Source: a virus. Taken from it: a DNA stretch of 64,000 bases. Under the pieces are notes generated by a model. That model made no database searches and was not told the origin of the DNA. It saw only the letters and a program-made list of their open reading frames with translations. The translations under genes and the position numbers were made by a program. The stretch lies in the IMG/VR virus record IMGVR_UViG_3300025018_000006, positions 16,515 to 80,514 of that record, one strand, 5' to 3'. Position 1 is the stretch's first letter. Each line of letters begins with the position of its first letter. Shown here one piece after another: positions 1 through 64,000 of the stretch.

Positions 1-1065
1 TGGGGTATAGAAAACTTCCTTTGGACTTACTTTAATGTCAGTTCCTCCATTATCTTTTTTAGCATGAGTTTGATCATCCCATCCAAGATAAGTTTTTCCT
101 ATTTCCATTCCAATATCTGAATTTTCAGCAGGAACGATAAATGATCCATTTTCAGCTTTCATGTTTACATTATCTGATTTAGGCCCACCTTTACCGGTTA
201 TTTTACCACCTTCTTTATATCCTGATGCAGTTATATAATCAGCGTGCTCTTTAGTCTTTCCTGCAGACCATTTAGCTGTTGCTGCTTCAATTTCTTTATC
301 TTTTGCTTTTTTATTGAACATACTACCTATTCCTGATACGATAGCACCAACACCTGCTCCAATAGCAGCTCCAACCGGACCACCCGCGGCACCGATAGCG
401 GCTCCTTTACCTGCTCCTGAAAGTATTGAAGATCCAGTATCTAAGGAATTTGCTTTTTTTAATGTTGAGGCAGGATCGTAACGGCTATCTTGATTATTTA
501 AAAGAGTATTTTTCCTACTATCAAGTATTCCTGATCCTAAATCAGTAACCATCCCTATACCACCATCAACAAAACCTGAAACTAACTTATCTTTATCTTT
601 TGAAGCAGCAATTTCTTCTTCAGTCATTACCTCGGCAACCGGTCCGCCATCAACATATTTTGGCCGAGAAATAAGATTTGGAAATTTATTCTTAGCTTCA
701 TCTGAAGTCATTGTTTTTAAATTTCCTTTAGCATCTCTTTTTGTTGGATGCACCCATGTATCTGAATCCTTATAATATTCCCAACCTCCTGAATTTAAAG
801 GAGTATATCTCTTATCACCTGTTGCTGTAATTTCATTCTCTTTTAGAGCATTCATCTTTTCATATTCAGCTAATGCTCTTTTAGTTTTAGGCCCAATTAT
901 ACCATCGACTTGTCCATCCTGATATAATCCATAAGATTTAAGTTTTTTCTGAAGATTTTTATTCTCAATATCAGCAGATGACATTACCGTAAGCTCAGGT
1001 ATATTATACATAGTAGGTTTCCTACTTGTAGTTTTTTTAGTTGTTGGTTTTTCTTTTGTTGCCAT
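1..1065 (-). CDS. Virion cargo/ejection protein (partial, runs off left edge) with N-terminal peptidoglycan-binding motif and glycine-zipper helix
   Basis: Not in the ORF track. Translated by hand from ATG at 1065: MATKEKPT...LQKKLKSYGLYQDGQVDGIIGPKTKRAL (PG_binding_1-like), GAGKGAAIGAAGGPVGAAIGAGVGAIVSGIG, and YVDGG/YKEGG motifs. It follows the muzzle gene, as in crAss-like phages. Confidence 0.7.
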   Translation of the reverse strand, partial: MATKEKPTTKKTTSRKPTMYNIPELTVMSSADIENKNLQKKLKSYGLYQDGQVDGIIGPKTKRALAEYEKMNALKENEITATGDKRYTPLNSGGWEYYKDSDTWVHPTKRDAKGNLKTMTSDEAKNKFPNLISRPKYVDGGPVAEVMTEEEIAASKDKDKLVSGFVDGGIGMVTDLGSGILDSRKNTLLNNQDSRYDPASTLKKANSLDTGSSILSGAGKGAAIGAAGGPVGAAIGAGVGAIVSGIGSMFNKKAKDKEIEAATAKWSAGKTKEHADYITASGYKEGGKITGKGGPKSDNVNMKAENGSFIVPAENSDIGMEIGKTYLGWDDQTHAKKDNGGTDIKVSPKEVFYTP

Positions 1066-1066
1066 T

Positions 1067-4000
1067 TTATATCATTTTTCTGAAATACGTTTTCAATTCC
1101 TCAAACCATATAGAAGTTGTACTGTAATTAATAAACTTCATTTTTATATATCCACCAGACAATCTTTCTCTTTCTATCCTTGGAAAGTTACCATAATATC
1201 TTTTATTTCTAAACTTAATATTTCGCGAATTGTTTATTAAATCAGATACAGAAGCTCCTAATTGATCTTCATACACAAGTTGTTTAAATGTATCCTGACT
1301 TGATATAAATTCAAAATTATCATAAATAATAGGAAGATTAGACTGCTCCTTAACAATGATTTCAAAGTATTGATTATAAAAAACTCCATGATACATACCT
1401 GGACTTCCTATTCCGTGTTGATGAATATTATTTAAATTATCATCGATTGAATAAAGGTAGTCTTTCCAATTGAAATAACGCCTTACTTTAAAATCAAAGA
1501 ATCCTATAAATTTATTCTTCTTAATATTATAACAAATAGTTTCAAATAACTCACCCGGCATTCTAAAGGTAACAAAAATTAATTTATTACGAATATCAAA
1601 CCCTCCTACTATACCAAAATTAATATTTGGAGAAGTGAAGTCATATTGATCCATATTATTTGGAATATCATTTACAAAGAAGCTGTCAAGTCCTTTTGCA
1701 ATAGAATCATGTGAGAATTGAAGATTATTTGCTATACTAACAAATACTTTTCTTACAGCATCATACCAATGAAATCCTGCATTAGATTCTACTAAACCAA
1801 ATTGATTACTATTTCCAAGTTTATCAATCATCTCATCATATCTTTCAAAAATACCACCAACACCTAATTGTACCGGATCTCCAAATTGATTTGTAGATAA
1901 AGCTCTTTCATTTATAGGAATATAACCAACAGCATCTCTTTGCCAGTATATTACTTTACTGAATTTACTTTTAATATTTGTAATTGATCCATATTCAGTA
2001 GACACATCCATATAATTTAATGCGCTGAATTTTCTAAAATTATCTTCCAGCTCACCATATGATTTAGCTGCAGAATATCTCATCCTTGCATCAAACTTAT
2101 TTTCAAGCCTGAAATTATATGGTAACGCTAAATAATAATCATCAATATTATCTGATGAATAACCATCATTGTAATTAAAATCATCCCAATTATGACCTTT
2201 AGTAGAATTTCTCCTCATACCATCAGTATTGCTAGTGTCATAACTTCTATTTTTAGCAATATGATCTCCTTCACGATAATCAAGATTGATGCGTGTTTCT
2301 ATCGGAACAATAACAGAATGATTAAAACCACTATAAACACCTAATCTATCTTCATTTTTAAGCATATGCATAAAATCAAACATACACACATAAGTATCTC
2401 CACCATAAATATCAATGTCATTGAAGATATAATTAGCTCCATCATAAATATCATTCAAAACATCATCATTTATTTCTTGATAATGACCGGTTCCAATATA
2501 AAGAGTATTTGCTAAAGCAGAATCACCAAGGCCGCCGTATGGATTGCTATTCTCTCTAAAAACACTACACATTAAAAGTTGAGGATTTGACCAGGATAAA
2601 TTATGCTTTCCTTTAATATTTGTTCCAGAAGCCTCGAGTTCATCAAAAATAATTATACCTTGACGAGTAGCATGAGATCTAAGTCCTGCAAATGTTGTTT
2701 CATCAAAAAATAATTTATTAGCATTTGATGGATCAATAACTATTCCATCTACAGCAGAAGCATCACCAATTTGATATTTAGTATAAACGCTTACTTCATG
2801 CTCTTCAAGCAATTCTCCGTTTGTTCCGGCACCAGTATCATCAGTGTAATATAAAAATTTCTGATACAAACAATAACTATCAGATTCTTCTCTGCCCATT
2901 CCATTAAAATTAACTTGTTCAGATTCATCTGCAACACATGGAGTTAAATAATATTCATTTCTTATTTTATCTCCGGGCTGAATAGAGAATCCTGTAAAAT
3001 TAAACATATCTTCCGGACACCAAAAAGAGTAACCTTTATCATAAAGATCAGCATCAGAATCTACATTTCTAAAAGGAGCTTTTACTTTTATATCATTAGA
3101 TGAAGCACCTTCTGCTATCATTCCATTAAGAACACCATAAGCAACTCGCTGCCTTTCTATTGGGGCTCTAACGATAGAGAATCCTCCTATCTTATCTTTA
3201 ATATCAGTAATATCAATCCCACTTACTCTTATTCCTAATGAACTTCCAACTATTGCTTTAGGTATATCACTAACTAAACTTTCCCATATAGCATAATGAG
3301 TTTGTGATAATCCGCCATAAGTTGATCCATCACCTGGAGGAGAACTTGTAAAATCTCCCGGGCCAATATTGTATAATCCACCAAAAGAAGTTTCAGTATT
3401 ATATAAATGTCTGGTAAAAAAAGGCCTTCCGGTTTTATCAAAGAAAGTAACTCCTAAACGTACTGTTTCACCTCTTGGATAACCTCTGAAATTATTGACA
3501 AAATATGGATTTTTGAAATTATAATAATCATTATAAATTTCTTTTGTCTCAGAAACATTTGTGTTTAAATCAAAAGCACCAGCTGATGCCGGTCTGTATT
3601 TTGACTTAAATGTTATTGGCTTTGCTGATCCAGTAGTTAAATCAACTACATCAAGCACCATTTCAAGTTTAAATATATTTCCAGCAGGTATTGTTCTGGT
3701 ACCCATTGCACCATCGTCAAAAGTACATTCTGTTACTGCTTTATAATAAATAAACGGATAAAGATCTCCAACAGAAGCCATTTCGGTCATTCCGTTTTTG
3801 ATTGCAGATAAAGCTTTGTTTCCGGTTGACCACGAGTTGCCAGGATAACCAGTTGAATCAAGCATTAAACCATGCCTTATTGGTTCCATAGTAACTTCCA
3901 TCTCATTGTTTTTACCCTCACTATGAACTCCGGAAACATCAATTTCTTCTCTTTCTTTTATATTAGCGAATATGTTTCTTTTTTTAATATGAGCCATATC

Positions 4001-4942
4001 CTTGCAAGTCTCAATAACGACAGTTGTTTCAAGTAAATCGTCAATAGTTACTGTGCCAAGATTCTCATTCCCGAGATAATCTAAAGTCATTGAAGTTCCA
4101 GATATATCTCCATCATAAAAAATAACTCCTGCCTGAGCTGAATTATAATCATTTGAATAAAAAGCTGCTACCTGAATTGAATCATAATCTGTATCAAGAT
4201 CAGATAATACTATTCTTATTTTCTTTGAAGTTACTTCATTCGGAGCAGCTCCTTGCATTTCCTGATAAGCATCATAAGTTATCATTACAGCAGTTTCTAA
4301 TACAGGAACTCCTGAAGATAAATATGACCAATCAGTATAATATCCTTCTTTAAATAATCTCCATGCAAAAAAATGAATACCTGCTTTACAATTACCGCCA
4401 GCTACTAATGAATCGAAAGTAAATGTTCCATACCCGGGATCTATTATTGGAAAGAAATTTGCAAATTTTTCTTCGATAGTTACCCTGTTATCATCTTTTA
4501 CGTTAATAACTCTTGGTGGATTAAAATTGTCTGTCCAATAGATTCTCTGCACCTTATCATTTTCGTAAAACCCGAATATTGCTCTTATTGGATGATCAAG
4601 GCTTAAGTTTAATTCAGTGTTAGATCCTTCCCATCTATTTTCCAAAGAAGTGAAATCACCAGTTTCATCATATAAAGCTTCGTAAATAACTACATAATCT
4701 TCAACTATATTAAGAACAATTAAAAAAAGTCTTTCTCTGATCCAACAATTAGCCATTATATTATCGTTTGGATCTAATTCAAAAATTAAACTCGTTCCAT
4801 TAAGATTGGCCCACACATGACTTCCATCTTCAAGATCAGTAATAATACCATTACGATTATCACGCATAGTATTTACCGGCTGATTGAATGGATTGAAATC
4901 TAAATGCAATCCTTCACTGACTTTATTTTTGATTGGTTCCAT
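1067..4942 (-). CDS. Tail stabilization/muzzle protein (crAss-like Tstab)
   Basis: 1291 aa; IYWTDNFNPPRVIN motif; position after ring and IHF genes. Confidence 0.8.
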   Translation of the reverse strand: MEPIKNKVSEGLHLDFNPFNQPVNTMRDNRNGIITDLEDGSHVWANLNGTSLIFELDPNDNIMANCWIRERLFLIVLNIVEDYVVIYEALYDETGDFTSLENRWEGSNTELNLSLDHPIRAIFGFYENDKVQRIYWTDNFNPPRVINVKDDNRVTIEEKFANFFPIIDPGYGTFTFDSLVAGGNCKAGIHFFAWRLFKEGYYTDWSYLSSGVPVLETAVMITYDAYQEMQGAAPNEVTSKKIRIVLSDLDTDYDSIQVAAFYSNDYNSAQAGVIFYDGDISGTSMTLDYLGNENLGTVTIDDLLETTVVIETCKDMAHIKKRNIFANIKEREEIDVSGVHSEGKNNEMEVTMEPIRHGLMLDSTGYPGNSWSTGNKALSAIKNGMTEMASVGDLYPFIYYKAVTECTFDDGAMGTRTIPAGNIFKLEMVLDVVDLTTGSAKPITFKSKYRPASAGAFDLNTNVSETKEIYNDYYNFKNPYFVNNFRGYPRGETVRLGVTFFDKTGRPFFTRHLYNTETSFGGLYNIGPGDFTSSPPGDGSTYGGLSQTHYAIWESLVSDIPKAIVGSSLGIRVSGIDITDIKDKIGGFSIVRAPIERQRVAYGVLNGMIAEGASSNDIKVKAPFRNVDSDADLYDKGYSFWCPEDMFNFTGFSIQPGDKIRNEYYLTPCVADESEQVNFNGMGREESDSYCLYQKFLYYTDDTGAGTNGELLEEHEVSVYTKYQIGDASAVDGIVIDPSNANKLFFDETTFAGLRSHATRQGIIIFDELEASGTNIKGKHNLSWSNPQLLMCSVFRENSNPYGGLGDSALANTLYIGTGHYQEINDDVLNDIYDGANYIFNDIDIYGGDTYVCMFDFMHMLKNEDRLGVYSGFNHSVIVPIETRINLDYREGDHIAKNRSYDTSNTDGMRRNSTKGHNWDDFNYNDGYSSDNIDDYYLALPYNFRLENKFDARMRYSAAKSYGELEDNFRKFSALNYMDVSTEYGSITNIKSKFSKVIYWQRDAVGYIPINERALSTNQFGDPVQLGVGGIFERYDEMIDKLGNSNQFGLVESNAGFHWYDAVRKVFVSIANNLQFSHDSIAKGLDSFFVNDIPNNMDQYDFTSPNINFGIVGGFDIRNKLIFVTFRMPGELFETICYNIKKNKFIGFFDFKVRRYFNWKDYLYSIDDNLNNIHQHGIGSPGMYHGVFYNQYFEIIVKEQSNLPIIYDNFEFISSQDTFKQLVYEDQLGASVSDLINNSRNIKFRNKRYYGNFPRIERERLSGGYIKMKFINYSTTSIWFEELKTYFRKMI

Positions 4943-5625
4943 TAATATTGAGTCTTTTCAAAAGGTGTCTCTTTTCCATCTTCTGCCCTGGCACTTCTTA
5001 CAGCTATTGAATAATCTCTTTTTAAATCTTCAATAGTAGCTAAATGACCTTGACGTAACATTTTATCACTTTTAAATAATTTCCAACGAAACTTCCGAGC
5101 ATACATATATTGAATGTATTTTGATATTGCATCAATATGAGATTCATTGACTTTCCAAAATCCTTTCTCATCAGTTTCAATATAATTGTAAACAAGTGTC
5201 AATTCCTGATTTTCATACTCTTTTATTAAATGAAGTTCATCAGTAATTTCTTCATAAATTATTGGACTTACCCATGTAGTATTTAAAGGAATCCACAGAT
5301 AAGATAAATCACGACCATATACATCTGCACCAATAATATCTTCTTCCTGAATAACCGGAGTTGTAATATCGCGATATTGAGTATTACATTCATCTTCATG
5401 ATCACCCGGGAACATTCCTATAACGCGATAACAATCCTCTGGTAATATAATTTTACATCCGGTAACAGTAAATAGCTTAGATTTGACTTTATAGCCATTT
5501 AATGATCCAATCTCTCTCTCAATATACTTTGCCCACTTGAGCATCTGATTAGGATACCTACCAAGAACTTCATCAGTTTCCTCGATGGCATTAATCATTG
5601 CTTGTCTTATAGATAGTCTTTTCAT
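4942..5625 (-). CDS. Tail tubular/ring protein
   Basis: 227 aa directly upstream of muzzle; conserved crAss-like synteny. Confidence 0.65.
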   Translation of the reverse strand: MKRLSIRQAMINAIEETDEVLGRYPNQMLKWAKYIEREIGSLNGYKVKSKLFTVTGCKIILPEDCYRVIGMFPGDHEDECNTQYRDITTPVIQEEDIIGADVYGRDLSYLWIPLNTTWVSPIIYEEITDELHLIKEYENQELTLVYNYIETDEKGFWKVNESHIDAISKYIQYMYARKFRWKLFKSDKMLRQGHLATIEDLKRDYSIAVRSARAEDGKETPFEKTQY

Positions 5626-6008
5626 GATTTATTAAGTTCGTAAACGGTATCTGAATCTAAAATATATCCTAATTTTCTAATTATTTTCTGATTTGGATAA
5701 AAATAAAAATGATCAGGAAACTTCTTACCTGTAAATTTAAGTGTAAACATAGGTCCAAACAACCTATTACTTAAAAAATATCTTTTCTTTTCATCTTCAC
5801 TTAATCCTCTCACCGGTTCTTTATGCAGGGCAAACATTCCAACTGTTCGTATTTTAATAGGATAACCATTAATAGCTGCTCTAATCATCCAATAAATATA
5901 TATCCAAATAACTAACCTAAATTCTTTTGCTGTCCAGGTAATTTTATCTGGCTTATTACTGAGCTTTTTCTCGCATCTATCTTTGATTTCTTTGAACTCC
6001 CTGCTCAT
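5622..6008 (-). CDS. IHF/HU-like DNA-binding protein
   Basis: GYPIKIRTVGMFAL HU-like strand; sits between ring genes as in crAss-like phages. Confidence 0.55.
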   Translation of the reverse strand: MSREFKEIKDRCEKKLSNKPDKITWTAKEFRLVIWIYIYWMIRAAINGYPIKIRTVGMFALHKEPVRGLSEDEKKRYFLSNRLFGPMFTLKFTGKKFPDHFYFYPNQKIIRKLGYILDSDTVYELNKS

Positions 6009-6672
6009 TTTTCATTAATTTAAAATCTCTTTGTGAATCATTTACAACATCCATAATAGCATTTTCACTAATTTGAAGATCTTTAGTGAGTAGATCAATT
6101 ACAGCTTTTTGAGCTAAAATAGGATCAAGAGGATATTGATCTGCAAAAGTCATATCTCTTAAAACTCCACCATCATTTATCTTGATATCCATTGGATTAT
6201 CTGCAATTATTATTGCTGATCCTTCCATTATATAAGGAGTGATATATACTGCATTTCCAACTCTTGAATAATAACCATAACCTTCATTTTTTTCTTCTCC
6301 TATTTCAGATTTCATCATTAACCGGTTAAAGTCGCAAGGTTCAAATTGCATAATAGCCGATGACCCGGCAAGACGATAAAGACCAATATCATCTGGTAAA
6401 TTTACTAAAGATGGAAGGATAGCCTTTCCAAGATCAATACTGTTGTAAGTTATATTAGGATCATCAGCAGCACTTGTTTTTTCAAAAGCAAATTTATATA
6501 CTCTCTGAAGCCAAGATGGATCAATCTGATTAGTCATAGAGTATTCGCTAGAAATATGGAATGCCCGATAACGATTCATTTTATGAAGTATCCACATTTC
6601 TTCAATATCAGAATCATCTTCAATAGCTCCCTTGATTTCTAAAATATCGTATATTATTTCTTCGAAGGTCAT
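5977..6672 (-). CDS. Tail ring protein
   Basis: 231 aa, MTFEEIIYDI start, YPLD near C-terminus; synteny. Confidence 0.6.
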   Translation of the reverse strand: MTFEEIIYDILEIKGAIEDDSDIEEMWILHKMNRYRAFHISSEYSMTNQIDPSWLQRVYKFAFEKTSAADDPNITYNSIDLGKAILPSLVNLPDDIGLYRLAGSSAIMQFEPCDFNRLMMKSEIGEEKNEGYGYYSRVGNAVYITPYIMEGSAIIIADNPMDIKINDGGVLRDMTFADQYPLDPILAQKAVIDLLTKDLQISENAIMDVVNDSQRDFKLMKNEQGVQRNQR

Positions 6673-7418
6673 AATGCTAAAATTAAAACTATTATTATTC
6701 CAATTGCTGTCATTGTTTTATAAACAATAAGCCTACGCTTCAACTGTTTATTATTATCCTTATAAATATCTTCTTTTTTAGCATAATTTTCAATTATTTT
6801 CTCACTATTCATGCTTTTATTTTGATAAATCATCATACTTGATTGAAGACTGTTGTAAATAGAATCTTTAACCGAAACTATTTGTTCACAATTTGCAAGT
6901 TGAGAGTTCATAGTATCTATTAAAAATTCATAAACTTTATTCTCTTCATATGATTTACGGATACCTTTCACCTGAGGTTCATTAAATGGAAATTTTAATT
7001 CTCCTGAATATGGATAAGCTGTATCTTTTAAAAATTCATAACTTTTCTCAGTAGGTATTTTCAGTAACCATGTTGGTATATCAGCTAATTTTTTTTTCAA
7101 ATTCTTATTTTCAATAGCTAATGTCTTTTTTTCAAACAATAATGAATCTAATGATTTTTTATAAGTATTACGTAAATCTTGTTCTGCTAAAAGTTTTTCA
7201 GTTAATTCTTTATTGTCTTTTAGAAGAATATCATTACGAACATTTAATCCGGTAATCCTTTCAACCATATTATTCATCTTATTACTGTCAATACCATTTT
7301 GAATAGCAGATATAATAAACATTAAAACTAACACAATTATACCAATGGTTTTAATTCGACTAAGATTTGAATTAATCCAATCAAGACCTTTACCTATATT
7401 TATGTTTAATCTATTCAT
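6669..7418 (-). CDS. Spanin-like coiled-coil membrane protein
   Basis: N- and C-terminal hydrophobic helices flanking a coiled coil; lysis region. Confidence 0.5.
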   Translation of the reverse strand: MNRLNINIGKGLDWINSNLSRIKTIGIIVLVLMFIISAIQNGIDSNKMNNMVERITGLNVRNDILLKDNKELTEKLLAEQDLRNTYKKSLDSLLFEKKTLAIENKNLKKKLADIPTWLLKIPTEKSYEFLKDTAYPYSGELKFPFNEPQVKGIRKSYEENKVYEFLIDTMNSQLANCEQIVSVKDSIYNSLQSSMMIYQNKSMNSEKIIENYAKKEDIYKDNNKQLKRRLIVYKTMTAIGIIIVLILAL

Positions 7419-7502
7419 ATCGTTTTAATTTAATACTTTCTCATGAAAGTGATGTATAATCCGAGTATTGCTAATAACCATATCATAGTTTTAAGTTTTT
7501 AA

Positions 7503-7859
7503 TTATAAATCGTCAAATTCCATTTTATTAAACCAGCAGTCTGTTGTAGCTGTAATAGCAATTGAAAATTCCTCAATCCAATTATTCTCATCAAAAAACA
7601 CAGGTATTTTTAAATATGTATAATCTGCTAATGTATATCGTGTTGCTGCTGAACCAGTAAACCCATAAGCATAATTTCTTTGTATGTAAACATCAAATGT
7701 TCCTTTTGCGTACATTCTTAAATACTTTTTCCCACTTTTTCTTAATCGTATATTTGGCGATATTGTTCCTTTAACTTTATATGAATCAAAAACACCCATA
7801 ATATCAGTGATTGAATTTTCTACTATTGCAACATAGGGATTATCTATTCTTATACTCAT
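7503..7859 (-). CDS. Hypothetical protein (possibly a fibre-gene fragment)
   Basis: 118-aa ORF with ATGA overlap to upstream ORF. Confidence 0.45.
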   Translation of the reverse strand: MSIRIDNPYVAIVENSITDIMGVFDSYKVKGTISPNIRLRKSGKKYLRMYAKGTFDVYIQRNYAYGFTGSAATRYTLADYTYLKIPVFFDENNWIEEFSIAITATTDCWFNKMEFDDL

Positions 7860-8182
7860 TGCCCCAGACTTTCACGCCAAAAAATAACGACATCACCGGG
7901 CTTAGGATTAAAAATACGTTCTCCAATATTTAGCCAGCTTCTGGCATCCAGAGCATTACTCATTGAGCAGCCTACCTGAAAGGCCACCCAGTTAATAAAG
8001 CAGCTGCACCATGAAGTTTCATCATCTTTAATCCATTCAAATCCAATATCTTTGAACATTTGAACGATAATTGGATTGTGCTTATCTCCTACGATTTCCT
8101 GCAAACCTATATATTGAGATGCAAATCTAATCATTGCCTCTGGAGGTAGTAATTTCCTGGTATTGTATTGAAGAGCGTTCAT
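7856..8182 (-). pseudogene. Truncated TIGR02594-type NlpC/P60 endolysin
   Basis: DDETSWC and PGDVVIFWR present, but it stops before the GHVG catalytic His; paralogue of 13750-14280. Confidence 0.75.
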
Positions 8183-8185
8183 AGT

Positions 8186-8782
8186 TTATTTAATTTTTAT
8201 ACTGTTTAACAGATTCAAAATATTATTATGCTCTGCGTTTACAATAGCTTTCTGCTCTGCGTTAAGCGATGTTTTGTTTATAAAGTTCACACTTATGAAA
8301 GCTTCTTCCTCTCCGTTTAGCTGCCTTATAATAAATAAATAAACACTTTTATGACCATACCTTTTAGCATCCACCTTGAACTTTTCATCGCTGCAATAAT
8401 CAATGTCAGAAACAAAAAATTCACCCATATACATTAATTGGCTCATAGCATCTGAATACCTCTCGATAAGTACCCCTGTGCATTCGTCTTGTATGGATTT
8501 AGTCCTGTTCGGATTATAGAGTTCGTTAACACAAGTAAATCGGTTCATGTCGAATTTATTCCGGTAGTGTCCACCGTTATGAAATCTGAACAGGCTTACA
8601 TTATCAGCCTTCAACTCTGTTTTTATAGAGAAAAGGATCTTGTTAATGTTCCTCGAAAGGATCGCATTGTCAAGGATTGACATTTTTTTTGTAAGTGCCT
8701 TTGCACTTTTAGTTTTGTGAAAATATATCAATCCTACGGTTAACAGGACTATTATTATCAGTTGAAGGTACATAATTGTCAT
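8186..8782 (-). CDS. Holin-like protein: one TM helix plus GAF-like periplasmic domain
   Basis: N-terminal TM helix, FHNGG motif, lysis context. Confidence 0.45.
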   Translation of the reverse strand: MTIMYLQLIIIVLLTVGLIYFHKTKSAKALTKKMSILDNAILSRNINKILFSIKTELKADNVSLFRFHNGGHYRNKFDMNRFTCVNELYNPNRTKSIQDECTGVLIERYSDAMSQLMYMGEFFVSDIDYCSDEKFKVDAKRYGHKSVYLFIIRQLNGEEEAFISVNFINKTSLNAEQKAIVNAEHNNILNLLNSIKIK

Positions 8783-9216
8783 TAGTTATTATTTTTTGCG
8801 AACCCCAATTTTAATGGAGTCAAGTTTTTTTTTTCGATTAACTGTACTTCGTATCTCTCCTGATACCATTCTCTCCATTCATTAATAGCTTTTAAAGCTT
8901 CTCCCGACTTATCCTGCTTGATTAATATATCAATCTCTTTTTGAATAAGAGAATACCTGTCCTTATCGTTTACCTCTGAACTTTGCACAATGACAATCAT
9001 ACTGTCCATTCTGCATTCCATTCGATTAAAGGAGCCTTTCAATCCACCCACTTCGGTTTCGGTGTACTGCCTCAGCTCTTTCACCTCTTTGAGTATTACC
9101 TCATCAGTAACCTTCCCTGAGCCATCCTTCTGACCAGCTTTGTAGATGATTGTCCCTACCGTAATGATAACAGGGATAGAGACGTAGGATAGTATTTTTA
9201 TTAGAGATTGATTCAT
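8782..9216 (-). CDS. Membrane-anchored coiled-coil protein (lysis cassette)
   Basis: N-terminal TM helix, coiled coil. Confidence 0.45.
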   Translation of the reverse strand: MNQSLIKILSYVSIPVIITVGTIIYKAGQKDGSGKVTDEVILKEVKELRQYTETEVGGLKGSFNRMECRMDSMIVIVQSSEVNDKDRYSLIQKEIDILIKQDKSGEALKAINEWREWYQERYEVQLIEKKNLTPLKLGFAKNNN

Positions 9217-9444
9217 TTATTCTTTTGCTTTAATCTTAAAAAATCCCATAAACAATCCTTCAAGCAAACTATCCTTAGCCATAAGAAACACCCAGCCTAA
9301 AAGCATCGTTCCAACCATTTCGAGCCATGAAAAATCAATGTTCGTGTCTGGAATTCTGTTTGCTACTAACATGGCTATTGCGGTTAGCATTAGTAACGTA
9401 CCAATTATGGTAGTGATAATGTTTCTAATTAATCTTGTTTTCAT
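9217..9444 (-). CDS. Putative holin
   Basis: 75 aa, two TM helices, basic C-terminus. Confidence 0.55.
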   Translation of the reverse strand: MKTRLIRNIITTIIGTLLMLTAIAMLVANRIPDTNIDFSWLEMVGTMLLGWVFLMAKDSLLEGLFMGFFKIKAKE

Positions 9445-9520
9445 GATTTTAAATTTTAATTGTTTCTGTATAATAATTTAAAAGTCTTAGTATAAGATAT
9501 TTTTCTATGTTTTTCATCGC

Positions 9521-10126
9521 TTATAATTTCCTCCATCCAGCAGGATAAGTTGCCGGACTCCAAACATTATTATCAATTAAACTTTCATAAGTGTTCTCAT
9601 TAAACAGAACCTTATCTCCTTTCATATACGGATTAGTTGAGCCAGGTTGTACCCATTCTTCAATCACATCTGATTTTACTTTTTTCCATAATGCCAATAC
9701 CATATCAGGCTCCCAACCTATCTGAGTGATATGGCTTTGCAGACATTCATAATCTATTTCATTGTATGTTCTTACCTGACCTGCTTTCAGAACCTCGTTG
9801 CCCATCCATTCAAGCCCAGCCACATCTTCTCTGGTAACTGATCTGTAATAGTCATTCGTATAACTTACTACTTGCGATAAGTCATCCTGCAATGTAGATG
9901 CTTCCTCAATACTATATACTGTATCTGGCTCTCCCTTATCGGTAATCGGCGATGTTATCGCTGATTTAATCTTTTGCTCATCCGGTTCTCCTTTCATTAC
10001 TACCGTATCAGAAGTATAACTAATGCCATCATCATCTATTTGTATGCCATGATTAAAATGATAGTACCACCTGTCTGTACCAAGATTTTGAAAAACCGGG
10101 ATCTCTATGTCAGAATGTGTTTTCAT
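9521..10126 (-). CDS. Fibre-associated protein with two CBM5/12-like carbohydrate-binding modules
   Basis: YECLQSH...WEPD...LWK and WVQP..TNPYMKGDKV...YESLIDNNVWSP..YPAGW. Confidence 0.7.
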   Translation of the reverse strand: MKTHSDIEIPVFQNLGTDRWYYHFNHGIQIDDDGISYTSDTVVMKGEPDEQKIKSAITSPITDKGEPDTVYSIEEASTLQDDLSQVVSYTNDYYRSVTREDVAGLEWMGNEVLKAGQVRTYNEIDYECLQSHITQIGWEPDMVLALWKKVKSDVIEEWVQPGSTNPYMKGDKVLFNENTYESLIDNNVWSPATYPAGWRKL

Positions 10127-10171
10127 GTGAACTCAAAGTATTCGTTATTTTTTTGTATAATAGTAATGGTG

Positions 10172-11491
10172 CTACGCACCCAAAAAGCAAATCCGAGACC
10201 CGACATTCGCAGCCGCAGTCGAGGCCGAAGTATACGAATACGAACAGGCGAAACCCGCAAGACCGCCAAAATACGCAGGACCGCCAGCGAGAAGAGCCCG
10301 AAAAAACGAGCTACTACCTGAATACCCGGTATTAAAATAATCAGAAAAGAATGTACTTGAACCTGCCCCAGATTTTCCAGCTGCTACAGCTATTCTATCA
10401 TTTACTGACTGTTCACTTATATATCCACTCGATTGTGATAAGTCCGCAGCTTCTCTTGTATTATCAAGCGTGTCATCAGCGAAATTAGCAGGATTATCAA
10501 TGATATATGCTTTGAAAGTTCCAGCAATATGATCATTATAAATATTGATACCTTCTCTACACTCCCATATATGCCCGAACGGTTGCTCAATGCCACGATA
10601 CTTATTCACCTTAACAGTAATATCACCACCTGTCCATCCACTAACAACATAATCTACCTCACCAGTACCGTTACCAAGCGCATTTGCCACTCCGTTATTA
10701 ACAAAAGGATAATAAACTGAAAAAGTATTCCAATCACCAACACTCACAGTCGTTACTCCATCCCCGAGCCCTCCTTGTCGATAGCCTTCTACTGTTAGCG
10801 TAGCATTAACAGCTTTTTGTGAATTACGTGTAGCGTGTTCAACAATGAATAATCTATATATAACACTTGCTTGTACTTGCGGAAGTTGATACCAACCAGA
10901 CCCTCTATTAGCTGCATAAGTCCTGAAATTTGTTCTGTTAATATAAGTAGCTGGTTTTCCAAGTAATGAATTATCAGCAGCATCCCAAGCTGCATTGTTA
11001 TTACCACCACGCCAATCTGTTGAGAAATTAACAACTGAACCTAATTTGTTATTAGTACGATTAAGAGATGCTTTATAAGCACCGTGATAAAACTTATTAA
11101 CTTTTGTTGCATCTGGGAAATTAGTAAGAGAGACGGCTACATACTTATATCCATCACTAATCCACTCCCTATAATAATGCTCTGGAATCTCAACCATCAC
11201 CTGTCCATCTGCCCCATCAAGCACACTTGCAGTAACACCATCTTCTTTTAATGACCAATTTTCTGAATCAAGATAATAATTAACTGTTCCGTCATCGTTG
11301 AGTAAACATCCTCTCATTAGTGATTGAACGGGTAAAGAAGCATGAAGAGTCATATTATAATCTGTAGAAGCTATTCGCTCGCCATCTGGATCGGATTGAG
11401 TTGTTGTAAATCTTACACCGTACCAACCCCCTCCTCTGCGGTTGGTACCTTCATCCAAATTAAATATTGTATTTCTTATTGTACTATTCAT
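10172..11491 (-). CDS. Receptor-binding protein with C-terminal C-type lectin (CLec) fold, DGR-target type
   Basis: DGQVMVEIP, YRGIEQPFGHIWE, and C-terminal GG...AG...NVGSRICF. Confidence 0.8.
   Translation of the reverse strand: MNSTIRNTIFNLDEGTNRRGGGWYGVRFTTTQSDPDGERIASTDYNMTLHASLPVQSLMRGCLLNDDGTVNYYLDSENWSLKEDGVTASVLDGADGQVMVEIPEHYYREWISDGYKYVAVSLTNFPDATKVNKFYHGAYKASLNRTNNKLGSVVNFSTDWRGGNNNAAWDAADNSLLGKPATYINRTNFRTYAANRGSGWYQLPQVQASVIYRLFIVEHATRNSQKAVNATLTVEGYRQGGLGDGVTTVSVGDWNTFSVYYPFVNNGVANALGNGTGEVDYVVSGWTGGDITVKVNKYRGIEQPFGHIWECREGINIYNDHIAGTFKAYIIDNPANFADDTLDNTREAADLSQSSGYISEQSVNDRIAVAAGKSGAGSSTFFSDYFNTGYSGSSSFFRALLAGGPAYFGGLAGFACSYSYTSASTAAANVGSRICFLGA
10175..10318 (-). other. DGR variable-region (VR)-like segment
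   Basis: The last 48 codons contain no third-position A and only 10 A in 144 nt, in an otherwise AT-rich gene. Confidence 0.75.
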
Positions 11492-11495
11492 GATA

Positions 11496-11927
11496 TTAAG
11501 CTAAAACTGTTATTGAATAAAAAGCATCTTCTCCATCATAATAAAAAACAACCTTATTCACAACATTTTCAGTATTATCATAATCATCACTCGATGAACT
11601 CTTGGTAAAAGCTGCATCAAATACTGGATCATGAGATCCATCACCAACAAACCTTATCTCTGCTGCTCCACCAATGATCTTTTCAGACTTTAGCGTTACA
11701 TCAACATCTGTTATCACAGAATAGTTATTGTAATGAGTAAGATCATTCGATAAATCAATCTCTCCGGTAAAGGTTTGATTTACAATTTTTCCATCAAGAT
11801 TAAATTCAGTTTCATTTTTATAGATAAACAATCGTTTACCTTCAAGGCCAAATCTTATATTTAAAAGATTTCCTATAAATTCAATGAAAGACTGTTCACG
11901 ATTACTTCCAAACCTTGGATTTTTCAT
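11496..11927 (-). CDS. Tail-fibre-related beta protein
   Basis: 143 aa beta-rich C-terminal domain ending VVFYYDGEDAFYSI. Confidence 0.45.
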   Translation of the reverse strand: MKNPRFGSNREQSFIEFIGNLLNIRFGLEGKRLFIYKNETEFNLDGKIVNQTFTGEIDLSNDLTHYNNYSVITDVDVTLKSEKIIGGAAEIRFVGDGSHDPVFDAAFTKSSSSDDYDNTENVVNKVVFYYDGEDAFYSITVLA

Positions 11928-11931
11928 AATT

Positions 11932-12248
11932 TTAAGTTTTATTATTTTCAGTTTTCTTTTCAGTTGCTAAAGCTATAAGCTCTTTAATTTCCTCAACCTT
12001 AGCCATCTGCTTAGGTGCAAATATCATTATTCCAAGTAATGCATTAAACACCAACCATACGGCACTAATTCCCATCATCATTGATATTGCATTTGTTTCA
12101 GTCTTTAAAACAAAGGCAAATACTCCTAGTAAAGGTAGTGAAAGAGCATTAAACCACATAAAAAATTTCAATAATAAATAACTAAAATACCTTGTACTAA
12201 GGCATTCCCTTTAGCATCTGTTAAATATTTTTCAACATCAGTTTTCAT
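11932..12248 (-). pseudogene. Frameshifted holin-like membrane protein
   Basis: ATG at 12248 gives MKTDVEKYLTDAKGN. The frame then shifts into STRYFSYLLLKFFMW (track ORF 11932-12171). The span is 317 nt, one base short of in-frame. Confidence 0.6.
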
Positions 12249-12301
12249 TTCTTTAAATTTTAATTAAAACTTTTATTTTCTTTAATAATACACTTAATAA
12301 A

Positions 12302-12829
12302 TTAAGCATCTATTATTCTATTATCTTTTAAAAATCCATTATCATTCAACTCATCTGAAAAATAGTACATCCATAACTGAAAGTATATTGATAAAGCATT
12401 TTTATCCTCATCGGTCAAAATCTCTCCTTCCTTTAATATTCCAATTGCAGAAACTTCATAAGGAGCATAATTAGAATATTTAATAAAAGTTCTTGCATTG
12501 TCAGTAGCTATTAGTTAAGCAAATGTTTTTTGCTGAAGAACATCACTTCCATTAAACCAAAAATCATCATCACCATCAGCTGCAATGTAAGTAGCATTAT
12601 CTGAAACAGAAAAAGTAGCTGATGTTGTTGAAGGAATTTTATTTGTTGCGAAATCTTTGTCTGTAACCGTAATAACGTCTGAACTTAAATTACTTAATAA
12701 ATTATCACCATCAAAACTTCCTGTCCATAGAAAAAGAAATTTACTGAATAAATTATTTTTCAATTTAATTCTTGGTAGATAACTTCCTTCATTAAGATTG
12801 AATATTATATTTCTTATTTCTTTATTCAT
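12302..12829 (-). pseudogene. Virion accessory gene with in-frame TAA at 12515-12517
   Basis: The frame stays open for 70 more codons after the stop (LIATDNARTFIKY...FLKDNRIIDA). Confidence 0.7.
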
Positions 12830-12850
12830 AATTTATAATATCAAATAAGA

Positions 12851-13240
12851 TTAAGGATATCTTTCTTTGTTTTGATGCTTATAATATTCATTAAGAAAAA
12901 TGTCATGATCTTTTATTTTTTTTTCATTATTATCAATTCTTTTTTTATTATAACTAAAACGATCTAAAATTTGATCATGTTTAGCTTCATGTACCCTAAA
13001 TGATGCATCTACTTTTTCTTGTTGAGTTAATAATATTGCATTTAATCCACTTATTGAATCAGATAATTTAGCTGTACTTAATTCTAACTTCTCTATTTGA
13101 CCATAAACTCTTTCATCTTTCTGCTTATGATCATCCCATATCTTAGAAACAAACCAGCCTAAAACAATTACAAATAAAGATAATGCACCTACTATTACAC
13201 TAAATACTGCTGTATCATTCATTTTATTTAAATTTAACAC
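12851..13240 (-). CDS. Membrane-anchored coiled-coil protein (lysis cassette)
   Basis: One TM helix then coiled coil. Confidence 0.45.
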   Translation of the reverse strand: MLNLNKMNDTAVFSVIVGALSLFVIVLGWFVSKIWDDHKQKDERVYGQIEKLELSTAKLSDSISGLNAILLTQQEKVDASFRVHEAKHDQILDRFSYNKKRIDNNEKKIKDHDIFLNEYYKHQNKERYP

Positions 13241-13802
13241 CTGTTAACGAATCTACAATATCTACAAATTCAATTGGACTAATTTTATAAGGATCAGGAA
13301 ACACTTCCTCTCCCCAGGCATAATTTAAAGCTGAAGCAATTAAAGAAAAGCATGTCCATCTTTTTCTATCGAGAGGTTTTTTACCACCAAACCATTTATG
13401 TATTAATGACATTATTGGGTATTTTATCAAAATATCAAAATAAGCATAACCTTCATGAACTTGAGCTTTTACAAAACCCCATGCTTTGGCATTTTGTCGC
13501 TTAGTTAATATTGGTTTAATTATGTAATAATAAGGATTTTTATCATCACTATAATGATCCTCAAAATCATTTCCATCAATGCCAAATTTTAATGCTCCAA
13601 TAGCATATCCATCCTTTACCATATCTGCATGATTAGGACTAAGTTCTGTATGATGTTCACCAGAAGTCCATTGGAATAATCTTTGAAAACCTTGTATAGT
13701 TTTTGCTAAAAATGATTGAGATCTGGTTAAAACAATAAACAATCCATTCTTAGGTATATCTTTCCAGGTTTCTGTCGATTGAAATGTTTTTAATACTGGC
13801 AT
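13224..13802 (-). CDS. Permuted papain-like amidase (YiiX/YaeF-like)
   Basis: His (PNHAD) precedes Cys (WTCFSLI); C-terminal ISP motif. Confidence 0.65.
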   Translation of the reverse strand: MPVLKTFQSTETWKDIPKNGLFIVLTRSQSFLAKTIQGFQRLFQWTSGEHHTELSPNHADMVKDGYAIGALKFGIDGNDFEDHYSDDKNPYYYIIKPILTKRQNAKAWGFVKAQVHEGYAYFDILIKYPIMSLIHKWFGGKKPLDRKRWTCFSLIASALNYAWGEEVFPDPYKISPIEFVDIVDSLTGVKFK

Positions 13803-14280
13803 CTACTTTTTCTTTTGACGATAATTTTACCGGTTCAGGCAATTCTCTATATCCAAGCAGTCCATATGAAGATGATTCTTTAGGGTATCCTTTAATACAT
13901 ATCATGTTTCCCTGATTACCTCCAAATACAAATATAATGTTTCCATCTTCACTTTCTCCTGCATACAAGCCAACGTGACCTCTCCATCCATCTTTAGAAA
14001 TTCTCCAGAATATAACTATATGACCAATTTTAGGAACGGTAACTTCATTACCTATTTCCAACCAACTTCTTGCATCAAGCTTACCTGAATAATCAAGATT
14101 TAATCTTTTCGCCATTATATTAATGGTTAAACTACACCAGGCAGTTTCATCATCTTTAATCCATTCAAATCCAAGTTCTTTAAACCATCCAACAATAATT
14201 GGATTATCAACAGGTCCTACAACTTCTTTTAAACCATAAAATTTCATAAGTTCTAACCACATCAGCTCTCTTGTGTCCAT
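13750..14280 (-). CDS. TIGR02594-type NlpC/P60 endolysin
   Basis: DDETAWC, ARSW, GHVG and GGNQGN motifs. Confidence 0.85.
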   Translation of the reverse strand: MDTRELMWLELMKFYGLKEVVGPVDNPIIVGWFKELGFEWIKDDETAWCSLTINIMAKRLNLDYSGKLDARSWLEIGNEVTVPKIGHIVIFWRISKDGWRGHVGLYAGESEDGNIIFVFGGNQGNMICIKGYPKESSSYGLLGYRELPEPVKLSSKEKVDASIKNISIDRNLERYT

Positions 14281-14293
14281 ATTGATTTTTTTT

Positions 14294-14326
14294 AAAAAGG
14301 GAGAGAACCTAACCTCTCCCTTTTTT
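14294..14326. terminator. Intrinsic terminator (bidirectional form)
   Basis: AAAAAGGGAGAG...CTCTCCCTTTTT. Confidence 0.8.
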
Positions 14327-14343
14327 ATTATTAATCTATACTA

Positions 14344-15426
14344 CTAAAGATTTCCGATGGCAGTATTTAAGTCAGCCAAGTTACCTGAAGCGTAATCGGC
14401 ATAAAGGACGACCTGAGATTCTGCTTTCTCAAGATCTCCGCCCATAGCTTCCTCTGACCCATCAAGAATAGTGAAAACATATTTACGATATGTCTTAGAA
14501 GTGTCAAATGCAGCACCATTTTGAAGTTCAAGATCAAGATTTCCTTCAATTGCATCCTGCTTAGAATGATTATATCTTGGAACTAAAGCTGCAAGAACAG
14601 ATCCAATACCCATTGGATAAACAGGAGCTTCTATAACTTCAAACTGAGAAGTTACAAATCCTTGAGTTGCACCATACCAGTTTGCACCGGAACGACCAAT
14701 GCTTGAAGTGAAATAACCAGCATCATCAACACATGCAATACCGGTTCCGGCAACCAATGTGCTAATAGTTTGCGTTAAAGTAAATGTTCCTACAGTCCAT
14801 GCACGAGCAACAGCATCATCAATGGTTCCGCTTACATTATAAACCCAGATAGTACCAGCGGCATCATTACCTGCCCAAGTTCCACTTGAAAGTGAAGCTT
14901 TAGCTACATAAGCAGTTGCACCGGAATTTGCCTGAGTAATTTTAACACCAGCAGTAATTGTAGTTCCGCCAGCTGAATCTCCACCAAGAGTGTAATCAAA
15001 CTCATGCAATAAATAAGCAGTACAGTTGTTTCCACCATAACCATTGATTTTATTAACCAATGCAGTGTAAACATTAAGCCTATCAGTATCAGCATCACCA
15101 CTCAAAACGGCAGCAGATGTATAAGCATGAACAACCGGCCATCTTTTTCCGGATTCATATTTATCATCAGGATTTCCTATCTCAATCTTATACCGGGTAT
15201 CTGCAATAATAGTTTCCTTAGTTGCCGAAGCACCCAAAGTAACAACTTGCTGATTTTCCGCTACAGGATCAAAACTTTGAACAGTAGGACTACCAGGAAA
15301 TGATCCTAATAGTAATTCTCCAGATCCTCCAATGATTGACCAAAGGCCACTTGAAGCATCATTTAAAACGTTTCCACCGGCTGCAGCAATTGTGTTCAAC
15401 ACGGCGGCTCTTACTCTTTTTTTCAT
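14344..15426 (-). CDS. Virion structural protein (auxiliary capsid-like)
   Basis: 360 aa, Gly/Ala/Thr-rich, in the capsid block, followed by a terminator. Confidence 0.55.
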   Translation of the reverse strand: MKKRVRAAVLNTIAAAGGNVLNDASSGLWSIIGGSGELLLGSFPGSPTVQSFDPVAENQQVVTLGASATKETIIADTRYKIEIGNPDDKYESGKRWPVVHAYTSAAVLSGDADTDRLNVYTALVNKINGYGGNNCTAYLLHEFDYTLGGDSAGGTTITAGVKITQANSGATAYVAKASLSSGTWAGNDAAGTIWVYNVSGTIDDAVARAWTVGTFTLTQTISTLVAGTGIACVDDAGYFTSSIGRSGANWYGATQGFVTSQFEVIEAPVYPMGIGSVLAALVPRYNHSKQDAIEGNLDLELQNGAAFDTSKTYRKYVFTILDGSEEAMGGDLEKAESQVVLYADYASGNLADLNTAIGNL

Positions 15427-15472
15427 AATTAATTGTTTTGTGAGCTATATTCGCTCGATTTATAAATAAGCC

Positions 15473-16276
15473 CTATGAGGCCATAATTTCATCTCTTAAT
15501 GCTTTTGCTTTATCATATTGATTGGCAGTTAAAAGACAGTTAATAGCTGCTCGTCTTGCTATTTCTTCATGTGCTGTTTGCCTTATATCGCAATCAGTCC
15601 ATTGAGTAACTACTTTTCCATCTACAACATATCCATCTCCGGTATTTATTGTAATTTTCTGACCAATTGTATAAGTGTTTCCACCATATACAGTTTCTTC
15701 AACAGCGTAAACAACATCGCCATTTGATAAAGTATCACCATTATCTTTTTCAATACCGTAATTTACTATCGCGGGAACGGCCAAGTAATACAATTCTGCA
15801 TCATTGATATCCGCATCATTTAACATAGAAATTTCGATCTTACCATCATATTCATTATAATAGATTTTACTTGATGGTGTATTACGAACTCTACGAAAAG
15901 GATTCTTTTCAACTACATTCTTTCGATCATAAGTAATAGGATAAGCTGGATACCAAACAGAATCAGATTCAGCTTTTACTTTTAATGAAAGTAACCAACC
16001 ATAATCTTCAGCTGTAATTGTAATTTCATGCCCGGATACAGATATGCCACTTGCATTAATAGCTTTCTTCACCAATGGGCCAAGCTCATCACGTATTCTT
16101 TGAACTCGCTGAAATGCATCCGAACGATTCATTGGACGATTCTGATCATAACTCTCTCTAACTTTTTGATCAATAGTAGCGTTAAGAGCATTATCAATAT
16201 CCTCTGATTCAAATCTGGTTGATCCTACTACATCTATCCAGAAACGGACTCTTTCATGTAATTGAATTATATTCAT
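15473..16276 (-). CDS. Ring/head-tail connector protein
   Basis: FESEDIDNALN and HEEIARRA motifs; synteny. Confidence 0.6.
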   Translation of the reverse strand: MNIIQLHERVRFWIDVVGSTRFESEDIDNALNATIDQKVRESYDQNRPMNRSDAFQRVQRIRDELGPLVKKAINASGISVSGHEITITAEDYGWLLSLKVKAESDSVWYPAYPITYDRKNVVEKNPFRRVRNTPSSKIYYNEYDGKIEISMLNDADINDAELYYLAVPAIVNYGIEKDNGDTLSNGDVVYAVEETVYGGNTYTIGQKITINTGDGYVVDGKVVTQWTDCDIRQTAHEEIARRAAINCLLTANQYDKAKALRDEIMAS

Positions 16277-16278
16277 TT

Positions 16279-17196
16279 TTAATCAAATTCATTTTCATTA
16301 TCAGCTCCTCCTGGCTTTGAAATATTCTTATGAACAGTCTTTGCAACACTCTTAATTACAATGTCTTTTTCTGAAAGTTCATTGCTTATACCTGTCATTA
16401 TTGCAGTGTCCTGTCCAAGATACTTAATAGCATCCTGTCTACTCATTCCAAGAGAAACACCTTTGTACACAAATCCCCGATCAGCTTCATTAAGAATTAT
16501 ACCCAGAGCTCTTGCTGATTCAAAATATTCAGCATAACTTCTGTTTTTACTCTCCCACTTTTTATTAAAATCAAGTGGATAATTCTTTGCTGACCGAAGC
16601 AGACTACCACGAACGATTTCATAATTTGCATTATCCCGAAGTTCAATACCTAAATACCTGGCAAAATTTACCATAGATTTTGGATCGTCAAGAATTTTAT
16701 TGACTCTATCAAAAGCAACTTTCATTGATTCAATTTCATCATTTTCAACCCTTGCTTCTTCTACAGGATCATAAATCTTGTAGTACGGATTTTGATTTTG
16801 CCATGGAGATCCTTGAATGTCAGGATGGAAACGAATAGCTGCCCAAATTCTAGCATCATCTCTTTTATCAAGATTTAACGAAAGATGATCATTTAATTGA
16901 ATTTTTTGCCATTTAATGTTTCCGTAATCGTCCTGGTCAATTGCAATACCATAAAGAACACCTGTTAGCGGATCTTTCTGAAAGGTAGCAACCCGATTAG
17001 GGGTTTTATGCATATCTTCCGAGATAGGCTGGATTTCTACCCATGGAGTCATAGCCAGATTTTTTCTTTCATTCATAATCTTTTCAGCTACTTTATCAAC
17101 ATCCATTACATCATAGAGAATCTTTTTTCCCATCTCTTTTTTGGCGTGTTCCGCTATCCAACGCCTTTCTTCGATTGTGACTAATTGTTTAATCAT
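16279..17196 (-). CDS. Conserved crAss-like protein downstream of MCP
   Basis: 305 aa; synteny. Confidence 0.55.
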   Translation of the reverse strand: MIKQLVTIEERRWIAEHAKKEMGKKILYDVMDVDKVAEKIMNERKNLAMTPWVEIQPISEDMHKTPNRVATFQKDPLTGVLYGIAIDQDDYGNIKWQKIQLNDHLSLNLDKRDDARIWAAIRFHPDIQGSPWQNQNPYYKIYDPVEEARVENDEIESMKVAFDRVNKILDDPKSMVNFARYLGIELRDNANYEIVRGSLLRSAKNYPLDFNKKWESKNRSYAEYFESARALGIILNEADRGFVYKGVSLGMSRQDAIKYLGQDTAIMTGISNELSEKDIVIKSVAKTVHKNISKPGGADNENEFD

Positions 17197-17235
17197 AATA
17201 AGTAAATATAATAACGATTTATAATATAAAAAAAT

Positions 17236-17268
17236 AAAAAATAGGTAGAGAAGTTTCCCTCTCTACCT
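17236..17268 (-). terminator. Terminator after major capsid gene
   Basis: AGGTAGAG/CTCTACCT stem with T-tract on the minus strand. Confidence 0.75.
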
Positions 17269-17277
17269 TAATAAGAT

Positions 17278-18786
17278 TTATGCAGTTGCAGAAGGAGTGA
17301 GAATACCGCAAGTCTTAGTATTAAAGACTGCAAGTAAATTTTCCTTCAGCATATGAAATGCCTTAGCATCAACCGGACTTTGTGGAGTTCCTTCTCCAGT
17401 CATACCGTTTTCCCAGTAATATACAATATTTCTGTTTACACCAGCACGGCCTCTGGCACGAATCTCAACATTCCTTCTTCCTTTTTCATCAGTATCAAGG
17501 TCCATGAAATAGAAAGTGTTGGACATTCTGAGTTTTCCGTTTGATAATTTAGCAGGGAATTTCTCATCGTCATCCATCATCGGATTTTCAACAAAGATCA
17601 TTTGTTCACCGGCAATGTTTAAAACTTTGAAATTATACCCAACATAAGGCTCAGCTCCACCAGCGGCAGTTCCCTGATTAACAACCTGAACAAGAGGATT
17701 ACCTGCTGAATATCTTGATGCAGCAATATCATTAGCTGACTGCATTCCATCAGCACCGGTTACAACTACCCAAGTATTTCCAGAAATACGATTTTTCTTT
17801 TTCTTCACTGTACGGATCATGTCAGCAAAATCATCGTAAGTAGGAGAACCATCAGAACCAGAAGTTTCAAGATCATTGGCACCTTTAATTTGCTGTACCC
17901 AACCATCTCCAGCTACGATATCTTGTCCATACTCATCTTGCATAGAAGCTCTTGAAAGCAAATTACCATAAGAATCTCTCATGGTTGATTCTGCCCACCA
18001 TAAACGATACTCATCCTCAAGAAGGAATTGAGCTCTCATTTGTGCTTCAGCTTCATAAACAAATCCTTTGGATTGGTTTACTTCATACCAGATAACTTCG
18101 TTTGCATTTACATCACCAGAAAGAGAGATTGATTTTCTCTGCTTAGTAGTGTGTTGAATATAACGATCCGGATAATGGAAGTTACCATAACCTCTACGTG
18201 AGCGTTCTCCGAAAGTAGTATAACCACCAAATACAGTCTTACGACCAATCTGTGATCCTACCCAAGAATCCCATGCAAAAGTTTTTCCAGGAAAGCATTC
18301 GAAAGCATACAGATATTTTCCATCAGAACCAGTCGGACGACCCATAACACGAGCATGCTCACCATTAGGGAATACACAGTTCATACCAATAGTCATGTAT
18401 GAATCTTTCAAATAGAGAGAGAAAGTTCCACCTTTAGTAGTGGTACCAGAGGTAATCGTTCCAACTGCTGCTGTTCCAACTATCTCAGAAGCCTTTTGGA
18501 TTCTACCCATAATCTTGTATGACCAAGCATTACTGGAAACCATTTCTCCCTGAGGAATAGGCTTAATTTTAGTTTGAACAGTCATACCTTTACTAGGAGT
18601 TACCCCGGGTGCGGTATAACGAGAGTTGCGGGCTCCGGAAGTCAAGAGAGTCATTAAATGACGCTGCTCAGCGTACATAATTACCCTATCAATATTCTTA
18701 CTGGGATCAAGAAGATGGTTTTGTACCAAGTGATATTCTTGAGCATCACCTTCACTTACTGATCCATGAGTTATTTTAATTTTCAT
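17278..18786 (-). CDS. Major capsid protein
   Basis: 502 aa; AGDGWVQQI and VVVTGADG motifs; follows portal and scaffold. Confidence 0.85.
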   Translation of the reverse strand: MKIKITHGSVSEGDAQEYHLVQNHLLDPSKNIDRVIMYAEQRHLMTLLTSGARNSRYTAPGVTPSKGMTVQTKIKPIPQGEMVSSNAWSYKIMGRIQKASEIVGTAAVGTITSGTTTKGGTFSLYLKDSYMTIGMNCVFPNGEHARVMGRPTGSDGKYLYAFECFPGKTFAWDSWVGSQIGRKTVFGGYTTFGERSRRGYGNFHYPDRYIQHTTKQRKSISLSGDVNANEVIWYEVNQSKGFVYEAEAQMRAQFLLEDEYRLWWAESTMRDSYGNLLSRASMQDEYGQDIVAGDGWVQQIKGANDLETSGSDGSPTYDDFADMIRTVKKKKNRISGNTWVVVTGADGMQSANDIAASRYSAGNPLVQVVNQGTAAGGAEPYVGYNFKVLNIAGEQMIFVENPMMDDDEKFPAKLSNGKLRMSNTFYFMDLDTDEKGRRNVEIRARGRAGVNRNIVYYWENGMTGEGTPQSPVDAKAFHMLKENLLAVFNTKTCGILTPSATA

Positions 18787-18849
18787 TTTTCTGTAATTTT
18801 TAGAAATTATTATTAATACTTAATTTCCAAAGCATACAGTTACTTCCCC

Positions 18850-20154
18850 TTACCCTGCATCTTCTTCCCACAGTGTAGGATCTGCCCAAGATTCGAAATT
18901 TTTAGTTTCTCCACTTTCAGATTTTTGTCTTCCTGTTTTTTTGGACTGTGCCTCATCTTTTGTCTTGTGCAATGCACTTACTGACTTATCAATAGCAGCA
19001 TTATGTCCTTTCCTGTTTTGTTCAGATGCCTGTTTTTTATATGTGTCAAGGATTTTAGGCCCAAACTTAGCAAGCATATAAGCTGTAAATTTTGATTTTT
19101 CAGGAGATTCATTTGCTATTTCATCAAATGTTCCGGATTCAATTTCTCGAACAATGTTCTGTTTTGCTACCGGACTTAATTTGATTCCCATAAATTCATC
19201 CTGTGAATTTACAAAATTCTTAAGGTTATCAACCTCTTGCTTAACTACAGCTTCCTTCTTGGCTCTTTCCTTGGCAATTAAAGCTTCTCTGTCTCCGACA
19301 ATTTTTTTGACTTCAACATTGATAAGCTCTTTGGCCTGATTGTCAATTCCATCAGCTCGATCTTTGATTTCTCTTGTAGATAATTCGGACAATTCCTCTT
19401 CAGCTTGTTCAGCTGCTTTATCTGCAGATAATCCTGATCTTATTAATTCGTTAGTTCGTACATAAAGAACTTTTTCATTTGGGTTTAACCCCACTACGCT
19501 TTGTAAACTTACGATTTCCTTATTATTAAAAAAATCATCAATTTTTCCATCATTATCATTAAGATGCTTTATGATACTTTGCGCATCCGGAGAATAGCCA
19601 TCTAATTTTATCTCCTTTTTAGCACTTTCAATTTTTTCTTTGATAGCAGTTTTTAACTGCTCCGGAGTCTCTGCTTCAACTTCAAATTCAGTAGCTAAAG
19701 ATTTAAGATCAAAAGAACCTTTTTCACTTTCAGAATCTTTATTTACTTCTTTAAATTCTGATGCGAATAAATCTTCATCATCTCCTTCTCCCTCTTTAGA
19801 GCTTTCTCCATCATCTCCATCATCTTTTGAACTTCCTTTTTCTGATTTTCCAGCTTTCTTATCAGCATCAGATTCTGACGATCCTTCGCCATCTCCTTCT
19901 TCAGACTCATCTCCAGTTTCGTCATCTCCAGTTTCAGTTTCCTCACCTTCATCGGATTCATCTGAATCACTCTTGCTGCTTTTGCCTTCTTTTCCTTTCT
20001 CTGCTGAATCTCCATCGCTTTTATCTTCTCCGTCGTTTCCGACTTCGCCACCTTCTTCGGAACTTTCATCTGTTGTGTTTCCGAAGTCAAAATCGTCTTC
20101 TTCTTCTTCGATTCCTGGGGCATTGTTTTTTGTTTTTGTTTTTTCATCAGTCAT
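18850..20154 (-). CDS. Scaffold-like acidic protein
   Basis: Highly acidic disordered N-half, helical C-half; between portal and MCP. Confidence 0.7.
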   Translation of the reverse strand: MTDEKTKTKNNAPGIEEEEDDFDFGNTTDESSEEGGEVGNDGEDKSDGDSAEKGKEGKSSKSDSDESDEGEETETGDDETGDESEEGDGEGSSESDADKKAGKSEKGSSKDDGDDGESSKEGEGDDEDLFASEFKEVNKDSESEKGSFDLKSLATEFEVEAETPEQLKTAIKEKIESAKKEIKLDGYSPDAQSIIKHLNDNDGKIDDFFNNKEIVSLQSVVGLNPNEKVLYVRTNELIRSGLSADKAAEQAEEELSELSTREIKDRADGIDNQAKELINVEVKKIVGDREALIAKERAKKEAVVKQEVDNLKNFVNSQDEFMGIKLSPVAKQNIVREIESGTFDEIANESPEKSKFTAYMLAKFGPKILDTYKKQASEQNRKGHNAAIDKSVSALHKTKDEAQSKKTGRQKSESGETKNFESWADPTLWEEDAG

Positions 20155-20182
20155 AATAATAACAATTTATTTAAAAAAAAAA

Positions 20183-22414
20183 TTATACTTCAAAAGGATT
20201 TGCAGATTGAGGTTTCCTGGACTGCATAGATCCTTTAGCTATATTATTCTGAAAATCCTGAGTCGCTTTCATTGCACCTTTAAGTTGTTCGATCTCTTTT
20301 TTTCCTTCAGTTCTTAAAACTTCCATATCTTTATCATGTGATTGACGATCTTCGCGATCTTCTTTAGCTATCTGAAGGTTTGCTTCAATCTCTTTATTCT
20401 TACTTTCTTGAGAAACCCTGCTCTCTTGTTGACGTATAGCAGCAAGTTCATCATGAGCTTCATCAAGTATTTTAATAGCTTTTGCGAAATTATCTTCCAT
20501 AAAGAACTTAGCAACATCTTTTGTTCTAAGCAATCCACCATTTATTTCCTGAGCAAATAATCCCTCTATCTTTTGTAATGTTAATTGTTCTTTCCTACCA
20601 TCAGTTATACTTACAGCATAATTACTAAAAATAAGATTTTTAGTTGAAATAAGATACTGAATTTCCTCATCAGAAAGAACAAATCTTCTTGAATCTAAAC
20701 CTTCATTAACTTCATTAAGTTTTGTTTTTTCAGCTAATTTCATCAATACTCTTTCGATATATTCTTTTATGAAATAGAACATATCATGTGTCATAGATCT
20801 TGATGCTTCAATATTATTCGTATTAGTAGTTGCTGTAGTAGCTGCCTGTCCTAATCCTTGCCTTGATTCATTCATGCCCGTAATACGATCCATCACCCTT
20901 TCTATATCCATAGCCTGATTTAGCAAAACAACAAGATTCTGGCTTTGCCCAAGATTTAAAGCTCCAATACCGACTTTTCCACTTTCACCATCAGATGCAC
21001 TTCTATTACCTTCCGCAGATGAATTATATCTAACCACACCATCTTCACTTACAGAATGCAAAATATCAATAAATCTTTTTCCTTTCGGAATAAATGCATC
21101 ATCATAAATAAGTGTGTCTCCGCGAATTTTACGAATCTCTTTATTGATCATGAATCTAATATCATCATAGATTCTTTCAAGTTCATAAATGATTTCCTGT
21201 ATAGATACCCTAAATCCATTAACGGTACTAAACAACATTCCTGTATAATCAAAATCAGCTTTAAATTTACCATTTTCATTTAAACGCTGAATAATGTATT
21301 CTTCTTTTTTTGCCGAAGTATAGATGTCTTTATTTATCCTTGAAGCAGTCCAGATGATTTCTCGATAGTATTTATCAACTTTATACTTACCGGCTTTAAC
21401 ATCTTTCTTTATTTTAGATGCGTTTTCATTATAATACTCTTCACTAAGTATTCTTTTATATGGAACGTCAGATCCTTTAGCCGGTGATGTCTTTAAATAA
21501 ACCGTTTCCAATCCTTTCCATTGAATAGTATAAACAGGGAAAGCTGGATGTCCGTTGATCACATCTATTGATCCATATCTTTCATCTGTTGAAAATTCAT
21601 CTTTTTGCTTTTTTAATTCTTCTTTTTGAGCTTTCGATAATTTAAACTCTGGATTTGCAACTATTTCGTGATAATACATAGGCCTTACTTCCCCTAAATA
21701 AGGAGTTCTATCAAGGAAAGCATCAAATACAGATTCTTCATATATAGCATATTTCGCGGGAATAGCTCGGTAAGTATCCGTTCCGTCAGCATTTCTTTCA
21801 TTCTTCCCAAAAACCTCAGCTGCTATAGTAAGATCAACAAAATTCTGATAAAATTGAGCTTTAAGTCTTTCGTTTTTCAACTTATCCTGAATAATGGTTC
21901 CCATAACCATCTCATTAGCAAGTTTGAAGTTATTCATTGTCCAATAACTCTTATCGTTTTTATCAGGTATTTTAATTCCTTCAAAAACATTATATCCCTG
22001 AGCTCTAGCTGATTCAATATAAGGTTTAGCCAAAGCCATGCCAAGCATATTTTTATACTTCTGCATTTTTTCATTTTGAGCATCTCTATTTACGCTCGAT
22101 ACCTGTGCTACTATTGGAATTTGGAGGAACTCTCCATGAAGTTGTTTTAATTTTGATCTACCTAATCGGTACTTAATATACTTTGTCTTTGATTGTTTTC
22201 CGGTTGTTTTAATAATGCTATCAATTTCTGCTTTATCAACAACACCATTATACGAATTATAGAGTTTATCTAACCTGGCACGCCTGCCTGAACGAGCTTC
22301 CCATTGAAAAACTGCATAGTCAAGCATCTCTTTAACTTGCTGGTTATTAGATCCTTCTTTCGAAAAATCAACATCTGTTATGTCTGGAAATGCCATGCTA
22401 TCAAGGTTTCTCAA
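20183..22414 (-). CDS. Portal protein
   Basis: About 740 aa after terminase; ITGMNESRQG motif; C-terminal coiled coil; likely start ATG at 22396. Confidence 0.85.
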   Translation of the reverse strand: MRNLDSMAFPDITDVDFSKEGSNNQQVKEMLDYAVFQWEARSGRRARLDKLYNSYNGVVDKAEIDSIIKTTGKQSKTKYIKYRLGRSKLKQLHGEFLQIPIVAQVSSVNRDAQNEKMQKYKNMLGMALAKPYIESARAQGYNVFEGIKIPDKNDKSYWTMNNFKLANEMVMGTIIQDKLKNERLKAQFYQNFVDLTIAAEVFGKNERNADGTDTYRAIPAKYAIYEESVFDAFLDRTPYLGEVRPMYYHEIVANPEFKLSKAQKEELKKQKDEFSTDERYGSIDVINGHPAFPVYTIQWKGLETVYLKTSPAKGSDVPYKRILSEEYYNENASKIKKDVKAGKYKVDKYYREIIWTASRINKDIYTSAKKEEYIIQRLNENGKFKADFDYTGMLFSTVNGFRVSIQEIIYELERIYDDIRFMINKEIRKIRGDTLIYDDAFIPKGKRFIDILHSVSEDGVVRYNSSAEGNRSASDGESGKVGIGALNLGQSQNLVVLLNQAMDIERVMDRITGMNESRQGLGQAATTATTNTNNIEASRSMTHDMFYFIKEYIERVLMKLAEKTKLNEVNEGLDSRRFVLSDEEIQYLISTKNLIFSNYAVSITDGRKEQLTLQKIEGLFAQEINGGLLRTKDVAKFFMEDNFAKAIKILDEAHDELAAIRQQESRVSQESKNKEIEANLQIAKEDREDRQSHDKDMEVLRTEGKKEIEQLKGAMKATQDFQNNIAKGSMQSRKPQSANPFEV

Positions 22415-22445
22415 AAATATAAAAAAATAATTAACAAATAAAAAT

Positions 22446-24563
22446 TTATAATGTTTTTTTTATGTCCGGATCTGAATTTTCATTTTCATAAGAATAGCCG
22501 GGCCTCCACCTACCTTGACCTTCAGACAATTCTGATGGTGAAAATTTTTTTGTTCCTTTGCTATTTTTATCACTTTTAAGTATAGCATTTCCATTTTGAT
22601 CATGAGTCCATTCCGGATCATCATATTTTGGTGCCATTATTTCTGATGATTTTCTTGGCCTTGTTTTCATGTCATTAATACGCATAATTGCATAAGCCAA
22701 TGCATCAACGCTATCCCAGTCTGTACCTATATATTCTTCATCGTATGCTAATAAATCTCTTAGTAATTGAGGAAAATTACAGAACTGCACAAAATCCTCT
22801 ACCCATGATTGAACAACTCCAAGTATTAAAGGTTTAGAATACCCAGTCATTTTTGCTCCAAATTTATGTAATTGCTGACTCTTTGGAGAATCAAAAGCTT
22901 TTGGCCTTGGGGATAAATAAATCCTTCCATCATTTTTCAGATAATGGTCGATGACAAAATCCTGCTCGGCATTACACATGGTATTTCGTTTAAGTCCGTA
23001 CCATACCGATATTTTAAGACAGTTGTCATAAAACATTTCTTTCCTTGCCGGTCTCTGATAGTATAAGCATATCGGATATTCAGCTCTATGTATCCCTTCA
23101 TTTTCTAAATTTACTTTATTTCCTTGTCTAGCAACAATCATTGCACCCAATGAAGAACCTGATTGTGTCTGATCTTGGTTATATCCGTCAATACCACCAA
23201 TATCAAGATCAAGTATATCTTTTCTTGGTTCTTGATAAACCCAAACAATATGTCCTTCAGGATCACCTTTTTTAGCCGGACGTGCCGTTACTTCCAAAGG
23301 CATTTTTCTTCTTTTTATTCCATCCTCATCTATATCATAAACCCAGTCAAGAATCATAGGTTTGTATGAAGTTTTATCACCTTCTATATCAAAAAGACGA
23401 GAATATATTTTTTCATCATTAAAATTATTGCTTCCACCTGACGTAAAAGCTTCTTCAATTGTTAATGGATAGTTCTGATTATGTTCTTTTAATTTTTTCT
23501 TATTTGGCAACTTTGAATATTCTACCCTTTTTCTTAAAATAAAATCCTGAGCTGCTTCAATATCTTCACATCCTAATCTTTGCCACGTTTTATATTTTCT
23601 CAAATTTGGAATAGCATCTACTTTTTTCCCATCGTCAGGATCAATTAGATATTCACTTTGCTTGTTTCCAAAAAATGGAAAATAAAGACGAGTACCAGGT
23701 ACCCAGAATTTTTCTAATCCATAAGATTCAGCATTATCCCAAAATTCTTTAAAATCTTTTGAAGTTGATAATATATTTCCACCGGTACCATAAATATAGA
23801 AAGTACCTAATATCTGAGAACCAAATTCAAGTGCAGGTTTAATAGATTCAAATGCCTGGCCAAGAAGTTTAAATTGTCCAGATTCCTCAAAAACAACATC
23901 ATGAAAATATTCACCCTCGAGTTTCTTTGGATCGTCATACATTGTTTCAAAGGATAGCCTACCCCCATATCCGTCTTCAACATACCCGCCGATAGGATCT
24001 TTTCTTTCATAACCGACATGAAACATTTTATCATTATCCTTAAGAAAATTTAAACGAAGCTCATCATGAAATTTAGCTTGTGCTGCATCAAACTTTTTTC
24101 TTAAACCAACCTGATAAGTTTCAAGACCTGCTGCAATAGCACCTCTATATCCTTCAATAAATCTAATACCATGACTAAGAATTGTCTGAGCTTTTTCAGA
24201 CGCTCCTTTACGCCTGGCTTTAGGCATTACTATACCAGTCTTTTGATATTTCTTTACATAATCGACTAACTTGTAATATTCTAAATCAAGATCTACATAC
24301 ATTGGATATGTCGGGCCTCGAAGACCCTGAAGAATCACAAAGTTTAAAAAAAAATAATACCGGCCAGGAATATGTATCCCTCCGGTATCGTAACCATTTA
24401 AACAACGGTCAAACTGCTCATCCCAAAATTGTTCATAATCCCGGGTACCGATAACTTTTATATTACTTTTTCCATCGGCATAGATAGGTATATTACCCGC
24501 TACTGGCGATGGATCAAATCCTCTTCTTTTGATTAACGGTGTATATGGTTTCTGAAATCCCAT
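22446..24563 (-). CDS. terL: Terminase large subunit
   Basis: KARRKGAS Walker A, VVFEESG Walker B, GTGG, GGIDGY nuclease motif, DSVDALA. Confidence 0.9.
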   Translation of the reverse strand: MGFQKPYTPLIKRRGFDPSPVAGNIPIYADGKSNIKVIGTRDYEQFWDEQFDRCLNGYDTGGIHIPGRYYFFLNFVILQGLRGPTYPMYVDLDLEYYKLVDYVKKYQKTGIVMPKARRKGASEKAQTILSHGIRFIEGYRGAIAAGLETYQVGLRKKFDAAQAKFHDELRLNFLKDNDKMFHVGYERKDPIGGYVEDGYGGRLSFETMYDDPKKLEGEYFHDVVFEESGQFKLLGQAFESIKPALEFGSQILGTFYIYGTGGNILSTSKDFKEFWDNAESYGLEKFWVPGTRLYFPFFGNKQSEYLIDPDDGKKVDAIPNLRKYKTWQRLGCEDIEAAQDFILRKRVEYSKLPNKKKLKEHNQNYPLTIEEAFTSGGSNNFNDEKIYSRLFDIEGDKTSYKPMILDWVYDIDEDGIKRRKMPLEVTARPAKKGDPEGHIVWVYQEPRKDILDLDIGGIDGYNQDQTQSGSSLGAMIVARQGNKVNLENEGIHRAEYPICLYYQRPARKEMFYDNCLKISVWYGLKRNTMCNAEQDFVIDHYLKNDGRIYLSPRPKAFDSPKSQQLHKFGAKMTGYSKPLILGVVQSWVEDFVQFCNFPQLLRDLLAYDEEYIGTDWDSVDALAYAIMRINDMKTRPRKSSEIMAPKYDDPEWTHDQNGNAILKSDKNSKGTKKFSPSELSEGQGRWRPGYSYENENSDPDIKKTL

Positions 24564-25093
24564 TAAGTATTTTTCTTAAAGTCAGCATAATCTTTTTGCC
24601 TTCTTTGCCACATCTCAATATAACTTAATTTCTTTTGCCCTTTTAACTGAATGTTATCTCCTTCTTCAATATCTAATTCATGCTGCATTGACGATACTCT
24701 ATCCTGCATAAAATTGATCGTTGAATCAATTTCTTTCATTCTTGAAAAAGTAGTATCTGGAGCAATAGATTCTTTTTGAAGCTTTCGGATCTTTTCAATA
24801 TAAATATCAATAGTTTCCCTTCTTATATCAAAAACCAATGATTTATAAACATCCATGGCCAGCTGTATTTTCTCTGTCTCTGGATTCTTTTTCGAATCTC
24901 CATAAACATTTTTTCTGGCCATTAACCGGCGTTCCGATATAGGCTTCTTTCTATATGGACCGTCTACATAATCAACAACAAGAATTACATAGCGAAGTTC
25001 ATCGTTATTAAGGTTACTCAATTCCGGAACTAATTTAACAGCATCCGGATTGAGTATAACCTCAAAGTTTTTATCCATTTGAAAAACTGCCAT
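24563..25093 (-). CDS. Putative terminase small subunit
   Basis: 176-aa helical protein abutting terL. Confidence 0.5.
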   Translation of the reverse strand: MAVFQMDKNFEVILNPDAVKLVPELSNLNNDELRYVILVVDYVDGPYRKKPISERRLMARKNVYGDSKKNPETEKIQLAMDVYKSLVFDIRRETIDIYIEKIRKLQKESIAPDTTFSRMKEIDSTINFMQDRVSSMQHELDIEEGDNIQLKGQKKLSYIEMWQRRQKDYADFKKNT

Positions 25094-25896
25094 TACCAGT
25101 CGTCCTCCTCATAGGTTTCATCTTCCTTTACATTCATTTCAGGTAAAGGTTTCAAAGATTTATGATGTTCAAGCAATGCCTGAGCTTCATATTTCATGTA
25201 AGGAACGGGTATTTTATGTAATTTCAAATGATTATCTACAAACAAAATAGCCATTCTTCCAATTTTTATACCCCACGTTATCTGAGACATAAAAGCATAA
25301 ACGCTTAACTGCAAAGCATAATGATTAAAGTTACAATCTTCCAAATGATCTAATGGCGGTAATAGAAATCTGTTATAGTGCTTGTAAGGAATTTTCTTTC
25401 TTGATACACTATCATATTCTATTCCTTTTGATTCATTGGTTTTGTAATCATAAAAATCAAATACAGTATCTTTACTTCTCTGTCTTTGAACAACAAGATC
25501 ACTCATTCCGCTTACCATATATTCCATTGAGTGGATTAAAGCTTCAGGATAATAACGGTATCCCTCTTTAAATATTGGATTTAACTGAGTTACTACATCA
25601 TTTAACTTAGGGTCAATCTCTCCGGTTAATAAGTATTTCTCAAGATTATCATGTATCCAGTTACCTCTGTCGATAGATGAATCTCTTTTTTCATCCCATT
25701 GAGCTAATATTTTCTTTTGCTCTGACTTGTCTCCTTTTGCCATAGCAAGAGATATTCCTTGACGATCAAAATGCATTTTTACTTTTCCAATAACCCTTGT
25801 CGTACTAGCTAATTCTTCCCCGAATTTTGTAAAGTATTGGTGAGTATCTTCTTTAAAATAAACGGAGTCGTCTTTATTAAAGATGTTATCTACCAT
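25093..25896 (-). CDS. PD-(D/E)XK (Cas4/RecB-like) exonuclease
   Basis: RGNWIH, SGMSDL, YDYKT, YALQLSVY. Confidence 0.85.
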   Translation of the reverse strand: MVDNIFNKDDSVYFKEDTHQYFTKFGEELASTTRVIGKVKMHFDRQGISLAMAKGDKSEQKKILAQWDEKRDSSIDRGNWIHDNLEKYLLTGEIDPKLNDVVTQLNPIFKEGYRYYPEALIHSMEYMVSGMSDLVVQRQRSKDTVFDFYDYKTNESKGIEYDSVSRKKIPYKHYNRFLLPPLDHLEDCNFNHYALQLSVYAFMSQITWGIKIGRMAILFVDNHLKLHKIPVPYMKYEAQALLEHHKSLKPLPEMNVKEDETYEEDDW

Positions 25897-26945
25897 TCGT
25901 CTGTTCCCTCCTCTTGTTCTTCATCAGGAAGTTCAACACCCATATTCTCTGAATGCTCAAGTAATGTTAAATCAATATTAGCAGCTTGTTCAGCTTTTGT
26001 TTTGTTACGAGGAACATCACCTGTTATGTCTGCCGGTATGTCCGCTGCTGGTGGCCCATAAGGGTTTTTCTTTTCATCGACTGTAATATTTTCGGATTCC
26101 CCATTGCTATCCTCCTGTTCATAATCAGGTTTATTCTCCTGTAACCCTTTATTCCCACCATTATCGGGATCTGGTTCTGATTGCTCTTGATCTGATTCTT
26201 CTTCTTCAGAATCATCGTTTTTTGCTTCCTGCTGAAGTTTCGCGTCAATAGTGCGAGTACTTTTGTGTAAAACTGATTCATCTTCATTGTTATTTTCATT
26301 AAGCATTGTATCAGAAGCCTCATTGTCCATCATGATAATGGCTCCACGTTTCATCATATATTCAAAAACTGCTTCAACAATTTCATCTTTATTCTTTCCA
26401 CTTTTAAGCTCTTCCGGAAGTTCTTTTATTGCCTGATCAATAGGAATAGCCTGAGCACGTAAATATCCTGATATTTCTTTAGCAATATTATCAAGCACTG
26501 TTTGAGCTTCTGAAAAGAAACCTATATCATCATCAGCTGTGATAAACGGAGTGCTGAATCCCATTTTCTTACCTTCAACTGCTTCAATAGTTCCGGTTAA
26601 TAAAAACCCTTTCTTGGTAGCTTTGGCACCCGTAACACTTATGATGTTCCACAAATACTTTAGCAGAAGATGGACTTTAGATGGTTCCGCATCTGTAATT
26701 GGAAGTATTGAATATGACTGATTATCGTAAAACTTTGAATATGGGGCTATCCAATGTCCGGTTAAATTAAGTAAGAAATATTTGAGTTTATTGACTTCCT
26801 TTTTAAGTTCATCGGAAACCATTACTTTCCTTGTTCTTTTTACATCATCAACAATTTTAAAATGTCCTGATGCAAGGTATTCTTTAGCCTCAACTACAAT
26901 ACCATCATTACCCTCATTTAAGAGTTTAAATTTCATAATATTCAT
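25890..26945 (-). CDS. Hypothetical protein with acidic C-terminal tail
   Basis: 351-aa ORF. Confidence 0.6.
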   Translation of the reverse strand: MNIMKFKLLNEGNDGIVVEAKEYLASGHFKIVDDVKRTRKVMVSDELKKEVNKLKYFLLNLTGHWIAPYSKFYDNQSYSILPITDAEPSKVHLLLKYLWNIISVTGAKATKKGFLLTGTIEAVEGKKMGFSTPFITADDDIGFFSEAQTVLDNIAKEISGYLRAQAIPIDQAIKELPEELKSGKNKDEIVEAVFEYMMKRGAIIMMDNEASDTMLNENNNEDESVLHKSTRTIDAKLQQEAKNDDSEEEESDQEQSEPDPDNGGNKGLQENKPDYEQEDSNGESENITVDEKKNPYGPPAADIPADITGDVPRNKTKAEQAANIDLTLLEHSENMGVELPDEEQEEGTDEW

Positions 26946-27029
26946 AACGATAACGTTTTATTAATAAAAAAATATAAATACAAATATAAAAAAATCCTGG
27001 CAATATTTATATATCACCAGGATTAAGGA

Positions 27030-27206
27030 TTAGGAATGTACAAAAATCTTTGATTTTTTAACCGGAGCTTTCTTGAGTTTTTTCTTCTGCTTAGCGATAA
27101 TCTTACCGGCATCATTCAATGCTTTGTTTAGATTTTTGTTCTCAGATACAAGATCAAGAATCTTCTCTTCAAGATCTGCTTTTGTCAATTCTTTTTTTGC
27201 TGTCAT
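27030..27206 (-). CDS. Small basic coiled-coil protein (58 aa, not in track)
   Basis: MTAKKELTKADLEEKILDLVSENKNL...IFVHS; followed by ATCCTGG/CCAGGAT hairpin. Confidence 0.55.
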   Translation of the reverse strand: MTAKKELTKADLEEKILDLVSENKNLNKALNDAGKIIAKQKKKLKKAPVKKSKIFVHS

Positions 27207-27286
27207 GTTTTAAAACTTTAATTTTTACAATCGATTGTCGATGTAAATTTATTTAAAAATAAATCAATAAACAATAAATCAGTAGT

Positions 27287-27916
27287 TTAAAGTTTCAAAT
27301 CATCTGCAGTAGGCTCTATCTTATCCTCTGTTTCCGGTACCTTACTTGATGGATATGGATTAGGAGTATTAAGTCTCTTTAAATCCATTCCAAGCCACAT
27401 AATCCCTTCCTGCAATTTGGTAACCGATAAAGATTTTTCACGAGAAGGAAATCTGTCTGCACATTTCTTAACTTCTTGAAGCATATTATCAATTCCTTTT
27501 CTTAATCCTTTTATCTGAACAATCTCAGATGGTTCGGTAATTTTCTTTTCGGGAGTAAACACATCTACAATGGCTTTGAAAAGAGCATCTTTCTTTCTTT
27601 GAAATTCCGGTAAGTCATCATAAGGAACAAGGCATGGATGAGTCTTTACTTCAGGATCTTTTTCCTCACCAAGAATCCAACCGTCTTCAATTTTTTCAAT
27701 CATCCAATTATCATGCATCTTCTTATCTGTAACAAACGGATTATTCAAACGAAAAGCAACTCCATTATATGCAGATTGCTGCTGCCATTTTGGTGCATTA
27801 TCCCAATCAAACTGTGAAAAATCTCCATTGTTTTCACAATATGCTTTATTTGCCTGATGACAAATTTTAGCTATTTCCAATATAGGCTCAGGACTAAATA
27901 CCTCTCTTTTTTCCAT
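27287..27916 (-). CDS. RyR-domain protein fused to an Acb2/Tad1-like helical hairpin
   Basis: HDNWM..KIEDGW...KTHPCLVPYDDLPEFQRKKD (RyR); SREKSLSVTKLQEGIMWL. Confidence 0.7.
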   Translation of the reverse strand: MEKREVFSPEPILEIAKICHQANKAYCENNGDFSQFDWDNAPKWQQQSAYNGVAFRLNNPFVTDKKMHDNWMIEKIEDGWILGEEKDPEVKTHPCLVPYDDLPEFQRKKDALFKAIVDVFTPEKKITEPSEIVQIKGLRKGIDNMLQEVKKCADRFPSREKSLSVTKLQEGIMWLGMDLKRLNTPNPYPSSKVPETEDKIEPTADDLKL

Positions 27917-27920
27917 AATT

Positions 27921-28118
27921 CTATCTTTTATTAGTTAATAATACTGCTAATCCCCATAAAATCACGTCAAATACAGCTGTTGCAATATGCCAGATAAGAA
28001 TCCACAACAAAGCCGTTCCAAATGTATCAGGTTTAGTTTTGTTAAAAGTAACAATACCTATCACTATCCACATTACTAACATTAACGCTGTAAATATACA
28101 TGATGAATATTCTTTCAT
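27921..28118 (-). CDS. Small membrane protein
   Basis: 65 aa, two TM helices. Confidence 0.55.
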   Translation of the reverse strand: MKEYSSCIFTALMLVMWIVIGIVTFNKTKPDTFGTALLWILIWHIATAVFDVILWGLAVLLTNKR

Positions 28119-28127
28119 AATTTTTAT

Positions 28128-28379
28128 TTAATTAATTTTCTCAATAAGTAATTCTGATTTATGCACGTTAGGAGGTCTGAATCCGTGCTTTCGGAAGTTT
28201 ACAACAATATCATTCCATTGATCATGCGATAAAACATCTCTCCATTCAGGTTTGTTATGTATTGAACAAAAATGTTTCTTCACACCTGTCTTTTGTAAGA
28301 AAGTTTCATTCTCATCTTTTAATACTAACCTGACTGTAATCGTTGCCAGATTATCGCAGTATCTCTGATCGCATGTCAT
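28128..28379 (-). CDS. Small putative Zn-binding protein
   Basis: CxxxxC...CxxH. Confidence 0.5.
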   Translation of the reverse strand: MTCDQRYCDNLATITVRLVLKDENETFLQKTGVKKHFCSIHNKPEWRDVLSHDQWNDIVVNFRKHGFRPPNVHKSELLIEKIN

Positions 28380-28756
28380 AAGCTTATAATTGAATCGTGA
28401 ATAGATTTATCGTAATATTTTGTTGCTCCAAACAGATTCATAATCACAGCTTCTTCACACCTCTCTACAAAACCTCTATATCTCCACTTGAAGTTTTTAA
28501 CTCCATACTGTTCTTCTACCTGAAAATTTGTTTTGGAAAGCTGACCTTCTTTAGTCAGATTGGTTATCGCCCGACGAACAGAAGTAATCGGTGCCCCGGG
28601 AAGAACCTGCTTCTGAATCTCAAACGGAATGAATGATTTACCTTTATTGATATAAAAGAACCACAATATCTTCTCCTGTTGAGCCTCAGCATTCCGCCGA
28701 AGCTTAGTAAGCGACGTACCACTCTCATAAATAGTGTTGTAAAAATCTTCATTCAT
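28376..28756 (-). CDS. Winged-HTH DNA-binding protein
   Basis: PITSVRRAITNLTKEGQLSKT. Confidence 0.65.
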   Translation of the reverse strand: MNEDFYNTIYESGTSLTKLRRNAEAQQEKILWFFYINKGKSFIPFEIQKQVLPGAPITSVRRAITNLTKEGQLSKTNFQVEEQYGVKNFKWRYRGFVERCEEAVIMNLFGATKYYDKSIHDSIISL

Positions 28757-28881
28757 TTTTTTTGTTCCCCTTTTAAATTTAGCTAAGATTTACCAGAGAG
28801 TAACATAGGAAATGTCACGAACCTACGCTTAGGCAACTCTCTGGAAAATCATTAACCTGTCCTTATGGAAGTAGACATATC

Positions 28882-29280
28882 TTAATTCAATAAATGTTCT
28901 AATCCCTGATAACCACCCATGTGCTTTTTCTGCACATAAGTATCCTGATTCTTCATGGCAAACATATTCCAACTCCATATATCTTCAAAGACAATTACAC
29001 TAACTATCTTTAATGGATTGTTTTTACCACCTGAAAAAGTCCTGATAGACGTTTCAATAACAGTTATCTCACCAAACTCAGGCTTGAATACACTATTGGC
29101 AAAACCCCTAATGTAATCATCTCCCATATTCTCAATCTCACCAACTGCATTGAATATACCCTTTATCCTAAAAGAACGCATCTGTTCTTTAGTAAATTCT
29201 ACATCACGAGCCTTTATAGTCCGTAACTCCCTATCAAAATCTTCTTTACCGTAAGTCATACTTTCTTTGTATTTTTCCAT
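28882..29280 (-). CDS. Hypothetical protein
   Basis: 132-aa ORF in operon orientation. Confidence 0.55.
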   Translation of the reverse strand: MEKYKESMTYGKEDFDRELRTIKARDVEFTKEQMRSFRIKGIFNAVGEIENMGDDYIRGFANSVFKPEFGEITVIETSIRTFSGGKNNPLKIVSVIVFEDIWSWNMFAMKNQDTYVQKKHMGGYQGLEHLLN

Positions 29281-29338
29281 TTATAAATTGATTTAAAAGT
29301 TCGAAAAAGTGAATAACTTCGTTAGTAACAATCACCTT

Positions 29339-29563
29339 TTAATCAACCTCCAAATCATCAAAGTCATCATCATTCCACTTATTAACATCATTCAATCCCT
29401 TCAGTAATATCATCCTCTCATAAGCATGATCAGCTAACACATTCCTTATAAATACAGAAAACGGCCTCCTCTTACCTTCCTCATTTACCGGACCCTCCTT
29501 CTTATGTAAGTAACGAAGCTTGTCCAATAACTCCTGGTCAAAATTAATTAACAGTTTCTTCAT
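29339..29563 (-). CDS. Ribbon-helix-helix regulator
   Basis: KKLLINFDQELLDKL...FSVFIRNVL: strand-helix-helix pattern. Confidence 0.65.
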   Translation of the reverse strand: MKKLLINFDQELLDKLRYLHKKEGPVNEEGKRRPFSVFIRNVLADHAYERMILLKGLNDVNKWNDDDFDDLEVD

Positions 29564-29567
29564 TAAG

Positions 29568-29667
29568 CAAATATAAACCTCTTTTTACTACAAAACAAAT
29601 ATTTTAACCTAAAAGTATATACTTTTACCCCCTTTTCAAATAAGGGCAATTGTATATACTTTTGCCC
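29568..29667 (-). promoter_or_regulatory. Bacteroidota-type promoter with two palindromic operators
   Basis: Minus-strand TATATTTG (-7 element TAnnTTTG) with TTTG upstream; AAAAGTATATACTTTT at 29611-29626; GGGCAATTGTATATACTTTTGCCC at 29644-29667. Confidence 0.6.
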
Positions 29668-29787
29668 AGAGAGTAAATACAAGTGCGCGGGGTAATATTG
29701 CTAAATCTCAGCTATTTTGTTCTAAAGATGGGTAGGGGGGGCTTTGTATATATAGAGATGGGGCCCCAAATGAAAAAGAAGAAAAAT

Positions 29788-29940
29788 GCTCATTCGTTCG
29801 ATCTAAAAGGTTTTTTTCGCATTTACTCGCTTCGTTTAGTTTAATCAACGAGCTAGTGATGCCATGTTACGTTCTTAACCAACATGATTAAACTAAACTC
29901 GCTCGTAAATCGCTTGACCTTTTATCTCTCACTCATTCGC
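29788..29940 (-). other. Long bottom-strand hairpin with tandem G.A pairs
   Basis: Watson-Crick stems of 14, 6 and 8 bp, separated and extended by GA/GA appositions. Confidence 0.8.
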
Positions 29941-29967
29941 TATGGCTGTGCCAGCCATTAGTATAAT

Positions 29968-29987
29968 GGTGTGCTTCGCACGTATAT
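29968..29987 (+). repeat. 20-bp direct repeat copy 1 (GTGC-GAA-GCAC hairpin on bottom strand)
   Basis: GGTGTGCTTCGCACGTATAT, identical at 31140-31159. Confidence 0.9.
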
Positions 29988-30033
29988 AATTAAGTTATTT
30001 ATTTCTTTGATTATTCATTTAAACTATATCGTT

Positions 30034-38274: not shown

Positions 38275-39268
38275 CCCTTTAATACATTTAAAAATGAATT
38301 TACATTCAATCAAACCTGGTAAAGAAATTAACAAATCCGATGCTCCTGTTATCTTTGAATTTGAAGGTAAAGGACAAGATGTTCAACCAATAAGCCTTGA
38401 CCTGCTTAAAAGTAGTATCCGTAGAGAATCTGGTCTTGCAGGTATTAGAAGTATCCCGGCTCAGTACTGGAATGCTTATAACACAATCTCAAACATGGTC
38501 GAGGAAAGTAAATTGAATTTTCAACATAAAGAAATTTATGTTCAGAACAATTCATCAAAAGCATACCTTACTGATGATGAAAAAGAAGCAGGATTTACTC
38601 AAAAGAATGCTCCTATCAATCGTTGGAGATTTGATAAAATCATATCTACTATTCAGCTTCCAAATATAGTTGCTGATAAAAATATTTCCGATCTGGCTCG
38701 TAATGCTGCCATAGGAATATCTTTAAATAAAGAAGGTTTAAGCATTGCATTTGGAATGAATGTGTATGCCTGTACTAATTTCAATGTTATGGGTGGTACC
38801 ATTATGCATTCCTATGGACAGGGAAGTAGAGATTCAATGCCCTGGGATCTGATGAAGCATAGACTTCAATCATGGATTTCTCAAATTGATCAAATATGGT
38901 CTGTGCAGAATGATATCATGAAAGAAATGATGAATTATCAGTTGCCAGCCATAGGAAATGAAGCCATTGATGAAATTATTGGTGGTCTGTATATTGGTGC
39001 TTTAAAGAACGCTTATTTCAAAGGAGATCCTGTTCCATTTAATACTCATGAGCTAAGTGATTTTGTTCAGGAGTCTATTCGTCAGCAAAGAGTACAGGAA
39101 ACTGTTGCTAATGTCTGGGATTTATACAACTGGGGAACCAGTATCATGAAGCCCGGCCGTATGGATATTGGTGAAATTTCTACCAATTCAAATATGTGGT
39201 CAGACTATCTGATTGATCATTTCAATATTGACGCTCCAAAAGAAATATTTGCGGAGGAGGTTGAATAA
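38264..39268 (+). CDS. DUF932-like protein
   Basis: IAFGMNVYACTN and VWDLYN motifs. Confidence 0.65.
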   Translation: MINNPLIHLKMNLHSIKPGKEINKSDAPVIFEFEGKGQDVQPISLDLLKSSIRRESGLAGIRSIPAQYWNAYNTISNMVEESKLNFQHKEIYVQNNSSKAYLTDDEKEAGFTQKNAPINRWRFDKIISTIQLPNIVADKNISDLARNAAIGISLNKEGLSIAFGMNVYACTNFNVMGGTIMHSYGQGSRDSMPWDLMKHRLQSWISQIDQIWSVQNDIMKEMMNYQLPAIGNEAIDEIIGGLYIGALKNAYFKGDPVPFNTHELSDFVQESIRQQRVQETVANVWDLYNWGTSIMKPGRMDIGEISTNSNMWSDYLIDHFNIDAPKEIFAEEVE

Positions 39269-39552
39269 TGGCTACAAAAAAATGGACTTATCATATTACA
39301 CATAGTTATGAAGATGTTGAGTCGGGGCTTAAAGTAAGCTCCCTTACTCAACTATATCAGACAGGTGTGTATATGATCGTTAATAATGATGCGGCTGCAC
39401 AGTTTAACTTTAAGCCAAGTCAGATGGTTAATCTGGAAAGAAAGCTTATAAAAGCTCAAGATAGTGAATTTATAAAAAATCTTATCTTTGGAAGAAAAAT
39501 AACAGTCATTGAAAATGAAGATGGCCTTTATGAAGATGAAGATAAGAATTAA
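39268..39552 (+). CDS. Hypothetical protein
   Basis: 94 aa, TAATG coupling. Confidence 0.55.
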   Translation: MATKKWTYHITHSYEDVESGLKVSSLTQLYQTGVYMIVNNDAAAQFNFKPSQMVNLERKLIKAQDSEFIKNLIFGRKITVIENEDGLYEDEDKN

Positions 39553-39593
39553 GAAATTATTTTCTTTTTAAATTTTAATAAAAAAAAAGTAAA

Positions 39594-40169
39594 ATGGGAT
39601 TTTTTAGAAAATTAAATGATCTAATTGACGGTTATACCGTTCAATTAATTATCCGAAAGGATAATGATAAAATGATCGTTATGCTTACTCCTAAATTGGA
39701 TGTGAGTAAAGACGATGTACAAAAACAAATTGTTCCTTTGACAATCTCGGGAACCCCGGATCAGCTTGATCAAGGATTTATCCTTGCCGTATCAGATGGA
39801 TTAAGACAAGCTTCTGGACTCCAGAGTAACATTAAGGAATATGAGGCTTCTATTAAAAAAGCTAACACTAAAGCTGCTGATAAAGGTAAGGTAAAGGATA
39901 TTGTTCCACCTGAAAAGAAAGCTGATACAAGTCAAGCAAGTATGTTTGATGATAATGAATCAAAACCGGATACTGAACCAAAAGCAGAATTGGAAGAGAA
40001 AGCTGAAAAGCCTAAAACAAGTTCTATAAAGCCAGGTAAGACAAAGAAGGAAGATCCTCAACCGGGGCTTGAACCTGAGGATACTGAGGAAGAAAAACAG
40101 TTAGGTAATGATTTAAACCAAGATCCACCTTTCGAGGCGGATGACGATTTTGGAGATGACGAATGGTAG
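39594..40169 (+). CDS. PRTRC system protein E
   Basis: FF..L start, PLTISGTPDQLDQGF, charged tail. Confidence 0.8.
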   Translation: MGFFRKLNDLIDGYTVQLIIRKDNDKMIVMLTPKLDVSKDDVQKQIVPLTISGTPDQLDQGFILAVSDGLRQASGLQSNIKEYEASIKKANTKAADKGKVKDIVPPEKKADTSQASMFDDNESKPDTEPKAELEEKAEKPKTSSIKPGKTKKEDPQPGLEPEDTEEEKQLGNDLNQDPPFEADDDFGDDEW

Positions 40170-40381
40170 CATTAAAAGTAGAAACCTTAAATAGGGAATT
40201 TGTTGACGGTAAGACCGGCATGATATTTCCCGATGTGAATCCTGCTTATACAACTGAGCAGGTTAGAGACTTCTTATCTAATCAATATCCTCACCTGGTA
40301 AATGCCAGGATAGAGGGTCCTGATATTCTTAAGACTAAAGTGAAATACACTTTTGTAACAAATGTAGGAACTAAGGGATGA
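40163..40381 (+). CDS. PRTRC system protein C (prokaryotic ubiquitin-like)
   Basis: REF...PDVNP..TTEQVRDFLSNQYPHLVNA.IEGP...VGTKG C-terminus. Confidence 0.88.
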   Translation: MVALKVETLNREFVDGKTGMIFPDVNPAYTTEQVRDFLSNQYPHLVNARIEGPDILKTKVKYTFVTNVGTKG

Positions 40382-40557
40382 CAATGACATTGAAGGATTA
40401 TTGCGACGGGTTGAGGTTATTAAAATCTCAGCCCGTTTCTTTTGAATTGCATTGTGAGTTAGGTCATATCCTCGATGCTGATAATGAACCTATCTCCGAG
40501 ATGGAACACACTGATAAAATCCTCTTAGAACCTGAAGAAATTCCTTTTATATTATGA
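40378..40557 (+). CDS. 59-aa acidic protein inside PRTRC cassette (not in track)
   Basis: ATGA overlaps at both ends; MTMTLKDYCDGL...EEIPFIL. Confidence 0.65.
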   Translation: MTMTLKDYCDGLRLLKSQPVSFELHCELGHILDADNEPISEMEHTDKILLEPEEIPFIL

Positions 40558-41657
40558 AAATAACACTTCCAACACAAAGTTTCTGGACTGTTGCCCAGAA
40601 GGCTGATGTTGATCCTTTATTCCCGGGCAAAAACTCTATGATACAAGCCGTAAAAGATATATCCGAGATAATAGATCCTTCACTTAACGCTAAGCTGACA
40701 GAGCTATTCCTAAAGAAAGGAAGCTTTGCTAAGAAGTTTTCATTATTTCTTACAGCTATTCGTGAATCACTGCAAACACCAATTCAGGGATTTGAAATTG
40801 CTTATGATGGTAGTTATTACATAAAAGCTTACTGCTATCATAATTTGAAGGATCAGCATTTGTATTTATTTCCTCTAAGCTGGCTTCCGCAGATGAGAAA
40901 AGTTAATAAAAAGCTTTTCGAGATTATGATAGCATCTATCGCTTTACTTTATCGTAGAGATGTTACTTGCTTTGAAGAGCAGATGTGGGATGATTATTTG
41001 AGAGAAACTATTCAAGATGATATTGAATATAATAAAGAAACTTATACCAAAGATGAAGTGAGTAAAATAATAAGAGAACTTGCTTTATGGGATGAGTATG
41101 GAAGTAAATATCAGGATATGTTTTACCAAAGAAAATTCTCGGTAGAAAAGCTTGAGAAAATGATCTCAAACTATAAACCAGGCCTTTCTGCAGAACTTAT
41201 TATACTGAACTTTGCTAAAATGCTTCTAAAAGCAATCAAGCAACCTCAGGATATGAGTTACTTTGAAGGAGAATCATTAAATCAGTTTGCAAGATATAAT
41301 GAACTTGAAATGGATGAGGATGATGAACCTCAGTTTCTTGATGGATACCCTCTAACTATAAAATCTAAAATACAATTCTGTTGGTTTGCCGAAGGTAATG
41401 TAAGAGAGCAAATCGTTTCTTATGCATCTGAAACTGCAGATAATTTTGGAGAAGCAGAATATTCAAAGGAATATGAGTGTAGAACTCGTGATGAACTTAA
41501 AGAGGCATACACTAATTTTGTTGATGAGATAGGAAACTTCCCGGAGTATCTTGCAGAAGCTATCGAGTATGCAAATGAGCATGAAGAAGTATTTTATGAT
41601 TATGTAAATCAATGTTTAACACAAACTTTATTTCCAATCCATGAATTTAGAACGTAA
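40554..41657 (+). CDS. PRTRC protein F-like
   Basis: 367-aa acidic helical protein between C and B; called mainly from position. Confidence 0.55.
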   Translation: MKITLPTQSFWTVAQKADVDPLFPGKNSMIQAVKDISEIIDPSLNAKLTELFLKKGSFAKKFSLFLTAIRESLQTPIQGFEIAYDGSYYIKAYCYHNLKDQHLYLFPLSWLPQMRKVNKKLFEIMIASIALLYRRDVTCFEEQMWDDYLRETIQDDIEYNKETYTKDEVSKIIRELALWDEYGSKYQDMFYQRKFSVEKLEKMISNYKPGLSAELIILNFAKMLLKAIKQPQDMSYFEGESLNQFARYNELEMDEDDEPQFLDGYPLTIKSKIQFCWFAEGNVREQIVSYASETADNFGEAEYSKEYECRTRDELKEAYTNFVDEIGNFPEYLAEAIEYANEHEEVFYDYVNQCLTQTLFPIHEFRT

Positions 41658-42360
41658 CGATTTCGTACCGTGCAAAATAATTAAAGTCTATCAACAGCAA
41701 AACAAAGACAATTATTATTTGGAACTGCACAATGTTATTAGAGATAAAAACACCAACAAATTAATGGTTGGAAGTGGAAGACCTCTGCAGAGAAAAACTA
41801 TGGGCCGGCTATTAAGTGCAGTGCATAGTAATGAGGTAAATTCTTATTTCAAAAAACCATTAATAGATATCAGGCTTTTATCTTGTGAACCACTAAAGTA
41901 TAAAAGGCATATATTATGGTATGATAAGCCAATGCTTCATCCAATGATATTTTCAGATAGATTTGGACTTGAAGATGGTAAATATCATTTCCCTGCAATG
42001 CTTTACTTTGTTAGTATGGATACAATAAGATTCTTTGCAATGAAAACCGGAAATAAAAGACCGGTATTAAGCACAAAGCTGTATCATGCACCAATGTTTA
42101 ATACGATAAATGATAATACTATTTGCTGGGGATCAGTAAAGAAAGACACTTCAGGTATTACTGAAATAGATTCTGAAATGGATGCCTGGGATACATTCAT
42201 ATGGCAAAGTAAATTCTCTCATGGCGGTAACGGTGTAACTACAAAGGAAGATTTAGTTAAGATTTTCAAGAAAACTAAAGATGGAAACAGAAAATTTCCT
42301 TTAACAAGCCTTATTGATACAAAGATGGTTTTAGGTGATTTATTTGATAAATATTTATGA
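41641..42360 (+). CDS. PRTRC system protein B (prokaryotic E2 family D)
   Basis: LYHAPMFNT...ICWGS with candidate catalytic Cys; WQSKFSH. Confidence 0.85.
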   Translation: MNLERNDFVPCKIIKVYQQQNKDNYYLELHNVIRDKNTNKLMVGSGRPLQRKTMGRLLSAVHSNEVNSYFKKPLIDIRLLSCEPLKYKRHILWYDKPMLHPMIFSDRFGLEDGKYHFPAMLYFVSMDTIRFFAMKTGNKRPVLSTKLYHAPMFNTINDNTICWGSVKKDTSGITEIDSEMDAWDTFIWQSKFSHGGNGVTTKEDLVKIFKKTKDGNRKFPLTSLIDTKMVLGDLFDKYL

Positions 42361-43154
42361 CAACACATTTTATTGCTCAAAGATTAGCCAGCACTCAGCA
42401 TAAGATTACTTTTAATCTTATAGGGTGCGGAGGAACCGGTAGTCATATTTTAAGTAATTTGGCTATGATGAGTCATTCAATGGTTAAGCTGGGAAGACAG
42501 CCATTCTTTGTAAGGGTATGGGATTCTGATACTGTATCTGAGCATAACATTGGTAGGCAGCTATTCTCTCCTGCTGATGAAGGAAGATTCAAAGCAGAAG
42601 TATTGATAGAAAGGATTAATCGATTCTATGGACTTCAATGGTACAGCATGAATGCTGATTTCCAATTAACAGGATTTCGTGATGATGACCTAAACTCAAA
42701 TATCACTATATCTGCAGTTGATTCTGTTCATTCAAGAAGAATGATTCAGGATGTTGTTCAAAGAAAGGTTAATCCTTATCAACCATATAGAGTACCTTAT
42801 TATTGGTTTGACGTAGGCAATAGCTATAACTCTGGACAGATATTAATGGCAACATTAAGGGATATACCTCAACCTTCCGCCGGCACAAGGAAATCACTTC
42901 CTGACTTTTTTGATGAATTTGGAGATGTTCAAGAAACACCTAATGAACCGAGCTGCTCTACTGCAGAATCATTAGCCAGGCAAGATTTGTTTGTGAATAA
43001 ACTAATGGCAACCTATACAACTCATATGATATGGGATTTTCTTAAAAACTTCCGTATTGCATATCGAGGATTATATGTTAATTTAGAATCTTATAAAGTT
43101 TCACAAATACCAATATATTATGTCAAAAAAGATAGTAAAGCAAACGCAAAGTAA
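42357..43154 (+). CDS. PRTRC ThiF-family E1-like enzyme
   Basis: GCGGTG, DSDTVSEHNIGRQ, AVD, YWFDVGN, PSCSTAESLARQDLFVN. Confidence 0.9.
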   Translation: MTTHFIAQRLASTQHKITFNLIGCGGTGSHILSNLAMMSHSMVKLGRQPFFVRVWDSDTVSEHNIGRQLFSPADEGRFKAEVLIERINRFYGLQWYSMNADFQLTGFRDDDLNSNITISAVDSVHSRRMIQDVVQRKVNPYQPYRVPYYWFDVGNSYNSGQILMATLRDIPQPSAGTRKSLPDFFDEFGDVQETPNEPSCSTAESLARQDLFVNKLMATYTTHMIWDFLKNFRIAYRGLYVNLESYKVSQIPIYYVKKDSKANAK

Positions 43155-43299
43155 AGACTATAAATTAGTCAAAGTAGATGATCGTACATGGATTGAAGTA
43201 ACTGTGGATACTAATGAAGATGTCGCAAGGCATATGTATCTTCAAAGGATAGAAGACTCAAGGAAAAAAGTTATTCAACAAAATCGCAAAAACGATTAA
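43120..43299 (+). CDS. 59-aa protein overlapping ThiF end (not in track)
   Basis: MSKKIVKQ...VKVDDRTWIEV...QNRKND. Confidence 0.5.
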   Translation: MSKKIVKQTQSKDYKLVKVDDRTWIEVTVDTNEDVARHMYLQRIEDSRKKVIQQNRKND

Positions 43300-43355
43300 T
43301 GGATATATTTACAAGCAATTATTTTCTTTTTCGAATTTAAAAAATTTATAAAATC

Positions 43356-43730
43356 ATGAGAAAAAACAAAATTAGTTTAACAGATAGGATACGAATCCTT
43401 CGTAATGTAAATAGTTCTTTAAAGCGTAAAGGGCCTATTCTCATTATGTCTCAGGCTAAAACTGACACCGTATTAATGATGGCAGGAAAGCCTGCAGACC
43501 TTATCCCTCTTTGCGGAGAGGCGATGAGTAAAGATTCGGATATAAAGAAAATTATGAAAGAATCTTTAGAACTTACTGATCAGTTTGAAAGATTTAAAGC
43601 TTCGTTAAAAGGTGACTTAATAAAAAGTCTTTTAGATTTTCTTACAACTGAAGATAAGAAAGAGAAAGGTGATTCACAAACTAAGAAAACTGCTAAAGAA
43701 TCTGAAAAAGATTTAACTAAAGAAAATTAA
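43356..43730 (+). CDS. Hypothetical protein
   Basis: 124-aa ORF. Confidence 0.55.
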   Translation: MRKNKISLTDRIRILRNVNSSLKRKGPILIMSQAKTDTVLMMAGKPADLIPLCGEAMSKDSDIKKIMKESLELTDQFERFKASLKGDLIKSLLDFLTTEDKKEKGDSQTKKTAKESEKDLTKEN

Positions 43731-43746
43731 AAATCCCTGCTTGGGT

Positions 43747-43854
43747 AGGGTGATACCGCTGCTGCACGAAATTATATAACGAAAGTGCCGAGAGGTTGTT
43801 TGCCGACAATCTAAGTCCGTTCGCGAAATAAGTCAAGACGTATCACCCTTTTTT
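43747..43854 (+). ncRNA. Candidate structured RNA
   Basis: AGGGTGATAC/GTATCACCCT closing stem, internal hairpins, 3' T-tract. Confidence 0.45.
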
Positions 43855-43911
43855 ATTGGATGTAATTACATCAGTATATACTTTATTTTAATTTAAAAAT
43901 TGTAATCGATT

Positions 43912-44610
43912 ATGGAAGAATTGAATGTAACCGTAAAAGACGGTGTTTCGAATTTGGATGTTCGTACCGGTGCCGCCGCTCCCATTAGGGAAACGCAAGA
44001 TTTAATAATATCAGGATCATTGAAGGCTCCAGGTGATTTTCTGCAGATAAGAAGACAACAGTTTCCACCATCAGCTTCTCATGTTACTGTTAACGAAGAT
44101 GCTGGAAGAATTACTCTGTTTGGTCTTGATCAAAGTGAAATAGGAAGTATTAAAGTTCATGGAAACCTTACTGTTCATCATGATTTTGAAAGACTTGGAG
44201 TAAATAATACCAGTATTGTTCGCCAGCCTGTTGATTTAGCTAAATGGATTAAGATGAACCGTAGCATATTCGAGTCTAAGGATGTTGCTAATAACTTAAT
44301 CAGTGAATTAAGAAACTTCAAAGCTAAGATCAACAAAGAACTGGAACAAACCAGTGATGATCGTGCTAATTATACTCAAAGACAACAACAAGCTGTTGAG
44401 AGTAATTTGCCCGATACATTTAAGATAAAAGTACCTTTATTTGTTGGTGAGGCTCCTCATACTTTTGTTTGTGAGGTAATTATTGACCCTGATGATTTTA
44501 GTTGTGCATTAATTTCTCCCGATGCTGCTGATCTGGTAAGACGCGAAAAAGCCGCAATGATAGCCGAGCAAGTTGCTCGTTTTGACGGTTACGCGATCAT
44601 ATATCAGTAA
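43912..44610 (+). CDS. Conserved phage protein (DUF2303/YfdQ-like)
   Basis: LPDTFKIKVPLFVG motif. Confidence 0.5.
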   Translation: MEELNVTVKDGVSNLDVRTGAAAPIRETQDLIISGSLKAPGDFLQIRRQQFPPSASHVTVNEDAGRITLFGLDQSEIGSIKVHGNLTVHHDFERLGVNNTSIVRQPVDLAKWIKMNRSIFESKDVANNLISELRNFKAKINKELEQTSDDRANYTQRQQQAVESNLPDTFKIKVPLFVGEAPHTFVCEVIIDPDDFSCALISPDAADLVRREKAAMIAEQVARFDGYAIIYQ

Positions 44611-45060
44611 ATGAAGCAGCAAATGTTTAAAGACAAGTCTCCTGAAGATAGAATTGTAATTCTTCGGGATACTTGTGATAAAGCTGAGGTTTTTAAGTAT
44701 GAAAAAGCCTACACCAATCAAGATGTAGAAATGTTCCGGGAGAGATTGTCGGAGATTATGATTGAAATTGGCAAAATAGAATCGGAATTAGCCAAAGTAA
44801 AGAAAATCTATAGCGACAAAATGAAGCCGCTAAAGAAGGAAATCAATGAACTTTTAAGTAATATTGAGTTCAGATCTCAGGCAGTTGAAGAACAAGTTTA
44901 CATTTTTATTGATCATGAAGCTAATCAAGTTGGGTACTATAATTCCGAGGGCTTACTGGTACATACCAGGATGCTTAAGATTGATGAACATCAACGTTCT
45001 ATAATAGGAGCGTCGCGTGTTCATGATGAGGAATTTATATATGCCGAAGTCGAGTCATAA
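44611..45060 (+). CDS. Coiled-coil hypothetical protein
   Basis: 149 aa. Confidence 0.55.
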   Translation: MKQQMFKDKSPEDRIVILRDTCDKAEVFKYEKAYTNQDVEMFRERLSEIMIEIGKIESELAKVKKIYSDKMKPLKKEINELLSNIEFRSQAVEEQVYIFIDHEANQVGYYNSEGLLVHTRMLKIDEHQRSIIGASRVHDEEFIYAEVES

Positions 45061-45067
45061 CGACAAT

Positions 45068-45097
45068 AGGAGAGTTTAAAAGCTCTCCTTTTTTTTT
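45068..45097 (+). terminator. Intrinsic terminator
   Basis: AGGAGAG/CTCTCCT plus T-tract. Confidence 0.85.
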
Positions 45098-45109
45098 GAA
45101 TCATTATAT

Positions 45110-45520
45110 TTGTATGTTATGACTAAAGAAAATTTGGGCATTGCCCTAACAAAAGAAGCCTGTCCTTTATGCGGAGCATTACAGGATGGCTCAATCGTTA
45201 TCAATACACAATTAACGAAAAGTGAAGCTGAAAAAGTTGAACAACTTCACGGAAAAACTGTTGGTTACTCTAAAGCTCCTTGCGAGGAATGCCAGAATAT
45301 TATGAATCAGGCAATTCTTCTAATTGGAGTTGTAGAAGCGAAAACAGATGATACTAAAAACCCTTATCGCTCCGGAAACAAATGGGGCGTTACAGAAGAT
45401 TTTATTAAAAAAGCCTTTGATCCAGAAATGGCTGAACAAGTCTTGGAAAAAAGAGCATCATCCATCTCAGTTGAGGCAGCTTCGCAGATGGGATTTCCCG
45501 ACTGCAATCTGGATGCTTAG
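45110..45520 (+). CDS. Zn-finger protein (probable start 45119)
   Basis: CPLC and CEEC; TATATTTG promoter element immediately upstream. Confidence 0.6.
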   Translation: MYVMTKENLGIALTKEACPLCGALQDGSIVINTQLTKSEAEKVEQLHGKTVGYSKAPCEECQNIMNQAILLIGVVEAKTDDTKNPYRSGNKWGVTEDFIKKAFDPEMAEQVLEKRASSISVEAASQMGFPDCNLDA

Positions 45521-45540
45521 TATTAATTCAATCAAATCTT

Positions 45541-45987
45541 ATGAAAAAAACAACTTTGACATTATTATTAGTAATGATTTTTGCCATTTCATTTGCCCCG
45601 GTAGGTGAAGCTAAAAATCAAAATGATTGCTCTCATGAGACTAACAAGAGAGTTAATGATTTCAAAGAATTAATTTACGCTATTGGATATGTAGAGACCC
45701 GACTGGATACATTTGCCTATTGCGAAGAAGAAAATGCAGTAGGATATTTCCAAATACGTCAGATTAGAATTGACGATTATAATTGGAGAACCGGAAAGTC
45801 TTACGAATTATCTGAAATGTATGATTATGACAAAGCAGAAGAAGTATTCCTTTATTATGCAAAACGAATTGGTAAAGATCGACCTGACCTTATAGCTAAG
45901 AGATGGAATGGATCGGGTCCAATGACTGTTACTTACTGGGAAAAAGTAAGTGCAGTTTTAAATGAAAATAATCTTCAAAAATTGTAG
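45541..45987 (+). CDS. Secreted lysozyme-like/lytic transglycosylase
   Basis: Signal peptide, AIGYVET, AVGYFQI, AKRWNGSG. Confidence 0.75.
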   Translation: MKKTTLTLLLVMIFAISFAPVGEAKNQNDCSHETNKRVNDFKELIYAIGYVETRLDTFAYCEEENAVGYFQIRQIRIDDYNWRTGKSYELSEMYDYDKAEEVFLYYAKRIGKDRPDLIAKRWNGSGPMTVTYWEKVSAVLNENNLQKL

Positions 45988-46081
45988 ATTTCTCATTAAA
46001 TGTTTTTAACTTTATCAACAATTTATTAATCGAAACAAATGGTATTGGGGATTAGCATTTGTTGATAAACTAAACGAACGA

Positions 46082-46681
46082 ATGGATTTTGCAAGTAAAG
46101 AAGAAGAATATTTCTACTGGTTTCTGCTTGAATTACAATCATTAGGCTTTATTAAGAAGATCATATATCAGCCAAAAGGCTTTGTATTATCACAGCCATT
46201 GGTTGTAGAATTTGCAGAACAAAAAAAAACAAAACAAGTTAAAAAATCAGTTACGTTACTTCAAGAACATGAGTATCGTGCTGATTTTTTATTTTATTGG
46301 GATGAAAGATTGAAGCATAAAATGTATGCTGACTATAATGAAATCTTAAATAAAAGCATAAAGAAATACCCTTTTGTGGTAAACCATTCTGCAGAGAAAG
46401 ATATTTATTTTTCAGTAGTCGATGTAAAGGGTACTTATAACCAAAATGATGCTTGGAGAAGGTTTTCAATAGATCAAAAATGGGTATTCCAGAACTTTGG
46501 AATATATATTCAGAAAATAATCCCGGCCCCGGACTCAAAAGGCTATCCAAAATCAGCTTTATTCTCAAGCGTATTCATGCCTAAAAGATATCAGATTACT
46601 GATAAATCAGGAAAGAAAAGAAAGCTTTCCTTTAAACCTATATTGATAGATCAATGGATGCAAGAAAATAATATTGTATAA
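46082..46681 (+). CDS. DUF1064-like PD-(D/E)XK endonuclease
   Basis: FASKEE, YRADF, VVDVKG. Confidence 0.75.
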   Translation: MDFASKEEEYFYWFLLELQSLGFIKKIIYQPKGFVLSQPLVVEFAEQKKTKQVKKSVTLLQEHEYRADFLFYWDERLKHKMYADYNEILNKSIKKYPFVVNHSAEKDIYFSVVDVKGTYNQNDAWRRFSIDQKWVFQNFGIYIQKIIPAPDSKGYPKSALFSSVFMPKRYQITDKSGKKRKLSFKPILIDQWMQENNIV

Positions 46682-46726
46682 GCAGCCATCAAATTATCCT
46701 TTTTTTTAATCACAAAATTTAAAGAA

Positions 46727-47380
46727 ATGAAAAATATTTTTGTCGAATATCCTAAGCAACCAATAGCTTTTGTAGAGACTATAATGCAAGTTGTAGCTGA
46801 ACAAAGAGGTATTGAAAAAGAGTCTATTAGGCTAAAATCAAGAAAAAAGGAAATAGTTGAAGCCAGGCAATTATGTATGGCATTTACTAAAGTTTTCACA
46901 AGTGCTTCTTTAGCTATAATAGGACTTGAATTGGGCGGTAAAGATCATGCTACTGTTCTTCATGCTTGTAAAACAGTTAAAAACTTAAGAGAAACCGACA
47001 AAGGTTTTAATGGAGAATACGAATCGTTGTATAGTCGTATTGGGCATAAACTGATAGATTATCATGACAATTCATTGGTGTGTTCGCAATGTGGTCATAC
47101 GAATATACTTGTACGAGGATGGGTAGCTCTAAATAATAATAAAACAATTATTAGAGATGATCCTGAGAAAGCTCATACTTACTGTCGTAAATGTGAAGAA
47201 TCCGTTTCCGTAATATTAAGATCAGATTATTTTAAGCTAAACAATATAAATATTGCTGAAGATATAGAAAAACAGGAAATGGAGAATCGAAAGAAAGCGG
47301 TAAAAGAAGCTTTAGAATTTCAGCAAAAAGAATATAAAAAACAGTTATTAAAACTTGAAAAAGAATTTGGAATATCATGA
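46727..47380 (+). CDS. DnaA C-terminal HTH domain plus Zn-ribbon protein
   Basis: SRKKEIVEARQ...SLAIIG...GGKDHATVLHA; CSQC and CRKC. Confidence 0.85.
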   Translation: MKNIFVEYPKQPIAFVETIMQVVAEQRGIEKESIRLKSRKKEIVEARQLCMAFTKVFTSASLAIIGLELGGKDHATVLHACKTVKNLRETDKGFNGEYESLYSRIGHKLIDYHDNSLVCSQCGHTNILVRGWVALNNNKTIIRDDPEKAHTYCRKCEESVSVILRSDYFKLNNINIAEDIEKQEMENRKKAVKEALEFQQKEYKKQLLKLEKEFGIS

Positions 47381-48894
47381 AGATAAAATGGAGACCTTAT
47401 CAAATAGCTTGTAAGCATGCTATCAAAAATGCTTATGATAAAGGAGTAAACAAACAACTTATTGTTTCAGCAACAGGTACCGGAAAAAGAATGATGTCAG
47501 TAGATTTGATGCGTCATTTTCCCAGGGCATTATTTCTTGCTCACAGAGAAGAATTGATCGTTCAAGCCTATGATGAGATAAATTCATTATGGCCAATGCA
47601 CGCGGGAATAGTAAAGGGTCCGGTCTTTGAAATAGATAAAAGAATTGTTGTTGCTTCTGTTCAGACTTTATATAATCGTCTTGATAAAATTAATCCTGAT
47701 ACATTTCCTCTTATTATTGTAGATGAAGCTCATCATTATGTTTCCCCTACATATCTAAAAACAATTAGACATTTTAACCCAAAGCTTCTTACAGCTTGGA
47801 CTGCTACACCAAAAAGGCTTGATGGATTAAGCTTATCTAATATTGTTCAAGATAAGATTTTTGAATATAATATTGAAAATGGTATTGATGATGGATTTTT
47901 AGCGCCTGTTGAAGCTTATCAAATTCGTACTCCTATTGATATAAGTACAGTAAAAAGAACAGCTGGAGATTTTAATCAAAAGCAGTTAAGTGAAAAAGTT
48001 GATTCAGATGTAAGAAATAAATTAATAGTAAAGAAATATGAAGAATATACTCATGGCAGGCAAGGTGTTGCCTATTGTGTTGATATCAATCATTGTTATA
48101 ACCTTAAGCGTTTTTTCATTGATCGTGGGATTCATGCTGAAGTTGTTGTTAGCGATACAGAGAGATGCCCTAACAGGAGCGAATTGGTTGCTGACTTTCA
48201 GAAAGGAAAAATTGATGTTTTAATTAATGTTAATATTTTAACTGAAGGGTTCGATTATAACGACGTAGGAGTCGTTATGATGGCTCGCCCTACCCAGTCG
48301 GAGACTTTGTACATTCAAAGCATAGGAAGAGGCACACGGCTTAAATCTGAGTCATATAAACAAAGATTTAACACAGATAAGTGTATCATATTAGATTTTG
48401 TAGATAATACAGGTAAATTAACCTTGATTAATTCATGGGAGCTTGAAAAAGATAAACCTATTGAAGATAGGAAGTTTTTACCAGAGGAACACCGTCAGAA
48501 ACTTTTAGAAGAACGTGAAAAACGTGAGCGTAGACTTCAAGTTATTCATGGAAGGGATCGTAAAATTAATTTATTAAAACTTCCTGAAGTTACTGTATGG
48601 AACTCTCCGAAAATGGCGGATCCTGCTACAGAAAAACAAATTCAGTGGTTAAAAGCTATGAATGTATGGCAAGAAGATGTTGAGTACACTAAAGCTATGG
48701 CATCTGAACTAATCTCTAATCAACCTGCTAAAGAATGGCAGATAAGATATCTTGGTCAGCATAAATATGATGTTTCCAGTAGAGTTACTATTGGGCAATA
48801 TCAGAAAGTGAAATGGCTTATGGATAATAGAAGTAAATATGCAATGGAAGATAAACTTAAAAATTCAATTCAAAATGGACAACAAAAAATCTAA
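47377..48894 (+). CDS. SF2 DEAH helicase (RadD/IRC3-like)
   Basis: ATGTGK, DEAHH, TAT, LTEGFD, QSIGRGTR. Confidence 0.9.
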   Translation: MKIKWRPYQIACKHAIKNAYDKGVNKQLIVSATGTGKRMMSVDLMRHFPRALFLAHREELIVQAYDEINSLWPMHAGIVKGPVFEIDKRIVVASVQTLYNRLDKINPDTFPLIIVDEAHHYVSPTYLKTIRHFNPKLLTAWTATPKRLDGLSLSNIVQDKIFEYNIENGIDDGFLAPVEAYQIRTPIDISTVKRTAGDFNQKQLSEKVDSDVRNKLIVKKYEEYTHGRQGVAYCVDINHCYNLKRFFIDRGIHAEVVVSDTERCPNRSELVADFQKGKIDVLINVNILTEGFDYNDVGVVMMARPTQSETLYIQSIGRGTRLKSESYKQRFNTDKCIILDFVDNTGKLTLINSWELEKDKPIEDRKFLPEEHRQKLLEEREKRERRLQVIHGRDRKINLLKLPEVTVWNSPKMADPATEKQIQWLKAMNVWQEDVEYTKAMASELISNQPAKEWQIRYLGQHKYDVSSRVTIGQYQKVKWLMDNRSKYAMEDKLKNSIQNGQQKI

Positions 48895-49228
48895 AGAATT
48901 ACCAAAAAGTTTCGAAGCCATACTTGAAAATGGTGAACGTAAAGATGTGTTAATTCATACATGGAATGAAAGAATTATAGATAGGAATGAAATTGAATCA
49001 TTCACTACTCTTGTTGGAGATAAACTATATCATGTTACTCCTAACAAGAATGAAGTATTTCTTCCTTATTCTGAATATCATGGAGATCATGCTATGAACT
49101 GGATTATTGCTGTAGACGTGAGGAATAATAAAGAAGTATTCCGAAAAAATCTAAGATTAGTAGATATGGTGAATTGGAAATTATCTTCTTCTTCAACTAA
49201 TAAAAATAACGGAAATGCAAAAAAGTGA
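48839..49228 (+). CDS. Hypothetical protein
   Basis: ORF between helicase and initiator. Confidence 0.55.
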   Translation: MQWKINLKIQFKMDNKKSKELPKSFEAILENGERKDVLIHTWNERIIDRNEIESFTTLVGDKLYHVTPNKNEVFLPYSEYHGDHAMNWIIAVDVRNNKEVFRKNLRLVDMVNWKLSSSSTNKNNGNAKK

Positions 49229-49916
49229 TCAGAAAAATTTTAAAGACATGAAAGTTGGGCCGGTTAATATTCTCGGCTCAACTACTATTAACCATTCAGC
49301 AAGAGTAGCTCTTGGATTGAATTGTTCTGAATATGTACTCATGGATTATGTTTATCGTTGTGTGCAGAAAAAAATACCAATAGACATTACAGATGTTTAC
49401 CAGAAAACCGGGTTTCGTAATGAAGAACAAGCGGTTCTTTTAAGAAATCTTGTAGGTAAAGGATTTATTAATCCTATTGATACTCCTATTCCGCAAATAA
49501 CAGATAAATGGGCTACTGCTTTTACAGACATTCAAATGGAATTTGAAGAATTGTTTTGGAAAAGAAATGGAAAAGTATTCTGGACAGGTTCTAAAAAGAA
49601 ATCTTATGATTTTTATTATAAAACCAGAAAAAGCTTTAGTCGTGATTTTCTTGTTGGTCAAAGAGATGAATATGCTCGTTATCTTGAATTAGAAAATAAG
49701 AGAGGATTTAACCGTAGGGTAATGATGGCCGAAAGATGGCTGCATCCTTCCAATGCTTATTATGATGTTGATTGGAAAACCATGGCTGATGATATCCAAA
49801 AAGAACTAGATAAAGCTAATGAAAAGCTTAATAAAGCTAACCAAAAAGCTGAGAAAACTCAAACATTAACAGCAGAAGAAAGGAAGAAACAGTATGAACA
49901 AGATAGCAACCAGTAA
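49215..49916 (+). CDS. Putative phage replication initiator/replisome organiser
   Basis: N-terminal wHTH (LVGKGFI); FEELFWK...KK...ERWL domain; directly before primase-helicase. Confidence 0.55.
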   Translation: MQKSDQKNFKDMKVGPVNILGSTTINHSARVALGLNCSEYVLMDYVYRCVQKKIPIDITDVYQKTGFRNEEQAVLLRNLVGKGFINPIDTPIPQITDKWATAFTDIQMEFEELFWKRNGKVFWTGSKKKSYDFYYKTRKSFSRDFLVGQRDEYARYLELENKRGFNRRVMMAERWLHPSNAYYDVDWKTMADDIQKELDKANEKLNKANQKAEKTQTLTAEERKKQYEQDSNQ

Positions 49917-51804
49917 AGGTGTTTTCGAGATCAACTATGAAAATGAACAAGCTAATCAAAAAGGAGAGGTTTATATTATATGTCCTATTTGTGCACATAC
50001 AAGGGAACCTCATCATCAAAAAGAGAAAAAACTTGCTGTAAACATAAAGAAAGATCCTCATCCGTGGCGATGTAATCACTGTGGAGAAAGCGGCCGTATT
50101 TTAACTGAAGAATACCTGAAAAGATCTAAGATCAAACCTATAATCAAAAATTATGATTATATGCCGATTAGCGATCCTTTAATGCAGTGGTTTTGGCAAA
50201 AAAGAAAAATTAGTGCCGCAACAGTTCGTCATTTTGATATATCATTATCACTAGAACCGGTTTTGCAACATCGAGTTCCAAAAGGAAAAGAGTCTGAAAA
50301 AGGAAAGTGGATTACTCGGAAATGTATCAATTTTAAATACAAGATTGATAAAGTTCTGATTAATATAAAATTTAGAGATCCTTATAAAAACTTCAAGTTA
50401 ATAACCGGTGCTACATTAGTGCCATTTAATCTTGATTCGGTAAAAGATTCTGAAGAAGCAGTTATTGTAGAAGGAGAAATTGACTGTATGGCATATCATG
50501 AATCAGGCATTACAAGTGTATTTTCAGTTCCTAATGGAGCAACAATTACAGATGAGGAAAAAGATATATATGAACAGACCGGTCAGCTTAAAGTGATTAG
50601 CAATATAAATTTGACATATCTCGATCCTGTTATTGATAAATTAGATCATATCAAAACATTTTATATTGCAACTGATGATGATCCGCCAGGAGTAAAACTT
50701 CGCGAGGAATTAGCCAGAAGACTTGGTTATGAAAGATGTAAGTATATCAGATTTTCAGATTGGAAGGATGATGATGGAAATGAGATAAATGATCCAAATG
50801 AATTATTAATCAAGAGAGGTAAAGCTACTCTTGCAGGATCTATTGAAGCTGCTCATGATTTTCCAATAGCTGATGTAACTGTAGCTAGTGAATATCTTGA
50901 TGTGATGTTGAAAAATTATCGCGAAGGTAAATCACGAGGTATTTCGACAGGTTATGATTCTCTTGATCCGTTTTTCAATTGGGTTAGAGGTTGGCCGATT
51001 GTTTTTAACGGTTATCCTAATATGGGTAAAACATCATTTGTATTAAATTTAATGGCAATATCAGCTGTTAAATATAAATGGAAATGGGGTGTTTATTGTC
51101 CTGAAAATTATCCGGTACAAGATGTTATTGAATTAATATCAATGATATTGATTGGGAAAACTATTGAAACAGGATTTGATAAAAGAATAAGTGAAGATGA
51201 ATTAAAAGCAGTTGTGCATAATTTTATTGATCATCATTTTTTCTTTGTTGATAATGAAAACGGATTTAGTCCTCAAGAGTTAAGAGATATAAAGAAAAGA
51301 CTTGTTCAAACTCATGGTATTGTAGGATTCCTTACTGATCCATGGTCGAGTTTAAATCATGATGTAAATAAATTTGGTGGTATTGATGAATACCTGCAAA
51401 ATGAATTAAACCAAGAAGTGAGATTAACTACAAAGTATAATCTAATTAATCTAATTTGCCATCATCCAAAGACTCCGGATAAAGTAGATAAACCGCCTAC
51501 GGTATGGTCTCTTACTGGTGGCAAATATTGGTGGATAAAAATGTATGTAGCAATATCTATTCATCAAGAATCATTTGATGATTGGAAAAATAATCTTGTT
51601 GGATTTCATGTGCAAAAAGTTAAGATTAAACAAAAAGCAGGTGAAACAACCAGTCAAAATAATTATCCGGTTCTTAGATATGATAAATTGTCAAGAAGAT
51701 TTTATGAAGCAGAAAATATAAACAGCCCGGAACCAAAATATACTAAGTTTCCATTTGCTGCTTATCTTGATGCTGATCAACAAAGTTTGTTTGAGGGATA
51801 TTAG
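49894..51804 (+). CDS. Primase-helicase (T7 gp4/Twinkle-like)
   Basis: CPIC/CNHC Zn finger, VEGEIDC and TDDDPPG TOPRIM motifs, GYPNMGKT Walker A, DPW. Confidence 0.9.
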   Translation: MNKIATSKGVFEINYENEQANQKGEVYIICPICAHTREPHHQKEKKLAVNIKKDPHPWRCNHCGESGRILTEEYLKRSKIKPIIKNYDYMPISDPLMQWFWQKRKISAATVRHFDISLSLEPVLQHRVPKGKESEKGKWITRKCINFKYKIDKVLINIKFRDPYKNFKLITGATLVPFNLDSVKDSEEAVIVEGEIDCMAYHESGITSVFSVPNGATITDEEKDIYEQTGQLKVISNINLTYLDPVIDKLDHIKTFYIATDDDPPGVKLREELARRLGYERCKYIRFSDWKDDDGNEINDPNELLIKRGKATLAGSIEAAHDFPIADVTVASEYLDVMLKNYREGKSRGISTGYDSLDPFFNWVRGWPIVFNGYPNMGKTSFVLNLMAISAVKYKWKWGVYCPENYPVQDVIELISMILIGKTIETGFDKRISEDELKAVVHNFIDHHFFFVDNENGFSPQELRDIKKRLVQTHGIVGFLTDPWSSLNHDVNKFGGIDEYLQNELNQEVRLTTKYNLINLICHHPKTPDKVDKPPTVWSLTGGKYWWIKMYVAISIHQESFDDWKNNLVGFHVQKVKIKQKAGETTSQNNYPVLRYDKLSRRFYEAENINSPEPKYTKFPFAAYLDADQQSLFEGY

Positions 51805-51863
51805 CAAACAATTATCTTCTTAATTAATCAATCAAAATAATTTAAACTATATAAATCGTAATT

Positions 51864-52925
51864 ATGAAAGCAAAAAATCAAACATCAGATGTTGATACAA
51901 TAAATGAAGAAGGTGTAGAAAATTCAGAACCTTTAGTTCCTGTAAAAGTTGTTGAATCTAAATTTGCTCATTTAACAAAAAATATCAATATCTATACAGA
52001 ATACGCATTAGATATTCATGTTGAAAATGACAATACTCTTTCTGTTGCTGAAAACAATTCAAGCGAGGTCAATTCTATCCTGAAAGGGATAGATAAGATC
52101 CGCAAAGAATTTAAGGAACCTTATTTTCGTACTGCAAAATTAATTGACGAATATGCAAAAACATTAACAAATCCTTTAGAGGAAGCTAAAAAATCAATTA
52201 ATGAAGCGATTACTAACTATAAACGTGTTCAAGAGGCAACTGCCCGAGCACAGGCTGAAGAAGTGAGAAAGAAAGCTGAAGCGTTAGCTGATGCTAAAGC
52301 AGCTGAGGCTGATCGTATTGACCGTATTCAAAGACAGCTTATCGCAAGACTTTATGGAGGACAATGGTTTAATCGGGAAAATCAGCGTAAAACTTCTGCC
52401 GGATGTATTCATTACAGAGATTGTGACGAACTCACAAAAGCTGTAAAGGAAAGGATTCCTAAGATTGATGAATTTGAATATATGCAGGATGAGTATCGAA
52501 AAATGAAAAAAGATATTCTTAAGCTAATTTCTACACATAAAAGCAATCTTATAGAGCTTGAAAGTGATAGTAAGCTGTTAAAGGAAAATGCTCAAAAAAG
52601 TATTGACCAGGCTAAAGAAGCTGCAGGTATAGCTATCAATGAAGCTAAAGAGGAAATGACTCAAAACATTATCAAAGAAGCTAAGAAAGAAATAAAAACC
52701 TCTGAAGCTGAAACTAAAGAAGCCGGTAAAGGTGTTCGTAAAGTGTTGAAATTTGAAATGGCTGAAATAGAAGATGTGCCAAAAGAGTTTCTTATGCTTG
52801 ACGACACTAAAGTTAGAGCATGGGCTTCTGAGCATAAAGATAAAATCAAGCAAATGCTTAAAGATGGCAGAAACGTGAAAAACGGAATCAAATTCTGGTT
52901 GGAGGATAGCTATGTTAGCAGGTAA
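51864..52925 (+). CDS. Long coiled-coil protein (recombination module)
   Basis: RKEFKEP...ID and VPKEFLMLD motifs. Confidence 0.55.
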   Translation: MKAKNQTSDVDTINEEGVENSEPLVPVKVVESKFAHLTKNINIYTEYALDIHVENDNTLSVAENNSSEVNSILKGIDKIRKEFKEPYFRTAKLIDEYAKTLTNPLEEAKKSINEAITNYKRVQEATARAQAEEVRKKAEALADAKAAEADRIDRIQRQLIARLYGGQWFNRENQRKTSAGCIHYRDCDELTKAVKERIPKIDEFEYMQDEYRKMKKDILKLISTHKSNLIELESDSKLLKENAQKSIDQAKEAAGIAINEAKEEMTQNIIKEAKKEIKTSEAETKEAGKGVRKVLKFEMAEIEDVPKEFLMLDDTKVRAWASEHKDKIKQMLKDGRNVKNGIKFWLEDSYVSR

Positions 52926-53250
52926 AAATAAAAGTTATGATGGCCCTAAAACACATAGGGCTATCGTAACTAAAATTCAAGCTGACATGAAAAAAAGAGG
53001 AAGCCATATGTCTTTCGCGAGAGTTGAAAGAATGATTACTCTTTTTTTTGGTGAAAAGTATGGAATAGGGAAATATTTTAAAAAGGGGAATAACTTTAGT
53101 ATCTCATACTTAGGAACATTTAAACCTGAAAAAAAGTGGTTTTACAAGAATCGTGGTGAACGAATTGTTAAACGAAAAAAACAACTCGAAAACTGGAGAA
53201 TTGCCACTGCAAAATATGAAAAAAAGAAGGCTGAAAAAGAAAAAAGTTAG
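52912..53250 (+). CDS. IHF/HU-like basic protein
   Basis: GNNFSISYLGTF. Confidence 0.5.
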   Translation: MLAGKNKSYDGPKTHRAIVTKIQADMKKRGSHMSFARVERMITLFFGEKYGIGKYFKKGNNFSISYLGTFKPEKKWFYKNRGERIVKRKKQLENWRIATAKYEKKKAEKEKS

Positions 53251-53310
53251 TATCTTTATTGTCCTTTATCTGAAAACAAACAGTTATCGTTTTAACTGTA
53301 ATTATTTTTA

Positions 53311-54036
53311 TTGTTTAATTTAATACATTTATTTATGAAAGCAACTACAAGCGGAAGTTTTAAGCCAGTAGTCTTACCAGAACCGCAAACCACCGTTGCA
53401 AGGTGTTATTCGTTAATTGACATTGGTACCGTTCCCAACATTTACAAAGGGAAACAACAAGGTATGGTTCACAGGATCTTCATCACCTGGGAATTGCCGA
53501 AACTGAAAGCTGTATTTAACGAAGACAGAGGTGAAGAGCCTTTTGTTATCTCTGATGAATTTACGTTAAGTACGAAAGAAAACTCTAATCTTGCCAAGCT
53601 GATTTCAGCATGGAGAAACAAACCTTTTACGCCACAAGAGGAGCAAAGTTTTGACCCAACTATACTGGTAGGAAAAGGTTGTGTTATTCAATTTATTCAT
53701 AAGCGTAAACAGAAATATCTTGGTCAGGATATCTCAGAAGTAACTAATGAGAATACCAACATGAAGATTCAGGCTATTATGAAACGGCCAAAAGAGATGG
53801 CTATGCCTGCTCAAATTAATCCTACATTTATTTGGGATTGGGAAGCTATCGAATCAGGAAAGAAAGCTTTTGATGAAAAGGAATTTGAAAAAATACCTAA
53901 CTTTCTTATTGATAAGATCAAACAATCTGATGAGTATAAAAAGTTTGCTACTGTATCTGCACATTCAAATGACTCAGAAGATTCAGTTCAGCAAAATACA
54001 GTAGATGCCGGACCGGTTTCTGAAGATGAATGGTAG
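53311..54036 (+). CDS. Phage ssDNA-binding protein (probable start 53335)
   Basis: ARCYSLIDIGT, IPNFLIDKI, acidic tail EDEW. Confidence 0.65.
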   Translation: MFNLIHLFMKATTSGSFKPVVLPEPQTTVARCYSLIDIGTVPNIYKGKQQGMVHRIFITWELPKLKAVFNEDRGEEPFVISDEFTLSTKENSNLAKLISAWRNKPFTPQEEQSFDPTILVGKGCVIQFIHKRKQKYLGQDISEVTNENTNMKIQAIMKRPKEMAMPAQINPTFIWDWEAIESGKKAFDEKEFEKIPNFLIDKIKQSDEYKKFATVSAHSNDSEDSVQQNTVDAGPVSEDEW

Positions 54037-54500
54037 AACCTAAGTACAAACATTACTTTACTGTACGAGAAGGAAAGTTCGTTTGGGAAGAAAAGGATAT
54101 GTTTGAATATAAAAGAAAAGCTCTGGAAGGCAGAAAAGGTTATGCAATCATTGAAGAAGAAGCTATCAAAGTTACTCCTAATCAATACGCTTATTATTTT
54201 GGCGGAATAATAAGACGGGAATGTATGAAATCTAATGTTTTCCATGGGCTTTCTGAACAACAAATCCATCAAGTACTTTTCTCCGAACTACGGTCGTCCG
54301 TGAAAGGTATTCATCTCAAAGATGGAACTACAAGACTCGTTACAGTAGTTGAGGATTTTGGTAAATACAACAAGGAGGATATGCGTAAATATATCGAGGA
54401 ATTAATCCCTTATTTACAAACAGAATACGATATTCACCCAAAACCAGCCTCACATTATAAGTACAATAAGTTTTACCTTAACGAAAAATTAATAAAATGA
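54030..54500 (+). CDS. NinB/Orf-like recombination protein
   Basis: TPNQYAYYFGGII...QIHQ...MRKYIEE. Confidence 0.55.
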   Translation: MVEPKYKHYFTVREGKFVWEEKDMFEYKRKALEGRKGYAIIEEEAIKVTPNQYAYYFGGIIRRECMKSNVFHGLSEQQIHQVLFSELRSSVKGIHLKDGTTRLVTVVEDFGKYNKEDMRKYIEELIPYLQTEYDIHPKPASHYKYNKFYLNEKLIK

Positions 54501-54730
54501 ATGACATAAAAACCGTTAATGTCAAATCAAGAATGATTAAATCAATTGGATATTCCGAAAGTGAATCTGTATTAATTGTAGAATTTAAAAAAGGATTTAA
54601 TATCTACCATTATTATGATGTTCCAAAGAATATCTATGATGATTTAATAAAAGCTGATTCTGTTGGAAAATATTTTCTTGATCATGTTAAGAATAAATAT
54701 GAATGCAATAAAGTAAGCGTTGAATTATGA
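54497..54730 (+). CDS. KTSC domain protein
   Basis: VKSRMIKSIGY...YHYYDVP...ADSVGKYF. Confidence 0.88.
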   Translation: MNDIKTVNVKSRMIKSIGYSESESVLIVEFKKGFNIYHYYDVPKNIYDDLIKADSVGKYFLDHVKNKYECNKVSVEL

Positions 54731-55596
54731 CATGGAAAGAAGTATTAGGTCCAGTATTACAAAGTCAGAAAATGCAGGATATAAAAAAGTTTCTGCAAGA
54801 AGAAAGAAAAACTAAGAATATCTATCCAGCAGGCAATGAAGTTTTTCGAGCATTTGAACTTACTCCGTATGAAAATACAAAAGTAGTTATACTTGGAGAA
54901 GAACCTTATTGTACACCGGGAACAGCTGATGGATTAGCTTATTCTACAAAACAAAAGGAAAGACCACCTATGCTTGAGGTTATTTTCAAAGAGATATACA
55001 AAGATTTAAACATCCAGTATTATCACAATGAAACATTTGAGGATTATTTTCCTCACAATAATCTTGATAAATGGGCAGCAAGAGGAATCCTTTTGTTAAA
55101 CTCTACATTGACTGTTGAGGAATCAAAACCAAACAGTCATGATCATCTTGGGTGGGATATGGTTGTTAAAGCTGTAATAGAAGGTCTGAATCAAAAAGAT
55201 CATCAAGTAATGTTTATACTATGGGGTGAAAAAGCTCAGAGTTATAAAAAACTTATTGATCCAAAAAGTAAACATGTAGTATTTTCCGCAGCACATCCAT
55301 CTGTTGAAGTTGGGCAAACTGAAGAAAATGGATTTTACGGATGCAGACACTTCAGTATTATTAGAGATGTACTACCTGAGATTGAAGGACGCGTATTATT
55401 TCCATCAATAGGTCTAAATGCTTGTTTTGACAAAGAAAAGGCGAAAGAGATCGTTAAAACGCATTATCCTATTGATGTAGACACAATCTGTAAATATATT
55501 GATGAAGAACTTATTATTCATGTTCCGATTAATAAGAAAAGATATTGGAATGAAGTGCGTAGATTTGAACAAACAATAAGTACCAAAAACGAATAA
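54727..55596 (+). CDS. ung: Uracil-DNA glycosylase family 1, with variant active site
   Basis: KVVILGEEPY, GLAYS, GILLLN, FILWG, HPS, GFYGCRHFS. Confidence 0.85.
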   Translation: MTWKEVLGPVLQSQKMQDIKKFLQEERKTKNIYPAGNEVFRAFELTPYENTKVVILGEEPYCTPGTADGLAYSTKQKERPPMLEVIFKEIYKDLNIQYYHNETFEDYFPHNNLDKWAARGILLLNSTLTVEESKPNSHDHLGWDMVVKAVIEGLNQKDHQVMFILWGEKAQSYKKLIDPKSKHVVFSAAHPSVEVGQTEENGFYGCRHFSIIRDVLPEIEGRVLFPSIGLNACFDKEKAKEIVKTHYPIDVDTICKYIDEELIIHVPINKKRYWNEVRRFEQTISTKNE

Positions 55597-55597
55597 C

Positions 55598-56173
55598 ATG
55601 ACAAAAAAAGAAAACGGAAGAGATCAGGCAGCTAAAATGGCTGCTGCGATTGACGATCAACCAAAACCTCAACATGGTAGCGGAAGTGTTTTTAAATCTG
55701 GAACTAAAACCAGTGAATATGATGATTTACCTAAAATGAAAACTAAAAGCTATGAGGATATTACAGCTTTTTCAGTACTTGAAATTCCTAAGAATCAAGT
55801 AAAACCGGTTAATCAAAGAATATTCTGTATCTCTCAAGATCCTGGAGAACAAAAAACTGAACATGGAATTATAATTCCGAATCAGCATAATAAACCTGAA
55901 TCTAAAGGCGGAAGAAAAAGAGAAAGAAGAAGATATTGGGTTGTCGATGTAGCTGATGATGTTACATTGGAAGTTCCTTTATTTCCAGGTAGCAAAGAAA
56001 GACGGCCACTTGAACGTGGAGATGAAGTATATCCGTTTATTCCAGAAGAAGCTGAAGCTTGGGATTTTGTTATGGTGTATGATTTTTATACCAATAAGGA
56101 GTATATTGTATTTCATCAAACAGAACTTGGTGGAGTCGGAATGTCTCCTTCAGTAAAGAAAGAGAAAGATTAA
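55598..56173 (+). CDS. GroES-like co-chaperonin
   Basis: VKPVNQRI...EQKTEHGIIIP...RGDEV...YIVFHQTELGGV. Confidence 0.6.
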   Translation: MTKKENGRDQAAKMAAAIDDQPKPQHGSGSVFKSGTKTSEYDDLPKMKTKSYEDITAFSVLEIPKNQVKPVNQRIFCISQDPGEQKTEHGIIIPNQHNKPESKGGRKRERRRYWVVDVADDVTLEVPLFPGSKERRPLERGDEVYPFIPEEAEAWDFVMVYDFYTNKEYIVFHQTELGGVGMSPSVKKEKD

Positions 56174-56175
56174 AA

Positions 56176-56208
56176 GAAAAAGGGGGGTTTAAAGCTCCCC
56201 ATTTTTTT
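56176..56208. terminator. Bidirectional terminator at the early/late convergence
   Basis: A-tract GGGGGG...CTCCCC T-tract. Confidence 0.75.
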
Positions 56209-57367
56209 ACAATGAAGTATCAAAGAATTTATAAGAAATGAATATCTCGTATTCCTGATCATCCAAAACACTATCCCATAATTGAGTAGAACTAGCCGGT
56301 CTTACTCTGGCATATAAGTCTTGATAAGGAGAACCTGTTTTGATAAACTTAGGACTATATCCATATCTTGTCGGGTCCCAAAGATTGACCTGCTCAATAG
56401 TTCCTAATGAATACATTATTTTAGAAGCCATATATCTTGAATAACCACTGGCAGGATAAAGCTCATATCCTAAATCGAAAAACACACTGTTATTACTACC
56501 GCCGGTTTTAACCAATGCTATTTCATCAAGTTTTGCTCCTTGTGGAATAATCCCGGGAAAAAATAAATATTGATCAGAATATGAAAATATACCAGATGCT
56601 CCTTTTTTCAAGTTTCTTGCATCCCATACATCAATTGCTTCATCAGCTTGATAAGCTTCATCAGTATCATAAACACCTGCTCCTATCACTGAGGTAACAG
56701 TTACAAATGCATCATAAGGACTTCCCATATAAAAAACATGACCTTCATCAACATCAGGGTCGATACTAAATGTTAATCTTGTTTTACTTGATCCATTATT
56801 TGAAGTATTTACTGTTCCGGAATAAGGATCTTTAACTGTAACAGGAAATTTTAGAGTAACATTACCAGTTGCGGGTTCTCCTGCTGGCCCTTGAATACCT
56901 TGCGGGCCTTGAGCACCTACAGCTCCAGCCGCTCCGGCTGCTCCAGTAGCACCTTCTTTTATTTTTCTGACAAAAACCCAGGCGTATAAATCTGGATAAC
57001 TTGCTTTTGATGCTTTTACCTGAAAAGAAGCTGCGTCAGCAGTCATAGCTGTAACAGCAAAGTCCATTTCATTTGACTGTAATGTTACAGTACAATTATT
57101 AGCAGTTATCAAAGTTAAAACCCATCCATCAGCATCATTATCATCAGCTAATATTGTTCCACTACGCTGAACTACAAATTGACCTTCTGCATTAGCAAAA
57201 ACAGGATTAGAACCATCATTATCTGAAGGAACACCAATAAATGGAGGATCAGCAAGCATAAAATATGCCGGATCTCCTGTGTCTCCTTTATAAGTTGTTG
57301 ATTCGGGTCCTACGAGAATAGGTTTCGAGCTATCACTACCACCTACTGGAAAATTTTTGTCTGACAT
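56207..57367 (-). CDS. Fibre protein with short collagen-like segment
   Basis: About 9 Gly-X-Y triplets, GATGAAGAAGAVGAQGPQGIQGPAGEP. Confidence 0.65.
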   Translation of the reverse strand: MSDKNFPVGGSDSSKPILVGPESTTYKGDTGDPAYFMLADPPFIGVPSDNDGSNPVFANAEGQFVVQRSGTILADDNDADGWVLTLITANNCTVTLQSNEMDFAVTAMTADAASFQVKASKASYPDLYAWVFVRKIKEGATGAAGAAGAVGAQGPQGIQGPAGEPATGNVTLKFPVTVKDPYSGTVNTSNNGSSKTRLTFSIDPDVDEGHVFYMGSPYDAFVTVTSVIGAGVYDTDEAYQADEAIDVWDARNLKKGASGIFSYSDQYLFFPGIIPQGAKLDEIALVKTGGSNNSVFFDLGYELYPASGYSRYMASKIMYSLGTIEQVNLWDPTRYGYSPKFIKTGSPYQDLYARVRPASSTQLWDSVLDDQEYEIFISYKFFDTSL

Positions 57368-57372
57368 TATTT

Positions 57373-57963
57373 CTATTTTTTAGTTTTTTTATTTACCGGA
57401 GGATCTTCATCAAAATCCTCTATCATATAGATTATAGCATCCATAGCTTCAGCATCTTGTCCATCAGGAATCATGCTTAATGGAATTTTTTTAGGAATAA
57501 AATTTGTTTCTTCTTTTAATAAAGCTTGAAATTCTTCTTCCAGTTTTTTTCTATCATCAATAATTCCTTTATTAGTATCTTCTAATTTAGCTATTTTTTT
57601 AGATACTTCACTATTCTTATCATGAAGCATAGGTACGTTGTATGATCTTCTTTCTACGCGATCAATTATCTGTATTCTTTGCTGAGGATTTCCATCGGCA
57701 TCTTTTTTCGCATAATGAATAAGAATATCATCTCTTTGTTTTAAATATTCTTTGTATTCATCATTAAGTTTCTCAGCATCCCTTAATGATTCAATAATTG
57801 GCTCGAGATGTCTTTTATTCCAACTTACTGCAGCAATAAATTTTGCATGAAAAATATATCGCTCTTTATTTTCAAAGTTTTTAATTTCAGCAAAAGCCGG
57901 TTGCCTAACTACCTGTAATCCATTATACATGATAAGGCAATCATTGTTAGTCATTTTTTTCAT
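57373..57963 (-). CDS. Helical fibre-associated protein (possible chaperone)
   Basis: YAKKDADG motif, coiled coil, fibre context. Confidence 0.45.
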   Translation of the reverse strand: MKKMTNNDCLIMYNGLQVVRQPAFAEIKNFENKERYIFHAKFIAAVSWNKRHLEPIIESLRDAEKLNDEYKEYLKQRDDILIHYAKKDADGNPQQRIQIIDRVERRSYNVPMLHDKNSEVSKKIAKLEDTNKGIIDDRKKLEEEFQALLKEETNFIPKKIPLSMIPDGQDAEAMDAIIYMIEDFDEDPPVNKKTKK

Positions 57964-58022
57964 AATTATAAGATTGAATTAAAAAATATATTAAAAATAC
58001 AAATTATCAATAGAACTACAAA

Positions 58023-59198
58023 CTAAGACATTAAATAAGTACATGACCAATGAGTATTACTTGCTGTGAATAATGAAGTAAAACATATTGGATCAGCATT
58101 ATTAGCTGTTAAATTTACAAAATTATCTGCACCTGAGGGTAAAGAAGCAATACCTTCGTTAACAAAATCATCATTAGCATCTAATCTAAGTGAAACTATT
58201 ATTGTTGTTACAATGCATATTAATATTTTATAGGTTTCACTCCATTCAATTTCACCACCAGAATAAGTTATTCTATCTTTATAAGTAAATGTTCCTGAAG
58301 AAGAACATTTAAGATGATATAAATAGCTATTACTTCCTATAAAAACAGATTCATACTGATCTGTCTCTAAATGATAATAAACATCTGAAACAAGACTTGT
58401 ATATTGACCTTGATAAGTTACATCACCAAAAGAACTAAGAACACATGCTTTTACAGTACTACTAGAACTACTTGTAGCAAAAACATAAAGCATATTATTA
58501 TTTTTACTTACAGCCATAGAGTAAATAGGTGCCCCTGCATCATATGCTACTGAAGGATTAGATAATACTCCTGATGAAGTATTTACTAATATACTGCATA
58601 TTTTATTATCTCCGGAAGTAGGTGTACCTGCTATATATAAATAATCATCATTAGTTGCAATTTCTCCGCCAACAAAATTTTCTCCTATGGAAGCATAATT
58701 TAATATCACACTTGATATGTAAGTAAAAACACTTCCATTAAAAGAAACAGAATACACTATTGTTGAATAAGAAGTGTTAAGTGCAGTAAAAAAAATTTGA
58801 TGGTCATGAACCACACATATACTTTGAGGTGTGTAATTTCCCGGAATATTATATGTACCCTCAAGAGTAATAACTCCAGTTGTAGGATTTACACTAAATG
58901 CTTTTATATTTTTTATAGCAGAAAATCTATCAATAGCATAATAATAAGTAGCATCAGGAGATGATGCCATTGAATTTACATATGTTCCACTTATATTGTA
59001 AGAATCGGTATCTTTTAAGGTCAAATCTCCGGCAAGTCCATAATTTCTGAAATTTGATAATCGATCTTTACTTCCTTTATATCTTGGATCAAATTTAGAA
59101 TCAGTAGAATTAGTAAATGCTGCTGAAAGTCCTGATCCACCAACAATAGTAGTTACATCAGTTAATTTAAAAGTATCTGTATCTGGAACTCTATCCAT
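58023..59198 (-). CDS. Fibre-tip adhesin with beta-propeller-like repeats
   Basis: Short N-terminal attachment domain ending LSNFRNY, then beta repeats; follows the fibre gene. Confidence 0.55.
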   Translation of the reverse strand: MDRVPDTDTFKLTDVTTIVGGSGLSAAFTNSTDSKFDPRYKGSKDRLSNFRNYGLAGDLTLKDTDSYNISGTYVNSMASSPDATYYYAIDRFSAIKNIKAFSVNPTTGVITLEGTYNIPGNYTPQSICVVHDHQIFFTALNTSYSTIVYSVSFNGSVFTYISSVILNYASIGENFVGGEIATNDDYLYIAGTPTSGDNKICSILVNTSSGVLSNPSVAYDAGAPIYSMAVSKNNNMLYVFATSSSSSTVKACVLSSFGDVTYQGQYTSLVSDVYYHLETDQYESVFIGSNSYLYHLKCSSSGTFTYKDRITYSGGEIEWSETYKILICIVTTIIVSLRLDANDDFVNEGIASLPSGADNFVNLTANNADPICFTSLFTASNTHWSCTYLMS

Positions 59199-62100
59199 TT
59201 TGCAATTCCTTTACTTTTTGCTCTAAAACCTTAATTCTTTCCTTTAGCTTATCTTCTTTTGTTATTAAAAGATTATGAAGATCTTGAATAGCAGCACTAT
59301 TAATAGCTGTTATCATTGAATAAGACATTTTTCCATAACCACCAATTTCTTTAACTAATTCAGGTCTTATTTCTGACATTTCTGTAGTTAAAAAACCTAC
59401 ATGATCATAATCATCTCTTTTGTCTTTCCATTTAAATTGATGAACCTTAAAATTTAAAACAGTATCTAATCCATTGAATTTTTTATTTAATAGATTTTTT
59501 AACCGAGGATCAGAACTTAAAACAAAATCATCAGCTGTTATATCTCCGTATATAGTAACGTCAGTTCCATCAAGGGTTAAAGTAGCTGATGATAACAAAT
59601 TTGCATCTGAATAAGAAGATGGATTGTGTGATATTGCAAACGTACCACCAGACATCCCCATTGTTACTTCAGCGATTCCTGTTCTAAATAAAGATACTAC
59701 AGGGGATTGATAAGTAGAACTACCTCCATATAATTTTATACTATTTTGTGCACCAGATGCACCGACAGTCATTAAGGTGCCGCTCCATTGCAAATTACTA
59801 TTTCCTTCTATGCTACCATTGGTTTTCCATACTGCTATTTGATTATCAGCAGCAGTTCCGTATTTTGTAACATCACCTGATGCTGCTGTCCAAGTAGCAT
59901 TACCACTTGCATCAGCCGTTAATACATATCCAGCAGTAGGAGTTGTAGTAACCTGTAAAGTAGCTGTTGAAACTTTACCGGTAACAGTTAAATCCCCAGA
60001 TGCATCAACATTACCTGAACTATCTATTTCAAAATTAAGATTAGTAGATCCATCGTATAATTTAAAATATCCCCCCGAAGAAGTTTGACCCATTATAACT
60101 GAATCATTACCAATCCATGCAACTCTAATATAAGCATTTGCAGCATTATCTATTTCTATTTGACCATCTGCACTTATAGAGCCTGATACACTCATTTTTG
60201 TTCCACTATAAGTAAGTCTTGATGTACCTTCAATGGTACCATCACCAGTCCATACACCAATTTGATTATCTACAGGTGTTCCTACTTTAGTTACATTTCC
60301 ACCACCTACTACTAAACTTGATACTGATCTTTTAGTAAGTAATCCAGTTGAATCATTAATTGCAAGTAAATGATCTTCCGTATCATTATCTCCTAAGTTT
60401 GGAAAAAAGATAGTACCATCATTCACGAATTTAGCAAGAGTTCCACTTGACCCAACTCCAAGATCAGTCATTAATATTGAATAACTATCTACATCTATAT
60501 ATTGAGTTACATCTGTTCCATCTGTATATAAATAAGCATATCTAGAAACATCAGCTCCTAATTGAAAACCTCTAGCTCCTATTATAACTATATCTCCAGA
60601 TATATTTAAATCAGTTCCATTATATGTGAAATTAGGAGAACCTTCTATTGTTCCATCTCCTGTCCAAACTCCGATTTGATTATTGGCAGGAGTACCTACT
60701 TTAGTTACTAATGTAGTATATTGAGATGATGTTAAATGATAATACTCAGATGCCGTACCACCTTGTAATCCAGATAAATTATTATGATCAGAAGCTAAAG
60801 AAGCCGTGAATTGCTGATCAAAAGCACTTTGAACTTCTGTAGCAGTAGTTTCTCCTTCCTGAATAAGAATCCTGCCTAATAATATTCCACCTTGTTGTAA
60901 TACTTCCGGAATTGGTGTAGGAACAGATTCTACTTCTGCTGATGATGAATTTGAGTATTGATCCTGACCATATATCATGTGTGGTTCTCCTTCCATAGTA
61001 ATAAAGAACCATAGATTAGTGAACCAATTATTATTTAATGTAGCTAATGTCCCTGTACCATCATCATAATGAGTATTATCCCAGACTTGTTGATTCTCTA
61101 TCTCTAACCAACCACCACTGCCGTCCGAGTAAAAACTATGGAACCTATCTGTACTACTGGTATCTATAGAATCAATGGTGAATTTATTAAATCTACTCCA
61201 TAATCTACCTGCTGTGATAGTAACATATCTATTACCATCCCCACTCTCCCCTATAATAAGTCCACCTATTTGACGATCTCTTGATACCACACCATTTTCT
61301 GCTGTAAACCTTTCTATGATATGTGAAAAGGCATCTGTTGTTTGCCAGGGGTTATCAAATATATGTAAAATTCCATCTGTATTAACCACTGTGCCTAAAG
61401 AAAATTCAGAATCGTGATCCCAGTTTTCAGTAGTTCTTGCAACTACTTGTGGTGATCCACCATTATATTCAACTCCAATATACATAGTTGTATTTGTTGG
61501 TATAGAAATTCCCGTTACTGCTGCCCAATCAAATGATAATAGTCTTGCAACATCACTATCAGTAGCTTTAATAAACCCAGAACCTGATGCTACATTAACA
61601 GTTTCACCTGTGCCTTGTGTTATATGATTATCTGTAACACAACCGGCCGATGCGAACAAACCATTTGTTTGTTCAATATTAGTATATGTTGCTGAACCTA
61701 TTGTTGGTATTCCAATTAAAGATGCACCTGAAGCAGCTGGTGTGTTATCATTAAGACCAACTGTTCCTACATAAAAATCATCAGAAACTATCATTGATTT
61801 ACTGGTAACATCAAAATTACCAACATCCCAATTAGCTGTAAGAGGAACGGTGCCATCTGCTTTTATATAACCTATCAAAGCGTGATTACCCCAATTATAT
61901 GCCGTATCCCAGTTAGAGTAATTATAACTTGTTGGCATATCAGCATCAACTAATGATCTAAATGTTGGTATTGCAGATCCTCCAGATACCGGTCCGGCAA
62001 ATATTCTGTTAGCTGACTGATTAAGCCATGTAAGTGTTGCTTTGTTTGTTCCGGGAGACGTACCTATAAATTTAGTTAAAGTTCCATCTCCTGAAAGAAT

Positions 62101-62520
62101 TAAAGAAGATGATCCTGAGGCATTAAGAGTTGTAATTCCTAAATCTACAATTACGCTTGAATAAGCATTAACAACTGTACTAAGTCCGGATATAAAATTA
62201 CCTCTTGATATTTGTCGATATTTTCCCTGATGATCAACTGAAGAAGCTGAATCGTCATAAATAAGAAGCATATCAGCATCTTGAATTGTAGTAACTGTAT
62301 TTAATCTTGATTGAAAATCATCATCATCAGCAATTAAAGATCTGTTTGATTGAGTAGAACCTTTTGTTACTCGTACTTTTGGCTGATCGTCAGTAGTATT
62401 ATACCATATTGTTCCATCACTAGGACTTGAAGGATCGGAATCTAATACATGCAATCTATGGTTAAGAATTTCTAAACCATGCATATCAACCCGTACATAA
62501 AAATCTTTAGGCTCTGCCAT
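59191..62520 (-). CDS. Long tail fibre with C-terminal S74 intramolecular chaperone
   Basis: SDPRLKN cleavage motif and terminal coiled coil; three VTKxGT..NQI.VW...G.IEG repeats. Confidence 0.85.
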   Translation of the reverse strand: MAEPKDFYVRVDMHGLEILNHRLHVLDSDPSSPSDGTIWYNTTDDQPKVRVTKGSTQSNRSLIADDDDFQSRLNTVTTIQDADMLLIYDDSASSVDHQGKYRQISRGNFISGLSTVVNAYSSVIVDLGITTLNASGSSSLILSGDGTLTKFIGTSPGTNKATLTWLNQSANRIFAGPVSGGSAIPTFRSLVDADMPTSYNYSNWDTAYNWGNHALIGYIKADGTVPLTANWDVGNFDVTSKSMIVSDDFYVGTVGLNDNTPAASGASLIGIPTIGSATYTNIEQTNGLFASAGCVTDNHITQGTGETVNVASGSGFIKATDSDVARLLSFDWAAVTGISIPTNTTMYIGVEYNGGSPQVVARTTENWDHDSEFSLGTVVNTDGILHIFDNPWQTTDAFSHIIERFTAENGVVSRDRQIGGLIIGESGDGNRYVTITAGRLWSRFNKFTIDSIDTSSTDRFHSFYSDGSGGWLEIENQQVWDNTHYDDGTGTLATLNNNWFTNLWFFITMEGEPHMIYGQDQYSNSSSAEVESVPTPIPEVLQQGGILLGRILIQEGETTATEVQSAFDQQFTASLASDHNNLSGLQGGTASEYYHLTSSQYTTLVTKVGTPANNQIGVWTGDGTIEGSPNFTYNGTDLNISGDIVIIGARGFQLGADVSRYAYLYTDGTDVTQYIDVDSYSILMTDLGVGSSGTLAKFVNDGTIFFPNLGDNDTEDHLLAINDSTGLLTKRSVSSLVVGGGNVTKVGTPVDNQIGVWTGDGTIEGTSRLTYSGTKMSVSGSISADGQIEIDNAANAYIRVAWIGNDSVIMGQTSSGGYFKLYDGSTNLNFEIDSSGNVDASGDLTVTGKVSTATLQVTTTPTAGYVLTADASGNATWTAASGDVTKYGTAADNQIAVWKTNGSIEGNSNLQWSGTLMTVGASGAQNSIKLYGGSSTYQSPVVSLFRTGIAEVTMGMSGGTFAISHNPSSYSDANLLSSATLTLDGTDVTIYGDITADDFVLSSDPRLKNLLNKKFNGLDTVLNFKVHQFKWKDKRDDYDHVGFLTTEMSEIRPELVKEIGGYGKMSYSMITAINSAAIQDLHNLLITKEDKLKERIKVLEQKVKELQNG

Positions 62521-62530
62521 GACTTAATTA

Positions 62531-62938
62531 TTAATTACAATATACTTTTCCAGCAACAGCTATATCAAAACTTACCGTAATATTATTTTCATCAATAAAT
62601 TCAATGTCTCCTATAATTTCTTTACCGGACGTATTTACAATTTGAACAGATGGATATTTTCCAAGTTCGTGATTTACATTCCATGACAAAGAAGCAACTG
62701 CTTGATCATGCTGATAAAATTTATCAGTTTCAACTTCAACTGGAGATACTGTAATTCCATCTTCTGTAAGCTTAATCATGAGGAAATATCCACCATATCC
62801 TGTATATTCATTTATCGTATCAACCAAATCAGTAAATCTAACTGGGTTTTCACGATCAAATGTCAAGATAGGCTTTCCTGATGGTTCTGCCATTGGAGGA
62901 AAGTCATGCGCTGTATCAAAAGATTTACTTCCGCTCAT
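62531..62938 (-). CDS. Small virion/fibre protein
   Basis: WNVNHELGKYPSVQI motif. Confidence 0.6.
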   Translation of the reverse strand: MSGSKSFDTAHDFPPMAEPSGKPILTFDRENPVRFTDLVDTINEYTGYGGYFLMIKLTEDGITVSPVEVETDKFYQHDQAVASLSWNVNHELGKYPSVQIVNTSGKEIIGDIEFIDENNITVSFDIAVAGKVYCN

Positions 62939-63201
62939 TATATCGGACAGTTTTCAACAATGATAGTTGCTAATTCATGTAAATACAATACTTCATCATC
63001 GGTAAGAAAGTCTGCATCTACATCGTAAAATTTTAAAGCATCCAGAATGTTCATTAACATCATTCCTTCTTCTTCTTGTCGCCAAGCATCTGGATCTCCT
63101 TGCTTACGCATATCCGCAGCAATTGAAGCCATTGATACCTGGTATCCGGCTATTCCGATAACTATATCGTCATAAGTCGTTTGGGATAAAGATAAACTCA
63201 T
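62938..63201 (-). CDS. Small virion protein (tail-hub-like)
   Basis: 87 aa helical, coupled to neighbours. Confidence 0.45.
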   Translation of the reverse strand: MSLSLSQTTYDDIVIGIAGYQVSMASIAADMRKQGDPDAWRQEEEGMMLMNILDALKFYDVDADFLTDDEVLYLHELATIIVENCPI

Positions 63202-63202
63202 A

Positions 63203-63802
63203 TTACCAGCAATTTTCTATTCCGTAATAGTTATACATCGACTTAATAACAGCCATAAATTTTCTAAATTGAACTTTCTTTCCGAGATCGACTGCATTCT
63301 CAGCTGATTCAAGATAAAATCCCTGAAGAAATATATCACGATTTTTACGATATGTCTCATCAGTTAGAGGCCATGATAATAATTTAGCAGGCATTTTTCT
63401 TTTCATGCAACGGTTTTTTGCAAGAAATGCCTGTGCATTATCATACATAGGTTCATTACCTGAAGCGTATGATCCTTCGCTGACAACTAAGCGAACGATA
63501 TAATATCCATCTTCAAATTTTTCACCAACTGCTTCTCCATCTATTGCAAGATCAGCAATATCAATGGTGTGTCCATCAATGGATAAAAATTCATTAAACT
63601 TAGTTTTGTCTGCACCAGAAATTAATGGATAACTATCAAAAGTAATAGTTTCTTCATCATCATTTATGAAGAATACCACTAACCAAGCAGAAGTAGTTGA
63701 ATCTTCTTCTCCATTCCAAACGCTCTGGTCCCATATACGAAAACTTTCAGCATCCTGAGCTTCCTGAATACGAGTTTCTAAAGTTAAATCTGTGTATGCC
63801 AT
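63203..63802 (-). CDS. Virion protein (tail-hub-like)
   Basis: FEDGYY beta domain then helical bundle ending in Cys. Confidence 0.5.
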   Translation of the reverse strand: MAYTDLTLETRIQEAQDAESFRIWDQSVWNGEEDSTTSAWLVVFFINDDEETITFDSYPLISGADKTKFNEFLSIDGHTIDIADLAIDGEAVGEKFEDGYYIVRLVVSEGSYASGNEPMYDNAQAFLAKNRCMKRKMPAKLLSWPLTDETYRKNRDIFLQGFYLESAENAVDLGKKVQFRKFMAVIKSMYNYYGIENCW

Positions 63803-63806
63803 AATT

Positions 63807-64000
63807 TTATTTATTATTCAATGTTTCTATAGCTTCTTCAAAATTACGCTTTTGTTCTGATTTTTTATCAGTTACTTTACCAGCTTTTATTTTTCTCATT
63901 TTAGTAGCATCTTTTAACATTTGATCATAATCACCAAGATCACCTTGATCATATAATCTTTGAAGTGTCATCATTTTTAAAGCATCTTCAAGCCTACTAC
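63807..64000 (-). CDS. C-terminus of upstream gene (partial)
   Basis: Open frame ...SRLEDALKMMTLQRLY...ETLNNK*. Confidence 0.65.
   Translation of the reverse strand, partial: SRLEDALKMMTLQRLYDQGDLGDYDQMLKDATKMRKIKAGKVTDKKSEQKRNFEEAIETLNNK

Follow-up and report, generated by a model that had tools for sequence, protein, structure and literature searches.

The window analysed here is a stretch of 64,000 nucleotides of a viral genome (IMG/VR record IMGVR_UViG_3300025018_000006, positions 16,515 to 80,514), and its positions 27287-27916 are exactly one open reading frame on the minus strand, encoding 209 amino acids plus a stop codon (27287-27289). From its amino to its carboxyl end, the protein carries an RyR (Repeat12-like) domain, a linker, a helical hairpin of the Acb2/Tad1 type and a conserved tail. 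The phage is a complete crAss-like genome of 80.5 kb, and its TerL proved crAss-like at 23-25% identity in a protein-level search. When 24 kb from the window were compared by megablast with 50,697 phage records, no match was obtained.

The fusion gene starts 4 nt past the stop of an upstream ORF for a 65-aa membrane protein. The next ORF after it is a small one (27030-27206), behind which lies a terminator-like hairpin on the minus strand (26993-27024; a 14-pair stem and a T-run, found by a consensus scan only) that is probably the end of a small-gene operon containing the fusion gene. Among the ten neighbouring ORFs compared with Pfam and PHROGs, the named matches were an exonuclease and TerL only, and no recognised anti-defence gene was found. 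For the 209-aa fusion protein itself, NCBIfam and PADLOC returned nothing and PHROGs returned function-unknown families only. When the genome of the phage was searched in six frames, the hairpin (30.8 bits) and the RyR domain (47.1 bits) each turned up at the fusion gene only, and neither a Tad2-like gene nor an NAPRTase-family (Namat-like) gene was found in that genome.

RyR domain

The RyR domain (residues 9-120; 27557-27892, minus strand) was delimited by Pfam, the AF2 model, Foldseek and alignments to two characterised phage proteins, RyDEP and RyR Tad. A sequence-only reading of the same DNA had claimed a clear RyR repeat, and this was borne out by Pfam RyR PF02026 at residues 65-110, with 46.6 bits against a cut-off of 27.4 (E 4.3e-12). 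The AF2 model of the whole protein has a mean pLDDT of 85.6, with 92-97 in the RyR blocks, and the domain consists of helices 9-29, 43-58, 64-77 and 104-120 plus a short beta region. Foldseek with the whole model gave RyR structures only (6uhi, E 4.9e-4), because the small hairpin is overshadowed; the RyR structure 3nrt_A was found with probability 1.00 and an rmsd of 3.1 over 68 columns.

Two 2026 preprints report experiments on phage proteins of this family. RyDEP (Mycobacterium phage DyoEdafos gp78) is reported to cleave 2'/3'cADPR, and six of eight tested RyDEP homologues to bind 2'/3'cADPR, while two did not (PMC13232231). RyR Tad (Pectobacterium phage vB_PatP_CB1 gp68) is reported to sequester 1''-3' gcADPR with a Kd of 43 nM (10.64898/2026.06.04.730250). 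The suggestion that the phage RyR domain acts in nucleotide-signal sequestration, made from the sequence alone, thus has support from experiments on homologues in both preprints.

The RyR half is 49% identical to residues 77-181 of RyR Tad over 106 residues (E 1e-34), and all six ligand residues of that protein are kept: H129, W132, K147, H154, K170 and D171 align to H68, W71, K86, H93, K109 and D110 of the fusion. Identity to RyDEP is 32%, and in the BLASTP alignment H75, W78, H100 and D117 of RyDEP face H68, W71, H93 and D110, so that the RyDEP His/Asp catalytic dyad H75/D117 corresponds to H68/D110. RyDEP Q54 aligns to A49 and is not kept, in a part where the BLASTP alignment is weak. When 39 fusion sequences were aligned, H68, W71, K86 and K109 were invariant and H93 and D110 were at least 90% conserved. 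Many RyR proteins of 114-150 aa stand alone.

Linker, hairpin module and tail

The linker (residues 121-130; 27527-27556, minus strand) is modelled with low confidence (pLDDT 65) and falls in gap-rich columns of the fusion alignment, where its length and sequence vary among homologues. It is followed by the hairpin (residues 131-181; 27374-27526, minus strand), whose two helices, 131-155 and 159-181, have pLDDT values of 86-98. The hairpin was recognised from Pfam, profile searches, the AF2 model, the alignment to CmTad1 and co-folding.

The sequence-only reading had also placed an Acb2/Tad1-like hairpin behind the RyR repeat. Pfam Acb2_Tad1_hairpin (PF24729) does match residues 128-175, at a marginal 28.7 bits, 1.7 bits over the cut-off of 27 (E 1.5e-6), and profiles of the C-terminal module, searched against 177,635 PDB sequences, reached CmTad1 with E 1.1e-5 and 4.1e-6. 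The same searches gave CbTad1 at E 0.029 and Acb2 homolog 43 at E 0.19-0.66, and no PaMx33-type Acb2 chain at E <= 10; the canonical Acb2 of that type is described as having a dinucleotide pocket of Y11, L14 and P90 (10.1101/2025.08.24.671296). Residues 158-175 of the fusion protein are SREKSLSVTKLQEGIMWL, and phmmer aligned residues 156-177 to CmTad1 (PDB 8kbb, chain positions 95-116), which bears out approximately the Tad1 motif given in the sequence-only reading.

In this alignment R159 and T166 of the fusion correspond to the pair R88/T95 of CmTad1. Five of the six hexamer-interface residues of CmTad1 are identical (K96, Q98, E99, M102 and W103, facing K167, Q169, E170, M173 and W174), and the sixth differs, K106 being aligned to M177. 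All 40 of the module sequences aligned have Arg and Thr at the R159/T166 positions, and the helix-1 residues K136, R139, D143 and Q147 are strongly conserved in the module alignments together with the tail. In Tad1 the Arg/Thr pair (R88/T95 in CmTad1, R90/T97 in CbTad1) is reported to bind the phosphates of cyclic trinucleotides and also to be involved in hexamer formation (PMC10680739); because the same two residues serve both, their conservation is not proof of ligand binding.

The tail (residues 182-209; 27290-27373, minus strand), of the NPYP...IEPTAD.LKL type, was defined from alignment columns. It hardly varies among homologues, whether fused or stand-alone, with columns invariant in three alignments, and is disordered in the monomer models (pLDDT 42-54).

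When the C-terminal module alone was searched with Foldseek, as had been proposed as a check against Tad1 and Acb2, CmTad1 ranked first and superposed on 46-47 residues with an rmsd of 1.2-1.8 A, but its E of 0.8-1.2 is not significant. VIA-align gave Z 7.5-8.6 to unrelated hairpins (EncB, FemA, designed bundles), with neither Tad1 nor Acb2 among its best 50 rows. Generic hairpins thus score as well in these model comparisons; the fold is a generic one that alone cannot settle membership, and sequence profiles were used instead. At the sequence level the match of the module to Tad1 is specific, and by the alignments the last ~80 residues make up a complete Acb2-family module.

Self-association of the module in silico

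Co-folding was done with three copies of the C-terminal module, half the number of a hexamer, and gave an ipSAE of 0.80 against 0.10 for the best control. At least 93% of contacts agreed between the three-copy runs, and the partner pLDDT was at least 70. In the benchmark, 20 of 30 solved homo-pairs came up to the mark, as did one of 23 single chains. Three copies of the module thus passed it, though the pass may stem from the memory of, or likeness to, solved Tad1/Acb2 hexamers. The best three-copy contacts include residue 23 with residue 23, which in this model would read as a two-fold interface.

Distribution of the fusion and of its parts

About 39 related proteins and six IMG/VR viral contigs carry the fusion too. 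Both Pfam domains (PF24729 and PF02026) were found in 32 of the 120 homologues listed, and for this reason the co-occurrence of RyR and hairpin is beyond chance, although the hairpin score is marginal. The genes flanking the fusion are shared with this phage at only one of the six IMG/VR loci that carry the full fusion, a sign of mobility.

The module also exists by itself: at least 1,175 protein clusters match it, with lengths of 49-158 aa, and most of the listed ones have 79-91 aa. These stand-alone proteins begin at helix 1 and are up to 80% identical to the C-terminal module, tail included; they are annotated PF24729, and many of the clusters lie on crAss-like contigs. Among 67 longer proteins, the N-terminal partners of the module included RyR (23), crAss001_48-related (6), WDGH (2) and Tad2-like (1) domains. 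The free module of Tenacibaculum phage Gundel_1 adjoins a gene of the DUF2829/Tad2 family. The RyR domain, for its part, is elsewhere fused to a Tad2-like domain and to the T7 gp5.9 RecBCD-inhibitor domain, as well as to hairpins that are of a different subtype or stand in reverse order.

A quick tree was built from 121 RyR domains over 109 columns (one of 122 rows was dropped for gaps, and three labels missed by the motif pattern were set by hand). It needed 12 changes between the labels fused and free, of which at least four were forced by supported branches. The tree is poorly resolved, with eight of 118 inner branches well supported, and among its rows labelled 'alone' are other fusions and perhaps some truncated ORFs. 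The label changes give a weak hint of repeated fusion or shuffling.

Proposed function and alternatives

We consider it fairly probable that the fusion is a two-module counter-defence protein, in which an RyR cADPR sponge is joined to a hairpin sponge for cyclic trinucleotides, possibly in a Tad1-like trimer of dimers, and it probably blunts both Thoeris and CBASS. Both halves belong to known kinds; what is new is their combination. The two-headed sponge that had been proposed from the sequence is backed in silico by the complete module, the Arg/Thr pair and the self-association, and the independent occurrence of both modules and their fusions to other anti-defence domains speak for it as well; taken alone, the hairpin fold is generic.

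The first module (residues 9-120), of the RyDEP/RyR Tad family, would bind the Thoeris signals 3'cADPR and 2'cADPR in a predicted pocket of H68, W71, K86, H93, K109 and D110, most likely as a sponge; RyDEP-like hydrolysis is possible and less likely. The second module (about residues 128-209), an Acb2-family unit that also exists free at ~80 aa, would self-associate through its two long helices, with R159 and T166 lining a three-fold pocket for the CBASS cyclic trinucleotides cA3 and cAAG, as in CmTad1 and Acb2. Since RyR-family proteins form dimers and hairpins gather with three-fold symmetry, the full-length protein is, by analogy, possibly a trimer of dimers as in Tad1 and would then have six sites for cADPR and two for cyclic trinucleotides. 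What the analysis shows is which domains are present, how their residues are conserved, that both modules occur on their own and that module 2 self-associates in silico; the stoichiometry, the ligands and the in-vivo effect we infer. The specificity of a sponge is not readable from family membership, because Acb2_43 is reported to bind 3'cADPR without CBASS inhibition (10.1101/2025.08.24.671296) and the two RyDEP homologues mentioned above did not bind cADPR signals.

An alternative that we regard as unlikely makes the RyR half the sole anti-Thoeris head and the hairpin an oligomerisation scaffold for avidity or stability, or the binder of a ligand other than a trinucleotide (such as 3'cADPR, or a dinucleotide in the kind of vertex pocket that Acb2 homologues have). 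The joining of the module to several unrelated N-terminal domains is the pattern expected of a general scaffold, Acb2_43 has the same hexamer architecture and takes 3'cADPR instead of CBASS signals, and the conserved tail with K136, R139, D143 and Q147 suggests a pocket beyond that of CmTad1. A pure scaffold, however, would have no reason to stand alone, as the module does in its many free clusters, and the invariance of the Arg/Thr pair that binds trinucleotides in CmTad1 also speaks against this alternative, with the reservation that the pair also serves Tad1 hexamer formation.

It is improbable that the RyR half is an active inverting glycosidase of the RyDEP type, which would turn 2'/3'cADPR into linear ADPR while the hairpin sequesters a second signal. 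The alignment of the catalytic dyad, with W78 and H100 kept too, is what such an enzyme would show, but none of the eight other RyDEP homologues tested is reported to have cleaved 2'/3'cADPR, despite high conservation (PMC13232231). The domain is also closer to the sponge RyR Tad than to RyDEP, and RyDEP Q54 is not conserved. As the search of the phage genome yielded no match to the NAPRTase family, this phage lacks the NARP1 setting in which DyoEdafos can profit from cleavage.

Very improbable is a protein without any counter-defence role, whose RyR domain binds ATP, ADP or another adenine nucleotide for phage metabolism or regulation and whose hairpin is a coincidental coiled coil: animal RyR Repeat12 domains are reported to bind ATP analogues and drugs (PMC13232231; 10.64898/2026.06.04.730250) and the gene has recombination/exonuclease genes and TerL as neighbours and sits outside a recognised anti-defence island, among small genes that are all function-unknown, but every gcADPR-contacting residue of an experimentally proven sponge is kept, RyR is repeatedly fused to Tad2-like, gp5.9 and Acb2/Tad1 modules, and the Tad1 profile match is sequence-specific.

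Signal sponges decide phage growth on hosts armed with Thoeris or CBASS. If the two-module sponge is real, one small gene would disarm both systems, which would be useful for the understanding of phage host range, and from the genomic side the fusion independently backs the role recently reported for phage RyR domains.

Comparison with known systems

RyR Tad is, like the fusion, a two-domain protein encoded beside replication/recombination genes. It is reported to be a dimer with its RyR domain C-terminal, behind an N-terminal domain showing no activity (10.64898/2026.06.04.730250), whereas in the fusion RyR is N-terminal and the hairpin follows. RyDEP (PDB 35TM) has Pfam PF02026 in common with the fusion, and counterparts of its adenine-/phosphate-contacting and dyad residues are present as H68, D110, W71 and H93. 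It is described as a single-domain glycosidase of 138 aa inside a NARP1 NAD+-synthesis operon (PMC13232231), and the fusion differs in its limited identity, the replaced Q54, the NAPRTase gene not found in its genome and the second module attached.

With Tad1 (CmTad1 8kbb/8kbc, CbTad1 7uav) the fusion has in common the hairpin signature Arg...Thr-Lys-x-Gln-Glu...Met-Trp, in a match limited to chain positions 85-116 of CmTad1. The Tad1 hairpin is reported as a trimeric interface that binds cA3/cAAG, and the layout of Tad1, a gcADPR-binding head and a hairpin in a trimer of dimers that offers 6 + 2 sites, has the same overall logic as the fusion (PMC10680739). The Tad1 head, in contrast, is an antiparallel beta-sheet with gcADPR at the dimer interface (PMC10680739), while that of the fusion is an unrelated, all-helical RyR domain. 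A full-length Tad1 orthologue was therefore rejected, the N-terminal beta-sheet head being absent; with a helical head and a match in the hairpin only, the fusion would be Tad1-like in its working. The Acb2 family, represented by Acb2 homolog 43 (PDB 9PTQ), is described as ~80-aa units of two long antiparallel helices that form hexamers (10.1101/2025.08.24.671296). Module 2 resembles these units in size and in its two long antiparallel helices, but its sequence match to 9PTQ is weak, and its subfamily has its own invariant proline-rich tail.

A wider reading, offered tentatively and somewhat short of probable, is that the dual specificity of Tad1 has been rebuilt here from other parts, with six RyR-dimer cADPR sites and two hairpin-trimer sites in a D3 hexamer, and that the proline-tailed module is a reusable sponge chassis for interchangeable N-terminal domains (RyR, Tad2-like, crAss001_48-related, WDGH and others). 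If so, this would suggest that Tad1 arose likewise and that the uncharacterised partner domains are new signal-binding domains. In Bacteroidota phages, whose counter-defence has received little study, the other N-terminal domains on the module may be new anti-defence domains that bind nucleotides.

Acb4-Sequestin of Pseudomonas phage Ab09 is likewise reported as a natural fusion of two sponge families and binds 2',3'-cAA (10.64898/2026.06.04.730250); both of its families differ from RyR and the Acb2/Tad1 hairpin. No mention of the RyR and Acb2/Tad1-hairpin pair was found in the accessible text of that preprint, and no description of such a fusion in the literature searched, which did not extend to supplements; Supplementary Table 1 of PMC13232231, for example, with the identities of H1-H8 and the 'R12-like domains' purified, may bear on this. 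As the RyDEP homologue H4 comes from a Ruegeria phage, one Ruegeria record was compared, and in that phage, DSS3phi2, the RyR protein gp53 is a stand-alone protein of 122 aa.

Domain architecture of the fusion protein

The gene at 27287-27916 on the minus strand is exactly one ORF, encoding a protein of 209 aa. The Pfam search placed an RyR domain (PF02026) at residues 65-110, with 46.6 bits against a cut-off of 27.4, and the Acb2_Tad1_hairpin domain (PF24729) at residues 128-175, with a marginal 28.7 bits against a cut-off of 27. The marginal hairpin score is backed by matches to the solved sponge CmTad1 and by homologues carrying both domains. CmTad1 was the sole PDB match to the last 90 residues (phmmer, E 0.08), and profiles of the C-terminal module (residues ~128-209) built from 13 and 40 sequences retrieved it at E 1.1e-5 and 4.1e-6, followed by CbTad1 (E 0.029-0.12) and Acb2 homolog 43 (E 0.19-0.66). 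Both Pfam domains were present in 32 of the 120 listed homologues, and the alignment spans the hairpin in 7 more. These results confirmed the RyR repeat and Acb2/Tad1-like hairpin that the sequence-only reading had described in this ORF, quoting a peptide that corresponds to residues 158-175. The architecture is common to approximately 39 proteins of 196-264 aa with 39-70% identity.

The RyR half

In the AlphaFold2 model of the fusion protein, built with a 39-sequence alignment (mean pLDDT 85.6), residues 9-120 form four helices at pLDDT 92-97. Foldseek searches with this model matched only ryanodine-receptor repeats and a Bacteroides thetaiotaomicron RyR protein.

Two phage RyR-domain proteins have been described in preprints dating from mid-2026. 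RyR Tad, gp68 of Pectobacterium phage vB_PatP_CB1, is reported as a dimeric sponge of 1''-3' gcADPR (Kd 43 nM), whose binding requires H129/W132, K147/H154 and K170/D171 (10.64898/2026.06.04.730250). [quoted passage not shown]

Residues 15-120 of the fusion protein are 49% identical to gp68 (E 1e-34), and the six binding residues of RyR Tad all align, as H68, W71, K86, H93, K109 and D110. Identity of the RyR half to RyDEP is 32%; H75, W78, H100 and D117 of RyDEP correspond to H68, W71, H93 and D110, but Q54 is not kept, being aligned with A49. Across the 39 fusion sequences, conservation of the aligned ligand residues is complete or at least 90%. The RyR half can be predicted with high confidence to bind cADPR-type Thoeris signals. 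It is more likely a sponge than an enzyme, because it is closer to RyR Tad than to RyDEP, no other tested RyDEP homologue cleaved the signals, and the phage genome carries no NAPRTase-type gene, which would recycle ADPR. The suggestion, made before any database search, that the phage RyR domain acts in nucleotide-signal sequestration anticipated what the two preprints report for homologues.

The C-terminal hairpin module

The module's helical hairpin, composed of residues 131-155 and 159-181, is modelled with confidence (pLDDT 82-98). The tail, residues 182-209, is disordered in the monomer models, yet its residues rank among the best conserved in the family. At least 1,175 clusters of 49-158 aa match the module at E <= 1e-3; among the clusters listed, all carry PF24729 and most are 79-91 aa long. 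Stand-alone clusters reach 80% identity over 88-99% of the module, tail included, and the free proteins begin at the first helix; the module is a complete protein by itself. Among cultured or named phages, small ORFs of this kind occur in the crAss-like phages cr111_1 and ctcc615, Bacteroides phage BK735P4 and Tenacibaculum phage Gundel_1, where the gene adjoins a DUF2829 (Tad2-family) gene.

In CmTad1, R88 and T95 grip the phosphates of cA3 and cAAG at a trimeric interface, and K96, Q98, E99, M102, W103 and K106 of the same helix build the hexamer (PMC10680739). The HMMER alignment places R159, T166, K167, Q169, E170, M173 and W174 of the fusion protein at R88, T95, K96, Q98, E99, M102 and W103; only K106 differs, being aligned to M177. 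The R and T of the trinucleotide pair are invariant in all 40 module sequences.

When the module was co-folded in three copies, the ipSAE was 0.80, whereas the best of the three controls reached 0.10; contact agreement between runs was at least 93% and partner pLDDT at least 70. Of 30 solved homo-pairs, 20 attained this mark, as did 1 of 23 single chains, and the result supports predicted self-association of the module. This pass may reflect likeness to the solved Tad1/Acb2 hexamers, and the model covered three copies. In Foldseek, the module alone matched CmTad1 with an rmsd of 1.2-1.8 A over 46-47 residues but at E 0.8. Unrelated hairpins scored Z 7.5-8.6 in VIA-align; the modelled fold is generic, which counts against the hairpin assignment. 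Acb2 homolog 43 is reported to bind 3'cADPR and not to block CBASS (10.1101/2025.08.24.671296), so ligand choice in the Acb2/Tad1 hairpin families is not predictable.

Proposed mechanism and relation to known sponges

The proposed mechanism starts from what was observed: the identity of the two domains, the conservation of ligand and interface residues, the occurrence of each module on its own, and self-association in silico. The RyR head would sequester 3'/2'cADPR, and the hairpins would assemble about a three-fold axis, with R159/T166 binding cyclic trinucleotides. Since RyDEP and RyR Tad are dimers, the whole protein may form a Tad1-like trimer of dimers; that of Tad1 simultaneously accommodates six gcADPR and two trinucleotides (PMC10680739). 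Speculatively, the conserved tail may close one more pocket.

The fusion protein would work like Tad1, but its head has a different fold, and it is therefore not a Tad1 orthologue. Its first half belongs to the RyDEP/RyR Tad family and its second half to the Acb2/Tad1 hairpin family; each family is known, as is the role of RyR domains in homologues from the two preprints. A sponge-sponge fusion has a precedent in Acb4-Sequestin (10.64898/2026.06.04.730250). No description of the RyR and Acb2/Tad1-hairpin pair was found in the main texts of the literature searched. New are the natural RyR and Acb2-type fusion, its likely Tad1-like assembly and, in Bacteroidota-type phages, a large and uncharacterised group of tailed hairpin proteins.

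Distribution and possible domain shuffling

The full fusion was found on six IMG/VR contigs with 46-56% identity. Only one, L036, is a relative of the phage, with a 65% identical TerL and the exonuclease and flanking genes in common. The other five share the fusion gene alone, L038 having one further ORF in common, and in two of them the gene has a RecT-like gene on one side and an SSB gene on the other.

Among the 67 longer proteins with the module, the partners were RyR (23), crAss001_48-related (6), WDGH (2) and Tad2-like (1) domains. The N-terminal part of many lacks a Pfam domain, and a common form of 135-145 aa has an unassigned N-terminal extension. The tailed hairpin is a C-terminal add-on in database proteins P0247, P0268, P0289 and others. 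RyR is also joined to a different hairpin subtype, e.g., in SUFG_00048 of the cultured Sulfitobacter phage phiCB2047-B, and P0078 has the reverse domain order. The fusion partner of RyR is a Tad2-like domain (PF11195, 67.6 bits) in P0039 and a T7 gp5.9 RecBCD-inhibitor domain (PF25708, 59.8 bits) in P0074; their RyR domains are 54-55% identical to that of the fusion protein over the matched part, and both look like multi-target counter-defence fusions.

A quick, poorly resolved RyR-domain tree required at least four well-supported changes between fused and free states. The RyR half of the fusion protein clusters there with free RyR proteins, outside a 19-member all-fusion clade that carries the C-terminal modules closest to its own (80-82% identity), which hints at domain shuffling between fusions. 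The unrelated flanks, varied partners, reverse order and fused/free changes form a pattern of shuffled counter-defence modules.

One 90,582-bp IMG/VR contig has two RyR matches (L019 and L021) approximately 14 kb apart on opposite strands, each 60% identical to fusion residues 10-117. Pseudomonas phage LKA5 gp45 (L101:2486-3358, 290 aa) has an N-terminal RyR domain, no Pfam match in its C-terminal 190 residues, and lies among Hollowayvirus capsid and structural genes.

Locus and phage genome

The IMG/VR source record is 80,514 bp long with 33% G+C, has direct terminal repeats with a 127-bp terminal overlap, and is rated 100% complete. Megablast of 24 kb of the window found no DNA-level relatives among 50,697 phage records. 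TerL (window 22446-24563) is 23-25% identical to crAss-like terminases, and the 80.5-kb phage seems to represent a crAss-like lineage that branches deeply.

The fusion gene is the penultimate member of a minus-strand run of small genes (74, 132, 126, 83, 65, 209 and 58 aa) closed by a terminator-like hairpin at 27024-26993 on the same strand. Encoded downstream on this strand are a protein of 351 aa, an exonuclease (phrog_298) and the large terminase. The 65-aa ORF, which resembles a two-helix membrane protein, ends 4 nt before the fusion start. The five small upstream genes of the same probable operon (window 27921-29563) match no family except phrog_9069, of unknown function, for the 126-aa ORF; they are candidates for other early or counter-defence functions. 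A perfect 12-bp palindrome, ACAATCGATTGT, lies at window 27227-27238, within the 80 nt that separate the fusion gene from the following small ORF, and could be an operator or processing site.

Follow-up and report, generated by a model that had tools for sequence, protein, structure and literature searches.

The 64,000-nt window (the whole stretch of viral DNA analysed, bases 16515-80514 of an 80,514-bp virus record) contains, at 29788-29940, a sequence whose bottom strand can pair as a 153-base hairpin in which every symmetric mismatch is a G.A tandem. The pairing design is clearly non-random and statistically exceptional, and the bottom strand, i.e. the template strand of the first rightward operon, is the selected strand. 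The reading tentatively preferred here, and held at somewhat less than an even chance, is that of a signal in single-stranded DNA, strand-asymmetric and carried by the template strand, that aids transcription or priming.

Judged from its sequence, the genome is a member of the Crassvirales; a 1,291-aa protein (window 1067-4942) matches the crAss muzzle family, crAss_MUZ (E 1e-98), and the terminase, portal and head proteins match crAss-type PHROGs. Just beyond the window, a giant ORF of ~4,633 aa has a DFDGD motif at residue 2143 and marginal BLASTP similarity (E 0.014) to gp66 of phi14:2, in what the accessible part of the phi14:2 report (10.1101/2020.03.07.982082) names the trigger-loop region. 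The 127-bp terminal repeat of the record may be an assembly overlap rather than represent physical ends. No tRNAs were found in the window. The hairpin is identical in two contigs that span it and come from different public sequencing runs, which rules out a misassembly peculiar to one sample; the contigs of four sequencing runs contain no variants. No RNA data set was among the 24 runs listed.

The hairpin is located in a 470-nt divergent gap between a leftward structural module and a rightward module, the downstream ORFs and terminator of the latter being on the top strand. The replicative module of phi14:2 is of the early class and is transcribed by the virion RNA polymerase, according to the available text of its report (10.1101/2020.03.07.982082). 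By analogy, the assignment of the rightward module, with the hairpin at its start, as early genes is supported, in agreement with the original prediction of an element at the start of the early region. The cumulative GC-skew minimum is at genome position 46151, 150 nt from the hairpin, but was rejected as an origin marker, as it follows the switch in gene orientation. The features of the locus are as follows, in window coordinates.

29575-29610, bottom strand: leftward-operon promoter, host-type TTTG ... TATATTTG by an assumed consensus, abutting the first leftward ORF
29731-29766, top strand: two-block motif GGTAGGGGGG-N17-ATGGGGCCC, just upstream of the hairpin, once in the window
29788-29940, bottom strand: long hairpin, 153 bases, with 40 Watson-Crick pairs, six G.A tandems and a 37-nt loop (29848-29884)
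29917-29940, bottom strand: basal module, 5' arm, four repeats of 2 bp plus GA, then 8 bp
29788-29811, bottom strand: basal module, 3' arm, pairing with 29917-29940
29899-29910, bottom strand: inner module, 5' arm, 6 bp, GA, GC, GA, containing CGAGCGAG with two CGAG repeats
29821-29833, bottom strand: inner module, partner arm, containing CGAAGCGAG, pairing with 29899-29910
29834-29898, bottom strand: apical stem, a perfect 14 bp (29834-29847 with 29885-29898) around the 37-nt loop
29942-29958, bottom strand: 7-bp hairpin with bottom-strand loop GCA
29965-29987, bottom strand: 23-nt repeat, copy 1, with mini-hairpin GTGC-GAA-GCAC and an exact GCGAAGC
29971-29981, bottom strand: 4-bp hairpin with GAA loop, within copy 1 of the 23-nt repeat
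30034-31070, top strand: first rightward operon, with ORFs of 62, 59 and 191 aa
30495-31070, top strand: gene for a predicted PrgE-like OB-fold protein of 191 aa, 555 nt downstream of the hairpin
31079-31112, top strand: strong intrinsic terminator as read from the sequence, a GC-rich stem then T10, ending the first rightward operon
31137-31159, bottom strand: 23-nt repeat, copy 2, 22/23 identical, past the rightward terminator
31163-31184, bottom strand: small hairpin CAAAC-GA-GC-GGCA-GC-GA-GTTTG with one G.A tandem, right beside copy 2

From its base, the bottom-strand fold comprises four repeats of 2 bp followed by GA/GA, and then 8 bp. Past this 8-bp helix, the middle part has an internal loop, CAAG/AAAAAA, followed by 2 bp, a bulged G and 6 bp, and the upper part has GA/GA, 2 bp, GA/GAA, 14 bp and the 37-nt loop. 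G-C and A-T make up all 40 stem pairs; the complete lack of G-T wobble (0/40) is more in keeping with DNA, or with an element of recent origin, than with an old RNA. The symmetric mismatches are solely five 5'-GA/5'-GA tandems, to which is added one GA/GAA with an extra A. A walk through the fold and its 40 pairs bore out the original prediction, i.e. a bottom-strand hairpin with six GA tandems, one with a bulged A, in all details checked. The pyrimidine-GA-purine context to which it had drawn attention is present on both arms for five of the six tandems, with the exception of A-GA-T (as read from the sequence). An 8-nt direct repeat, CTCATTCG, is present at both hairpin ends, and the bottom strand continues past the hairpin with a U-rich stretch, ATTTTTCTTCTTTTTC.

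On the top strand the equivalents of the GA tandems are TC/TC, as was claimed in describing these positions as unpairable C/T mismatches. Using RNA parameters, the identical full structure is assigned -40.4 kcal/mol on the bottom strand vs -26.0 kcal/mol on the top, a difference of 14.4, with loop costs of 0.0, +0.3 or -0.7 for each G.A and of +1.4 to +2.4 for each TC. The RNA folds of the two strands are at -45.0 kcal/mol (z -5.5) for the bottom and -33.6 (z -4.2) for the top. With DNA parameters the minimum free energies are -19.6 for the bottom vs -18.2 for the top, and those of the fixed structure -15.4 vs -12.9, values from a set that has no G.A term and charges a generic +1.3 to +1.9, so that it cannot assess the claimed DNA strand asymmetry. 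The proposed strand asymmetry is upheld by the RNA parameters. The assignment of the bottom strand as the selected one follows from the four isolated dinucleotide steps at the base of the stem, whose complementarity is of use only when the doublets in between also pair. G.A doublets do pair and pyrimidines do not; as RNA, each U.C doublet in the basal steps of the top strand costs +2.1 to +2.4.

The rarity of the design was assessed principally by an ungapped scan. Over both strands of the 80,514-bp genome, stems with at least two GA tandems were represented by this hairpin alone, with four in one run. When all 12 tandem-mismatch types were scanned, more than two tandems were present in the GA array only; the matches for other types all had two tandems (AA 6, TT 8, CT 1 and TG 1 in the whole genome). 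When the genome was dinucleotide-shuffled 12 times, two-tandem matches numbered 11 over both strands, and three tandems were never reached. The scan, the mismatch types and the shuffles all agree with the earlier suggestion of a non-random, strand-specific pairing design. Among 171 other viral loci (1.59 Mb), three tandems were reached at only two, L157, where the array is a tetranucleotide-like microsatellite, and L140, an unrelated viral contig considered below. A gapped G.A-tolerant aligner also ranked the hairpin first (score 76); the ungapped test was preferred because purine-rich coding strands give the aligner a background of 50-68. RNALfold windows were too broad to discriminate, and a scan with CGAATGAG...CGAATGAG returned 118 loci, all with two tandems by construction, and hence was uninformative.

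The G.A theme is local rather than genome-wide, since there is no strand bias either in small G.A-tandem hairpins, of which there are 5 distinct examples on the bottom and 4 on the top strand genome-wide, mostly weak and within genes, or in GNA triloops of the rightward module (4 bottom vs 4 top). Neither CGAATGA (7 observed vs 6.4 expected) nor GCGNAGC (7 vs 4.7) is enriched. The hairpin itself is single copy in its own genome. Searches by blastn with 29000-31000 against phage records and with 29780-29995 against 72,556 plasmid records gave no match; exact-word scans found no other copy of the apical stem in viral contigs and no copy of a hairpin 20-mer in prokaryote genomes. Diverged copies could escape both kinds of search. 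The multiple copies typical of MITE or REP-like elements were thus seen neither in the genome itself nor in the phage, plasmid, viral-contig and prokaryote searches. The whole window gave no Rfam match at gathering thresholds, and 29560-30040 gave chance-level matches only (E 0.69 or more).

The comparison with relatives gives a different picture. At 24 loci identified by their terminase (63-78% identity), the intergenic sequence in common with the window is confined to 29652-29777, and the hairpin is absent; one chance-level two-tandem match, at L043, is non-syntenic. With the two-block motif as an anchor, 15 loci were obtained, which reduce to 8 distinct relatives and a GC-rich chance match (L177). 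The motif and its fixed 17-nt spacing are common to the 8 relatives, none of which (0/8) has the hairpin. It is also absent from phi14:2, where 100,000 of 100,418 bp were scanned and only two minimal two-tandem matches were found. Neither the anchor-motif loci nor phi14:2 contain any G.A-tandem array above chance level. The original prediction had proposed conservation of the GA tandems in relatives as a check; the result went against it, the whole hairpin being missing. In five relatives (L172, L180, L181, L182 and L184) ORF1 comes directly after the motif and an A-rich leader, so their first operon works without such a hairpin. By contrast, the window, L173, L178 and L179 each have a different insert at the same junction, and the inserts of the latter three, folded on both strands, have no clear strand preference. 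The absence from the 8 relatives and phi14:2 argues that the hairpin, with the two small hairpins beside it (~29788-29992), is a lineage-specific insert at a variable hotspot. A neighbouring RyR-domain gene (27287-27916) was also tried as a synteny probe; 28 loci share the domain, none with a syntenic junction.

It may be, then, that the hairpin is a functionless, lineage-specific palindromic insert, e.g. moron-like or the remnant of a mobile element, with the G.A pattern coming from the source element. Such an origin is unlikely on balance, though it deserves serious consideration. It would account for the absence of the hairpin from all sampled relatives and for the differing inserts at one junction, and the direct repeat CTCATTCG at both ends could be taken as its mark. 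Hotspots beside promoter-plus-stem-loop cassettes in T4-type phages, as described in the accessible part of PMC2839356, provide a parallel. However, there is a single genomic copy and none was found in the phage, plasmid, viral-contig or prokaryote searches; the terminal repeat, unlike a random target duplication, belongs to the G.A-zippered pairing; and neutral decay of a palindrome would not give six identical mismatch doublets.

Host-type promoters at the locus were called with a TAnnTTTG-type consensus, which we take to be that of the Bacteroidota. The leftward operon has its own strong promoter of this type at 29575-29610, placing the hairpin outside the leader of that operon. Within 29788-29940 there are no promoter-like sites on either strand and no TAnnTTTG, and no terminator-like site was found in 29300-30300. 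The sequence AAGTTATTT, considered as a recurrent promoter-like word, was dropped, having a single occurrence in the window.

An imperfect host-type -7 element is present on the top strand at 29657, and the two-block motif, with its fixed spacing, is promoter-like and directly precedes ORF1 in relatives. These observations would fit a 5' leader RNA of the rightward operon, with the pyrimidine doublets serving as designed internal loops, for example for avoidance of double-strand RNases or for protein binding. The top strand does fold as RNA (-33.6, z -4.2), other phages have different inserts at the same leader position, and transcripts of long intergenic regions are plentiful among the early RNAs of phi14:2, according to the available text of 10.1101/2020.03.07.982082. 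Such a leader is nonetheless distinctly improbable, because the basal dinucleotide steps need doublets that pair, at a cost of +2.1 to +2.4 for each U.C, and because it leaves the identity of all six mismatch doublets unexplained.

Transcription in the other direction would produce a structured small or antisense RNA from the bottom strand, which the G.A tandems would stabilise and which the U-rich run could end. This alternative, already raised in the original prediction, is rather unlikely. The bottom strand has the better RNA fold (-45.0, z -5.5 vs -33.6, z -4.2), the U-rich ATTTTTCTTCTTTTTC comes after the hairpin, and by the assumed consensus there is a host-type leftward promoter elsewhere in the region, at 31339. 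By the same consensus, however, there is no TAnnTTTG-type promoter on the bottom strand in 29941-31339, and no sigma-70-like site within the hairpin or immediately to its right. The U-rich run mirrors, as its complement, an A-rich leader that is present also in relatives that have no hairpin; it comes after a stem base of 2-bp steps, which is weak for a terminator and differs from that of an intrinsic terminator. The lack of G-U pairs (0/40) and of an Rfam match also argues against an RNA.

An independent example of the G.A-tandem design is L140. It has two hairpins in which 2-bp steps alternate with G.A tandems, directly after a near-consensus TTGACA-17-TATACT promoter and on the sense strand of the downstream ORFs; the sense strand folds at -70.8 (z -6.3) and the other strand at -50.7 (z -2.1). 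The design can thus plausibly act as a leader RNA. The likeness to the present hairpin extends to the 2-bp/G.A-tandem stems, to one strand folding far better than the other and to a position in an early-type phage non-coding region. By contrast, the G.A strand in L140 is the sense strand past a promoter, whereas the one here lies antisense to its neighbouring genes. The L140 example argues that the design can work as RNA. No host-type promoter was found to drive leftward transcription through the present hairpin.

The single-stranded-DNA reading is favoured because of the lack of a bottom-strand promoter, the lack of wobble pairs, the known DNA motifs of the same type, and the precedents of the N4 and crAss polymerases. 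The AT-rich junction would become underwound or unwound, either by supercoiling after entry or by a fork moving in from the right, where the non-coding and RepL-like region lies, and the inverted repeat would open. The bottom strand would then lock as a long hairpin, each mismatch being a sheared G.A tandem, while the top strand, with its C.T/T.C doublets, would lose the basal 24 positions and stay single-stranded and open to a single-strand-binding protein (SSB), for which the PrgE-like protein of the operon itself is a candidate. The DNA would thereby be kept open beside the two small template-strand hairpins and the repeated 23-nt GCGAAGC element. The 23-nt element would be the likelier start signal, either for rightward transcription by a virion RNA polymerase preferring single strands or for priming. 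We infer the folding as DNA, the extrusion, the involvement of an SSB and the nature of the reading enzyme.

The PrgE-like assignment comes from structure prediction. The 191-aa protein has 74 homologues at 46-74% identity, the nearest of which (P0002-P0016) are at 63-74%, and belongs to no Pfam family. Its predicted structure (mean pLDDT 91.4) has as its best solved match PrgE of the conjugative plasmid pCF10 (Foldseek E 2e-4), with Z scores of 11.5 and 11.1 vs 6.4 for the next entry, and other single-strand-binding OB folds then rank. The first operon past the hairpin cluster is thus predicted to encode an SSB-type protein. Further right there are a weak RepL-like gene, below the Pfam cut-off, and a RadC gene. 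DUF669 is an SSB family.

The main weakness of the DNA-signal reading is that the hairpin is not conserved. A long spacer, here of 37 nt, hinders cruciform extrusion and also counts against it. The occurrence of the 23-nt element without the long hairpin argues against it too, as does the sense orientation of the G.A strand in L140. Copy 2 of the element has no long hairpin alongside, and the small hairpin beside it (31163-31184) has in common with the long one the C-GA-GC / GC-GA-G steps. L189, an otherwise unrelated contig, contains the 20-nt core of the element twice and no G.A hairpin; it shares 44 nt at 86% identity with the site labelled B and has no protein-level similarity to the window. 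That the hairpin might interrupt a 44-nt unit common with L189 is a weak lead from a low-complexity alignment.

Little weight is given to some other explanation. Even if the hairpin acts as an RNA, or is a functionless insert, it is a clear case of the selection, or the inheritance, of six identical G.A doublets in one stem. As a natural sequence that, by RNA parameters, would be stable on the template strand only, it provides a concrete substrate for work with oligonucleotides and a recombinant polymerase.

Consecutive CGAG blocks (C:G, sheared G:A, A:G, G:C) are reported, in the accessible text of an NMR study (PMC10085684), to give DNA hairpins that remain folded above physiological temperature. 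The present hairpin has the same arrangement, 5'-GA opposite 5'-GA, antiparallel and with Watson-Crick flanks, in its six tandems. The pairing chemistry of these blocks, of GCGAAGC and of the d(GCGAATGAGC) duplex, as far as these are described in the sources available, is the same, and the letters are partly the same; at the hairpin base each arm is identical to the decamer d(GCGAATGAGC) at 9/10 positions. By contrast with those motifs, which the accessible accounts describe in vitro, in short oligonucleotides or in a human promoter repeat, the six tandems here span a natural hairpin of ~150 nt, as read from the sequence.

Frpo and ssi, the single-strand promoters and priming signals in the leading regions of plasmids, and the complementary-strand origin of the G4 type resemble the present element in being long imperfect hairpins on a template strand, ahead of an SSB-type gene (PMC11541004, in the part available). 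They differ in that the stem here has no -35/-10 or host-type boxes, in that no sequence similarity to plasmids was found (72,556 records), and in that the DNA of this phage is double-stranded, with no known single-strand mode of entry. In T4-type phages, promoter-plus-stem-loop (PeSL) cassettes flank recombination hotspots, as set out in the accessible part of PMC2839356; the likeness is that a conserved G-run/C-run motif marks a site of differing inserts among relatives. It is confined to the anchor motif and the hotspot rather than the hairpin, no sigma-70 boxes being seen and recombination here being putative.

The closest comparison is with the virion RNA polymerase promoters of N4, where, according to the available text of PMC4496689, the hairpins are stable on the template strand only, via sheared G:A, and SSB melts the other strand. 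Both have a template-strand hairpin upstream of early genes (early here by analogy with phi14:2) and one-strand stability, through sheared G:A in N4 and, as predicted, through G.A tandems here. The N4 hairpins have a stem of 5-7 bp and a 3-nt loop, are repeated and are conserved in sequence from -17 to +1, whereas the long hairpin has 153 nt, a 37-nt loop and a single copy. By contrast, the small hairpin at 29971-29981, with 4 bp and a GAA loop, does have the N4 form, and the repeated 23-nt GCGAAGC element is more like an N4 promoter than is the long hairpin. Mini-hairpins of the GCGAAGC type are also present at the G4 and ssiA priming sites as well as in N4 promoters (PMC13037366, in its accessible part).

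The polymerases differ, that of N4 being T7-like and single-subunit and that encoded here, in the giant ORF with DFDGD and marginal similarity to gp66, probably of the crAss two-barrel kind. In the accessible part of 10.1101/2020.03.07.982082, the virion RNA polymerase of phi14:2 transcribes single-stranded or denatured DNA in vitro and duplex barely, and the early transcripts have no upstream motif in common; a literature search found no later paper defining promoters of crAss-like virion RNA polymerases. It is conceivable, if quite doubtful, that the hairpin is a DNA-opening device for such a crAss-type polymerase, a template-strand structure extruded by supercoiling and resistant to SSB, holding the junction in single-stranded form and so allowing a polymerase that needs such templates to start at the mini-hairpin element. 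If so, it would be the first promoter-proximal DNA structure for the crAss polymerase family, and convergent with the mechanism of N4.

A two-block motif, which occurs once in the window and is kept immediately 5' of the first rightward ORF in eight relatives (L172, L173, L178-L182 and L184), lies to the right of two short palindromes:

Window 29731-29766: two-block motif GGTAGGGGGG-N17-ATGGGGCCC, with the spacing fixed at 17 nt and the spacer sequence variable
Window 29611-29626 and 29650-29663: two palindromes of the form AAAAGT-N-ACTTTT, 37 nt apart

The two-block motif has the look of a promoter or recognition site in two parts, and, judged from the loci compared, it is the mark of an insertion hotspot. 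The palindromes are also present at the corresponding place in L172, L173 and L178, and their centres vary between phages, as would be expected for operators of a phage-specific regulator. Downstream of the motif, L173 and L181 have in common an element, GAAACCAGGTAGCCTAAT...TGCATTGGTCTGG, which is located at the end of the leader or the first operon and is possibly a conserved signal or small RNA. The insert 3' of the motif in L179 seems, on reading by eye, to comprise a small ORF, hydrophobic and encoded on the opposite strand, with a hairpin after it; if so composed, it would be a moron-like cassette at this same hotspot.

A short repeat has two copies in the window, and its core recurs, as do hairpins with G.A tandems, in otherwise unrelated viral contigs (L189 and L140, respectively):

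Window 29965-29987 and 31137-31159: 23-nt repeat, the bottom strand of which contains a GCGAAGC mini-hairpin
L140 470-615, sense strand: three hairpins

The 20-nt core of the repeat is identical in L189 (1797-1816), where a second copy lies 46 nt from the first, and L189 and site B of the window have 44 nt in common at 86% identity. In L140, the hairpins lie directly 3' of a TTGACA-17-TATACT promoter, and two of the three consist of 2-bp steps alternating with G.A tandems.

The first operon encodes a 191-aa protein (window 30495-31070), which has 74 homologues and no Pfam family; its predicted structure is confident, the nearest solved fold being that of PrgE from plasmid pCF10 (an SSB-type OB fold). 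An RNALfold scan found strong local hairpins to be dense on both strands of window 30200-31600.

The genome ends carry a terminal direct repeat, the length of which, exactly 127 bp, is more suggestive of an overlap from the assembly of a circular path than of genuine virion ends. One ORF is taken to span the circular junction:

Genome 1-13835 (L196, outside the window): giant ORF, approximately 4,633 aa on that reading

LPD14 is the sole domain found in it by Pfam. It has a DFDGD sequence at residue 2143, and its similarity to gp66 of the crAss-like phage phi14:2 is marginal.
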